Source: Vicugna vicugna
Lineage: Eukaryota
Assembly (NCBI GenBank): GCA_013265495.1
Contig: MU058213.1
Location: 5,351,149-5,415,148, forward strand
Direction of reading: 5' to 3'
DNA length: 64,000 nt
Shown here: positions 1 through 64,000 of the stretch, piece after piece
How positions within the stretch are numbered: position 1 is the first letter of the stretch
How the letters are laid out: each line of letters begins with the position of its first letter
Notes under the pieces: model-generated
Told to the model about the DNA's origin: nothing
Database searches by the model: none
The model's input: only the letters and a program-made list of their open reading frames with translations
Translations under genes and position numbers: made by a program

Positions 1-2284
1 AATATTGGGAAGATATGAATAAGAGATGAATGAGAACTTTGCGAGGCACAGTGAAGACTAGATCTGTAGCTTTGTAATACCTCCCCTCTGCTACATGATT
101 CTGTGATTGTTCTAACTCTCCTGGAGAAGGCAGGTGCTGGATTCTGGCACGAAGGTGGAAGAGACCGTGGAGGCCTGTGGATGGCATGCATAGGAGGAGT
201 GGGTGGTGGACTTGGGAAACACAACACCCAAGGAAACAGACTAGAACAGAACAGACTAGCATATTATTGCCTATTGGTATGGAAAGGAATCTTAGAGATT
301 GCTTTCTAGATAAGGAAACCAAGATCAGGCACTTGGAAAACAATTAAGTACTGTTCGTTCAGTACGGGCAGTACAACTGAACGTCAGAGAAAAGAGGTTA
401 GGCTTAGCGGGAAGAATGTGAAAGGGTGATGGGTCCTAAAAAGATTTCTAGGTGGGGGTTCCGGAAAAATTGAGACAGGATGGATAGGATAATAGGCTGT
501 TCCTGTGTCTACAGAGGGGAACCATATGGCAGTTCTTAAAGGTCAGAGCAGGGAATCATGTTGGAAATTCTATCAGTAATACCATAAAGGGTCGTGCTCT
601 CATTTTTAATGAAAAAAATTACACTGCGCACACAGAAGAAGGAAACCAGAGTGGCTGGCCAATTCCCTAGCAATCAGACCATGATACATTAGAATATCCA
701 AGATCTGCTTCTCTGGTGCAGTGAATGCAGGTGGGAGGAGGCAGGCAAGGAAGGACATTGGTCGGCAGCTACCTGTCTTCCTCATTGCTTTTCAGGCTAT
801 AATAAATGTATTTAAAAATTAGGAAGCAAGGATGTCAATATGGGCTGAAATCATCTGAGTAGCGATTTGTGACTAGGGTAACTCAAGTCCTCACCTTGTT
901 CGTTTCTCCTTCTGTTCCTTTCCTGCAGTGCACAGCATCAGTTATCCTCCCTAGACAAGAACAGAAAAGCAAGTTCAACGTCTAGGGTGGGAAAAGAGAA
1001 TATTAGTCTTAACGAAGTTTGACAGGGCAGAAGCCTTGCCAGGTCCACTCGGCCATTCAAAGCTTTTATGCCTCCTGTAGACTATCCCAAGTGCATGCAC
1101 ATCACACCATAGAAGAGGGAAGAAGCTTATCTGGAAAGTATTCCTGTCTCAGGATAGGCCTGTGTCTGAATGCGTCTCTTCCTACGCTCGTGGTGTGGAA
1201 AGGAGTTGTCTAAATCAGGTCATCTCAGCCATCAGGAATGTTCTTTTCCTCTTTTCAGAAGATGCTACCAAAATGTTGGTTAGCTTGGAAGTTGTGCCCA
1301 GGGCATTTAATTGGCTTTAAATTAAAAAGAAAGGAAGACACCAAGGTGCTTTTAATTCTGTTATTATAATAGACAGGGATCCTATAAAAAATACAATGTC
1401 AAGTCTAGGTGAAACTGGTAGGCTGTGAAATGGACCCAGGAGATTTTTTTGTTTCTTTGTATTTTGAAAGGAGAAAAGGGAACATGTTCCTGCTGCAACT
1501 TTATTTAGCATTCACTGTAGGGTCTGGAGCCAAGCCTGTGAACAACGTCAAAGACAGCCTTATGTGTGAGATACGCAGCCCCGGAGCTTCCCTCCAGATG
1601 TCCAGTCCTCTCACCTGTCCCTGCTGTCTAGTGGTAGAGCTAAGTCAGTATATCTTAGGATCAGGGACTAAACAGGATGTTAAAAAAATCATCTAGGTAA
1701 TTTCTCTGCCTTCGGGGAGGAGTAAACCAAAACCATTCCACATGTATTAAATATCCCTTGTTTGTAAATTATATTTCTCTGAAGGGCCTCACAAATGGGC
1801 CCCAGGGGAGCTATTTAGAACTAATTCATCACTGTCAGGAAATTATTTCTGTGCAACCTGCCATATTTCACATTCAGACTTCCCTTCTCATTCTTTTGTG
1901 AAGAGATGCAATATCTGGTTATCATCTTCCTGGTAAGAAGTCTTCACGTTTGTCATCTCTTTTTCCTGGAATACATTTGTTTCTGAAACCTTTCCTCACA
2001 GGCCCTTAACTAATTATTCACTACTTAATGCCAAGCCCTAACCTCCAGTTGGCTCCTCTTGAGTTATGAAACCCAAACTGGAATATGTATTCTAGAAAAA
2101 GCTTGACCAGTGCACATCTAAGAGCAACGATCTAATGATCCTGTAGCCCAGAACTTATTCCACCAGGACCACAGTGGCTCTTTAAGCATGATGTGAGGAT
2201 GGCTGATGGTCATTTGTTGTCCTGTTATTTTCTTACCAAATTTGTATGTGACTGTTTCATCTTTCCCAATAACCCCTCCTCGCC

Positions 2285-2433
2285 AAATCTTTCTTTTTTT
2301 CTTTCTTTCTTTTTCCCTTTCCCTCCCTGCTTCCCACCTTCCCTCCTTTCCATCCTTCCTTCCTTCCTTCTCTCCCTTTCTCTCTCTCTCTTTCTCCCTC
2401 CCTCCCCGCCCCCTTCCTTCCTTCCTTCCTTTC
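2285..2433. repeat. CT-rich low-complexity/simple repeat (CCTT/CT)n
   Basis: Near-pure pyrimidine run on +; adjoins the tail end of a minus-strand L1 3' end. Confidence 0.9.
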
Positions 2434-2435
2434 TG

Positions 2436-3000
2436 AGTTAAAATTGACATATAACATTATATTAGTCTCAGTTTTGCAACATAATGATTTGATATTTGTG
2501 TATATTGTGAAATGATTACCAACCACAATAAATCTAGTTAACATCTGTCACCATACACTGTTAAAGATTTTTTTTCTTGAGATGAGAACTTTTATGATTT
2601 ACTCTCTTAGCAACTTTCAGACATGCTATACAGTATTATTGACTATAGCCACCATGCTGAATGTGGCATCCCCATGACTTATTTATTTCATAACTGGAAG
2701 TTTGTACCTTTTGACTCCCTTCACTTATTTCACCCACCCCCTAACTCCACCAATCTGTTCTCTATCTGTGAGCTTGGCTTTTTGTTTTTTGTTTTTAGAT
2801 TCCATATATAAGTGAAATTATATGGTATTTGTCTTTCTCTATCTGACTCATTTTAGTATAATGCTCTCAAGGTCCATTCATGTTGTTGCAAATGGCAAGA
2901 GTTAATTTTAATTCTTTTTTATGGTCAAATAATATTCCACTGTGTATGTATGTGGTGTGTTTGTTTGTTTATTTATTTATATTTATCACATTTTCTTACC
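2436..3000 (-). mobile_element. Old LINE-1 3' end fragment (L1MA/L1MB-like)
   Basis: Typical reverse-complemented L1 3' UTR/ORF2 end ('tttagattccatatataagtgaaattatatggtatttgtctttctct', 'gttgttgcaaatggcaag'); boundaries approximate. Confidence 0.75.
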
Positions 3001-3089
3001 AAATGCTTCTCTAATGGGTCATGATTAAATGGTTTTAACTGGTTATTCAATATATATGACACATTTTTTTAAAATTAGGAAATATATGG

Positions 3090-3451
3090 TGCTATGGTCT
3101 AAATGTTTGTAGTTCCCCTGTCCCTAGGTTCACTGAATTTGTTGAAAACCTAATGCCCAAGGTGACAGTATTAGGAAGTGGGGCCTTTGGTTAGAAATTG
3201 TCCTGAGGGCAGAGCCATTATGAGTAAGGTTAGTAGAGCCCTTATGAAAGACGTCCCAGAGAGCTAGCTCAGCCCTTCCACTGTGTGAGAGCACAGAGAG
3301 AAGTCTACAGCCCGGAAGAGGACCCTCACCTGACCATGCTGGCCCTGATCTTGGACTTCCAGCCTCCAAAACTGTGGAAAATAAATTTCTGTTGTTTATA
3401 AGCCACCTAGTCTGTGGTATTTCGGTATAGCAGCCCAAATGGACTAAGACA
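3090..3451 (+). mobile_element. MaLR solo LTR (MLT1A/MST-like)
   Basis: Starts tgctatggtctaaatg; ends aataaatttctgttgtttataagccacctagtctgtggtat...ggactaagaca, the characteristic MaLR termini. Confidence 0.8.
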
Positions 3452-4661
3452 GTTGGTAAAGAGAAAAGGATATATAATGAAAAGTTCTTTCTCATTACCT
3501 GTCCCAGCCACCTAGTTTCCTCACGCGGTGTCCAATCCTATTTCATGGAGATATCCCATGCATATAAAAAGAAATACCTATAGTGTGTCTTTAATACAAT
3601 TGGCAGTCTGCTTTAAAATTGATCTGCATCGCTTTTAAATTTAATAATAAACCCTGGGGGTCTTTTCACTTTGGGACACACAGATCTCCCTCATTCTATT
3701 TTATGACTGCATAGCATTCTGCTGGTAGATGCACCATATTACGTTTATTCCAAACATTTCTGAATGCTGATTGCATTCTCCAAAAGAGCCTCCATCAGCT
3801 GGAGACTTTCGGAGGCTCACGATGATACTTCGCCTTCCTTGTGCAAAGGTTTGTGGAGTGCCTGCAGGCTTGTGCCTGGTGCCACAGGGAACGCAAGAAG
3901 CGGTGGGTTTGGCAGCCTCTGCTCTAGGGAAAATACAGCCTCGTCAGGGAGAAGAGACCTGGGGACGAGGATTGCTTGCCGCTTCTGTCCCCCTGTAGTC
4001 TTTTGCTTTCTGGCATTTTAGCCTCTACTGGCCTTTTACATGGTAAAAATGGCCCTCCCACTTTCTGGGTGTGCATACAATTGTTCTGAGCCGGATCTGG
4101 CTTATACTGAGAGCCCTTAGAGCAGCAACTGCAAACTCAAATGCCTGCAGGGGCCAGGAAGAAGACTTTAACGCGCAAGTGAAGTGAGCCAGCCAGGAGG
4201 ACTCAAACTCTGTTTAAAGGGAGCAACCTATGGCCACTCTGTCCCAGGAAATTATTTTCCTATGCGTTGCTGAATTTTCTAATTGACTGAAAGGAACCAA
4301 TAGGCAAAAGGTACGTGGGATCTTCCTGTGATATTTCTTACAACTGCACGTAAATTTACAATTATCTCAAATTTAAAAAAAAATTAAAATAAAAGCCAGA
4401 GGTCTGGATCATTGTGTGAAATTACCCGTTCAAAATTCCAACACTGTGCAGGCCTAACGAAACTCATCGGTAAGCCAGGCGAGCCCTAGGACCACCACTT
4501 TGCTATCTGTGCGTAGCTAGAGGGTTATAATTTGATTTGTGTGATGCCTGTGCCAGCCCAATACGTGAGTTTGCTTGAAATATACTTCTTGTTACTCTGA
4601 CTTTTCGCTGTCTTTGGTTGTGGCCGTCTGCACTCACTTGCCAAGTTTCCTCTCATCCCAG

Positions 4662-4788
4662 GTCCTTGGATGTGGCTCTGTTGCCCAGGCTGTCCTCAGT
4701 CGAGGACATTTTGGAGGAATCGTCACTATCATTATTGGATTTCCAATGGCAGTTGGGATGGCCATTTATGTGACTGGAGGTGTCTCCG
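4662..4788 (+). CDS. AQP9: Aquaporin-9 coding exon 2 (127 bp), VLGCGSVAQAVLSRGHFGGIVTIIIGFPMAVGMAIYVTGGVS(G)
   Basis: tcccag acceptor and gtaagt donor; translation matches AQP9 TM1-TM2; phase compatible with exon 3. Confidence 0.96.
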
Positions 4789-4799
4789 GTAAGTAGTAA

Positions 4800-5050
4800 A
4801 ACTAATACTAGCTGCTGTTAGCTCAGCCATTCCAACGTGCTGGCACAGTTCTGGGTGCTTTACATACCTTAATTAGTTTTTAGATCCCAACAGTCCTGCA
4901 AGAATATGTATTTGATTCTATTTTTCATAGACAACAAAATTTAAATAGCCAGCAAATGGTGACTTGAGCAAAGGCAACATTTAGCAAGAGACGGAGATGG
5001 GCGTTAGCATTTAGAACTGACTGCTTCCTAAATCTGGCCACTGAATCCTA
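4800..5050 (-). mobile_element. MIR SINE relic
   Basis: MIR-like phrases ('ctgggtgctttacatac', 'gtgacttgagcaaagg'); strongly diverged. Confidence 0.5.
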
Positions 5051-8000
5051 CAATTCCTCTGTCAATACAATCTTTTACTAGCTCTGCCCCACGCTGAACA
5101 GCCCAGTGTAGATCACTACAACAGAGGCAAGTCCCCAGACCTTTCTCTGCAGCAATGAGAGAGAGAGTCTAGGTCACTTGCAAAACGGCTGGTGCTTTCA
5201 TGGAGGTGCAGACCTAGTCCCGAAGGGCTTGGTCCAATCCTGCCCTGAGGGGTGGGCTAATTAGGAGCCATTCTCAAGGTTCTGAAAAGCAAAATGATAC
5301 GACGTTTAATTCGGCCTGGGAACCTAGGAAGGGACTGTGGAAATGATCCAGTTCCCAAAGGCTTGTAGAATCTTCAGCAGCCTTGTCAGGGGGCTCAGAA
5401 CACTAAGGCAAGACTGCTGGTGATAAGGGAAGAAAGGTAACCCCTGCATGCTGGGCTCTGTGCTGGGTGCCGTACAGGCTTTATCTCCTCTCTCCTCTCC
5501 AGCTGCAGGCTGAGGAGGCAGGCATTATTGTCCACTCTACAGAGAAAACTTGAGCTCCAAGGGATTGAGTAAATTGCTGGAACTCCTAGAGCTGGTAAAG
5601 AGGCAGATTAAAGACCTGACCCAGGTCTACATGACAGCGAAGCACAGGTCTCTGTTATCCCACGATGGTCTATCATGGGAAGGACAGGGCAGGCAGGGCC
5701 TTTGGGCAGAGCGGTCCAGCTGGAGAATCCTGCAGTTGAGCTGCCAGGCCTGGAGACAAATACTCCCTTTGGAGCACTGTTTAGTGCTCAGAGCCTCTGT
5801 GGTCTGGGCAGGGGAACAGTCATCTGCTGGCTGGCAGCCTTTCCATTTCACAGGCAGACTCAGATCCTGGTAGTCTGGCTTACAGAGTCCTGTACGTGCA
5901 GATTTTTTGGCATGAGCAGTGTTTCTGTTCAAACTCTTGCCGAACCTTTGCTGTGAACCCAGCACTGTACTGCCTACCTAAGGCACAGGAATAACCAAGG
6001 GACCACCCTGAACGTGCCAAGGCTGTAATTACAGTGCAGGCCTTGACACCAGACACGAAACACACTCCTGGCTTCGAATAAGCAGGTGGGATGCCCCAAT
6101 GTCTCCCCCTACACGCTCCCAACTGCATCCACACAAGTGTGGTTTCCACAAACCATGCAATATAAACGTAGGGATATTCTCAGCTATTTTTTTTTTTAGG
6201 TGGAGATGTGGTTTTGCAGTATTTCACCTGCATAAAACCCTGAATTGAATGTCATCAAATATTTACTTAGGGTAAATTGGTCCCAGACTCTACCAACATA
6301 GCTAACACCCTTCGTGTCTGTTTGCATCCACTGGTATATTTGGAGTTGCCACAGGAGGAAAAGGGGCTGGGGCCAGCAGGAAGGAGGAGAGGGAGTGACG
6401 GATGGTGTGGAGTCTTCCCATCTGGCCTTTAGCCTGGGGTTAAGCCCCTGTGCTCAGAGGGGTGCGGGCTAGAACTGACGGGACCGTTTTCACTAGAGGT
6501 TGTTTCCAGGCGCAGCTCTGGAGCTGTCCAAACTGTTTACGAGAGACTGTGAGATCTCAAAGTACAGGTAGAGCAGTATCTGAGCTTGGCTGATAAAAGG
6601 CAGCATTGAGTTGGAAAGGAGGATTAATCCCCATCTCTATTAGTTATATCCGGGCTCCCTGAGAACTGGGGGGGACATGCACAGACAACACACTGGCCCA
6701 CCAATGACATCCACGCAGACTCAGTATTGGCTTCAGCAGCCTCAGAAATAGGAGAGGAAGACTACATGGTGGGAGGGGACTTTCTTAAGGTGGCTGCAGC
6801 TAACACACTGGTTTGTGGGCACGTGTGAGGCCCTCTTTGAGAATTCCAAAAATAACCAATGCATACTGGGCATAAACATAAATGGGATCCCACTTTGTGG
6901 TCCAGACTGGTAAAATCAGCTGACATCTGGTTTTGGAATATAAAACATCACCTTACTGCAAGGCAGTTACCGCACCCTGCTCCCTTGAGAATATGCCAGT
7001 AGTCTGGCAATCCAATCTGGCCAATCAGAACTCATAACGCTCTAATTACGCACCGTCCCCCGCCAAGTGTTTACATTGCTTACTTGTCCCTACACTATGG
7101 TGGTTGTTTTTGATATAGCATTTTATAAGCAGTAAAAATTCTTTGAATAAAGCAAAAAAAGTTTGCTTAATAACAAATGAAATATTATCTCTATCAGATT
7201 TATCTGTGGGTGGTGGGGAGGAGGGGACCCATCTAAGACAGAACCTTGGAAGAGTCCGGCCTGCTCACGGAAGACTTTCATCTCAGCCCTCGTGGGCTCC
7301 GTCTACACCCTCTGGGCTCTTCATGGGAATAATCTGATCATCACAACCTTGGCAGGGCCAAGATTTGAGAGTGGCCCTCTCTGACTCGAGCACCCATGTT
7401 CTTTCCACTACACTGCTCTGCTCTGTCCTTTGGGTAAGCTGAGTGATCACTCACCTCTGCAAGGAGAAACTTCCCTCATTGCTTCGCGGAGCACCCTCCC
7501 AGACACACCCTCTCTGACCCCCAAACAACTTTCCTTCTGTAGATCTTTGCAGTCTGAGCTATCTGAATAAAGGACTCTATTTACTTCCCCAACTTTCATA
7601 TCTTGAATACCTACTAAGTGCCTTGCAGCATGTGAAGGTCAAGGTGAGTAACAAACAGCTCCTGTCTCTGGGTGCTTTTGAGAGGCTAAAAGCATAAGCC
7701 TACCTACGGCAAGTTTTATTTTGGAAGAAGAGCGTGTTAAACCATAAACCCCCCATTGGTGGGCTCATCTGAGGAGGTATTTTTGACTGGAGTTGATTTC
7801 TTATGTCCCCTTGTCTTTTCACAATGGGTCCCTCCAGGCTGGCTGGGTGGCAGCTACCCTCCAGCCAGCCTCTGGGAGAAGAGGAACAGGGCTGGCTTCA
7901 GGAACTTCCCACTGCCCTTGCGCTCCCCTCTCTTAACCCCTGTTTCCAGCTTTCCTAGTAAGGTGTACTCCTGTCAGTCTCCAGAACTGTGACCCTCTTG

Positions 8001-8509
8001 GATGTAAAAGTAAGACAAAACAGTTGACACGTCTGTAAAGCTTTAGGAAGTCATCTATGCTTTGATATATTGGCATTTTCTTGTTTATATTAGCCCCCCA
8101 GTGGCAGAGACTGGTGAAGAAAGGACCCTCATGGTTTAGCCAGCAGCCAGAACCCCTCCCACATTGGCTTAGAGACTCAGGAAAAGCATGGCTTTCTTCA
8201 CGGCGGAGGCTGAAGGTGGAGGCTTCCAAAAGCAGTGGAAGGGGGGTTCAAATGGCTAAGTATCACCATCACCATCACCATCACTCCTTTGTTCACACTG
8301 TTTCCACAAGCCACAGGCCCACATTTCAGTGTGGCCACATTGCCAGTGACACTCATGCCTTCCCCGCAAGACGTGGTCCATACTCTTCACATAAGTAAGT
8401 ACGCTTTGCACCTAGAAAGCAAGCCCATGTGCTCAGAGATGATTTTTGAAATTCTTTTTTATTTTCTGGCCCTCTAAGGCAGAGAAACTTTTATAAACTG
8501 AAAGAGGTA

Positions 8510-8725
8510 TAACCTAGAACACAGGCCCTAGAGTTAAAAAAAACCTGGATTTGAATCCTAGACCTAACACTCATTAGCCATGTGGCCTTAAGACATTATT
8601 TCTGTGCCTCAGTTTCCTCACTGATTAGCTAGAGTAGTACCTGTCTCACTGGGTTCTTAGGGGGACCAAGTACATGTCATACCCCTGTGACAGCATGTCA
8701 CAAGTGTTCAGTAAGTGTTGTTGTT
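8510..8725 (+). mobile_element. MIR SINE relic
   Basis: 'cctggatttgaatcc...tctgtgcctcagtttcctca' MIR core. Confidence 0.7.
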
Positions 8726-9354
8726 GCTACCAGTGAAGCCAGCTGGGGATATCAGTGACCCACTCCAGAGCAAGCCCTCTCTCTGGTCTTGCAGAGAGAT
8801 GAGAATCAAGGAGGCTGACATCTCAAGTCAGAGCTGAGGTTGGAGTGAATGGAATGCTGCTCCATTTCTGTGTGTGAAATACACATCCTTTACCCAGAGG
8901 GACTGCAGAGAATCCACCCAGACGCTGTGACCACCCCAAAGTAAACTGAGCCCCTTACCTCAGTGAGAGGCACAGATCGTGGAGGAAGGGCCATTTCCCC
9001 TTAAAGAGACATCTCTTTTTAGTTCTGACATTGTTTCTGTGACCTCTGGATGTGGACTCAGAAATTACTAGATGTGTAAGTATATTCCCTTAAAAATATA
9101 TTGAAGTTAACAGTTTACATCAGTCTCTTTGGGGTTATTGCTTTATAGATAGGCATAACCCAGTAGATGGATGGATGGATGGTAGGTAGGTAGACAGATA
9201 GAAAGATAGATAGCAAGAAAGAAAAATAGAAAGAACATGAACCACTTGAGTACAAGTTTCTTTCTATATTTGACTTCCTTTTCAGAAAGCTGAACTTCCT
9301 AAACAATGTCTAATGATGCCATGAGGGTGGTAAGATCCCCTTCCTCTCCACTCA

Positions 9355-9398
9355 ACACACACACACAAACATACACACACACACACACACACACACAC
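9355..9398. repeat. (CA)n microsatellite in AQP9 intron 2
   Basis: Interrupted CA run about 130 bp upstream of exon 3. Confidence 0.95.
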
Positions 9399-9528
9399 CT
9401 GTCTCCTAACATACAGTCCCCTGTTTAGAAGATTGAGTTCTGCCTGAGGTCTCCAGACAAGGTTTTCCTCACAATAATTCTCTCTGGCCTGCCCTCTGAC
9501 TTTCCTAATCACCTTCTCTTCCTTGCAG

Positions 9529-9666
9529 GTGGACACGTCAACCCAGCCGTGTCTTTCGCAATGTGTCTTTTTGGACGGATGAAGTGGGTCAAATTCCCTT
9601 TTTATGTGGGCGCCCAGCTCTTAGGAGCCTTTGTAGGGTCCGCAGTCCTCTTTGGCATTTACTATG
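9529..9666 (+). CDS. AQP9: Aquaporin-9 coding exon 3 (138 bp), (G)GHVNPAVSFAMCLFGRMKWVKFPFYVGAQLLGAFVGSAVLFGIYY
   Basis: ttgcag acceptor and gtgagt donor; contains the first NPA motif (SGGHVNPAVS, MIP signature); not shown in the ORF track. Confidence 0.97.
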
Positions 9667-11042
9667 GTGAGTAGAGCCCCTGAGTCCAGATATTAGGGAG
9701 AGCTGGGCGTTAAGTTGAAAATCAGGATTACTTGGTTGGAAGAGATGAGATAAGCCAGGAACAAGAAGCGTTCTACACTTTAAAGGCAGTTCTAAGAGTC
9801 TTCAGTTTTAAATAACAGGGCCAACATTATCATTAGGGCAAATTCATGAAGCCCCTTAACGAAAATGGTCACGACTTAAATGCAGAGCAGAACTTAAAGG
9901 AAGTCTATCTTTAGACCCAACCAGCACTACAGTGAGCAATGCTGGAATAAGCAACAGGCCAGTGGCTTCTCCGGGGCTTTCCCTGATTTGGCTGGGAGAG
10001 GAGCCATTGACTGGCGGGAAAGGGTCTGATGAGTAAGTATTTAGAGAGGGAACCTGGAACAAAGTCTTTGAAGGGAGGGAGTACAGAGAGAAATGGGCTG
10101 GGTAGGGAACATCTCTCTCCTGTCCAATAGCCAGGGCTTCCTTTCTGCAACAGCCCTGGGGGAACCACAGTACTGATCATTGAAGATCCAGACTTTAGTT
10201 CCAGGTGAACCGAGTATGTAGCTGTGCATGTTGTCTGACCTTACTGGTCTCAGTTTCCTCCTCTGGAAAATGAAAGAATTGAACTAGATGACTTCTGAGG
10301 CCCTTCACACTAAAAAATCTTGGGGGTCCATAAAATCAACTGTAAAGTAGTTCCTTCTCTCCAACCCAAGGCAAGTTTCAATATTGTATGTCTCTCACAC
10401 TGAAGCTCTCAGGAACTAGACTTTATGAGCCAAGCCTAAGAGATACATTGTGGAAAGGGACCTCTTCCCATAGCATGTTCTAAGAAACAAGAGTGTAGAA
10501 AGAGTAAATAGGAATTCAAGACCAGACCAGAAGCCAGAGAGCTGGCTGCTGTGGCAGGAGAGGCCTGGGAGCGGCGCTGGCAGTGCCAGGGACTGCTCTG
10601 TCCCTTGCTCCAAGGGCATCTTTACTGTACCTGACACCCTCAAATTCTGGACTATCATTAGGAGTTACGGAGACCCCACTGGGCATCATGAATTCTGCCT
10701 AGAGTAGGTCCAAGCTTCACTTTGGCTTCAGGTCAATCTTGAAAATTCCAAGAATTTCCCCCAGAGAAAACTGGATCCCGGGATCCACTGAGTGGGGATT
10801 TGGCTGGAGTTTGGAGTGAACCATCGAGGGTAGTCGGGGCTATCTTTCCCTGACCCGCCATCCTGGGATTTCTCTGGGTGTCCCTAAAACAACCATACTG
10901 TGAAGTGAAGAGAGGCAAACGATGTGGATCTGCCAAGCGGAACCTGCATGTCTGCCTGCAGTTGTTCATCACGGGACCTGGCCGAGGCCTCCCTCACCCC
11001 TGCCCAGAGGACACTAATGTGCCAGGGCTCTGTCTTCCGTAG

Positions 11043-11161
11043 ATGCATTTATGTCTTTTGCTGGTGGAAAACTGCTCATCGTGGGAGAAAATGCAACAGC
11101 TCACATTTTTGCAACATACCCAGCTCCATATCTGTCTCTGGCAAATGCATTCGCAGAACAA
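11043..11161 (+). CDS. AQP9: Aquaporin-9 coding exon 4 (119 bp), (D)AFMSFAGGKLLIVGENATAHIFATYPAPYLSLANAFAEQ
   Basis: ccgtag acceptor and gtaagt donor; loop C with N-glycosylation sequon NAT and the aquaglyceroporin IFATYP motif. Confidence 0.97.
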
Positions 11162-11664
11162 GTAAGTGCACATTCAACAAAGACTTAGCTTTGGTGAAAA
11201 GACATAATCTAATAAGGGGGATGTGTATGAACATCATAGGCCTATCAGAAAAGAAAGGCTATGTTTCCAAAGTCAGAGGTCCCTAAGCGTAAGCCAAGCT
11301 TTGTTGACCAATTCTTGCCCTTGCCAATGTTGACACCACTAAGTCTCCTGCCTCCTCTTTAATATATACACCGTTTCACATCAGTTGAGGTTCAGAGAGA
11401 AGTGGATGACTGGACATTTCAACCCCTGCAGGGGCATTAGGGTTTGCTTCACTCTAACTGTCTCTTTTGTGCACGTGATCTAAAACATGGACGCCTCAAG
11501 AAAAGACATTTTGATCTTAGTTCAAGGACTGTGAAGTGTGGTAGTTGAGAGAGTATCATGGGTTGTCTGTGTCTCCCCACGCGCACAGTTTTATCCAGAC
11601 TCTCCAGGCAGCTAGAAGTGTCTCTGCCTTATTGACATTTAAACAAGCTGCATCCAAGCACCTG

Positions 11665-11900
11665 TGGTGTAGCCAACCGCGCAACTCTTCTGGTCTAAAA
11701 TCAGTTGCCTGATTCTTATCCTGATTCTTCTGCTTATGAGCTGTGTGCCCTTGGTCAAGTTTCTTAACCGCTATCCACATTTCCTTGTCTGTAAACTGGC
11801 AATAAATAGAATTTATCTCATGGATTCTAGTGAAGTTCTAACGAGAGAAAGTATGTGACGTCCCTGGCACATAATAAGCACTTGGACAATAGTAGCTGTC
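11665..11900 (+). mobile_element. MIR SINE relic
   Basis: 'agctgtgtgcccttggtcaagtttcttaac...tttccttgtctgtaaactgg' MIR core. Confidence 0.7.
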
Positions 11901-12943
11901 ATTTAGCTGTTCAAGTTAAATGATCACTTGGAAATTTTAGAAAACAGAGAGTGGGGAAAACACCTGCTACACTGCACCACTTCAGAACACCGCTGTTATT
12001 GTTTGTAAAATCTCTTACAACTTGCATTTTATGCGTGTTTTCAAATATAAAATGTAACGCACATATAATTTTTAACTGAATATCATACGAATTTTTAAAT
12101 GTTGCTGCCATATTATTTTTATATTTACTGTTTTTAATGGCTATATAATTGACCACAGAATGGGCACCCTGTAATATAGTTAGTCTTTTCCCTGTGGATG
12201 TGGACTCCAGTTTTCCAGTACTATAAATAATGCTTCATTATTTATTTGCATATTTGTTTTAAGATTTTTCCCCATATTTTAGATTATTTCCATGGTATGG
12301 TTCTCACATATCCAACTGGGTCAAATTAAGTAAATAATAATTTTTTTAATGCATGTTGCTAAGTTACTGTTGAATTGCCTTTACAAAGTGTAGTATGAGT
12401 TTAGTTCAACTAGGGAAGCCTGAAAGAACTGGCATCATTTCCCTAACATTTGATATTAGTTGCATTTTATTTTTCATTAGAAATCAGTTTTGCCCACTTA
12501 CTTGTTTCTTAAGTCTATTTTTCTTTCATGAATTTTTTTTCATTTCCTTTGCCCATTTACCTATTGATGCCTCACATTATTTTTCTCACCAGTTTGAGGG
12601 AGGCCCTTGGTTCATTTTTCCAGCCAGCAGCTTGCTTTCTGTTTGGCTGGGTAGTAGCTTAGCAGGAGATTGCAGTAAAGACAGCAGTCTCCTGAGTGAA
12701 CTCTCTGGATCCACACGCGACTGCCACTGGCAGTGCCCCCTTGGGCAGGTAACTAATCTGTGGCGGAGAATGATATTAGCACTCACGTCTAGCACAGCTG
12801 TGACAAGAAGTGTCTGGCACAGAGTGCTCACCCGTGCAGGTTACTTATTCCTATGTCTGTTTTTAACAAGAGGGGATGAGTTTTGAGGTGGGCAAGTGGG
12901 AGCAAGCTAAGCTAAACCCCTTGTGCATTTTCTCCCTCCCCAG

Positions 12944-13161
12944 GTAGCATCCACCATGTTCCTCATCATTGGTGTCTTTGCCATTTTTGACTCGAGAAAC
13001 TTGGGAGTCCCCAGAGGTCTAGAGCCCATTGCTGTTGGCCTCCTAATTGCTGTCCTTGCTTCCTCTCTGGGGATGAACAGTGGCAACGCCATGAACCCGG
13101 CTCGAGACCTGGGTCCCAGGCTTTTCACTGCTTTGGCAGGATGGGGGTTTGAGGTCTTCAC
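12944..13161 (+). CDS. AQP9: Aquaporin-9 coding exon 5 (218 bp), [10 protein letters not shown]...[30 protein letters not shown](T)
   Basis: ccccag acceptor and gtaagt donor; second NPA followed by RD, the aquaglyceroporin signature. Confidence 0.97.
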
Positions 13162-13317
13162 GTAAGTAACAATGGTCAAGGAGAAAGGAGAACGATTCAT
13201 GCTGTGCCTCACTGGGGGAAGCTGTGCTTCGACCTGGGGGTCCAAGGGAGGACAGATGGGAGGGTGGAGGTTAAATGCATTCTCATCGTAAGTGTGGAGT
13301 ATTTCATTGGTGATACA

Positions 13318-13452
13318 GGGTGTGTGTGTGTGTGGAAGAGAGAGAGAGAAGGGGGAGGGGGACAAAGAGACAGGCACAGAGAGACAGTCAGAGACAGAGA
13401 CAGAGGCAAAGAGAGACAGAGAGAGACAAAGAGACAGAGAAAGACAGAGAGT
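13318..13452. repeat. (TG)n followed by (GA/GACAGA)n simple repeat
   Basis: Direct reading. Confidence 0.9.
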
Positions 13453-14555
13453 CTCTCAAAAAATTCAAAAGACACAGATTTGTCCTATGTAATAATAAAT
13501 TCTCCATTGGTACATGGGTTTATGTGAGTATTTTAGTTGTATGGCATGTCTGATATTCACTTTGTGACAAAGTTAGGGGCAGAACTGACATCCTCTGGTA
13601 CCACTCCAGGGCCCTTCCTAATGAACCATGCTAGCTTTGCTTCATTCATCCCCTCAGCAGGTCCTCCTTGAGTGCTATCTATGCTGTGGCCACTGTGCTA
13701 GGCAAGGAAATTTCAAATTCAGCTAAGATGCTGGCCCTGAACAAGGTAACAAGTGTTTCAGCAACCCCTGAAACACAGTGCTGAGGGAACACAGACGAGG
13801 GAGTGACCAGCTTTGCCTGCATCAGTTAAGGAAGGCACCACTGAAGAACTGAGTGCCGAGCTGGTTCTTGAAGTTTAAAAAGTCCTGGCAGAAAGACATA
13901 AAAGAGAGCCTGCCTGTGCACAGGAAATGGCAAGACTGTGGGCTTGCTACCTCAGAATGTGCTGAGGAAATAGGCCAACTGCTGGTACCAAGCTCCCAGG
14001 ACAAACTTTCCCCAGCAATTCCTTCCCACTTTCTCCCCATAAAGTCATGCTGGCCGGTCCCCATCCACTAATCACATCTCTCTGTGGGAAAGGGACTCCT
14101 CGTGGTTCCCCAGGAAACAGGGCTCTAACATGGAGAAAGAGAAGTAGTGAATATACATGTGAGCTAATTTTAGTTTAATGTTTGCTGTGAGAACAAAACG
14201 CTGGAGCATCCCTAATGCTGACCTGCATATATAGTCGCACTCACGGGATGAGTTTATTTAAGTGAGAGCTTGGGTTGCCTTCACCAGCACGAAACACGAG
14301 TTACTGAAATCACTGACACCATTCTGATCACCAGCACAGATGGCGCTACAGCTGCTGGAACATGAGCGTCGCGAACACAGGGGCCTGGACGGTGCTTCAC
14401 TGCTGTGTCCGCAGTGGCTAGGACAGGGCTTGGCACACAGAAAGCTCTCAATGAAAGCTATTGAACAAAAGAATGGGTAAATGCTACGTGCCACACATGT
14501 CCTAGGAGATCATGGATACAAAGAGAATCAAGCAAAATACAATGAATTTTCTATA

Positions 14556-14787
14556 GCAGTGGTTCTTAGCCAGAGGTGATTTTGCCCACAGGTGCATTCG
14601 GCAATGCCTGGTTACACTTTGGGTTGTCACCCTGGGGAGGGTGGGGGCAGAAGTTGTCGCCAGCATCTTGTGGGGAGAGGCCAGTACAGGGATACTGCTA
14701 AGCATCTTACAGAACCCAGGACAGATTCCCCAAGCAGAGAATTATTCAGGCCAAAACGTTAAGAGTGCCACAGCTCAGAAGCTCTGC
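14556..14787 (+). mobile_element. MER20-like hAT DNA transposon relic
   Basis: cagtggttctt...ggtgattttgccc...ggttgtcac...tgctaagcatcttaca...aggacag, the MER20 pattern. Confidence 0.75.
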
Positions 14788-17700
14788 TCCAGAATGATCA
14801 CTACTGGAACATGAAAAGGTTGAACAGAATGTCCCCAAAAGGAAGGATCCTTTGTGTTCTTCCAGAAAGCATCAAAAACATATGTTAAAGACCTCCTTAT
14901 TTCTAAAGCTCAGACTTAGCCCATGAATCTCCTTTAATCCCAACTTCCTGAGGTTCACTCCAGGAGACCACTGCCCCAGCCACCAAGTCACCTCTGTGGG
15001 CTTCACACAGACCCCTAGAACAAAGCTGCCCCACAGTGACCTGCCCTCGCTTTGAGCCCTGCTTGGTGATTCACCCAAAGCTTTAGGAGTGATGGTGGTT
15101 CTGAAACAGGTAGAGATCTTGCCTATTCTCTTTTTGTTTTGCTGAGTTTACGGTAGGAGACCAGGTCTGTGGGAGAATGATGACATCATGTAATGCCAGA
15201 CTCAGCATCACGTCCCTTGTTAGCATCTTCATTCATCCATGCAGCTACCTGATCTCTGGTCCAAGGCCCTGTGCTAAAGAGGCCCTCACTGTCGCTGCCC
15301 ATCATGCTTTATTTAATGTTCTGTTTCTGAGGAGTGAGCTCAGGCTCTGACACAAGTAGAAGCTGTCATGTGCCATTAAAGAGACATGACTAATGAACTC
15401 CAGGATTTGAGAGAAGGTTTGCAGCTCCAAATTTAGGAATAAGGGGGTGAAAGCGGAGGCATTTTGTAGTATTTGGATGTGCTTAAATGGGGGCAGAGAG
15501 GATATTTCAGGCAGAGAGGACTTTATATCCAAAGACAAAATGTTAAAGTAACACACGAACTGGCTGGAAGGGTGCATGAAGAAGGTTGGAAGGGCAATTG
15601 TTTCAGATCACAGAGCACCTAGACTCCTAAAAGGAGAATTTTGGGGTTTTCCTACTGCCTTTTCTTAGTTTATGGGGAGCAGCAAAGGATTTAGGCCAGA
15701 AGACTGACATGTTTAGAACTTTGATTTAGGAAAATTAATTTGACGTCATTATATAAAATGGATTAAAAGAAGCAGAGTGGGTAGAAATCAGTTAGGAAAG
15801 AACTAGGCTGGCTGACAGTCCTCAACCAGAAAGTTCCTATAAAAACTTTTGAGGGATAATAGGACTCCAGAGTGTCCCTAGAGTGTCACGTCCTTTCAGG
15901 GTCCTACATCCGAGGTAAGCATCCCAGGAGATATCTTGGTTTGGATCCACACCTGAGGTCTCAGATAAAATCCAGACTGCCTTGTTCTTGGACCCTCACT
16001 TGTCCCTGTTTGGCATGCAGTGAGGATGACATGGGAAGCTGGGCCCCAGAGGGCCTGACAAGGGCCAGACAGACCCTGGCTGACTCTTGCTTTTCTCTTA
16101 AGTATTAGGATGTTTCCTAAGCAAGTTGTCTTCACTAATTTACATTGAAGTGTTAATAACTTAATGGATGAAGCATCTCAGGGGTACTGTTGATTTTTTA
16201 AATAGTTTAACCAAAAGAATTAATCCCTGGTGATGGTACCTTAAGCAATTAACACAGACATTTTCCTGGCACCCCTCCTCCCCAAATCATAGCATGCAAA
16301 TGACCTCGTTTACCTTTGAGACTGGGACAGGCAGGGAACCACATCTGAGCTCCTCCACTTAAGACTTATGACCCTGGCACAGTATATTCAACTCTGTTGG
16401 AAGGTAGAGGGTCCAGCCAGTGAAAGGACATGTGTGCTGGCAGGCATCTTGAACCCTAATCTGTTAAAGGACAGTGAGAGATTTGTTTCAACTAGTGATG
16501 GAAGAAAGGAAGGACCACGTAAGTTGGCTTACACTTGCTTCATGTGCTTACTTGAAGAGTAGGCACCTAGTTCTTTAAAGCCCAGGTGCCTCTCAGAAAA
16601 TTCCACCTGGATTTGGAGGCGTGGGAAAGGGCGCTGTGAGAACCGCTGAGCGCAGCGTTCTCTCCCATGCAGTAAGAGTGACATCTGGTGGCCGCTGTGC
16701 TCAATCTCAGTGCTCTCCCCTGGAGCCTGCATTTATGGTCTAAGATTTATAACCTTATTGTGAGTCCGCATTGATGATCCAAGATTTATGATCTAAGAGA
16801 GTACTCGGATGATCCGAGTGGAAGGGACCACCTTTTAGTGGAAGAATGAAGCTCAGAGGTGGGGAGACTTGCCCAAAGACCTTCTGGACCGTCCTGAAAT
16901 TAAAACTAGGTCTCATGAATTCTAGGACAGCCCCTTGTTTTGTGCTTATTTCCTTTATTATACGCTCTAATCAAAATTGTATGTAAACAAAAGGTCCATG
17001 GAACATGTGTATAGTTAGCAAGCGTAACAAGAAAATAAGTAGCACAGATCCTTCCCCCAACAGAGCACCGTAGCTGGGGAGCCATGTGCTCCTCTTTCCT
17101 GTCTCCTCCGCATTATCCTGAATTTTTTTGTTCATTGTTCCCCCACTTTTGAAAAGTTTGTATCTCAAATGTACATACCCTTAAATAATACATTATATAG
17201 TTTAACTTGCTTCTGAGCACTCATGGTCCTTCCTACGGAGTTACTTCAATGGATTTTCTGTCTCCAAAAAAGATGGTGACAATTCACAGGGGCACCTGCT
17301 TCCGCCCAGAACTGTACCTCCAATACAGTGTACTGACACTGAGGATTTCTGGAGGGGAGAGGGAATCACTGAATGAAAGTCCTTATCAGAGAGTAAGTTT
17401 AAGTAAGCTGTGACCTCAAAGTATAAGTAGTGAATTAAATTATGTTTAGTAGGTAATTCAGATAGCCACTTTTGATTTAAGTTCATTCACTCATTGGCAA
17501 ATGTTTTCTGATTAATTTGTAATTGCCCCCATATACCACTGATGTCCAGGAATCTCTCCACATCTCCCTTTAATCCATAATCCCCAGGACTCATTATTTC
17601 AGGGTGAGGGAAAGCCCATTCCTGAATAATCAACCTGAATCTTCTCTGGGTGCCCTCAGTTTTGACCATAGGTCCAGGGACTATGTTTTCTTAAAGGGAA

Positions 17701-17826
17701 ATAAGTGGTACATTTCTCTCACAGGTACTAATAGGCAATGGAACAGATCATCTGAAATCAGGTATAATGGAAAATCTAGGATGATGGTTGCCAAGCTACA
17801 GTGAGAGCCCTTATACTATTACTGAC

Positions 17827-17995
17827 TTTTTAAAATTGAAGTATAGTTAACTTACAATGTTGTATTAGTTTCAGGTGTATAGCAAAGTGATTCAATTATA
17901 CATTTACATATATTCTTTTTCAGATTCTTTTCCATTGTAAGCGACTACAAGATACTGAATATAGTTCCATGTGCTGTACAGGTCCTAGCTCTTGC
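17827..17995 (-). mobile_element. Short L1 3' end fragment just upstream of exon 6
   Basis: Reverse complement matches the old L1 3' UTR at about 46170-46320 in this window. Confidence 0.8.
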
Positions 17996-18084
17996 TGATA
18001 GACTAGCTGGTTAGTTGAATAACTAGCATTAATATCAAGAGGAAGGCCAAGTGGTGTATCACTAATTTCTTTGTTTGCTTTCAG

Positions 18085-18256
18085 AGCTGGGAACAACTTC
18101 TGGTGGATTCCCGTGGTGGGCCCTTTTGTTGGAGCTGCCATTGGAGGCCTCATCTACGTTGTTTTCATTGAAATCCACCAGCCAGACCCTAACACAGACT
18201 TGGAGGCAGAACCAGAGGACAAACCAGAGAAACACGAACTTAACGAGGTCATGTAA
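18085..18256 (+). CDS. AQP9: Aquaporin-9 last coding exon 6, AGNNFWWIPVVGPFVGAAIGGLIYVVFIEIHQPDPNTDLEAEPEDKPEKHELNEVM*
   Basis: tttcag acceptor; WWIPVVGP TM6 motif; TAA at 18254-18256. Exons 2-6 splice in frame and give 294 aa if exon 1 contributes 37 codons as in human. Confidence 0.97.
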
Positions 18257-19037
18257 TAGCGTGCTTGGTTCTGGGTTTACAGCTGGCTACCTGTAGAGCT
18301 TTACATTTCACACAGCACATTATCTAATTTAATTGTCATAGTGATTGTCTAGGGTAAATACATCTTTCAGATAAGGAAACAAAATCCCAGGGAAGTTAAC
18401 TGAGTTGCCTAATATCACATGGAAAATTGAACATCATCCAATGCATCCTGTACCTTTTGGAAGATCAGTAGCTGGATGAGAACCTTGGCCAGCCCCTCCT
18501 GGCTGGCCAGAAGTGGGACTGGCAGCTGCCAGAACATGTACGCCTTCTGGGCATCATCCATCCGGATCCTAAATTATCAAGAACTTCCTTATTTTACCAC
18601 TGTTGCTGAAACACTAACAAAGGAAAGAGGAAGCCACTGGGTCATATTTTTTATCTGCTGAAGAACATTATCAGAAGGCTTCCCTTCCTAGCCCACCCTT
18701 AGCCTTGCTAAGTCTTGATCTTCCTTCCCTATCAATCCCAAACATTTCACATTCCAGGAATTTCCTCTTGGTCAGGCTCCTCCCTGCCACTTTAGTCAAA
18801 AGAGTCTGTGATTTACAAGCACCAGAGAAATTGCTCTACACCAAGTAGAGGCGCCTTCAGTCAAACTGCTACAAAGCTCACAATGCCCAGAGGTATCCAG
18901 TTTCTCAACTACTTTGTGATGATAACAGAACAACAAAAAGCAAATGTGACATGTCCCCTGGGGCCTGTGTTCTCTAATCTACTGACAAATGGAATTATTT
19001 TTTCTTGCTCTGAAACTACTTAGTATTTCCTATTTGA

Positions 19038-19043
19038 AATAAA
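19038..19043 (+). terminator. AQP9: Probable AQP9 polyadenylation signal AATAAA
   Basis: First AATAAA I find after the stop, followed by a GU/U-rich tract (19044-19075); context 'tatttcctatttgaaataaa' resembles the recalled end of human AQP9 mRNA. Confidence 0.7.
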
Positions 19044-19342
19044 TTTGGGGTGGATTTATTTTTTTGGTGTTTTTATAAATATCAAGACTGCTAAGTACAC
19101 TTGATTCAGAGGTCGTTTGTCCTATCTACAATTTAACAGGCCCTGGGAAGCATTTTTTAAAAAAATACTATGCTCAGTTGGGCATTGGTAAATGTCTCAG
19201 GTGATTCTAATAGTCAACCAGCATTGAGAACACTGCCTTGTTAAAACTACATGGGTCTAAGGTCTCCTTGAGAACCATGGCAAGTGGTGGCCAGGTAATT
19301 CCTGGTAGGATTCTCGGTCTTGGGGTCCTCAGGGATTAGACA

Positions 19343-19592
19343 GCAGTGGCTCTCAGTAGGGGACTGCTTGCTCCTTCCCACTCCCACCCACGATCCCTGC
19401 AAGGGGATGTCTGGCAGTATCTGGGGACACGTTTGGTTGTCACAGCTGGGGTGGGAATGTCACTGGCATCAAGTGGGCAGGAGCCAGAGGCGCTGCTAAA
19501 CATCCTGCCACGCACAGGACAGCCAGCCCTCCCCTGCGATAAAAGAAATATTCATCCCCAAATGTCTAGATTGCAGAGGTGAAGAGAGCCTA
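19343..19592 (+). mobile_element. MER20-like hAT DNA transposon relic
   Basis: cagtggctctca...ggttgtcacagctgggg...ctggcatc...gctgctaaacatcct...gcacaggacagcc. Confidence 0.75.
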
Positions 19593-21400
19593 GATTCGAG
19601 AAAAGGCAAAGAGGAGTTAGAGAAATCCTTTGCAACAATGTGAAATCCTGCGCCCTGATCCAAATTCTGCCAAAAACAGAGACGCCAGATGAGTCAGGAC
19701 CAGACCCTCCTACTTATCAAAGGAAGAGGCAACCCAAAATTAGAGTTCTCAGGTTGAATTGTAGAATCTATGATCCATGCAGGTGCTCCTTAAACACCAC
19801 TTGGTGGCTGATGACTAGGATTACGAACAGGAAATGTACTTACGGAAATCAACCCCAGGAAGGTTTTTTTTAAGCGGAAAAAATAAAAGGAGTCCTTTTG
19901 TTCCAAATACTTACACTCAACTCCTCCCACAGTTTACAAGTGGGTTTGCCTAGGCCAGGCTCTTACCCAAGAGAACGTCTATGAGGTTGAATGATCTGTG
20001 TCAGAAGTCAGTTCGAGTCAAATACCTATTTTTAAAAATAGATTCTTTAGGAGCTAGAATTGAAACATCTCACCTCCTCTCCTCCTTGTCAACCACAAAA
20101 CTTCAACTAAGCATTTATTTTAATGTCAAAGATAGAATTTCTCTGATTTCCCAGTTGAGATCTCAGAGCATGTCAAAGGTTGTAGGATCTTTCTAACCAT
20201 TGAAAGCCAGAGTTGATACTCAGCTGTTGAACAGAATAAGTGGAGTAAAAATGTCACATTTAAAAGTCCAATCCTTAAGATGTAAGATATTATTTCTTTT
20301 AAATTGCTTACACATACACACAGGCACACACTTGCCTTACTTAAAGGTATGTCAGTGCTCAAATATATCACACATAAAAATAATTATCAATAATTTCTTA
20401 ATATCATCAAATACATGGTTATAGTTAACATTTCCACTGAGACTGTCCTTCAACTCTGGTGAATAACAACATGGAATCTGTAAAGACTGAAGACAGGTGA
20501 TTTACTCTGATGTCTAACTACTTAGGAGAACACTGGGGTTTTGTAGCACAAGCTTACCTCAGCTCTGTATCCTCGTATCAGAGTCTTCTGTAAGATTTTC
20601 ACAAAATATTTTTATTTTTATACCAAGAGGAAAATGCATTTGCCTACTATTACTAAAAGCAGCTATCTGCCAGGAGTGAAATTATTTTTAGGCAGGGAGG
20701 AAGTCTTGAATTTACATGAATTGTGGAAAAAATCTTTAGTATCTACTATTACATCAAAAAATGCACACTCTGTAAAATGCTTACAAAACTAAAACACACC
20801 ATAAAAAGAAATCCAAATATTTAACATCCTTGCAGCCCTCTGTGAGCCACCGTGGCTGATTAGGTACAAAACTAAAAATTCCTAAGCTGCTCTAACCTCT
20901 AGAAGCAGTGGTTGTTTCAGACTTCCTATTTATTGCTTGTTTGTCTATATATTTTGCCCAAAGACTTCAGGTTTTGGAAAGAAACGCTGAGAAAAAGTGG
21001 CACAGTACTTCCCAACTTTTGCATACAGGAAATCACCTCTACTAAAGGAAGTTTTGATGGCCGATATCACCTGGTGATATTCTGAGAATTAGATTGTAAT
21101 TTAATAGATAATACACTGATAGCCAAAAAGACCTCTGTGGATAGAGGAGGAAAGAGGACCACGCACTGCCCATCCAGGAGCCTGTTCTCAGCCTGGGACC
21201 AAGGGCAGGAATAGCTGTTCTGGTGCTGAACCATTTACCTTTGGAACAAGGCCTTGAAAGGAATCCGTGCAATCACAGGTTGGAGGCTGTATGGCCAGCG
21301 CTTGAGAGGTCAGGCTCTAGATTAAAATTCTGACCCACCGCTGAATAGCTGTGTGGCCCTCTAAACCTTGGCATCTTTATCCATAAAGTGGGAATAATAC

Positions 21401-21885
21401 TGAGGTGGGAAGCCCCATAAAAAGACCGGCAGGACCCCCGCAGGGCCACTACTCTCCTGCCGGCACCATCCGGTTTCCTGGCCCAGAGGCTCTATCTCAC
21501 TTTTTGCCTCTGAAACGGCTTACTTACCCCTAAAATTCTATTGGTTCCCTGAGCTCACTCCTGATTGGTCCATTTCCCTCACTCCTGATTGGTTATTTCT
21601 TTCCCTCCTGATTGGTCCATTTCTACAAAGCTTATTTCTAATTAGCCAACTTTTGTTATACCTTATTTGCATATGATGTTGCAAAGTGTAAACTGGCAGC
21701 CTATAAAAGCCTGTGTAAACCTACAGACAGGGTCCAGAGCTTGGGCTGTTAACTCCTCTAGGCCCACTGGCGTAATAAACCTGAGTTCTCCAACTCTCCA
21801 AGTGCTGCTTGGTCTCTCTCCTGGATCCAGATTGCTGTCACAACTGAGCTGTAACACCAAGCTGTAACACATTTTTTCTGCAACA
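21401..21885 (+). mobile_element. Solo ERV LTR (ERV1-type), 485 bp, inserted into a MIR
   Basis: TG...CA termini; 4-bp TSD ATAC (21397-21400 and 21886-21889); inverted CCAAT boxes, TATAAAA at 21702, AATAAA at 21774; MIR sequence resumes on both sides. Confidence 0.85.
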
Positions 21886-23359
21886 ATACTACCACTTGCT
21901 TTCTCTGTGTTGTTGAAAATATAAAGAAAATGCCTGTGACCAATTCAACACAGAGTCCGGAATTTACTTTCCTCTTCATAAGTGTCAGCTAATTCTATTA
22001 TGATTTCGCATTTACAAATTCAGCTGTATATCTGCTTTGCTAACATTAAAAAAAAAATTGATGAGGAAAAATCTCCAGGTGTGTAAATTTGCTGACACTT
22101 AAACAATCCAAGTCACATGACTGACTTAGCCTTGACAGTTCTCATCATATACTGAGGTGGAAAGAATCTGCACAGGGCCATGCTTAGTTCATGAATTACA
22201 GCCTAACTTCAATAAAGAAACTAACCAAATTACTTAGTTGCTAATGGAGCTACCAAACTAATCTAAAAATCTATCAAGCAATAAAAATGACTTACAGATT
22301 TAATACAATTCCAATCAAAATTTTTCAGCATGTATTTTTTGTAGAAATTGACAAGCTGATTTTTTTTTTTTTGACAAGCTGGTTCTAAAATGTATATATG
22401 CAAGTGCAAAGGAACTAGAAGAGTCAAACAAACTGATAGGAAAGAGGAATACAGTTGGAGGATTTAAGTATCTAATTTTAAGACTTCCTATAAAGCCATG
22501 GTAGTCACGACAGTATTTCTATTGGAGGGACAAACAGATTAATGGAGCAGAATAGAGAATTCAGACTTTGACCCACACTCATGGGGTAAACTGATTTTCA
22601 ATAAAGGAGCCCATGCAGTCCTATAGAGAAAGAAAACTGGTACTTAACAGCTGGAAAAAAAAGGAAACCTTGACTCCTACTTCAGGGTAACTCAATATAC
22701 AAAAAAATAGTTCAAGATGTTTCATAGGCTTCAGCATGAAAGCTAAATCTATAAAGCGTCTGGAGAAAAACATGGAGGATATATTGCCATCTTAATAGAA
22801 GTAGAAAAATCATGTGACAAAAATGCAAAACACTTTTATTATAAAAAACATTCAACAAATTAGTAATAAAGGAACTTCTTTAACCAGATAAAAGGCATCT
22901 ACAGAAAACACACCGCAACATTACGCATAACAGTGAAAGACTGAGATCTTCCCCCCCAGATCAGGAACAAGACAAGGAGGTCGACTCTGGTCCTTTTATT
23001 CAACATTCTACTGGAGGTCGTAGCCAGGGGAATTAGGCAAAAAAAAAGAGTAAAAGACATGTAGATTGGAAAACAGGAAGTAAAACTTAAAACTACCTCT
23101 ACTTTGAGATGACAGGATCTTTCATGTAGGAAATCCTAAGGATTTCACAAGATATACTACCAGATATAATAAATGAGTTCAGCAAGTTTGCAGGATAGAT
23201 TAAAAAAATCAGTTTTATATCTGTACAGTAGCAATAAACCACCCGAGAATGAAATTACAAAAACAATTCCGTTTACAACAGTATCAAAAAGAATAACATT
23301 TACAAAGACATTTAACAAAAGAAGGGCAAGCCTTGCATGCTGAGAACTACACAACATGG

Positions 23360-23697
23360 CTGTGGGAGGGGAGTGTGACTACAGGAGAGAGGATGTGTTG
23401 GGGAGCAGTGTCACAGCATCAGAAGGACGGGGTCCCCCACCCCACCCCGTTAGCTGCAAAAGTGGAGAAGCAGCTCGGGAGCCAAGGAGCGAGGTGGGTT
23501 CTAGAAGCTAGGAAAGTCAAGAACATGGATTCTCCCCTGGAGCACCCAGGGAGGAACACAAACCCGACAACACCTCGATTTCGGTGAATCAGTATGGGAT
23601 TCATGAGCTACAGAACTGTAAAGTAACAAAATTCTGTTGTTTTAAGCCACTAGTTTGGTGCTAATTTATAACAGAAGCTGAAGAATACGAATGCAGA
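23360..23697 (+). mobile_element. MaLR LTR 3' portion (MLT1C/D-like) within the old L1
   Basis: 'ctagaagctaggaaag...ggattctcccctggagc...cagaactgtaa...tgttgttttaagccactagtttgg'. Confidence 0.7.
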
Positions 23698-23890
23698 TGG
23701 TTAACACTCCCAAACCCTCCCAAAACAATCTTGAAAAAGAACAAAGTTGGAGGACTCACAATTCACAATTTTACAACTTAGTACAAAGTGGCAGTCATCA
23801 AGACAGTGCAGATAAGGATAGACATTTAACAGTGAAGTAGAATTGAGAGTCCAGAAATAAGTCTTCACGTTCAGAATCAAATGATTTTCA

Positions 23891-24047
23891 GGGTGGGCAG
23901 GGTATAGCTCAAGTGGTAGAGGTCCTGGGTTCAATCCCCAGTATCTCCATTAAATAAACAATTAAATAGACTTAATTACCACCACCGCCCCCAGATTTAA
24001 AAAAAGAAAAAGCATGGCTGTGTCCCAATGAAACTTAAAAAAAAAAA
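23891..24047 (+). mobile_element. tRNA-derived SINE, camelid Vic-1-like, with internal deletion and extra 3' segment
   Basis: A box tagctcaagtgg (23905-23916), B box ggttcaatccc (23928-23938), Vic-1-like tail 'taattacc'; perfect 18-bp TSD agaatcaaatgattttca (23873-23890 and 24048-24065). Confidence 0.88.
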
Positions 24048-27000
24048 AGAATCAAATGATTTTCAACAAGAATGCCTAGACAATTTAATGGGGAAAAGAA
24101 TCGTCTTTTCAAGAAACAGTGCTGAAACGACTGAATATTCTGCATATCCCATATGCAAAAGAATGAATGTGGATCCATATCTTATAAGATACACAAAAAT
24201 TAATTCATAATGTATCAAAACCTCTAAATGTAAGAGCCAAAACCACAAAACTCTTAAAAGAAAACAGACATAAAACTTTATGACCTTGGATGAGACAATG
24301 GTTTATACCAAACGCATAACCAACCACAACAGAAATATATAATCTGGACTTCATAGGAATTAACTTTTGTGTTTCAAGGATACAGTTGAGAAAGTGAAAA
24401 GACAGTCTACAGAATGGGTGAAAATAGTTGCAACCACATACCTGATAAGGAACTTTTATCCATAGTGTATTTTAAAAAACTACCATAGCTCCCTAATAAA
24501 AGGACAAATAAACTAATTTTAAATTGGCAAAGGACTTACATGTATGTTCCTCTGAAGAAGATATATAAATGGCCAATTAGCACATAGAAAGATGCTCAAA
24601 ATAATTAGCCATTAGGAGATGCAAATGCAAAACAATGAGACGCTACCTACTTAAATGGCTATAATAAAAAAGATGGATCATAACAAGAGTTGGCGAGGAG
24701 GTACAGAAATTGGATTCTTCATATATTTCTGGGAGGAATAGGGCATGGTACAGTTGCTTTGGGAAATAGTCCTTAATACTTATGTGGATTAACCATAAGA
24801 TCCAGGACTATATTCAAAAGAACTGAAAATATATGTCCACACAAAAACTTGAATATGACTATTCATAGAAGCGTAATCCATAGTGGCCAAAATGCAACCC
24901 AAATGTCCATCATCTGATGGATGGATAAATACAATGTGGTATCTCCATACAATGGAACATTATTTAACAATAAAAAGAAATGAAGTACTGATACATGCTA
25001 CAATATGGATGAACCTTGAAAACAATTTGCTAAGTGAGAGAAACCAGACACAAAAAGCCACATATAGAATGATTCTATTCATATGAAACGTCCAGAATAG
25101 GCAAATCCATAGAGACAGGAAGTGGATTTTCAGCCCCAGGTTGACAGGGGCTGGGGGAGAGGAAATAGGGAGTGACTGCTAATAGTTACCAGGTTTCTTT
25201 TGGAGGTGCTGAAAATGTTCTGCAATTAGATGTACCACTCTGTGAATAATTTTAAAACTACTAAATTATATACTTTACAAGAGTGAATTTTATAGTATGT
25301 GAGTCATTTCTCAATGAAAAAGAACGTTATGACCATTTGAAGAGCAATCTGGAAGCACTTAGCGATACTAAATATGTGTACCCCTATGATTCGGCAGTCT
25401 CATTCATGTCTCTACACTTCTGATAATCAGGTGCAGAGGGGCATGTACGTGGGGATGTTTATTGTGTTCTTTTGACAGCAAGATTTCAGAAATAAGCTGG
25501 AAGCCCATCACTAGGGAAATAGATAAATAGTATGTGGTGGATATGTACTATCAAACTCCACGTAGCTGTTAGCAACAATGAGCCAGATGGACATCCACAC
25601 TATAAATATAGAAACAGTGTTGAGTTAAAAAAATAAAAAGAAACAGAACAAGACCTATAGCAAGTGCCATTTATGCAAATTGAAAACACATAAATACAAT
25701 ATATTCTTCAATGATATGTGCAAATGCAAGCATATAACATCTTAGAAGAGCTACCAGTGGTAGGAGGGGAGACTGACAGTAAAGACTCAGGAGGAGGGGG
25801 GAAATAATAAAATGAAGAAAGAAGCAAAGCCAAAGACATGCAAATGCTGATAATATGCCATGACTGGAAAGTATAAATAACTCAGCTCTCTGCCCTTGAG
25901 GTCCAAAGAGAGAAAGGAGGAAGGGGGCAGGGCAGGGGGGCAGGAGGGCACAAAGAAGCTAGCTCACATACACCCCAGAATTTTAACAGAGATTTTCACC
26001 AGGAGGTGGGATTGTGATGGAGTTTACTTCTCCATCTCTTTAAAAATTTTTTTAAAAATATTTTTTAGTTTTAAAAGATTTTAAAATGTCAAATTCTTAA
26101 ATGGCTTTTGAGTGACACCTAAGGGCACCTTGATAGTACAGACAGCCAGAGAATTATAACCAGTACCATTCCCTTGGGTCATTAAAGTGGATTAAAAATT
26201 AGTGCCCCATGAAGTGTAACCCATCACTGCCTCTCTCCATTCTTATCAGATCTGTCCTAGCCTTAAATTGACATTTTGAGTACTCAGAAAGTCACCAACG
26301 ACCTAGATCCCACCCAGCTGTAGTCAAATATTGTCATCCTGCTGAAAGGAAGGCATCTGATAAGATTTCTGACTAGCCTTACAATAAGGTCATCTCACAA
26401 AAGACTCGGAAATGATGAAAAAGAAGGGCTCTTTTTAATTCAGGATTTAATTCAGGACGAGCCGGAAGAACTGGATGGGATGAGCAAACGTCAGGAATTT
26501 TGGAGGATAACTAAGTTCCTTGCTTGGCTCCCTGCCGGGGCAGGACAATAACCCCCACAGCTGGGCCACCTGATAGTACTCATACAGTCAACTCAAACCC
26601 AGGATCTGGTACCACCGACTCTGGAGGTGGGTCTGTACTTTCTGGTCTCTCACTGTGTTGGCCTGGTGCCTGGTTCTATGACTTGGTAGCCGGGTTCTCG
26701 CGTCTGCAATCCTATTTCATTTCCCTTCCTGGTGCCTTAGCTCCCCCATGACTAGGATGCACTCCTGCTTCTCCAAGTCTGCTCCCTAACCCTAGATCCC
26801 ATGACTTCCTAATGTTGTCTGGTTTCCTTCCCCATTCTGCAAGACCTAAAGGACCTCTGAGTCTGGCCCCACCCACTCCTGGCGATGAAAGACCTATGCA
26901 AAAAGACAGAACAAAGGTGTGGTCCCAGAGGGTCTGTCTGATGGCGGCTGGAGCCCCAAATATGTTGAGCTATGCAAATCTGGGGCCGAAAAAATGTTCC

Positions 27001-27269
27001 AGTTGGGCACGGGGATGGCAGACACATTTTAATCAATATTTTGAGCAAGAAGAACAAAAAAGAGATAGGCCCATAGCCTTAGGCAGATGGTTAATGTTAG
27101 CAGATGGCAGATAGAAGACAGTACTATTTTTATTTTTATTACATTCTTCAACACAGTGCCAAAAGACTAGGGATAGGCATGTGTTATTCAAATTTTCAGA
27201 CAAATGAAAAGAAAGAGGTCAGTTTTAGAAACTACAGATTGAGCAACTTATCATGACAATAATAAAACG

Positions 27270-27510
27270 GTAAGAGTAATGAAACCCAGCACGTGGTGAG
27301 TTAGTATATGCCAAGCATGGTGCTGTCTACAGTCCACACATTACCTCATTTTAATCATTACATCAAACCTACGAAGAAAGTGTTCTTATCCTCATTTTAC
27401 AGATGAAGAAACTGATGCTCAGAGAAGGTGGGAAACTTGCCTTAGTTCACAGTAAAAATAGCCAAGATTTCAACCCAGGTATGTTTGACGGCAAAACTTG
27501 TGCTCTTCAA
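27270..27510 (-). mobile_element. MIR SINE relic
   Basis: 'ctcattttacagatgaagaaactgatgctcagaga' MIR core. Confidence 0.75.
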
Positions 27511-27599
27511 ATTCTGAAAGAGACTGCTCATGACTGTGCAGGAAGTAAAGGTGTTCATTAGGAGCCCACATGAGTGGATTAATAACCAGTCATGTCAGA

Positions 27600-28500
27600 C
27601 TAAATTTAAGCCACATTATTGGACAGTTTTACCCAGAAAGTTCAGGAAAAGGCTAGAGACCAAATATTCCTTGACTTAGGCAAAGCACGTTGTCTGCAAT
27701 GTCACTGTGAACCAAAAAAGAAGAAAAGCAGCTTGGTGAACAACAGATTAAATAGACTCATAGCTAGAGTGATCACTTCCGGAAAGCACTGCCCGGTCAG
27801 TGGAACAAACCTACTCAGCAGAAGGACTGTAGTATCCTGCCAAGGGACCCTGAATCTTCCCATCCTATTCAATCATTTTGTCAAAGACTTGCATAAAATA
27901 TGTATGGCATGCGTTAACTTGCAGAGGACATGAGTGATAATTATTACATTGGAGAACAGATTTGAACAGATTTTTTTAGCTGGAATGACCATTTCCTAAA
28001 AGTGTTGTTCAATTAATGTATCTACACCTACTCAGAAGGAAATCCTTGGTGTCCTGAAAATAGATTGAATTTGCCTGGTCCTATTCATCTATTTTATCAA
28101 AGATTCTGATAATATATGTACGATGTATTTGTCAAATTACAGAGGACACAAGAGATAATTACTATATTAGATGACAGAACTGAATTTTTTTCTAAAAATC
28201 TCATCAAGCTAGAATGATGAATCACAACAGACAATATGAAAATTACCAAGAAACACTACCCCACCCCCCGGAAAAAACCCAAAGTCCTTTATTTAGGTCC
28301 ATAACATCACTTAGGAAGACGTTGGAGGGAAGGTACCAAACAGCCACTCAGACACGAATGCCAGGGATTCACAGTTGGCCACACGTTGGCTCTGATGATG
28401 CAGTTGCCAAATATAAATTAAATTCAGGACAGTGTTAACAGTGTCAGGACAAACAGAGGCTCTATTCATTCTTCCCTCAGCACTAGACATACCAATGGTG
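27600..28500 (+). mobile_element. CR1/L3 LINE reverse-transcriptase relic
   Basis: ORF 27619-27933 has QIFLDLGKA and PILFNHFVKDL, degenerate forms of CR1 RT motifs YLDFSKAFD and PVLFNIFINDL. Confidence 0.6.
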
Positions 28501-28524
28501 TTTCTGGGAATATTTTTTGAATGG

Positions 28525-29030
28525 GTTGTTTCAAGTTATCTATTGCTGCCTAACAAGTCACACAAACTTAGTGGCTCAAAAAAAGTTTACTCTTATCTCT
28601 CATGATTCTCTGTGCTGATTGGGTTCAGATGTGTGGTTCTTCTGTTGATTTTGCTTAGAATCTCTCTTGCAGTGGCAGTCAGACAGTAGCCAGGGCTGGA
28701 GTACTCTGGACCAGAGTCCTCTATGGCCAGGACATGCAAGATGGGTGACATCACAGAGCTGACACCTCAGCTCTCCTCCACGTGGCATCTCATCCCCTGG
28801 GACCTTTTCTTGCCAGCAGGGTAGCCAAAGGTCTTACATGGAGGCCAGCTCCAAGAGCACAAAGGTAAAAGTTGTTGGTCTTTCTTAAGTCTTAGTACCA
28901 AAACTGGCACAGCCACTCCTGCCCATTTTCTGGAGGCCAAAGGGCAGCCAAACCCCAGTATGAGAGGGACTACCGAGGATGAATACCAGGAGGTATCATT
29001 CATTGGAGGCCATCTTTGGGGTCCATCAGT
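28525..29030 (-). mobile_element. Old MaLR LTR (MLT1-type)
   Basis: 'agttatctattgctgcctaacaa...aaacttagtggct' is the reverse MLT1 3' end. Confidence 0.65.
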
Positions 29031-29429
29031 GGAGGACAACCAGGTTTATAATGAACCTTGTTCTAAAATTTATGTATAACATGAAGGATGAATAAAGTTG
29101 GGGATTTTAGCATAGACATAATGTTCATTTTATAAGTTCACAACAGTTGTTTTCAAATTCTTGAAAGACTGTATACAAAACAGGGCTTAGATCTATCCTA
29201 TAGAGCTCCAGGGAACAAAATTAGGACTAGACGTAGGTTTTAACTCAATTGCTACGTACCCACTTTGCAGGGATATGGAGAGAAGTTTTTGTCAGAGCAG
29301 GAAGCCACACTAGTAGCCTCTAAGGCCCCTTTCACCTCTCAGAAGCTAAGCCTCTAATTACCCTCCTCGTCCTGTTAATTATTAGTCCCATCTCCTCAGC
29401 GAGGTTTTAAATTGGAGAAGCTGGATGAG

Positions 29430-29705
29430 GGAATAAAAAGATTTCTGGACTAGCTTATAGTCTTAGTTCTGCCAACAGTCATCTGCTGCTGTGTGACTTT
29501 GGGTTAAGTCACTTAGCGTCCCTGGACCTCAATTTCTTCATCTCGAAAAAGAAGGGGTTGCATTCGAACTTCTCTCCCAGCACAAAGTAAGGATAATAAA
29601 TGGAATCTTTGATAGGGTTACTAAAGAATGAAATGGAAATTAAAGATACAAAATACATTAGGTAGTGCCTGGCCTATTGTCAGTCCTTAATAAATATTAG
29701 TTCTC
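29430..29705 (+). mobile_element. MIR SINE relic
   Basis: 'gctgtgtgactttggg...aagtcacttag...cctcaatttcttcatct'. Confidence 0.7.
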
Positions 29706-31939
29706 ATTATTTCCATGATTATCATTATGTTTTCTGATTCTGTAATCCCCAAGTATGTAACAGAATCTTGAGTTGCTTTAGACCTTCACTTCTTTGTCTC
29801 TGCTTAATGGTGATCAAAAAGTGACTCATGATCATTCCTAGTCTGTCTCCTCACCAGGTAACCAGAAATCCACCATTCCCTTGTACAGGGCAAGCCCTCC
29901 ATAGGCAATGGAATTAAATCTTTAAGTGGCTTGGGAGGCAAATGTGTTCTTTTGCTCCATGGCCAGCAGAGGGAGCCAAAGAAAAGGAACAAATCCATTT
30001 TCAGATTAGGTACCAAACACGGGGAAGACAGAGGGGCAGAGCCTTTCAAAGTCTCCTCTTTTCCCCCACCCCGTCCTCATTTTAAACATTGTGAAACTCA
30101 AGTCAAGACAGGAAAAGGGGTTTCCCAAGTTTACCAACTAATAAGTACTTAAGTCCTCAGAAAAACAAGCCTGTGTTCTCAGTCCTAATTCTTGGGTCTT
30201 TGACCCATAGTCCTTTATTATGTGTTTTCACGTTCCTTTATTGCTCTTCAAGGACATCAGCTGTAGATTACTGCAAGCTAACATTCTCTTTGGTCTCTGA
30301 CAGTATAGGCTTTGAATACTGGCTCTGCTCCTTTGTCAACTGTGTGACCATTGATAAGTCACACAGCCTCTCCAAGATTCAGAATCATATATTGAGATAT
30401 TGAGAATGGCTATAAGAGTTGTTGGGAGGAGTAAATAAAATGATGTAAAGGAAAATGCCTTGTGGCATTTTACACCTTGAATGCACAAGGTGCTTTCCTA
30501 GATATAAATACCTATTTTTGTCAAAAGAAATTATTTTATCTAAATGAATTGAAACTGGATAATGTAGGTCTCAAACTCAGATGCTTGCCATTTAAATAAA
30601 GCTGCCTAGATAGGCAACAGGGACTTCCAGGGATTGTAGCAAATCCCAAGTTCATCACCATGGGAGACAATCAACCTTTATGAGGAGGAAATTCAAGCCC
30701 AGTGTTGCCAGATCTTCCAATATGTCAAGAGAAATTGGAAATTTGGGTTTCTATGTGCAAATTTCTGATTTTTTAAAAATACTGTACAGACCAAATAAAA
30801 TCCAGGCCAACAGCTCGTTATGCCTGCTTTGAAAGTTAATTTTAGGGCTCCATATGCAGACACGCAACATACTAGAACTGAGGAACTTGGTCCAGTAAAT
30901 TCAGGAGAAGAAATGATGTCTCTCATTTGGAGGGAGTGTGCTAGTAACACGCACCCACAGGGTTGTTTTTCCGAGAACCTTACTCAGCAAACACGTCAAA
31001 CCCCTGGTGATTATTTTGTAATCTCCGTATATCCTCCAGCTTTTCTTGATGTCTTTAGCTTTTCTGCCCACTCCATGCCCGATGCCATTTAAGTTGCCAC
31101 AGTCTTCCTGGTTGACTACAAATTATACATTCCACACTGATACATTTTTTTTCTTTACAAGGTAGAAAATAACATTTCACAATTTTATATATAATATTCA
31201 TTTTTATTTAACAGCTACTTTCATTAGATATTTATTGAAAAAAGGTTCATTGTAAGCAACAACTAGGTGGGGTAGAAGGGTTCAGCATCTGGAATTTTTA
31301 ATATCAAACTTCCAGTACACATTAAAAATATAAATCATTTTGTTCCAGTCAATGAAGAAAAATGAACTGTGGGCACATCAGAGTAGGAAAGAGAAAATGC
31401 CACATTAAATGAAAATGAACAAAAGGAGGGGGGCGGTATGAACTAGCTGAACAGTTCAGTCCAAACTTCTTAAAGATCTTTGAGTTGTTTTCATTTCCTT
31501 ATCTGGACAAGCGTAAGCCCTGTGGCTTTTGCTCAGTTCCCATAGAACACCTCCACCACTACCTCCCTTCCTTTGGGGCAGAGGGGCTGACTGGGAAACG
31601 GGTTTATTTTTCCTTGGTTCACTATCTTGTAAATGTTCTTGGGCAAATTCGGCCTAGTGGTTTTATGTATAGGTTGGTGTGTTTCAGGCTACCTTTTGGA
31701 GATTGTGGGAAGATACTGCCCTGTATATGGCCTTTTGTTTAGAACAGAGGATTCCAATTAGCATGGCCCAGATATGATTATGTTGACTTGGACAACATCA
31801 CAATCACATCTAAAAAAATGGCAGCAGTTCCACACAATCTAATATGTAGTTCAAATTCGCATTTCTACAACTGTGCTCAATTCTTGGACTGATTGTTGTT
31901 TTTAGCCTTTCAGCCTTCAGAGTTTCAAAATAGTGAACA

Positions 31940-33320
31940 CCAACAAACTTTTGGTCAACTAATCTTCGACAAAAGAGGCAATATACAATAAGACAGTCTC
32001 TTCAGTGTTGGGAAAACTGGACAGCAGCATGTAAAGCAATGAAGCTAGAACACTCCCTTATACCATACACAAAAATAAACTCCAAATTGATCAAAGACTT
32101 AAACATAAGACAAGATACAATAAACCTCCTAGAAGAAAATATAGGCAAAACATTATCTGACATACATCTCAAAAATGTTCTCCTAGAACAGTCTACTCAA
32201 GCAATAGAAATAAAAGCAAGAATAAACAAACGGGACCTAATTAAACTTAATAGCTTCTGCACAGCAAAGGAAACCATAAGTAAAACAAAAAGACAACTTA
32301 CAGAATGGGAGAAAATTTTTGCGAATGAAATCGACAAAGGCTTGATCTCCAGAATATATAAGCACCTCATATGACTAAATAAGAAAGAAACAAACAACCC
32401 AATCCAAAAATGAGCAAAAGACCTAAACAAGCAATTCTCCAAGGAAGACATACAAATGATCAACAGGCACATGAAAAAAATGCTCAGTGTCACTAATTAT
32501 CAGAGAAATACAAATCAAAACTATAAGGAGGTATCAACTCACACCAGTCAGAATGGCAACATTCAAAAATCCACAAATGAAAAATGCTGGAGAGGCTGTG
32601 GAGAAAAGGGAACCCTCCTACACTGCTGGTGGGAATGCAGTTTGGTGCAGCCCCTGTGGAAAACAGTATGGAGATTCCTCAAAAGACTAGGAATAGACTT
32701 ACCATATAACCCAGGAATCCTGCTCCTGGGTGTATATCCAGAAGAAACCCTACTTCAAAAAAACACCTGCACAGCAATGTTCATAGCAGCACTATTTACA
32801 ATAGCCAAGACATGAAGACAGCCTAAATGTCCATAAACAGATGACTGGATAAAGAAGAGGTGGTATATTTATACAAAGGAATACTATTCAGCCATAAAAA
32901 CCGACAACATAACGCCATTTGCAGCAACATGGATGCTCCTGGAGAATGTCATTGTAAGTGAAGTAAGCCAGAAAGAGAAAGAAAAATATCATATGATATT
33001 GCTCAAATGTGGAATCTAAAAAACAAACAAACAAAACATACATACAAAACAGAAACAGACTCATAGACATAGCATACAAACTTGTGGTTGCCAAGTGGGT
33101 GGGGGTTGGGAAGGGATAGACTGGGATTTCAAAATGTAGAATAGATAAACAAGATTATACTGTATAGCACAGGGAAATATATACAAGATCTTATGGTAGC
33201 TCACAGAGAAAAAAATGTGACAATGAATGTTTTTATGTTCATGTATAACTGAAAAATTGTACTCTACACTGGAATTTGACACAACATTGTAAAACGATTA
33301 TAAATCCATAAAAAATAAAA
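31940..33320 (+). mobile_element. 5'-truncated L1 of the young family (ORF2 C-terminus, 3' UTR, A-tail)
   Basis: High identity to 44251-45649; 13-bp TSD aaaatagtgaaca (31927-31939 and 33321-33333); contains stops and frameshifts. Confidence 0.95.
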
Positions 33321-33874
33321 AAAATAGTGAACAGTGCTTCTCTCTCTCTCTTTTCTTTGTTTAAATTTATTTACATTAACTTTTTGAGGAGTTCAGTTAT
33401 TTTGTAGAATGTTTCACACATGCTGGACAAGGCGGACTGTTTCTTCATGGTGTGGTTCAACATCCTCTTCTATTCCTACATTTCCTGTACTCTGAAAGTT
33501 AGGTCTTGCAACTTGATCAGATTCAGGTTAGACATCTCTGGCAAGATGTTTCTTAGACAGTTTTGTGTTCTTTATGTTGCATCACACCAAGAGCCACATA
33601 ATAATATCAGGCTATGCCAGTATCTGTGAGGTTAAGTTTGGTCCCTTAGTTAAAGTGGTCATGGCCAGATCTCTCTGGAGTAAAGGTACATTTTCTTCTC
33701 CTTCGTCATTAGTAATCTGTGAGTTAAAATTTTGATGCCATAAGAATAAACCTGTAACCCAACTATTTTAGCATCCATAGAGTTCATCCTTATGTTGGGC
33801 TTGCAAGGGCTGCCTCGTTTTATCCTTACTTCTGTATTTATTACCTGGCACTTTTCTGGAAAAATGAGCTTCCC

Positions 33875-33990
33875 TTTTATTCTTTCTTTTCTCTTTCTTC
33901 TCTCTGTTTTCTCCCTCTCTGTCTCTCTCTCCCTCTCTCTCTGTCTCTGTCTCTATCTCCCCGAACCCTTTCCTTCTCCCTGCCCTTCAT
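33875..33990. repeat. CT-rich simple repeat
   Basis: Direct reading. Confidence 0.8.
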
Positions 33991-35878
33991 ATTACTACGG
34001 TCTCAGGAATTTCATATATATTTAAATGTATTATAATCAGTTACATTCTTTATTCTTTTTGATGTCCAAATGGTTTCAAATCTGGCGGGACGGGCCCTTT
34101 TAGGATGGATTCTGTATCCTTTTTATAGGAACACACTGGTTTTTAACTTCCTCTTTAATGTCTATAAAATATTTCTGACTCATTTCATATTTGTCTTCCC
34201 CAGAAATGGATTCAGCCATTCTCCAAGGAATTCTGTTTATTTTTAATGGAGAATGATGTTCACATCAAGATCAGGGAAGCAGGTGTGCTCATTGCAACTA
34301 AGTCTATTACTTGTAAACCTTTTCAAGCGGGCAAGGCTAGGACAGTAGAAACAAACAAATAATCCAGAACTCATGTATTTAAATTTAATATAAAAGTTAA
34401 AAAAACCTTTTATTTTCTATTTTAATCTTTTTCTCTTAAAATCTTAATTCCTAATACTATTACAATATCTACTTATGTGCTTTTCTCTACAATATTTACA
34501 TATAGTTTCAAAATTATAATCCTAACATTACTAATAACCAATAAACATACTAAAACTTTAGTTGCCATTGAATTCTGTTGTTATTCTTAGAATAGATTCC
34601 ACTAAGGGAATCTAGTCAGCCAGAGTTCTGACACCAAATTTTACTTGAATCAATTATTTTCTCTGTGTAGTTATTTTATCAATATGATATACAGCTACAT
34701 TCATTTGGTTTTTTTTTTTATTGTACTCCAATTTATGGTTTGCTTCTTCCCATTCTTGTATTTAATTTTGCAGGTATATAAAATACTCATCTCCTCCCAT
34801 CTTCATTCCCTCCACCCCAGTCCCACCGTATCCCGTACAGATTTTATTAGTTTCTGGTTTATTCTTCCTATATTTGTTTTTGCAACACACACCCCCGCCA
34901 CACACATTTTCCCTTCTTTGTAGACAAAGGATATCCTACTATACACGTTTTTGTACGTTGGTTCTTTCATTTAACAACCTATCCTAAGAGTTACTCCAAA
35001 TCCATTCATAAAGATCTTCCTCACTATTTTTTCATGTACCGCTAGGTATTTTCAAAGGCATATTTACAAACTGAGACTTCAGGAAACAAGAACCAGTAAG
35101 TACTCGGCACTATAATGGAAGATTTTTAAGTTGGGAAGACTTAGAGATCAAGTGAACCCATTTCTCCACTTTACGGCTGTGGAAACTGAGGCTCAGAGGG
35201 GCAAAATGACCTACCCCATGTAGCAGATGCTGGGCTGGGCTGCCCGTACATCCCTTCAGGACTGAAGAACTAATCCCCGCTGCCAGGAATGCTGCCCGCT
35301 GAGAGCCCGCTGCTGGCACTCCTTATTGGGAGTGCCCTGCTGTGGAAAGAGCGCCTCAACAGAGACCCCACTCCTCTCTAAGATAAACCTGCATGCAAAG
35401 ACAAGCTGATGTGGGGGGAATAAAGCCCCGTCCCCTTGTCCCAGCTTAGGGCAACTCTGAAGGGCCACCCCAGCGCCAGGGCTCTCATGGTGCAGGCTAA
35501 GCCCTTGTGACTGTCTCCCGGCCCAGCTTCTCCTCTGTCCAGTCCTGCGTCCTCCCTCTCCAGGCTTTCATCCCAAGGGCATGCCCTAGTAAACCCCCTA
35601 CCACTGATCTCCACCTCACGGTCTGCATCTTAGGGAACCCAGCCGGAGACACTCAAAGTCATCCAGTTATGACTAGAATCAAAACTGGACACCATACTCC
35701 TGACAATAAACCTACTACACTTCACTATATCATATCACCTTCGAGTTCTTTATCAATTTACTTAACTGTTAAAAACACTGGTGCCACTAGTCAAAACTTC
35801 TGGGGCAAAAGAAACTCTATCTTTAGAGTTACTTGCCATCAAAGATAATACTTTATTTTTGCTTTATTTAAAACACGA

Positions 35879-38204
35879 TGTAGTTCTGATTCGCATTTCT
35901 CTAATAGTTAGCAATGCTGGGCATCTTCTCATGGGCCTGTGATCATTTGTCTGTCTTCTCTGGAGAAATGTCTATTTAGGTCTTCTGTCCATTTTTTAAT
36001 TGGATTGTTTGGGTTTTTTTTTTTGACATTGAGCTGTATAAGCTGTATATTTTGGAAATTAAGTCCTTGTTGGTAGCATTGTTTGCACATATTTTCTCCT
36101 ATTTTGTAGGTTGCCTTTTTGTTTTGTTTATAGTTTCCTTTGCTGTGCAGAAGCTATTGAGTTTAATTACGTCTCATTTGTTTATTTTTGCTTTTGTTTC
36201 CATTACTTTAGGAGATAGATCCAAAAAATTATTGCTGTGATTTATGTCAAAGAGTGTTCTGCCTATGTTTTCCTCTAGGAGTTTTATAGTATCCAGTCTT
36301 ACACTTAGGTATTTAATCCATTCTGAGTTTATTTTTGTGTGTGGTGTTAGAGACTGTTCTAATTTCAGTCTTTTGCATGTAGTTGTCCAGTTTCCCCAGC
36401 ACCAACTGTCGAAGGGACTGTCTTTTCTCCATTGTATACTCTTGCCTCCTTTGTCATAGATCGACCATCAGTGTGTGCATTTATTTCTGGGATTGGATTT
36501 CTGTCCTATTCCATTGATCTATGTGTCTGTTTTTGTGCCAGTACCATGTTGTTTTCATTATTGTTGCTTGCAGTATAGTCTGAAGTCAGGGAGCATGATT
36601 CCTCCAGCTCCATTTTTCTCTCTAAAGATTGTTTTGGCTGTTTGGGTTCTTATATGATTCCGTACAAATTTTAAAACTTTTTGTTCCAGTTCTGTGAAAA
36701 ATAGCATAGGTAATTTGATAGGGATTACACTGGGTCTGTAGATTTCCTTGGGTAGTATGGTCATTTTAACAATAGGATGCTTTCAACGCAAGATCATGGT
36801 ATATCTTTCCATCTGTGTGGTCTTCAATTTCTTCCATCAGACTCTTAAAGTTTTCCGAGTACAGGTCTTTTTTTCTCCTTAGATAGGTTTATTCCTTGGT
36901 ATTTTATTCTTTTTGATGCAATGGTAAATGGGATTGGCCCCTTAATTTCTCTTTCTGATATTTCATTGTTAGTGTATAGAAATGCAAGATTTCTGAATAT
37001 TAATGTTGTATCCTGCAACTTTACCAAATTCATTGATGAGCTCTGGTAACTTTCTGGTAGCATTGTTAGGATTTTCTGTGTAGTATATCACGTCTTCTGC
37101 AAACAGTGACCGTTTTACATCTTCCTTTCCAGTTTGGGTGACATTTATTTCCTTTTCTTATCTGACTGCTGTGGCTAGGACTTCCAACACTATGTTGAAT
37201 AAATGTTGTGAGAGTGGGCATCCTTGTCTTGTTCCTGATCTTAGAAGAAATGCTTTCAGCGTTTCCTCATTTAGTACGATGCTGGCTGTAGGTGTGTCAT
37301 ATATGGCCTTTATTATGTTGAGGTATGTTCTCTCTATGCCCACTTTATGGAGAGTTTTTAATCATTCAAACAGAGCTTGAATTTTATTAAAAGCTTTTCC
37401 TGCATCTATTGAGATGATCATATGGTTTTTATTCTTCAGTTTGTTAATGCAGTGTACCTCATTGATTGACTTCCAGATATTGAAACATCCTTGCCTCCCT
37501 GGGATAAACCTCACCTGATCATGGTGTATGATCCCTTGAATGCATTGTTGGAATCGACTTGCTAGTATTTTGTTGAGGATTTTTGCATCTATGTTCATCA
37601 ATGATATTGGCCTGTAATTATCTTTTTTTGTGATACCTTTGTTTAATTTTGGTATCAGGTTGATGGTGGCCTCATGGAATGAGTTTGGAAGTGTTCCTTC
37701 CCCTGCAATTTTTTTGGAACAGTTTTGAAAGGATAGATGATAACTCTAAATGTTTGGTAGAATTCACCTGTGAACCCATCTGGTCCTGAACTTTTGTTTG
37801 TTGGGAGTTCTTTAATTACTAACTTAATTTCAGTACTGGTAATTGGCCTGTTCGTAATTTATATTTATTTCTGGTTCAGTCTTGGGAGATTGTGGCTTTC
37901 TAACAATTTGTCTGTTTCTTCTACATTGTCCATTTTATTGGCATATAGTTGCTCATAGTAGTCGCTTATGATCCTTTGTATTTCTATGGTGTCAGTTGTA
38001 ACTTCTTTTTCATTTTCTATTTTACTGATTTTGGTCCTCTCCCTTTTTTTTTTCTTGATGAGTCTGGCTAACGCGTAACCGATTTTGTTTATCTTTTCAA
38101 AGGGCCAGCTTTTAGTTTTATTGATCTTTTCTATGGTTTTTTTAGTCTCTATTTCATTTATTTCTGCTCTGATCTTTATGATTTCTTTTCTTTTACTAAT
38201 TTTG
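35879..38204 (-). mobile_element. Inverted 5' segment of an older L1 (degraded ORF2)
   Basis: Minus-strand ORF fragments [52 protein letters not shown]. Confidence 0.92.
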
Positions 38205-38357
38205 GATACCACTTCACACTGGAGAGAATGGCCATCATCAAAAAGTCGATTAATAATAAATGCCAGACAGGGTATGGAGAAAAGGGAACCCTCCTACACC
38301 GTTGGTGGGAATGTAAATTGGTACAGTCACTATGGAGAACAGTATGGAGGTTCACTT
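38205..38357 (+). mobile_element. Non-inverted segment of the older L1, part 1 (interrupted by the full-length L1)
   Basis: gataccacttcacactggagagaatggccatcatcaaaaag..., ORF2 cysteine-rich region on +. Confidence 0.85.
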
Positions 38358-38381
38358 AAAAACTAAAATTAGGAGAAGAGG

Positions 38382-38392
38382 CAAGATGGCGG
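38382..38392 (+). promoter_or_regulatory. YY1-type motif at the L1 5' end (caagatggcgg)
   Basis: Matches the YY1 consensus; about 10 nt from the element start, as in mammalian L1 internal promoters. Confidence 0.75.
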
Positions 38393-38569
38393 AGTAGAAG
38401 GACGCTTGTAAGTCACCCTCTCCCACAAATACACCAAGACCCACATCTACAGACCCACTCAGCCAACCAGAGCACCTGCGGAACTCCGACAGAACATCGC
38501 CCTCTTCAAAAGATAAAGACGCCAAAAATCTGGTAGGAGAAAAGGAAAAAAGAAAGAACAAAAGGCAAA

Positions 38570-39650
38570 GCAGCGCGGGACGGGTCCCGCAGGGAGGGAG
38601 CGGCAAAGGAGGACTGGCGCTTGCTCGCTGGGTCTCCCCTCTCCAACTGAGAGGCCAGCGGGACGGAGGGGGAGCCTCCGAGGCTCGGATCTGTACAGAG
38701 CAGCCCTTGTCTGACAGAACTAAGTTAAGCGGGCACAGAGCGTCCCCCCGACGCCCAGCCTGAGACGCGGGCCGGCAGCGGCGGGCAGGGCCAGGCTGCA
38801 CAAGCCGGGCGGAGGACGGGGGCGGCTGCACGGAGGCAGCCCTGGGGGACTGCAAGGGGCTGGGCGCTGTGGCTGTGGGTGTACAGGACAGAACAACCTG
38901 GGCCCTCCATAAAACAGCAAGGTTGATGTGCTCTCGGGGGAAGGGTGCATACCCCCATCTCTGAAAACCCGCGGAAACTTTTCAGGGGAAGAGTGGCGGG
39001 GCCCAGGCAGAGCCGCCATATTCTCCGGCGCTGAGCACCCATGCGGGGGCAGAGGCGAAACCCGCGTCCGCACCGAAGGGCTTAGCAGCCTCAAGGGCCA
39101 GACTGAGACGGGCCTACAGCCCGGGGCAGATAGGATCCTTCCATTCTGGTCCCTCAGAGAACTTGCTCCACAAAGACAAACAAGGAGCTGGGTCTTGGCT
39201 GGGAGCAGGGACGAGGCTGTCCCTCGGTCTTCCCCGAGCCCACCCGCGGAGCGCGACCAGGGCGGAGCGCCGACCAGGGCGGAGCGCGACCAGGGCGGAG
39301 CGCCGACCAGGGCGGAGCGCGACCAGGGCGGAGCGCCGACCAGGGCGGAGCGCCGGCGCAGAGCGCGCAGCCGCACAGAGCAGCGGAGCTACCGGCGGCG
39401 CAGGCAGGGGGAGAGCGGCCCCCCGCCTGTCGGGCAGGAACACAACCCCTGACCGAGGTGCTGGGAAGGGGCACGACCCGCCCTCCTGCCTGGCCAGTCT
39501 GCAACATCTGACTGCGGCATCCGGAGGGGCAGTGACCCGCCCGCCCGCAGCAGAGGAGAGCTGCATCTGACCCCGTGTTAGGAGGAGGCGCGATCTGCTT
39601 GCCGACAGGTGCTGGGAGCAGCACAGAAGAGGGCGCCAACGGAGGGCCTA
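38570..39650 (+). promoter_or_regulatory. CpG-island-like internal promoter of the L1 5' UTR
   Basis: Dense undecayed CpGs, unlike the CpG-poor rest of the window. Confidence 0.85.
39246..39355 (+). repeat. Perfect tandem array: 3 x 33 bp (16-bp gcggagcgcgaccagg + 17-bp gcggagcgccgaccagg) plus a partial unit
   Basis: Direct reading; six GGGCGG boxes at the unit junctions. Confidence 0.95.
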
Positions 39651-40230
39651 TGAAAACAAGCTGAGCTTCCAAAACAGGACGAAGACAGAAGGACTTCACA
39701 TTAAAAGCACACAGACTCCAGGAGAACACCGACAACCCCCTTTTTTTTTTTTTTGTTTTTTGTTTTGCTTTGTTTTGTTTTTTTGTTTTCTGTTTTTGTT
39801 TTTGTTTTGTTTTGTTTTAATCTGTTTTTACCTGTTCTATTTTCAATTACTCTTTTAATTTTTACTTCTTAATTCATTTCTATTTCTCTTGGGTTTTGAT
39901 GTCCTGTTATTGATTAGACACAGGCTTCAAACACATATATTCATCTCCCCACCCCCCTTTTTTTTTTAAAGGTTTTAAAAGGACGTCTCCACCCGATTAA
40001 TACTCTGCTTCAACCCGCTCTTCTATTATTCATTATACATTGTTTTCAAACCCTCTTTCTCCCTTCTTTTAAAAATCTTTCTCTCTCTCTCTTATTTTTT
40101 TCTTTTTTTTTCTTTTTTCTTTTTTCTTTTTTTTTCCTAAGTTCTATTCCTAAATAGGCATTAGATAGATAAAATCCTTAAGATCCAAAATAGACAACTG
40201 ATACTCCATAAACCACAGTGCCAGAGAGGT

Positions 40231-41133
40231 ATGAGCAAGATGAAGAAGCAGAGAAACCTTTCCCAATTAAAAGAACAAGAGGAATCCCCTGAAAGAAAGC
40301 TCAATGAAATAGACATCGATAGCCTACTAGATCAAGATTTCAAAAAAGGAGTGATCAAATTGCTGAAGGAATTAAAAGAGATAATGCTTAGAGAAATAAA
40401 ATATGTCAAAAATGAAATTGAAGCTATAAAGAAGAGCCAAGCAAAATGGGAAAACTCAATGACAGAGATGAGGAATGATCTAACAGCTGTGCAAAGCCGA
40501 CTAGTTAATGCAGAGGAACGAATTAGTGATCTAGAAGACAGGGCAACAGAAAGCACCCATTCAGAAGAACTACAAGATAAGCAAATAAAAAATAATGATA
40601 ATAGCATAAGGGACCTATGGGATAATATAAAGCGTCCCAATCTTCGCATAATAGGGGTCCCAGAAGGGGAAGAAGGATCAAAGGGGATTGAAAAGGTTTT
40701 TGAAGAAATCATGACTGAAAACTTCCCAAACTTAAAGAAGGAATCAGATATCCAAGTACAGGAAGCTCAGAGGGTCCCAAACAGGAAGAACCCAAATAGA
40801 CCCACACCAAGACATATCATAATCAAGATGGCCAGAGTCAAGGATAAAGAAATGATTCTAAAGGCAGCAAGAGAAAAGCAAAGAGTGAACTACAAGGGAA
40901 CCCCCATAAGGCTCTCAGCTGATTTCTCTACACAAACACTACAGGCCAGAAGGGAGTGGCAAGATATATTCAAAGCCCTGAATGAAAAAAAGATGCAGCC
41001 TAGGATACTTTATCCAGCAAGGCTATCCTTTAGGATAGAAGGAGAAATAAAGAGTTTCACAGACAAAAAAAAGCTGCAGGAGTTTAGCAACACTAAACCC
41101 ATGCTAAAAGAAATATTGAAAGGGCTATTCTAA
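40231..41133 (+). CDS. L1 ORF1p RNA-binding chaperone, 300 aa
   Basis: Coiled-coil region, RRM start RPNLRIIGVPE, ARREW and YPARLSF motifs. Confidence 0.97.
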   Translation: MSKMKKQRNLSQLKEQEESPERKLNEIDIDSLLDQDFKKGVIKLLKELKEIMLREIKYVKNEIEAIKKSQAKWENSMTEMRNDLTAVQSRLVNAEERISDLEDRATESTHSEELQDKQIKNNDNSIRDLWDNIKRPNLRIIGVPEGEEGSKGIEKVFEEIMTENFPNLKKESDIQVQEAQRVPNRKNPNRPTPRHIIIKMARVKDKEMILKAAREKQRVNYKGTPIRLSADFSTQTLQARREWQDIFKALNEKKMQPRILYPARLSFRIEGEIKSFTDKKKLQEFSNTKPMLKEILKGLF

Positions 41134-41530
41134 ATAGAAAAGCAGCAGGATGCTACAGAAATGAGAAACGTACAACTGGAAAGGTGATAACTCATGAATT
41201 ACAAATAAAGAAAACACGAAATTATAAAAGAAGACATACAAATCACTGAGAGTGGGAGAGGGAGGCAGGGAAATATAGAATTTTTTTTCTTTCTTTTTTA
41301 AATTTTTTTAACAGTAGGATGGGTTTGAGATCATGTTATTATCAGTTTATTAAAAACGGGTATAGGTTAATAGATTTACAAAAAAGGGTAACCACAAGTC
41401 AAAAATTTACAAGGGAGTCACAAAAATTAAATAAAATCCATGATAATACAAAGGAAAATTACCAAACCACAAAAGGAAGAAGAAAGGAACAAAGAGGATA
41501 TACCAATTCAACTGCAAAGATAAGTTCAAA

Positions 41531-44500
41531 ATGGCAATAAACACACATCTATCATTAATTACTGTAAATGTTAATGGACTAAATGCTCCAGTCAAAAGAC
41601 ATAGAGTGGCAGACTGGATAATAAAGCAAGAACCTTCAATATGCTGCATACAAGAGACCCACTTTAGGGAGAAGGACACATATAGATTGAGAGTGAAAGG
41701 ATGGAAAAGGATATTCCATGCAAATGGAAAAGCCAAAAAAGCAGGTGTTGCAGTACTGATTTCAGACAAAATAGACTTTAAAACAAAGGCCATAAAGAAA
41801 GATAAAGAAGGACATTTTATAATGATTAAAGGAGTGATACAAGATGAAGATATTACACTCGTTAATATATATGCACCCAATATAGGAGCACCTAAGTACA
41901 TACAAGAATTACTAACAGAGATAAAGGGGGATATTGATGGGAATACAATCATAGTTGGAGATTTTAACACTGCATTAACATCACTAGACAGATCTTCCAG
42001 ACAGAAAATAAACAAGGCAACAGAGAAATTAAATACTACAATAGAAAAACTAGATTTGGTGGATATTTTCAGAGCTTTACACCCCCAAAAAATAGAATAT
42101 ACATTCTTTTCAAGTGCACATGGAACATTTTCCAGGATCGATCATGTACTTGGACACAAAAGAAACCTCAACAAATTTAAGAAGATAGAAATTATCTCAA
42201 GCATCTTTACTGACCACAATGCCATGAAACTGGAAATCAACAACAGAGAAACAAAGGAGAAAAAAAGAAAAGCATGGAGATTAAACAATATGTTATTGAA
42301 AAAACAATGGATCAATGAGGAAATCAAAGCTGAAATTAAAAAATACCTTGAGACAAATGATAATGAAAGCACAACCACTCAAAACCTATGGGACACAGCA
42401 AAGGCAGTGCTAAGAGGGAAGTTTATAGCGATACAGGCCTTCCTCAAAAAAGAAGAACAATCTCAAATAAACAAGTTAACCCACCACCTGAATCAATTAG
42501 AAAAAGAAGAACAAAAAGCCCCAAAAAGCAGCAGAAGGAAGGAAATAATAAAGATCAGAGAGGAATTAAATACAATAGAGATTAACAAGACCATAGAAAA
42601 AATCAACCAAACCAAAAGCTGGTTTTTTGAAAAAGTAAATAAAATCGACAAACCTCTGGCCAAACTCACAAAGAAGAAAAAAGAGAGAGCACAAATTAGC
42701 AAAATAAGAAAGGAAAATGGAGAAATTACAACAAACAAAATAGAAATACAGAATATCATACGAGAATATTATGAAAAACTATATGGAACCAAACTGGATA
42801 ACCTAGAGGAGATGGACAAGTTTCTGGAAACATACTGTCCACCAAAACTGAATCAAGAAGAAACTGAACACTTGAACAATCCGATCACTAGAAAGGAAAT
42901 AGAAATAGCAATTAAAAACCTCCCTACAAATAAAAGTCCAGGACCGGATGGCTTCACCGGGGAATTCTACCAAACATACAAAGAAGAACTCATACCAGTC
43001 CTTCTCAAACTCTTCCAGACGATTGAAAAGGAGGGAATACTCCCAAACTCATTCTATGAAGCCACCATCACCCTGATACCAAAACCAGGCAAAGACACTA
43101 CAAAAAAAGAGAATTATAGGCCAATATCACTGATGAACATAGACGCCAAAATCCTCACCAAAATTTTAGCAAATAGAATCCAACAACACATAAAAAAGAT
43201 TATACATCATGACCAAGTGGGGTTCATCCCAGGGACACAAGGCTGGTTCAACATACGCAAATCAATCAATGTAATACATCACATCAACAAGAGAAAGGAC
43301 AAAAACCACATGATCATCTCAATCGATGCAGAAAAAGCATTTGATAAAATTCAACACCCATTTATGATAAAAACTCTCGCCAAAGTGGGTATAGAGGGAA
43401 CATATCTCAACATAATAAAAGCTATATATGACAAACCTACAGCCAGCATAGTTCTCAACGGTGAAAAACTCAAAAGCTTCCCACTAAAATCTGGGACAAG
43501 ACAAGGATGCCCACTATCACCACTCCTATTCAACATAGTCCTGGAAGTCCTAGCCACAGCAATCAGGCAAGAGAAAGAAATAAAAGGGATCCAAATTGGA
43601 AAAGAAGAGGTAAAAGTGTCATTATATGCTGACGACATGTTACTATATATAGAAAACCCTAAAAGGTCCACAAAAAAGCTACTAGAGCTGATCGAAGAAT
43701 TCAGCAAGGTAGCAGGTTACAAAATTAATGTTCAAAAATCAGTTGCCTTTCTTTACACTAACGATAAATCAACAGAAAAAGAAAGTAAAGAAACAATCCC
43801 CTTTAAAATAGCACCCAAAGTAATAAAATATCTGGGAATAAATCTAACCAAGGAGGTGAAAGAATTATACACAGAAAACTATAAACCATTGATGAAGGAA
43901 ATTAAAGAAGACTTTAAAAAATGGAAAGATATTCCATGCTCTTGGATTGGAAGAATCAATATTGTTAAAATGGTCACACTGCCCAAGGCAATCTACAGAT
44001 TTAATGCAATCCCTATCCAATTACCCAGGACATATTTCACAGAACTAGAACAAATCATAATAAAATTTATATGGAACCATCAAAGACCTAGAATTGCTAA
44101 AGCATTACTGAAGAGAAAGAAAGAGGCTGGAGGAATAACTCTCCCAGACTTCAGACAATACTATAGAGCTACAGTCATCAAGACAGCATGGTATTGGTAC
44201 CAAAACAGACATATAGACCAATGGAACAGAATAGAGAGCCCAGAAATGAACCCACAAACTTTTGGTCAACTCATCTTCGACAAAGGAGGCAAGAATATAC
44301 AATGGAATAAAGACAGTCTCTTCAGCAAATGGTGTTGGGAAAACTGGACAGCAGCATGTAAAACAATGAAGCTAGAACACACCCTTACACCATATACAAA
44401 AATCAACTCAAAATGGATTAAAGACTTAAACATAAGACAAGATACAATAAACCTCCTAGAGGAAAACATAGGCAAAACATTATCTGACATACATTTCAAA

Positions 44501-45328
44501 AATTTTCTCCTAGAAGAAATAAAAGCAAGAATAAACAAATGGGACCTAATGAAACTTACAAGCTTCTGCAGAGCAAAGGAAACCAGAAATAAAACAAGAA
44601 GAAAACCTACGGAATGGGAGAAAATTTTTGCAAGTGAAACCGACAAAGGCTTGATCTCCAAAATATATAAGCAGCTCATACGACTCAATAAGAAAAAAAT
44701 AAACAACCCAATCCAAAAATGGGCAGAAGACCTAAACAAGCAATTCTCCAAGGAAGACATACAAATGATCAAAAAGCACATGAAAAAATGTTCAATATCA
44801 CTAATTATCAGAGAAATGCAAATCAAAACTACAATGAGGTATCACCTCACACCAGTCAGAATGGCCGTCATTCAAAAATCCAAAAATGACAAATGCTGGA
44901 GAGGCTGTGGAGAAAGGGGAACCCTCCTACACTGCTGGTGGGAATGCAGTTTGGTGCAGCCACTATGGAAAACAGTGTGGAGATTCCTCAAAAGACTAGG
45001 AATAGACTTACCATATGACCCAGGAATCCCACTCCTGGGCTTGTACCCAGAAGGAAATCTACTTCAGGATGACACCTGCACCCCAATGTTCATAGCAGCA
45101 CTATTTACAATAGCCAAAACATGGAAACAGCCTAAATGTCCATCAACAGGTGACTGGATAAAGAAGATGTGGTATATTTATACAATGGAATACTACTCAG
45201 CCATAAAAACCGACAACATAATGCCATTTGCAGCAACATGGATGCTCCTAGAGAATGTCATTCTAAGTGAAGTAAGCCAGAAAGAGAAAGAAAAATACCA
45301 TATGAGATCGCTCATATGTGGAATCTAA
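41531..45328 (+). CDS. L1 ORF2p endonuclease/reverse transcriptase, 1265 aa
   Basis: APE motifs NVNGLN, IQETH, GDFNT, RIDH, TDH; RT motifs RQGCPLSP and YADD; C-terminal CWRGC...HCWWEC; no stops. Confidence 0.99.
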
Positions 45329-45664
45329 AAAACAAAAACAAACAAACAAACAAAAACAAAGCATAAATACAGGACAGAAATAGACTCATGGACAGAGAAT
45401 ACAGACTTGTGGTTACCAGGGGGGTAGAGGGTGGGAAGGGATAGACTGGGATTTCAAAATTGTAGAATAGATAAACAAGATTACACTGTATAGCACAGGG
45501 AAATATACACAAAATGTTATGATAAATCACAGAGAAAAAAATGTGACAATGAGTGTGTATATGTCCACGAATGACTGAAAAATTGTGCTGAACACTGGAA
45601 ATTGACACAACATTGTAAAATGATTATAAATCAATAAAAAATGTTAAAAAAAAACTAAAATTAG

Positions 45665-46325
45665 AGTTACTGTATGATTCAGCAATCCCACTCCTGGGCA
45701 TATATTCAGAAAAGATGAGAACTCCAATTTGAAAAGGTACCTGCATCACAATGTTCTTAGCAGCACTATTTACAATAGCCAAGACAAGGAAACAACCTAA
45801 ATTCCCACTGACAGACAAATGGATAAAAAAAAGGTACACGCGCGCGCACGCACACACACACATACACACAATGCAATATTACTTAGCCATAAAAAATAAT
45901 GAAATAATACCATTTGCAGCAACATGTATGGACCTAAAAGATTATCATACTAAGTTAAGTAAGTCAGGCAGAGAAAGACAAATATCATATATCACTTAAA
46001 TGTGGAATCCAAAAAAAATGATACAAATGAACTTAGTTACAATATAGAAATAGACTCACAGAAATAGAAAATAAACTTATGGTTACCAAAGGGGAATGGG
46101 GAAGGGATAAACTAGGAATTTGTGATTAACAGATACACACCACTATATATAAAATAGATAAGCAACAAGGTCCTACTGTATAGCACAGGAAACTATATTC
46201 AATATTTTATAGTAACTTATAATGGAAAGGAATCTGAAAAAGAATATATATGTATATGTATAACTGAATCACTTTGCTATATACCTGAAACTTTGTAAAT
46301 CAACTATACTTCAATTAAAAAAAAC
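45665..46325 (+). mobile_element. Non-inverted segment of the older L1, part 2 (ORF2 end, 3' UTR, tail)
   Basis: Continues directly from 38357 (agttactgtatgattcagcaatcccactcc); ends caactatacttcaattaaaaaaaa; internal (CG)n(CA)n at about 45835-45870. Confidence 0.9.
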
Positions 46326-49300
46326 TAATTTAGAAAAACTATAAAAACATACATTACATTAAAATGTTCCAGTTTCCAAAGACAAATGGAAATGATAAAT
46401 TAGAGCATAATCTTGATTCTTTTTTAAGTAGGACCCTGGTTAGTTTCAAATAGAAAAACACACATTAATGCATTTAAGGCAAATCTTTCAAATTTAGTAT
46501 ATAGGACAATGAATTCAAGTATAAGATACAGACAGAATAAGTTACACACAGAATGTGTGTTTCCAGAAGATACCACACCTAATGCTTTTGCTATAAGTAG
46601 TGCAATAGAAATACTAACATTTTCAAAAAGCAAGTTAGAAAACGATGAGACAGCATGACCTTGTTTTTGTGCAAACTTTTGTGCCTACTTTGAGAATTTT
46701 CTATCAAAGACATAAAGAAAATTTGAAAATAAGGGACCCAACATGTAACAAATACGATTATAGTGGCTCATTGTGAAACTGACTTCTAACTGAAGATAAT
46801 CTAATATTCACAGCTATGCAGCATTTAGAACATATAGTATCATATTTTGAAAAAATAAACTTGGGTAGAATTTGTAGATTGAGTATTCAGTTAGGCATCT
46901 GTATATGCTTAGACATTAGCATCACTGCCTATATACTATTATCCATAAAAAGATCGTTATCTACCAGGTTAGAAAAAGCACTGAGAGTTTGAAAGAGGAC
47001 TTGATTCTTGGACAGAAAATGAGAAAAAAACTTGTCTCTGCAAGGTGGGTGTTAAGACAAACTGGAATAATATAAACTACTTCACTATGTTAATTGTAAA
47101 GATGTAACTTGTGTAAGATACAATGTAAATAGATTAATGAAGCCTTAACATTAAGCTGTGTTACTTCAAGGAGGCAGCACAACTCTATGCACACTCCACG
47201 ATTTTAAAAATATTTCCTTAAAGGACATTTCCGCCCCTCCCTTACAACACTGCTTGGCATCGCTGAGGGAGACATAATATTGGCCAGAAACGAGATTTAT
47301 TCCACTGTCTCACTGCTTAAGTTCTTAGGGTTTAATTTAAACTAACTTGAAAGCAAAAGCATCTCAGAGTAGCACTAACTTTAAAAATCGAATGAAGGTA
47401 AGAGTTAAAGAACTTAACAAAGAAATTCATAAACCTTAGAAGCAGCTTATAGAAACTAGAAACAAAATCATACTTTGCAATAGATTTTAGGTTATAGCTA
47501 CATAGGCAATGTGAAAGAACAAACTGAACCACTTATCCTAGGATGAGGAAAACTTAGAGATTAAAGCAGTCAAAGATGATATTCAAAAGCTCAAAATACA
47601 TTTTAAAAATAAATACTATTCTGACCCCCCCTTCCCCTCCCCTCAAAACCACAACGTAACCCAGATATCAGCTAAGATCTCTGAACCCTTTACAGTATGG
47701 ATAGGACTGGCCCCATTCCATGCTCTGTGGAAATCCAAATCTTTTCAAAAGATTTCTGAAAATTCTCAAAGAGCTTATCCTCTTAAAAACAATTCTGGCT
47801 CTGGCTCCTGCTTTTAAAAGTGCTGTCTGGTATAGCAGTTACTCAATCAATATTTATTATTTGTTAGCCAAGCGCCTCTCCTTTCTTCTGGGAGTAAAGC
47901 CCGCTTGCTTTGGGGAAGCAACTTCCTTCCCTCACCCTTTTCCACACTGTAACATGGGATCCATATGAGAGTGGCTATCTTCTTGCATGTGGATATTTCA
48001 GCTGTGATGTTTAGCCCAGGGATGAACATATGTCCTGACCCGAGCCAATTAAAACCGCTTCCAGGGGGCTCTAAAAAATGAGAACTGAGAGACACAAGTC
48101 TTTTCCTCTTTGGTAGCAAAACTCTGAGGATAACAGCCTGGAAGCTGCTGTTAGCTTCACCCCCTGTTGGACAGAGAAGGTTTATCTGTACCTGGAAGAA
48201 ATAAAGCCAGTGTACAATGATCAAGAGGGAGACCAGATGGCATTTAGTCCCTGGACATCAGAGTCTCCGAGGCCAGCTCTACCTTCACCTTTTCCACAGT
48301 GTGAACTGGAAAACGACACAGTTGTCAGTGGAGCAAGCTAAATTACCTCCCCCAAAGATGGGGATGATGGTAAGCTGCAGTAACTGCCCTGCAAAAGGAA
48401 TGTAGAATCAGAAAATAACACATTACCAGAACAAGTTGAAAACTGCACAACAGGCAAGGAGGAGGTATCCAATTAAGAATTTCTGCCGTGTTCCACAGTT
48501 CATCTGGGGGCTATTAAAAATGCAGAACACTTCCTCTTCCCCACTGGACCCCCGTCCTTTCCTCACCAGCAACGCATATGATTCCAAGAAAGGCCATGGT
48601 CTCTTCCAGAAGGGAATTGACTGGTTTCCCCGATATAACCTCCCAAGCCTACTTCTTTTGCTGTATATTTGTCAAGAAGGCTTCAAAAAGCTGGGAGGGC
48701 TTCTATTACCTATGCCCTACAGAGTAATGATCTCTCTGTCGGCAAAATGTCCTTAACTTGGTTGTCTGCCTGATCACGTTTCATCAAACGATCTCAACTG
48801 GAATTGCTGGCCCCAAAGCTCTGGGAAGTGGAGGTTTAATCTTTTATAAACTTTGGACACTGCTTTCTCTTTCTTTTTTCTAGAAGGGGAAGAAAGGCTT
48901 AACCTATTCTTAAATATCAGAGATCTTAAGAAGACCTTTGTTTCAGCGGAATTAATTTGCAAAATCATTCTTTTGTTTGAATTCTAGGTAGAGTAACTTG
49001 CTGAAATGAGGGACACAATATGTGATTTACGACAGCAACATTCTCACTTCAGCCCCTCCCTCCCCACCATTTAGCATCCCAGTGGTGCTGTTCAAAAGAG
49101 GCCCCACTCAAAGCCTCCCCAAACTGGGGCCTATGAGTCCTTTCGGATGGAAGGTATTTTGGCCATCATACCAAGTTCTTCCTGGACAAGGACCACAACT
49201 CCAGCTGGGTAGGTCACTTCTGGGGTCTAAATCATAGACATTTTCCCAGTGATAATAGCTCAAAATCCTCCAGGATTGACTCTTACTGCCCACAAGGAGA

Positions 49301-52300
49301 CCAGAAAGAAATGGAAAACACCACTTTAAACACCAAACACTAGATGATAATATTGATTTTCAAAACTTAAATTCCATGAGCTTCAATTTCTGCATCCATA
49401 AAAGGAAGAAACAGGATACTATCACACGGGTGTTTTGCTCAGGGAGTGCTGATTGAGTAAGCGAACCACTGAACTAGTTAATTTGCTGAACAGATGAGTC
49501 AGAGTTCGTGGTTACACGCAGTACAAACTCAATCTGATTAACTAAAGCTCAAACGGAATCTGGGCAAGACATCAGGATGCTCAGAGAACTGGCCAGAAAC
49601 AGATGACCCAGCCCAGGAATGTGGGCTAGAATCCAGGCAGCAGGAAGACAGCCAAGGTCTCGTCACAGAAACAGTCCCTTAGGATGCAGGGCGGGCACCC
49701 CGCCCTCCGGACATCCCCCTGCCGCTGGGCCCTCCCTACGGTGCCACCCTACTCGCTACTGCAACTCTCCTGTCAAAGCAAAATAAAATCCAAAAAAACA
49801 GAAATTGCGTTTTATCTCTGGGATACAGTTCTGTATTTCTGGATCTCCTACCTTCACCATCCGACGTTTCAAAAATGTGTGAATGTGACTATGTGAAGAA
49901 ATCACAGTAATTTTGAAACGGCCTTTTCTTCTACAGCCTGAGGAACGAATTTCAAGTTCAGCCTATGCCTGTGTACCTACTTCTGCCAAGGATTTGGGCC
50001 TTTTTACAAAATAAATCTCAATTCAACAAAATAATCAGGTGGACAGATGGGTAGACAGACAGGATAATTCAATTCAGAAAAAAAAAAGCTGAAAGAAGAT
50101 ATGTCTCAGGCATGTGACTTGAACAGATGAGGACATTTGGACAATGAACTTATCTGAAAGCTACCTGGCACCCGAGACTTGGAGGAAAATGTGATGGATT
50201 CTGTAATTTTAATTTTCCTTTTCACGCCAGAATTTGATCCATAGAGACAAAACGTTTTCTGGCAATAATCTCACGCAAAAGGTTTTCATTTGGGTTTTAT
50301 ACAGGAGGTGTTACGTGAGACAGTAGACAGAATCACCCGTTAACGGTTTCACAAGCACAGAAAGGCTTTTAAAATGAATAAATCTCATGTGAAATATTTT
50401 CTGAGGGCAAATGGTATCTCAGACATGTTCTGCCAGCCATGCTGGAGATGGGGCCCAGGTGCTTTGGCACCTTCAGTGTAGTTCACCACCAGATGCAGCC
50501 TAAAGAGTCTGGCAGTGCGCCGGGTGGGTCCTCCAACTGCACCCCCCCAATGCCAGATGTGTTAAAGCGAGGTTTCAGCACGGGCTTCGCTCCCGTGGCT
50601 GGATGACCCAGTGTCCAACATGTCCCTGCAGCACTGCAGGTCCTCCACGGGGTTAGGCCTTGACTACAGGTGGGAGGGGACGGACCGGCATCTAGTTCTG
50701 GAAGGTTTAAAACCCGACATGTGCTCTCGCCCAGACGGCAGTATGGGTCTCAGTAGCAGGAGGGGTATCTGCTGATGGAAATGTTTCTTGTTTTCCTTTT
50801 TCTGGGAAAAGCCCAGCAGCTGCTCCAACTCAGGTACAGTCACAGAGCCCCCATTAGCTGGGAGGCAGCCCTCCAGCAATGGGGATGCCTGTCAAAAACT
50901 GTATCGCCACGGGTGGGAATGACATCAGAAGCCAAGAGGTAAACCCTAAAATCGTTAGGTTACGCAGAAGAGAGTTGGGGGAGGCCATTAGAACCTGAAA
51001 ACAGCAGTGAATTTGAATGCCTATCAAAGCAACCAAAATGCTGGAAACCCCAACTTTATTCCAAAGAGAGATTTGAGACATGCCTTTTTTTTTTTCTTTC
51101 CACTTTAGGAAGAAATCAAGATGAAGACAAAAATAAAATTAGGTGAGTAAGATGAGGTGTGACATCAATGTGGTTTTCCAGAAATGCATGCCACACGATC
51201 TGCGTAAGTGGGATGAATGTCTGTTTCTCTGTGCAAGGAGGGGCCACTCAGGTGAGGAATAGGAAAGAGGCCCTGACCAGCTCAGGAGAAGGAACAGAAG
51301 GGCCTGGATGGACACGACAGCGTTTTCCTTTCTGAGAAGGGCGTGTTTCCTCACCACTCCATTCTCCACTGACTGAGGTCTACCTCCTCGGCACCAGGCA
51401 CAGACCTCATCACTCTGGGATGCCTCTCCGTTGCAGCGCCTCCTCCCCTACCTCAACCACACCTGCCCAGGCCCCTCTGTGCTCCCAGAACTCTTCTCAC
51501 ACCTTCCATTCGGTGCAGTGAGAGGCTTCACATGAGTCACGCAAGCAGGTGGAAGAGATGATAGCAAAGTGTGTATGTCCCTCTCCTTTTTCTTTTTCTC
51601 GGTCAGGATGGAGTTGGGGGTGTTGGAGGAGATAATGGAAGGGGGAATTCTCCTCGCCATGGAACCAGATTGCTCCCAAGACTGGACCTGAAGGTAGCAT
51701 TACTTTACTCATATCAGAGGATCTAGGTGGAAGGGGTGAGAGGAAATTTGGGGCCACCCCCCGACTCCCCACTTTCCCCTTATTCTACCTGTTTTCTCTG
51801 TGGCAACATGCCTGGGAGACAGGCTCTGGGTCCCATCCCCACTCACCAAGGCCCTCCCCACCCCACACCCAGTCTAGGCCTGGTGCTCTGTCCTTCTGGC
51901 AGCTTTCACCCAGTGTGGGGGAGGGGGAGACTGCGGCGGGGTGGGGAGCTTTGGAGAGGTCCTGGCAGGCGTGAAGACCACAGGTGCAGAGAAAATCAGA
52001 GTTCCTGGGTATATTTTAGGAAAATTCAGTCCTGGGATCTAAATAGAGGGCAGAAGTCAGCCAGGGATGAGGCAGTAAGATCTGGAATCTTTGTCTTCAA
52101 CTCGCAAGTGTTAATGATGCCCCAGAGACGATCATTTGGATAACAGAGCACCGTGCACACACACGCACACAGAGTACCTGACTCTCATACAAACCTGATG
52201 ACTTACATAAGGGCTGTCTCAATTTTACAGACCCAGAAACCCAGTCCTAGGAAGCTGAAATGACTTCCCCCAAAGAAAATGCAAAATACACAAGTGAGAT

Positions 52301-52832
52301 TTGAGTCTTCTACTCCCACAAACTACGTTAATGACAAAATAACCCATGAACTTTAGCAATTATTTCGGATGCTGAAGAATTAGCAAAGTAAGAACAGGAG
52401 GAGAAAGAATATAAAAGAAAAAAAAAAAGATTTACCCGTGTGAAAGCAATCTTGATTAAAACCCCTGATGTGAACTATAAGTGTGGAACTCACTGTGTTA
52501 ATGGACATGATGAACCATGCCGGATTAATAAATTCCTTACAAGTTTCATTTGATCATTATAATCTAATAAGATCTGGACACTTATGATATTTCCACAAAT
52601 TATGTACTTCATGGTGTTTGCTTACAATATTATTACTGTCTGAAGAGATTAAGGTAATTGATTACTGTGTAAAGCTACATGCACTCGTAGTACTTCACGG
52701 GATGAGGTATAAAGCAAGTATGAAGACACACTCTTTACTCCCAATTGACCCTGCATTTCAAATAGGGACTATAGTATCATATGAGATGAGTTGGTGTCTT
52801 TATAATTTGGCTTTAAGAATCCGTTCCCCAAA

Positions 52833-53560
52833 CCCTCCTACACTGCTGGTGGGAATGAAGTTTGGTGCAGCCCCTGTGGAAAACAGTATGGAGATTCCTC
52901 AAAAGACTAGGAATAGACTTACCATATGACCCATAAATCCAGCTCCTGGGCATATATCCAGAAGGAATCCTATTTCACGATGACACCTGCACCCCAGTGT
53001 TCATAGCAGTACTATTTACAATAACCAAGACATGGAGACAGCTTAAATGTCCATCAACAGATGACTGGATAAAGAAGAGGTGGTATATTTATACAATGGA
53101 ATACTACTCAGCCACAAAAACTGACAACATAATGCCATTTGCAGCAACATAAATGCTCCTAGAGAATGTTATTCTAAGTGAAGTAAGCAGAAAGAGAAAG
53201 AAAAATACCATATGAGATCGCTCATATGTGGAATCTAAAAAAAACAAACAAACACACAAACAAAGCATAAATACAAAACAGAAACAGACTCATAGACATA
53301 GAATACAAACTTGTGGTTGCCAGGGGGTGGGGGTGGGAAGGGATAGAGTTGGGTTTCAAAATTTTAGAATAGATAAACAAGATTATACTGTATAGCACAG
53401 GGAAATATATACAAGATCTTACGGTAGCCCACAGAGAAAAAAATGTGACAATGAATATATATATGTTCATGTATAACTGAAAAACTGTGCTCTACACTGG
53501 AACTTGATACAACATTGTAAAATGATTATAAATCAATAAAAAATGTTTAAAAAAAAAAAA
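52833..53560 (+). mobile_element. 5'-truncated L1 of the young family (about 0.73 kb)
   Basis: High identity to about 44922-45649; 18-bp TSD aagaatc(c/a)gttccccaaa (52815-52832 and 53561-53578) with one mismatch; A-tail. Confidence 0.95.
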
Positions 53561-54056
53561 AAGAATCAGTTCCCCAAAGTGAGGCTTTCAGCACATACAT
53601 GCAAAGATTGGGGCGGGGTGGGGGTTTGGCCAGGACTTCATTTACACACACTGCCACCAGGTGGAGGCAGAGGGCCATGGGTTGTGAGCCCTGAAAGGGT
53701 AGTGGAGGATCTGCTAAAATTACAGATTGTTGTACTGGGTTCAAACTCTACAAATTTACAATCATAATTTTTCTATATCTTATTTAAACTAGCTCTCTGG
53801 AGGGGTTTTACAAATGAAAACAAATCTTTCCCTTCAATTTCTTAAGGTTCTTTTTCTCACAAACATCTTCCGAAGAATTGTTAGCTCCTCCTTATGCTGC
53901 TTTAATGTGAAACTCCCCAGATCTCTGAATTACGGTTTGTGAGAACTTCCAAAGCTCAGTCTTAGTCTATGACCTCTCGCCAAGCTTCTCCTTCTGTCAG
54001 ATAGAGTAAGAAAAACTAGTAAAGGGAATTTGGAGGGTGGTGGTGTAAGGTGACAG

Positions 54057-54141
54057 AGGGTGACCAACTGTCCTGGTTTGCCCAAGACTGTCCCAGTTTT
54101 AGCACTGAAAGGCCCATACCCAGGAAAATTCCTTAGTCTCA
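54057..54141 (+). mobile_element. MER94-like hAT-Blackjack fragment
   Basis: agggtgaccaactgtcctggtttgcccaagactgtcccagtttta terminal sequence. Confidence 0.6.
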
Positions 54142-55378
54142 AGGAAAACAAAACATATACATATAGCTTCCAGACTCTCTCTGCTTCAAGAACTTCTTTC
54201 CTTTCCATTAGGAAAATAAGGCAAATGCCTTGTCTTTTGATGAACCCTATAAATCCCATGTACAGAAGCCCTCCTTTAAGTAAGAGTCTCTGCTGCCAGG
54301 TCGGGGGTGTGCTTCACAGCTCACACGGAGGCAGGGTATGCAGCAGGCACACAAATGTGTGCGGTGAAGAGGTGACGCAGGGCGGGTGGGTCAGCCGTTG
54401 CAGGTAAATAGACAGGGCCTTTAAGACGGCTCTCGGTTCCTCACGCCAGACTCTGAGGCTAACCCTTGAGGCCTCTGCCCTGCCAGGTGGAAGGGAAGCA
54501 GGAAGGAAGTCAGCCCCAGCCGACAGAGGGTGCTGACTTGGAGCAAAGACCAGAGGCTCCAGGAAGGGATATATTTAGCTCGGCTCTGTTAATAGCTGAC
54601 CCCCTTGGATCTCCTCAGGGACGTAGCAGGCAGAGTTCTCAACCGTGGAACTCAGACTGGAGTAACGCGAACAGGTTTACAACTTGAAAAGGAGAACGCC
54701 TGTAAGGAAATGGCCTAAAAAAAGGACAACTCCATGGGGATTAGATGAAAGTGTTAGTGTTATTTTGTGAATTGCTCTCCTGAGCAGTGTATCTTCATTG
54801 TATTCATTTCCCATAAATGGTTCAGTCATAATCTAGCTTTCCTTTGGGACACGTGATCTTTGTCAAGGTCGTGTTCTCGGTCACACAGCACTAACAAAGC
54901 CCGCTCTGCACGTGTCACCTGTCAGCGTCCACTAATGAGGAAACCAACAGAATGTGGTCATGCTCTTAAAAACCGAGATCTGGTGAGCATTACCTCTAAG
55001 CCCTCCAGAGAACAGACCAGAGATGCTGACCCTGGAGGCAGGGTCACACGAGGGTGGCAGGGCCATCTTGCCCTGGGGCCAGGAGCAGGCACAGACAATG
55101 AACAAAGGCCACACAACGGCACAAACACTATGGGAACAACACATTTATTTGTTGAATCTGAGGCTAGGGAACTGAAGGCAGCTGAGAAATATGGTTGAGT
55201 TTCCTGACTTGACAATGAATAAGCAGGCTCTAATTTACAATTGCATGGGTGTGAGACTACCATATGTTATGGAAATAGCTGTGGGTTCCTTTAAGAAAAG
55301 ACACGGTGTGAGGACAAAGTTCTTTTGTACTATTGACTGAGTCTACTTTGATCTTCAGAGAATTAAAAACCACCTGGA

Positions 55379-55554
55379 TAGAGTTGCCAGGACGCCCAGT
55401 TACATTTAAATATTACATAAACAATGAAAATATTCTGGTATGTCTCCAATACTGCATAGGACACACTTACACTGCAAGTACTCTCCATTGTTTACCTAAA
55501 GTTCAAATTTAGCTGGACATCCTGTATTTTTATTTGCTGAATCTGATAACCCTA
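55379..55554. mobile_element. MER53-like palindromic MITE
   Basis: Imperfect TIRs tagagttgccag / ctgataacccta; internal inverted arms (ggacgcccagttacattt vs aaatttagctggacatcc). Confidence 0.7.
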
Positions 55555-55789
55555 CAACTGGGAATAAAACGGAAGGGACTGTGAGACGGGGAGAGGACTG
55601 TCGTCACTAAGGCAAAGGAACAGGAAGCTCGCCCAGCATCAGTATCGCCCAAGAGAGAAGCCCAAACAGTGGGAGAGTCCGGGGGTGTGGAGAAGATATT
55701 ACGTACACTTTCTCAGAAATCAGAGAATTGAGAAAACAGGGGGTGGGAAACTATCCAAAACTGACCCTGAAAAGTTCACAGAACTGAAT

Positions 55790-56010
55790 AATAATAGCTA
55801 ACATTTACTGGGTGTTTACTATGTGTTTTGTAAGTATTAATTCATTTAAACCTCCAGTCACCTAAGGTAACTACTATTATTATTGCCATTTTACTGATGA
55901 GGGAACTGAAGCACAGAGGGGTTGGATCATTTGCCCAATGCTTTGTGACCAGCAGGGCCAGGACTAGGGTTTAAACACAAAGTCCAGCTCCAGAGCCCAA
56001 GCTCTTGAAT
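55790..56010 (-). mobile_element. MIR SINE relic
   Basis: 'aataataatagctaacatttactg...gagggaactgaagcacagag'. Confidence 0.75.
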
Positions 56011-57059
56011 TCAATGCGTTAGTCTGGATTCTCTACAAAACCGAGCCAAAGATACACATTTACTTGCTAGCCCTTCACCTGGGAGTGCAATCCCAGGAAA
56101 GCAGGAATGAGGAAAAAGAGGGAAGGTAGGAAAAGGGGGAGAACAAATATAAGAGAAGGGGGTCTCAGACTGGCCACAGATCTGTAACAAGTACAGCTGA
56201 TTGCTTTTCAGCCTCTCGACAAACCAGCCAGGAGGCAGTAGGAGAATTGACCCACTGGCTCTCATTTCCACTGGTCAAACGTGCCCTTGGGATTTTAACT
56301 CTTCCTTCCTGTACTTCTTAGTTGCTCCAGCTGGCCTTTCCAGAGGCCACCAAGGAAGCCAGATTCATTGCAGCAGTAGCATCCAGACATGTGCAAGTTG
56401 ATCAGTAGCACATCCGTGCGTTGCATGTCAGCCAGCAGTGTCTCAGGTCCCGCCTGGGGCACCAGCACGCACGTGTGGATACTGGGTAGACCCACAGACT
56501 CTCAGGCCTCAGTGGGAACAGGGAATCCCTAGGGCAGGAAGTGAAAGGCAGGTGGCCTGTGAGTAACAAGAGGAACTGGAGCAGCTGCCAGTGAGCGCCT
56601 GGCCAGCCAAGCACGTGACGACAGACAGAACTCAAGAAGGACTGAAAGCTCCCCTCCGTGGCCTTGTAGAATGTTGGTTGGCGCCAAGCGATCTTCCTGG
56701 AGGGCCCCATCGGTAAACAGCAACCAGAGCATCGGGGGAGATGCATAATTGCACCGGGCACACTTTCCTACGCCAAGTCCACAGAACTGAATGCTAACGA
56801 TGACTCTATAATACAGCAAAAAATGTACTGAGTTGCCACTCCTGCCAGGCACTATTCTAAATGGTACATTTATGATTTTTACTTTAATCCTCACCACAAG
56901 GTCATGAGGTTCCTTATGATTTTACAGACAAACATGCTAATACAGAGATGGTTAGCAACTTAACCAGCACCATAGCTGGTTAAAGGGGGAGCCAGGTTTT
57001 GAATCTGGGCCATCTGACCCTGGTGTCAGCTCACTTAACTATCAAAAGCCCACTAAAGG

Positions 57060-57520
57060 ATCAGCAAACAAATGAAAAAGACTTCAAAAAATGTGAAAGT
57101 TTGAAACACCAGGAATAAAAAGATGATTCTAAAAGCTTCTGGGAAACAAATCACAACACAACAAGAATCAGAATGGTTATTAGTCTTCTTCACAGCAATG
57201 CTAAAAGCAAGCAAACAGTGGAACAATGGCTTCGGTTTTTAAAAGAAAATAAAATTTCAGTCTAGAGGTTTATTCCAGTCAAATTGTCAAGTATGAAAAC
57301 AGGATAAAGACACTTTCAGACAGGTTTAGACTCAGAAAATTGACCTTTCTTAGAAAGTGACTACAGGATGTACACCAGTCAGACAAAGAAGTAAACTAGA
57401 AAGGGGAAGACATGGCATTCCAGAGACAGTAAATCCAACCTAGAAAAGCCATTAAGAGAAGACCTCAGGTTGATAACTGTGTGGCGGGACTACAGAGCCA
57501 CCCATCCACAGCACAGCAGG
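57060..57520 (+). mobile_element. Ancient L1 ORF1/HAL1-like relic
   Basis: Degenerate ORF1 C-terminal-like sequence ('attctaaaagcttc...atcagaatg...cagcaatgct...cagtggaacaatg...ataaagacactttcagaca'). Confidence 0.55.
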
Positions 57521-59217
57521 AAGAGAAAGGGCTTCACAAAAGAGGATCCAGGAAAAAAGTAGACCCAATAGGGAGGCTGATATGATATAAGAGATGATGA
57601 AGCAACTGGAAAGAAGATGTGATCAGGCAATTATTAATTCAAAGAATGATAAAAGGCTAGATAAGGAAGGACATGGAATCACAGTATTCCAACAGGTTCT
57701 GCAGTGAACACTATTTACGTTGGCATAATGATGCAAACATTAATTACTGATATAATTAAAAGCATGATAAAATTTAGGGGAGAGGATGAGGAAAGAGTGG
57801 AGGTACTAAATCTTCATCTCTAATAACATGTATAAATTAAATTTTTTTCTTTTTATTGTATCTATATGAATTGATGGATGTTAAGTAAACCTATTGTGGT
57901 AATCATTTCACAAGTGTATGTAAATCAAACCATAATGTTGTACACCTTAAACTTATACAGTGATGCATGTCAATTATTTCTCAATACAACTGGAGGGGAA
58001 AAAAACTCTAAAAACTGCAGTTTATGCTATTACTTAAACATGTCAATTTAACTACCAGAAAAGGCAAATAAAATTTCAAAGCAGTTACCTTTAGCAAAAG
58101 ACTGGCAGCTGCTGTACAGGGTACTACTGTTTTGTATTACAAGCATTTTTAGCACTATTTGATTTCTAGATAATGTATATAGTTACTTAATTTTAACAAA
58201 AAGAAAACTTATTTTTAAAAGAGGCAAACCCATGAGAAGAATTCACACAATTAAGAACACAGCTTCATGGATCTCCCTAGTTCTTTTCACAATTCTGCCC
58301 CTTGGCGCTTGGCCAGCTTCCTGAATTCCCATCCTTTGACATCTCACCTGTGTCTCCTGTTTGGGCTCCTGCTTTGGCCTCGATTATCTGGTAACATCTG
58401 GTTCCCCATTCTGACATGCCCTGTTCACACAACGTCCCAGCTCACTTCCTGTCACTGACTTTGATATCTTTCTTGTCCTCCCCCACCCTTTCCCCCAGCT
58501 TACAACACACGTGTCCTAGAAGTGTGGCTTTCATCAAACAATTATAGGAAATACAATCTGCTACGACCGACCAAATCACCTCGTGTCTTATGGTCCCTTT
58601 TCTGCAAAGGGAGACGATTGAATCGAGGTGATCTTTAATCTCCTTCTGTCTCTAACACTCTGCGATTTGTACCCTGATCATAAGGCAGAGCCATACAATA
58701 ATGATCACAAAGAAAGTGACATCTATTCTATGATTAAAGAAAATAACTCCCTGAAGAATCACACTGGGTTCTTTTCACTTTAAAAAGAAATTTGAAACTC
58801 TGTCCATGAACCCTAAAGCATCAGTGGTCCAGATCTGAATCAAGCCAGTGGAAAGTTTAAGTCGAGCACAGACAGTTCCAAAGTCAGTGAACTTGTCATC
58901 TTGATCAAACTTCTTTTACGAACCCTTTTATGAGACAGATATTCAAATTCAGACTATCACAATGGCTCTGGTGACCTCTTAACACAAAGGAGGGAGTTCA
59001 GTTTTAAGTCACCTCACCTCTTAGGGGAGAGAGAGAGAGAGAGAAGCTGGAAACAGACAAAGGCAGACTCTTCCTTTCAAAAAGACCGGCCTGAGCGACA
59101 AGGAGCAGAGTAAGGGCCCAGAGGTGCACAGACTTCCCTAGTGAGGAGAAGGGGGATTCCACTGTGACAGGAAAAGATCTTTTCTTCCCCCTTCCTCCAC
59201 AGTACAGAGCACCAGAC

Positions 59218-59749
59218 TGTGGGGACTAATCCACCTGTGCTGGGCGGCACCCTGCCAGCCTGCAAGCTCTGGACTCACCCAGCCTCAAGACCAGAGGAAA
59301 AGCCCGAGTCAGTGACAGAGACATCAGTGGTTTAATGGATGGGGGATCTTCCATGTCCGAAGGAAAGGGGTCTTGGGGTGACACCCCTCGGTGGACAGTG
59401 GACGGCATACAGCAGCAGTCTTTGCTCCTGAAGGTTGGGGGTGGGGGGTGGTTACCAGTTATAGAGGGAACGGTTGAGTCAGGTTGGCTCATCGGTTACC
59501 TGGGAAACTGGCAGAGGAGCAGGCTCCTCATGGCCTGTTTGATAAACTATCACAGTCGAGATAGTTCTGATCTAAAGGTCAGAACAATCACTAGCTGGGG
59601 CCGGGAGCAAGTACATAGGCATTTACAGATTAGGCTCTGTGATTGGAGGGCAGGTCGGGCAGGTGCGAAGGGCGTAGGTGAAGCAGGGACTGTTCGAGTG
59701 GAGGCACAGAGAGCAAGAGCACAGCCGTCTTGGGTGGCCTGGTCCTACA
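59218..59749 (-). mobile_element. Probable solo ERV LTR on the minus strand
   Basis: Minus strand reads TGTAGGACC...ctataac (about 59460)...ATTAAA (about 59330)...CCCCACA; no clean TSD found. Confidence 0.45.
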
Positions 59750-60042
59750 ACTTGCCAGGTGGATCTCAGCACCAAAAGAGAAATAAAGGTGTGTACTTAT
59801 AATTACTAACAGGGAAGACGTACATGGCTGGTGTAACATACCTTCTAGGGTCAGGGAGAAAATCCTAGGTATATGAGATCCCAGACCCCTTGTGTCACTA
59901 AATAGATTAGGCTTGAGGGAAACTTGCAGGTGTGTCCCAGCAAAATGCACTGGCATCCAGGGAGCCCAGTCCTTTGAAGTATTAATAATCTGTAAGTCTT
60001 TCACAAATAAAAGAAATTAAGCAAATATGATATATCTTGAAG

Positions 60043-60047
<5 letters not shown>

Positions 60048-60081
<34 letters not shown>
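60048..60081. repeat. (AC)n microsatellite
   Basis: Direct reading. Confidence 0.95.
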
Positions 60082-60086
<5 letters not shown>

Positions 60087-62324
60087 TTCTGAAAAGCAGA
60101 TGGTAAACAGAATACTAGAAGGAAAAAAATAGAAATCAACCTGAAAAATCCTCAACGATAAGGAGAAATCACCTAAGGATTCTCAGGCCTCTGCTAAAAC
60201 TGAACTGATTTTTTTCAAGACAGATAACTCCATCCCTGCTAATGGACTTATTCTTGTGCTATGGCATTAGTTCCTAAACTAGAGCACATGGATATACAAT
60301 AATAAAGGTATTCCTTGGAGAAGAAACGTTGTCAACCATGTATATATTCAGTACACATTTACTGAACTAATAAAAACGTTTACCGACTTCCCAATGTGCC
60401 CGGTATATCACTCAGTGCCTTACATATTTTGGCCCATTTCATAACGACCCTGTGAAGTATGAACTATTAGTGGCCGCATTTTACAGATGAAGAAATGGGC
60501 AAAGCAAGGTTAGGGAACACACCTAACAGCTCAGTCCTTATTGCACAGCTAGGGGGCATGTTCTGAACATGGTGCTGCTCGCTGGTCCCTCAGCAGTGGT
60601 GGGAGAGGTGACCTCATCCCTGTCTGGAATTAGACATGAATCTGAAACTTTCACGAAAAGTAGACAGGCATTTAAGGTCATCTAATAGGGTGAGCAGTTA
60701 AGAATAAAGACTACTTGGTGTTAGACATTGGTTTTTTAAAATGTCTAAACACCACTGAAGAGGGTTCACCTCCCTGGCTTCCAGTGGAGGTTTAGAGGGT
60801 TTAATGGGTGACCTGGGCCCTGGGTGGGAAAATTGCTGCCAGATGCCTGTCAGAGAGACCCAGTGAAGAAGTCCTGTTCAAAAGACTGCATTGTAAACCT
60901 GCTTGCAGATTTTCCAGTTTGATAACAAGAGAAGCAGAATCAAGAAGTTTCTTCATTTCTCTGGATCTAGAGGCCCCTATGCCTCAGTAAGGTTGTAAAT
61001 GTCTACCTGGGGCTCGCCTGTGTGCGTGTCTGATGTGTGTGTGCGTGTGCGTGTGCGCGCGAGCGTGCAGTGGTGTTGGGGGTGAGGGAGGAGTGGGAGG
61101 GTCAAAGAATTTCCCCAGAAGCCCAAAGATGTTATTGAAATCTTGTATTTTATCTTTAATATATGCTAATTTTAAATTCTTCCCCATAATGGCTCAGTTC
61201 TTGATTTAATTTTTAAAAATCTCTCCTGAAATGTTCAGTAAATATGACACTCTAGAGAGAGGCCCCATAATTGTATAAAGCTTTGAGAACCCCAGTTCAA
61301 ACCCACATCTGGGTTTGAACTCCATGCACTTGTTCTTTAAATGAGAAGCAGGGCCAGTGGAGAGAGCACTGCATGGGGAGTGAGGCTGCGTCCCACACAC
61401 CCACAGTGGTCGGGAAGCTGAGGATGCTCTGGATGAGGCAACGAAAAAATGAATGAAGCAAGGAAGAAGGGAACAAATGAACAAAGGGGTGTGACTCTCT
61501 GTGAAATACTTGTTTCAAGGAGGCCTGCCCATGTCCCCTGTGACCTGTCTTGATTGCAGAAGATGAGCAATTTTCACTGATACCCAAGGCACAAGCCAGA
61601 CACAAGCACTCAAGACAGACTTTCAGAACAGACCCTGGAGATGCCAAAGGATGAATCTAGCAGGAATAATTAATCACCTGGGAAAAAAAGAACCTGAACC
61701 TGAGAGACAAAGCAGCTGACAAGAGGGGAATTCTATGTGGAAAACTATTAGACATGGGTGTTAGACATCCCTACCGTCTGTGGCAGGAGAATAAATCATG
61801 TTGCCAACAGCAATTTGTGGGTAAAGGAAGGTTACAGAGAATAGAACAGAGGAGCCAGAAACACAGAAGGGTCTCTCAGGAAGTGGACCTCCTAATCTGG
61901 GCTGGGACCCGCAACCCAGAGAGGGGGACACACCAGGTACCCTGAAGTCAGCTAAGGTGACCCAGCTCAAAATCTAATGATGAGAAGGCTTACAGAGGGT
62001 GAGGACAGAGGTCTCTTCTCTTGCATTGCTCGGTGACTGCCTGGCAAAGTGATACAAGAGAATGGGAAGTGTGGCCATTCAAATGCAACTGTATGACAGC
62101 TAATTAATTATATGCCAATTTTTACCCCAGTACGGAATAATATTTGCATTTTTGTGTGCTTCAAATGTGAAGGATGTAGCATTTCTACATCCTGCGTACT
62201 TCCAACATTAAACAAGAAACCATCTATAAAATTATGGAAAAGATTTGTAATCTGCCTTGATTCCTGGGCTAGAGTTTGATGTGTGTGGACTTTAGTCCAA
62301 ACACCTGGGAGAGCTGATGTGAAA

Positions 62325-62580
62325 TATCCAGAATGGAAAAGTGCCTCCACAGAGATAGATAGTAGATTAGCAGATGCCCAGGACCGAGAAAGGGAGTTGA
62401 GGGAAATGGAGAGTGACCGATAAGAGGTCTGGGGTTTTCTTGTGGGGTGATGAAAACTAACTAGAGTGAATTGTGGTGATGGCTGCACAACTTGGGGAAC
62501 TCACTAGAAACCACTGGATTGTGCATATTAGGTGGGTGACTTGTACACGAATTAAATCTTGATAAAGCTATTAAAACAAA
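62325..62580 (+). mobile_element. Old L1 3' end fragment (L1MB/MC-like)
   Basis: 'gtggtgatggctgcacaac...aaaccactggattgtgca...ataaagcta' L1M 3' terminus. Confidence 0.7.
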
Positions 62581-62589
62581 ACAAGAAAA

Positions 62590-62800
62590 CCCTGGGTCAG
62601 GGTCCTAGCACTGCCACTTACTAGTTACATGCCCTTGAGAAAACTATTTACACTTGCCTCAGTGTCCTCATCTGTAAAATGGGGATGATATGAAAGCACT
62701 GTCTCAAAAAAAGGATGTGAATTCTCAGTGCGATCACACATGTGGAGGACCTAGTACAATGTCCTGTATATGGTAGAGACACAATAAATGTCAGCTACCT
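62590..62800 (+). mobile_element. MIR SINE relic
   Basis: 'gcctcagtgtcctcatctgtaaaatggggatgata'. Confidence 0.8.
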
Positions 62801-63409
62801 GTCCGTTTGTCCCAATATAAAAAAAAATGGATTCATATGAAAATCGAGGTTTGGGGTTAGATTGATAGCTCCCCGAACAGGGCCCTCAGACCTCCAGAGA
62901 GCCTAGAAAATAGTCCTTAGGCTTCCTCTCACTGTCTCCTGCCAGAAAATCTACTTGAAGTTGCACAGTTCCCAGAGATCAGGCTGCCCCAGACTCCTAA
63001 AACCATCAGGTTTCTTTGCTTTAGGCCAGAGTTAGATGAACTCAGCATGATTCTTTGCAAATCGAAAGTTCACCTTGGCAATTATATTAAGCCTTTGGTT
63101 AATTATCTGATTATTATCTCGTAAATGCTGTTCATCTGGGGGACAAAAATCTTTCAAAACACAGGGCCCATGGAGGAAACTAATGGAAGGACTTTTGGTG
63201 GTGAAAGGGTGGAAAACCACCGAACCAGGTTTCTCTAAGCTCCTTCAGCTCTATTGTTTGTGTTGGGTTTTGGAGGAAGGGTGTTTGCCAGAGACAGAGA
63301 AGAAAGGCGTTTCGTCCATTACCTTGTGCTGGAACAGCAGCACACGTGACAGCTCGGAGCAGGAGACCTCTGAGAAGAAATGGGGAAGAGAAGAGAGTTC
63401 TCTGCTCCT

Positions 63410-63467
63410 TCTCAACCACTAAGACTTAATTCTGGCTCCTCTCAACCACTAAGACTTAATTCTGGCT
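63410..63467. repeat. Tandem duplication with 30-bp period (28-bp identical core tctcaaccactaagacttaattctggct)
   Basis: Direct reading: 63410-63437 equals 63440-63467. Confidence 0.95.
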
Positions 63468-64000
63468 GTAGGACTCAGGCATTTTGAAAGCCACTCCAAG
63501 GTCATCCAGATCAGATTCCTGTCTCTAACTCATCTTTTGTGATACAGCCGAGGTCAAAGCCACCGTACCAGGCACCATTATTCCGGGACAAATGGGAGCT
63601 TGATGTGGGTTATTTCACCTCCTAAGTCGACTCTTACAAAGCACTGTGAGTCTCCCTTGGCATCTGCCAGGCTCAACAGCAGAGTTAGGTGCTAGAAAGA
63701 AGAGTCACCTGGGACTGTGTTTCTGGGTGGATCTGATCCTGTTCAGGGTGCTCAGTGTCTGTCGCTGTAGGCAATGCACACAGCTCGCTGGACACTGGCA
63801 CCTTCCCAGACTTGGGAGCCGCCCCTTAGCCTATGTGTCAGCTGGCGCAGAAAGACTTCCACCTCCAGAAGGTCAAATAAGAAAAGGGCTGACAGCTGTC
63901 TTCTGAGAGGCTTTCCAATGTGGCAGTTACTCACTTAAGGACTTGACCGTGGTCCATGGTCTGACCTTTGGTCTTAGAGTAGACACACAGAGAACAACTG

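Follow-up and report, generated by a model that had tools for sequence, protein, structure and literature searches.

The AQP9 locus and codon 213

The window, by which we mean the whole 64-kb stretch of Vicugna vicugna DNA that was analysed, carries exons 2-6 of AQP9, with AG at the acceptors, GT at the four donors and a TAA stop at 18254-18256; no neighbouring protein gene was identified within these 64 kb. Exon 1 lies 16.8 kb upstream of the window (G000:C1645:5334352) and contributes 111 coding bases followed by GT. The AQP9 features of the window are:

4662..4788, + strand, AQP9 exon 2, 127 bases
4671..4673, + strand, codon 41, Cys, kept; candidate alternative thiol-reagent site (PMC10340331)
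4731..4733, + strand, codon 61, ATT, Ile, in helix 2, three residues ahead of ar/R Phe64; Asn in most mammals; partner site of 213 (compare AQP3 Asn60, PMC12722722)
4740..4742, + strand, codon 64, Phe, ar/R helix-2 position, unaltered
9529..9666, + strand, AQP9 exon 3, 138 bases
9540..9548, + strand, first NPA box, unaltered
11043..11161, + strand, AQP9 exon 4, 119 bases
12944..13161, + strand, AQP9 exon 5, 218 bases, holding codons 201, 204 and 213 and NPARD
13049..13051, + strand, codon 201, GCT, Ala, in helix 5; camelid-only among tetrapod rows (0/171), found in 9/120 fish rows (best 120 of 5,743); coupling with 61 or 213 unsupported
13058..13060, + strand, codon 204, GCT, Ala (Thr in Camelus records), ar/R helix-5 position; top co-varying partner of 213
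13085..13087, + strand, codon 213, AAC, Asn, ar/R loop-E position (LE.47); Cys in other tetrapod AQP9
13094..13108, + strand, second NPA box with Arg219 and Asp220 (NPARD), unaltered; NPA itself at 13094-13102
18085..18256, + strand, AQP9 exon 6, coding part up to the stop; camelid-private Gln270 at 18179-18181

The original prediction had read 13085-13087 as residue 213 of AQP9, and the count is exact: the codon is AAC, in frame ([15 protein letters not shown]), and the coding bases of exon 1 added to the sizes of the following exons place it precisely there. Translation of exons 2-6 matches the named Vicugna pacos record P0124 with 0 mismatches, and this record, identical to the window over these exons, is recovered by the MIP family profile PF00230 (E 4.7e-49) with both NPA boxes present. 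An Asp following the second NPA-Arg (NPARD) is an aquaglyceroporin signature. Here Arg219 and Asp220 are in place and residue 204 is Ala, so that the ar/R helix-5 position is without His, as is characteristic of aquaglyceroporins (PMC6937295). The named entries in the best 120 of 473 matches are AQP9-type vertebrate proteins of 73-97% identity, some such matches being auto-labelled 'Aquaporin-3' by UniRef or 'hypothetical', and the paralogue exons of the same genome are 47-64% identical to the AQP9 exon. A genome search found a single AQP9 locus, the other strong exon-5 matches being AQP3, AQP7 and an AQP10 remnant.

Judged by its sequence, the gene is an intact, single-copy AQP9, an aquaglyceroporin of the MIP family, which lacks only the Cys213 trait of tetrapods: where the tetrapod AQP9 ar/R type reads F, A/S/T, C, R, Asn stands in place of Cys. 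As fish AQP9 has Tyr at this position, we regard Asn213 as a variant filter rather than the mark of a different family. Nor is the protein of the mercurial type of aquaporin, with Cys at LE.47 as in AQP1 Cys189, since Asn213 occupies that position; Cys41 stays.

Structure predictions for camelid AQP9 (mean pLDDT 78.6, pTM 0.80) and for a pig AQP9 control (mean pLDDT 77.8) give the same helices and near-equal pLDDT at residues 201-220 (camelid 74/74, pig 74/72), a comparison of helices and confidence scores only, which holds no side-chain information. A fold search matched AQP3, AQP7, AQP10 and GlpF only (Foldseek TM to target 0.90-0.96 for AQP3 chains), and no AQP9 entry was found among the solved-structure sequences. 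In the alignment to solved structures Asn213 of AQP9 falls on Tyr212 of AQP3 (AQP9 n being AQP3 n-1, ungapped here), and the equivalence of the position to GlpF Phe200 is given in the literature (PMC11926279, PMC6937295), which bears out its assignment to the loop-E part of the ar/R constriction. Generic aquaporin positions were taken from PMC10010469, where the only human AQP9 variant given for the site is Cys-to-Trp.

Several other residues of the gene deserve mention. Pro65 (4743-4745), directly after ar/R Phe64, occupies the family's conserved helix-2 Gly position (2.50), as it does in pig and 15/156 other rows. Gln270 (18179-18181), at the C-terminal end of helix 6 and far from the filter, replaces a His found in 34/34 other mammals and in 113/119 fish rows with a residue there. 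In exon 1 (L007:753-863) Thr26 and Leu30 are found here and in P0124, and Met26 and Phe30 in Vicugna P0122, an apparent variation within South American camelids beside the conserved Glu29. Trp12 is camelid-only (0/142 other rows).

Distribution of Asn213

Asn213 is present in all five camelid protein records from two genera (Vicugna P0122 and P0124; Camelus P0002, P0003 and P0123), one of the Camelus records being named for C. dromedarius and C. ferus and representing three Camelus taxa in UniRef. Outside the camelids, Cys213 is found in 118/118 proteins (best 120 of 473 matches). When cluster members are added to these 120 matches and rows of <160 residues are dropped (3/185 proteins out, including the query exon), Cys213 is found in 174/174 non-camelid rows with a residue there (177 rows, Xenopus to whales, pig and ruminants); these rows are clusters and isoforms, redundant rather than independent species. 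The alignment that the original prediction had proposed, over Camelus, Vicugna, pig, ruminants and whales, gives Asn in camelids only and Cys in the others, and the residue is not common in mammalian AQP9. That Cys is the normal AQP9 residue needs qualification, as the site is not invariant across AQP9: fish Aqp9a/b have Tyr in 119 rows and Phe in 1 (best 120 of 5,743 matches), mostly together with Gly204 and His61. In the distant representatives (146 with a residue there, best 150 of 12,898) the position holds Tyr 48, Ala 27, Phe 26, Cys 14, Ser 10, Gly 9, Val 4, Pro 4, Asn 3 and Leu 1. By these counts Asn213 is rare yet present in the wider family, and unique among the vertebrate AQP9 rows compared. 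Compared without a rooted tree, the filter pair is Gly204/Tyr213 in ray-finned fish (P0197, P0336-P0454) as against Ala, Ser or Thr204/Cys213 in tetrapods.

That an artefact, a mix-up of paralogues or a decaying gene lies behind Asn213 is very improbable. The five records of two genera all agree, with Cys or Tyr elsewhere, and Cys213Asn is therefore to be regarded as a change on the camelid stem and not as an error, in line with the original prediction. Against a mix-up stands the single AQP9 locus, the other strong matches of the genome being assigned to AQP3, AQP7 and the AQP10 remnant, and against decay the open frame, the canonical splice sites and the intact NPA, NPA and Arg. Among sequencing runs, 14 DNA runs of 4 organisms contain all 21 sampled words of exon 5, all 14 being possible sources of the same DNA, and the contigs assembled from 2/4 runs, both likewise possible sources of the same DNA, span codon 213 with 0 other letters. 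Six RNA-type runs contain 0.43-0.52 of the exon 5 words; the two RNA-type runs among the four assembled gave no contig and hence no direct RNA support, a point that an artefact reading could draw on, although the RNA runs were counted neither for nor against. The full-length Camelus protein P0003, however, is also found in Logan assemblies of sequencing runs, and as the gene is split by introns, a spliced transcript would be implied. The Asn213 observation is real.

Two further ideas regarding the codon were rejected. A one-step origin by a 3-base inversion within the flanking 4-base inverted repeat (tggc/gcca) fails because a Cys codon, once inverted, would encode Thr or Ala and not Asn; stepwise routes through Ser or through a fish-like Tyr codon fit equally. 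No glycosylation site is created either, as Asn213-Ala-Met is no sequon, the sole sequon being at Asn142, as in human.

Lineage-specific residues are also seen at or beside other filter positions. The second ar/R position is split by genus, with Ala204 in Vicugna (13058-13060) and Thr204 in Camelus (P0002, P0003, P0123), the resulting Camelus filter F-T-N-R being more polar. Hippopotamus AQP9 (P0079, P0081) has Ser for Gly212, adjoining Cys213, where 35/35 other mammals have Gly, along with G190D and E192A, and hence displays a second lineage-specific loop-E change. An Orcinus orca AQP9 record (P0160) has Leu in place of ar/R Phe64; V68I and M129L are common to all cetacean rows.

A second camelid change at position 61

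Asn213 had been treated as a lone change; it is accompanied by N61I at a coupled site. In a set of 36 mammals the camelid-private AQP9 residues are N61I, F100V, V201A, C213N and H270Q only. Ile61 is found in 0/157 other tetrapod rows, which have Asn (133), Ser (18), Tyr (3) or one each of His, Glu and Thr, and in 0/120 fish rows (best 120 of 5,743). Position 61 varies in tetrapod rows while Cys213 is kept, Ser61 with Cys213 being common in those of birds and reptiles.

We examined co-variation in 130 of the best 150 (of 12,898) distant aquaglyceroporin representatives, namely the rows covering 61, 213 and >70% of the columns. By APC-corrected mutual information the pair 61-213 ranks 28 of 29,161 (z 4.9), with 213 as the top partner of 61 over the 130 rows. 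As positive controls, the same test places 204-213 at rank 1 and 164-210, the counterpart of the Asp163-Asn209 hydrogen bond described for AQP3, at rank 7. Leaving out the rows that most resemble human AQP9 puts 61-213 at ranks 19-91; weighting the sequences gives 12-254, and 30 subsamples give 12-233. A tree-based count over 15 independent pairs finds N61 and Y213 associated 7.2 times, as against 0.3 (median p 0.016, range 0.002-0.375), for a trait picked after viewing the pair table. The 4 private sites in the scored range form 6 pairs, and the chance that any of these reaches such a rank is 0.6%; it is 25% if the 25 differing sites are counted instead. The camelid pair I61 with N213 occurs in none of the 130 distant rows: position 61 is Phe, Ser or Pro in the 3/146 distant rows with Asn213 (best 150 of 12,898), and the single retained distant row with Ile61 has Cys213.

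In the solved AQP3 structure the equivalents of positions 61 and 213, Asn60 and Tyr212, are neighbours. For peroxide-bound closed AQP3, one H2O2 is described as forming bonds with the backbone N of Tyr212, the side chain of Asn60 and the carbonyl of Val199 (PMC12722722), and a docking study places Asn60 in an AQP3 pocket with Phe63, Gly211, Tyr212 and Arg218 (PMC7175779).

An Ile swap between 61 and 201, suggested by helix register, was rejected, as position 201 shows no co-variation with 61 (rank 7,443) or with 213 (rank 25,449). So was a general camelid change of aquaglyceroporin filters, given that AQP3 and AQP7 of the same genome retain Asn where AQP9 has position 61 and Tyr where it has position 213.

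Evolutionary rates

Over residues 20-270 the camelid stem measures 0.109 substitutions per site, as compared to 0.077 for whales, 0.051 for Suina and 0.039 for Pecora, and the two camelid crown branches measure 0.010 and 0.012; these lengths were obtained on a preset species topology, with the Diceros and Ursus rows kept despite aberrant N-terminal stretches that inflate their branches. The lengths fit a putative change on the camelid stem and constraint thereafter, and nothing in them points to decay; such a pattern does not in itself amount to positive selection. A general relaxation of camelid AQP9 was rejected, since its root-to-tip length is unremarkable (0.118-0.120 in a range of 0.079-0.147).

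A long stem could also accumulate the changes by drift. If only the backbone of residue 213 matters, Asn213, Ile61 and Ala201 would have been fixed separately and nearly neutrally, with neither compensation nor functional effect. We consider this unlikely: no other tetrapod row leaves Cys213 (174/174) and none has Ile61 (0/157), and both changes fall on one branch, at a pair that is coupled across the family. What speaks for drift is the presence of ten residue types at 213 in the 146 distant rows (best 150 of 12,898), the normal behaviour reported for human AQP9 C213A (PMC10340331), the odd residues found elsewhere too at columns conserved to at least 90% (camelids 8, other cetartiodactyl tips 5-6, Mus 14) and the Hippopotamus G212S change, which adjoins the site.

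A proposed compensated amide swap

We propose, with a probability that we put at about 0.5, that camelid AQP9 is an ordinary intact aquaglyceroporin in which Cys213Asn and Asn61Ile constitute a compensated amide swap, its function as a glycerol, urea and water channel being kept. We favour this reading because 61 and 213 co-vary and because their AQP3 equivalents are bridged by one small molecule; it is further supported by constraint after the change, as seen in the short crown branches and in the lack of any difference between the genera at 61, 64, 213 and 219. The ar/R wall would have been rebuilt locally and once, on the camelid stem, and then retained in Camelus and Vicugna. The amide lost from helix 2 with Asn61 would be supplied from loop E by Asn213, the side chain of which would lie in a niche between helices 2 and 5, before Ala/Thr204. 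The backbone of the loop-E residue lines the pore in aquaporin structures generally, and the backbone carbonyl of Asn213 would continue to do so. As such a swap keeps the filter wall in place, glycerol, urea and water would still pass, with at most a modest change in rate, and thiol reagents would lose one of several sites. A wall rebuilt without a change of job seems most likely; the glycerol-urea preference may shift.

The site appears tolerant of change, since human AQP9 C213A is reported to have normal water and glycerol permeability (PMC10340331) and fish rows have Tyr there, zebrafish Aqp9a/9b being described as passing glycerol and urea (PMC2829555); zebrafish itself was not identified among the fish rows carrying Tyr213 (best 120 of 5,743). 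Two limits apply to the swap. Across the family the signal links N61 to Y213 and not I61 to N213, and coupling does not equal unchanged function. Further, the AQP3 contact is one of a closed, loop-E-collapsed state and is made via the 212 backbone, not its side chain.

Alternatively, the Asn213 amide may face the pore and break the hydrophobic corner that Phe64 and residue 213 offer to the carbon face of glycerol, thereby favouring urea, and perhaps H2O2 or ammonia, over glycerol, with Ile61 making the vestibule wall above less polar; selection would have kept the change, possibly for hepatic or gut urea handling in an AQP10-less foregut fermenter. We regard such a retuning as possible but tentative. 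The presence of Cys213 in 174/174 tetrapod rows points to constraint on the site, in which two base changes were nevertheless fixed. No internal cetartiodactyl branch is longer than the camelid stem (0.109, against the 0.077, 0.051 and 0.039 given above); however, the stem is also long in time, and the camelid root-to-tip length lies within the cetartiodactyl range. In paralogues, AQP3 Y212A is reported to halve glycerol flux and gain urea, with glycerol proposed to be disfavoured by an additional hydrogen-bonding site in the corner (PMC6937295), AQP3 Y212T to be faster for glycerol (PMC11926279), and eel Aqp10.2b with Y-to-G to gain urea and boric acid permeability (PMC12492003). These effects came from removal of an aromatic ring, whereas Cys-to-Asn is a small change in size, and C213A remains normal for water and glycerol (PMC10340331).

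AQP10 is described as a pseudogene in all camelids examined, which would suit a retuned AQP9; the same is described for bovids, deer, hippos and whales (bioRxiv 10.64898/2026.09.20.752922). Cys213 is nevertheless kept in cattle and in the other three AQP10-less groups, and we therefore reject a necessary link between the two changes. The AQP10 remnant of this genome (L004; G000:C10312:2055452-2058607, - strand) has an apparently frameshifted exon 3 and the loop-E motif NPAQD, without the filter Arg.

In its strongest form the selective proposal would make camelids the only known tetrapods with an amide in the AQP9 ar/R constriction, where the two-site swap (Asn61 to Ile, Cys213 to Asn) renders the liver glycerol channel urea-biased and less thiol-sensitive, selection having fixed it on the same stem that saw the loss of AQP10. 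This appears doubtful to us. Were the urea-biased reading true, camelids would offer a natural experiment in which polarity of the filter, besides size, sets the preference between glycerol and urea, and helix-2 position 61 would be a fifth filter determinant. The urea-to-glycerol ratios given for the human proteins are 0.84 for AQP9 and 1.29 for AQP10 (PMC6937295).

Mercurial sensitivity and camelid physiology

The original prediction further held that Asn213 removes a mercurial target, a claim weakened by the behaviour of the human protein: pCMBS and BMTS are reported to inhibit the water permeability of C213A as they do that of the wild type, and inhibition of its glycerol permeability is reported to be only reduced, with Cys41 and Cys43 proposed as further thiol-reagent sites (PMC10340331). 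Camelid AQP9 retains cysteines at 41 and 92 only, as against four in human, and has Ser43 as in 97 other rows. A partial, not full, loss of thiol-reagent sensitivity is to be expected on this analysis.

The appeal to camelid water economy is weak. Asn213 is common to Vicugna and Camelus and therefore predates their split, and is not a trait of desert camels; ELISA is reported to give very low AQP9 levels in dromedary kidney (PMC11328374). For a role of AQP9 in the liver the source is a review (PMC9313442), not camelid data. Thus, the gene, the residue, its position, its origin and its rarity stand as originally proposed, and the parts concerning mercurials, water economy and a lone change are weakened; a shift in selectivity, also put forward there, is possible.

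Comparison with known aquaglyceroporins

Camelid AQP9 shares with other tetrapod AQP9 (human O43315, pig NP_001106154, cattle NP_001192762) the six exons, NPA/NPARD, Phe64, a small residue 204, Arg219 and the sequon at Asn142, and is 79% identical to human AQP9 over 295 columns. It differs from them in its ar/R set, F-A(T)-N-R rather than F-A/S/T-C-R, in Ile61 for Asn, in Ala201 and in having two cysteines rather than the four of human. With AQP3 and AQP7 (PDB 8Y8N, 9QSX, 6QZI) and teleost Aqp9a/b it has in common the fold and the use of this position as the loop-E ar/R residue; unlike the camelid protein, these pair Gly204 with Tyr213 (G-Y in 111/120 fish rows, best 120 of 5,743), with Asn (AQP3, AQP7) or His (fish) at 61. 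Tyr212 of AQP3 is described as plugging the closed pore, into which Y212T does not insert (PMC11926279), and the camelid Asn, being without an aromatic ring, is not expected to act as a plug.

Eel Aqp10.2b2/b3, with Y-to-G at ar/R position 3 (PMC12492003), likewise represent a change at this filter position that arose naturally in one lineage. The eel change followed a duplication, lost the ring and widened selectivity in oocytes, whereas the camelid change is small-to-polar, in a single-copy gene, and known from sequence alone. The engineered human C213A (PMC10340331) also lacks the thiol at 213; however, Ala adds no amide, Asn61 is kept, and the normal water and glycerol permeability was measured for Ala, not Asn.

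We found no prior report of camelid Asn213 among the matches listed, a search with subscription journals mostly outside its scope; supplementary substitution tables could list it. The AQP9 sequences are already public and annotated, and the camelid change amounts to a point variant in a channel that is well known; it does not define a new system. The determinants of the glycerol-versus-urea preference of aquaglyceroporins are still debated, between pore size on one side and chemistry and context on the other (PMC6937295). The published changes found at this position remove or shrink an aromatic ring, and the camelid case brings in an amide, fixed in nature, along with a second site that co-varies with it. 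Hence, the pair offers a clean test of polarity and of position 61 as part of the filter. A shifted ratio would be relevant to how camelids recycle urea and use glycerol in the liver, and to the use of AQP9 inhibitors and thiol reagents in these animals; an unchanged one would mean that a residue invariant across tetrapod rows is dispensable once its neighbour changes.

A LINE-1 element downstream of AQP9

About 21 kb downstream of the AQP9 stop the window also carries a LINE-1 (~39,000-45,328, + strand) that looks young and has both frames open:

40165-41133, + strand, LINE-1 ORF1, 322 aa stop to stop, with L1 RBD, dsRBD and trimer Pfam domains
41447-45328, + strand, LINE-1 ORF2, 1,293 aa, with endonuclease and reverse transcriptase

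The stretch ahead of these ORFs is GC-rich and contains a 17/33-base tandem repeat at 39246-39355.
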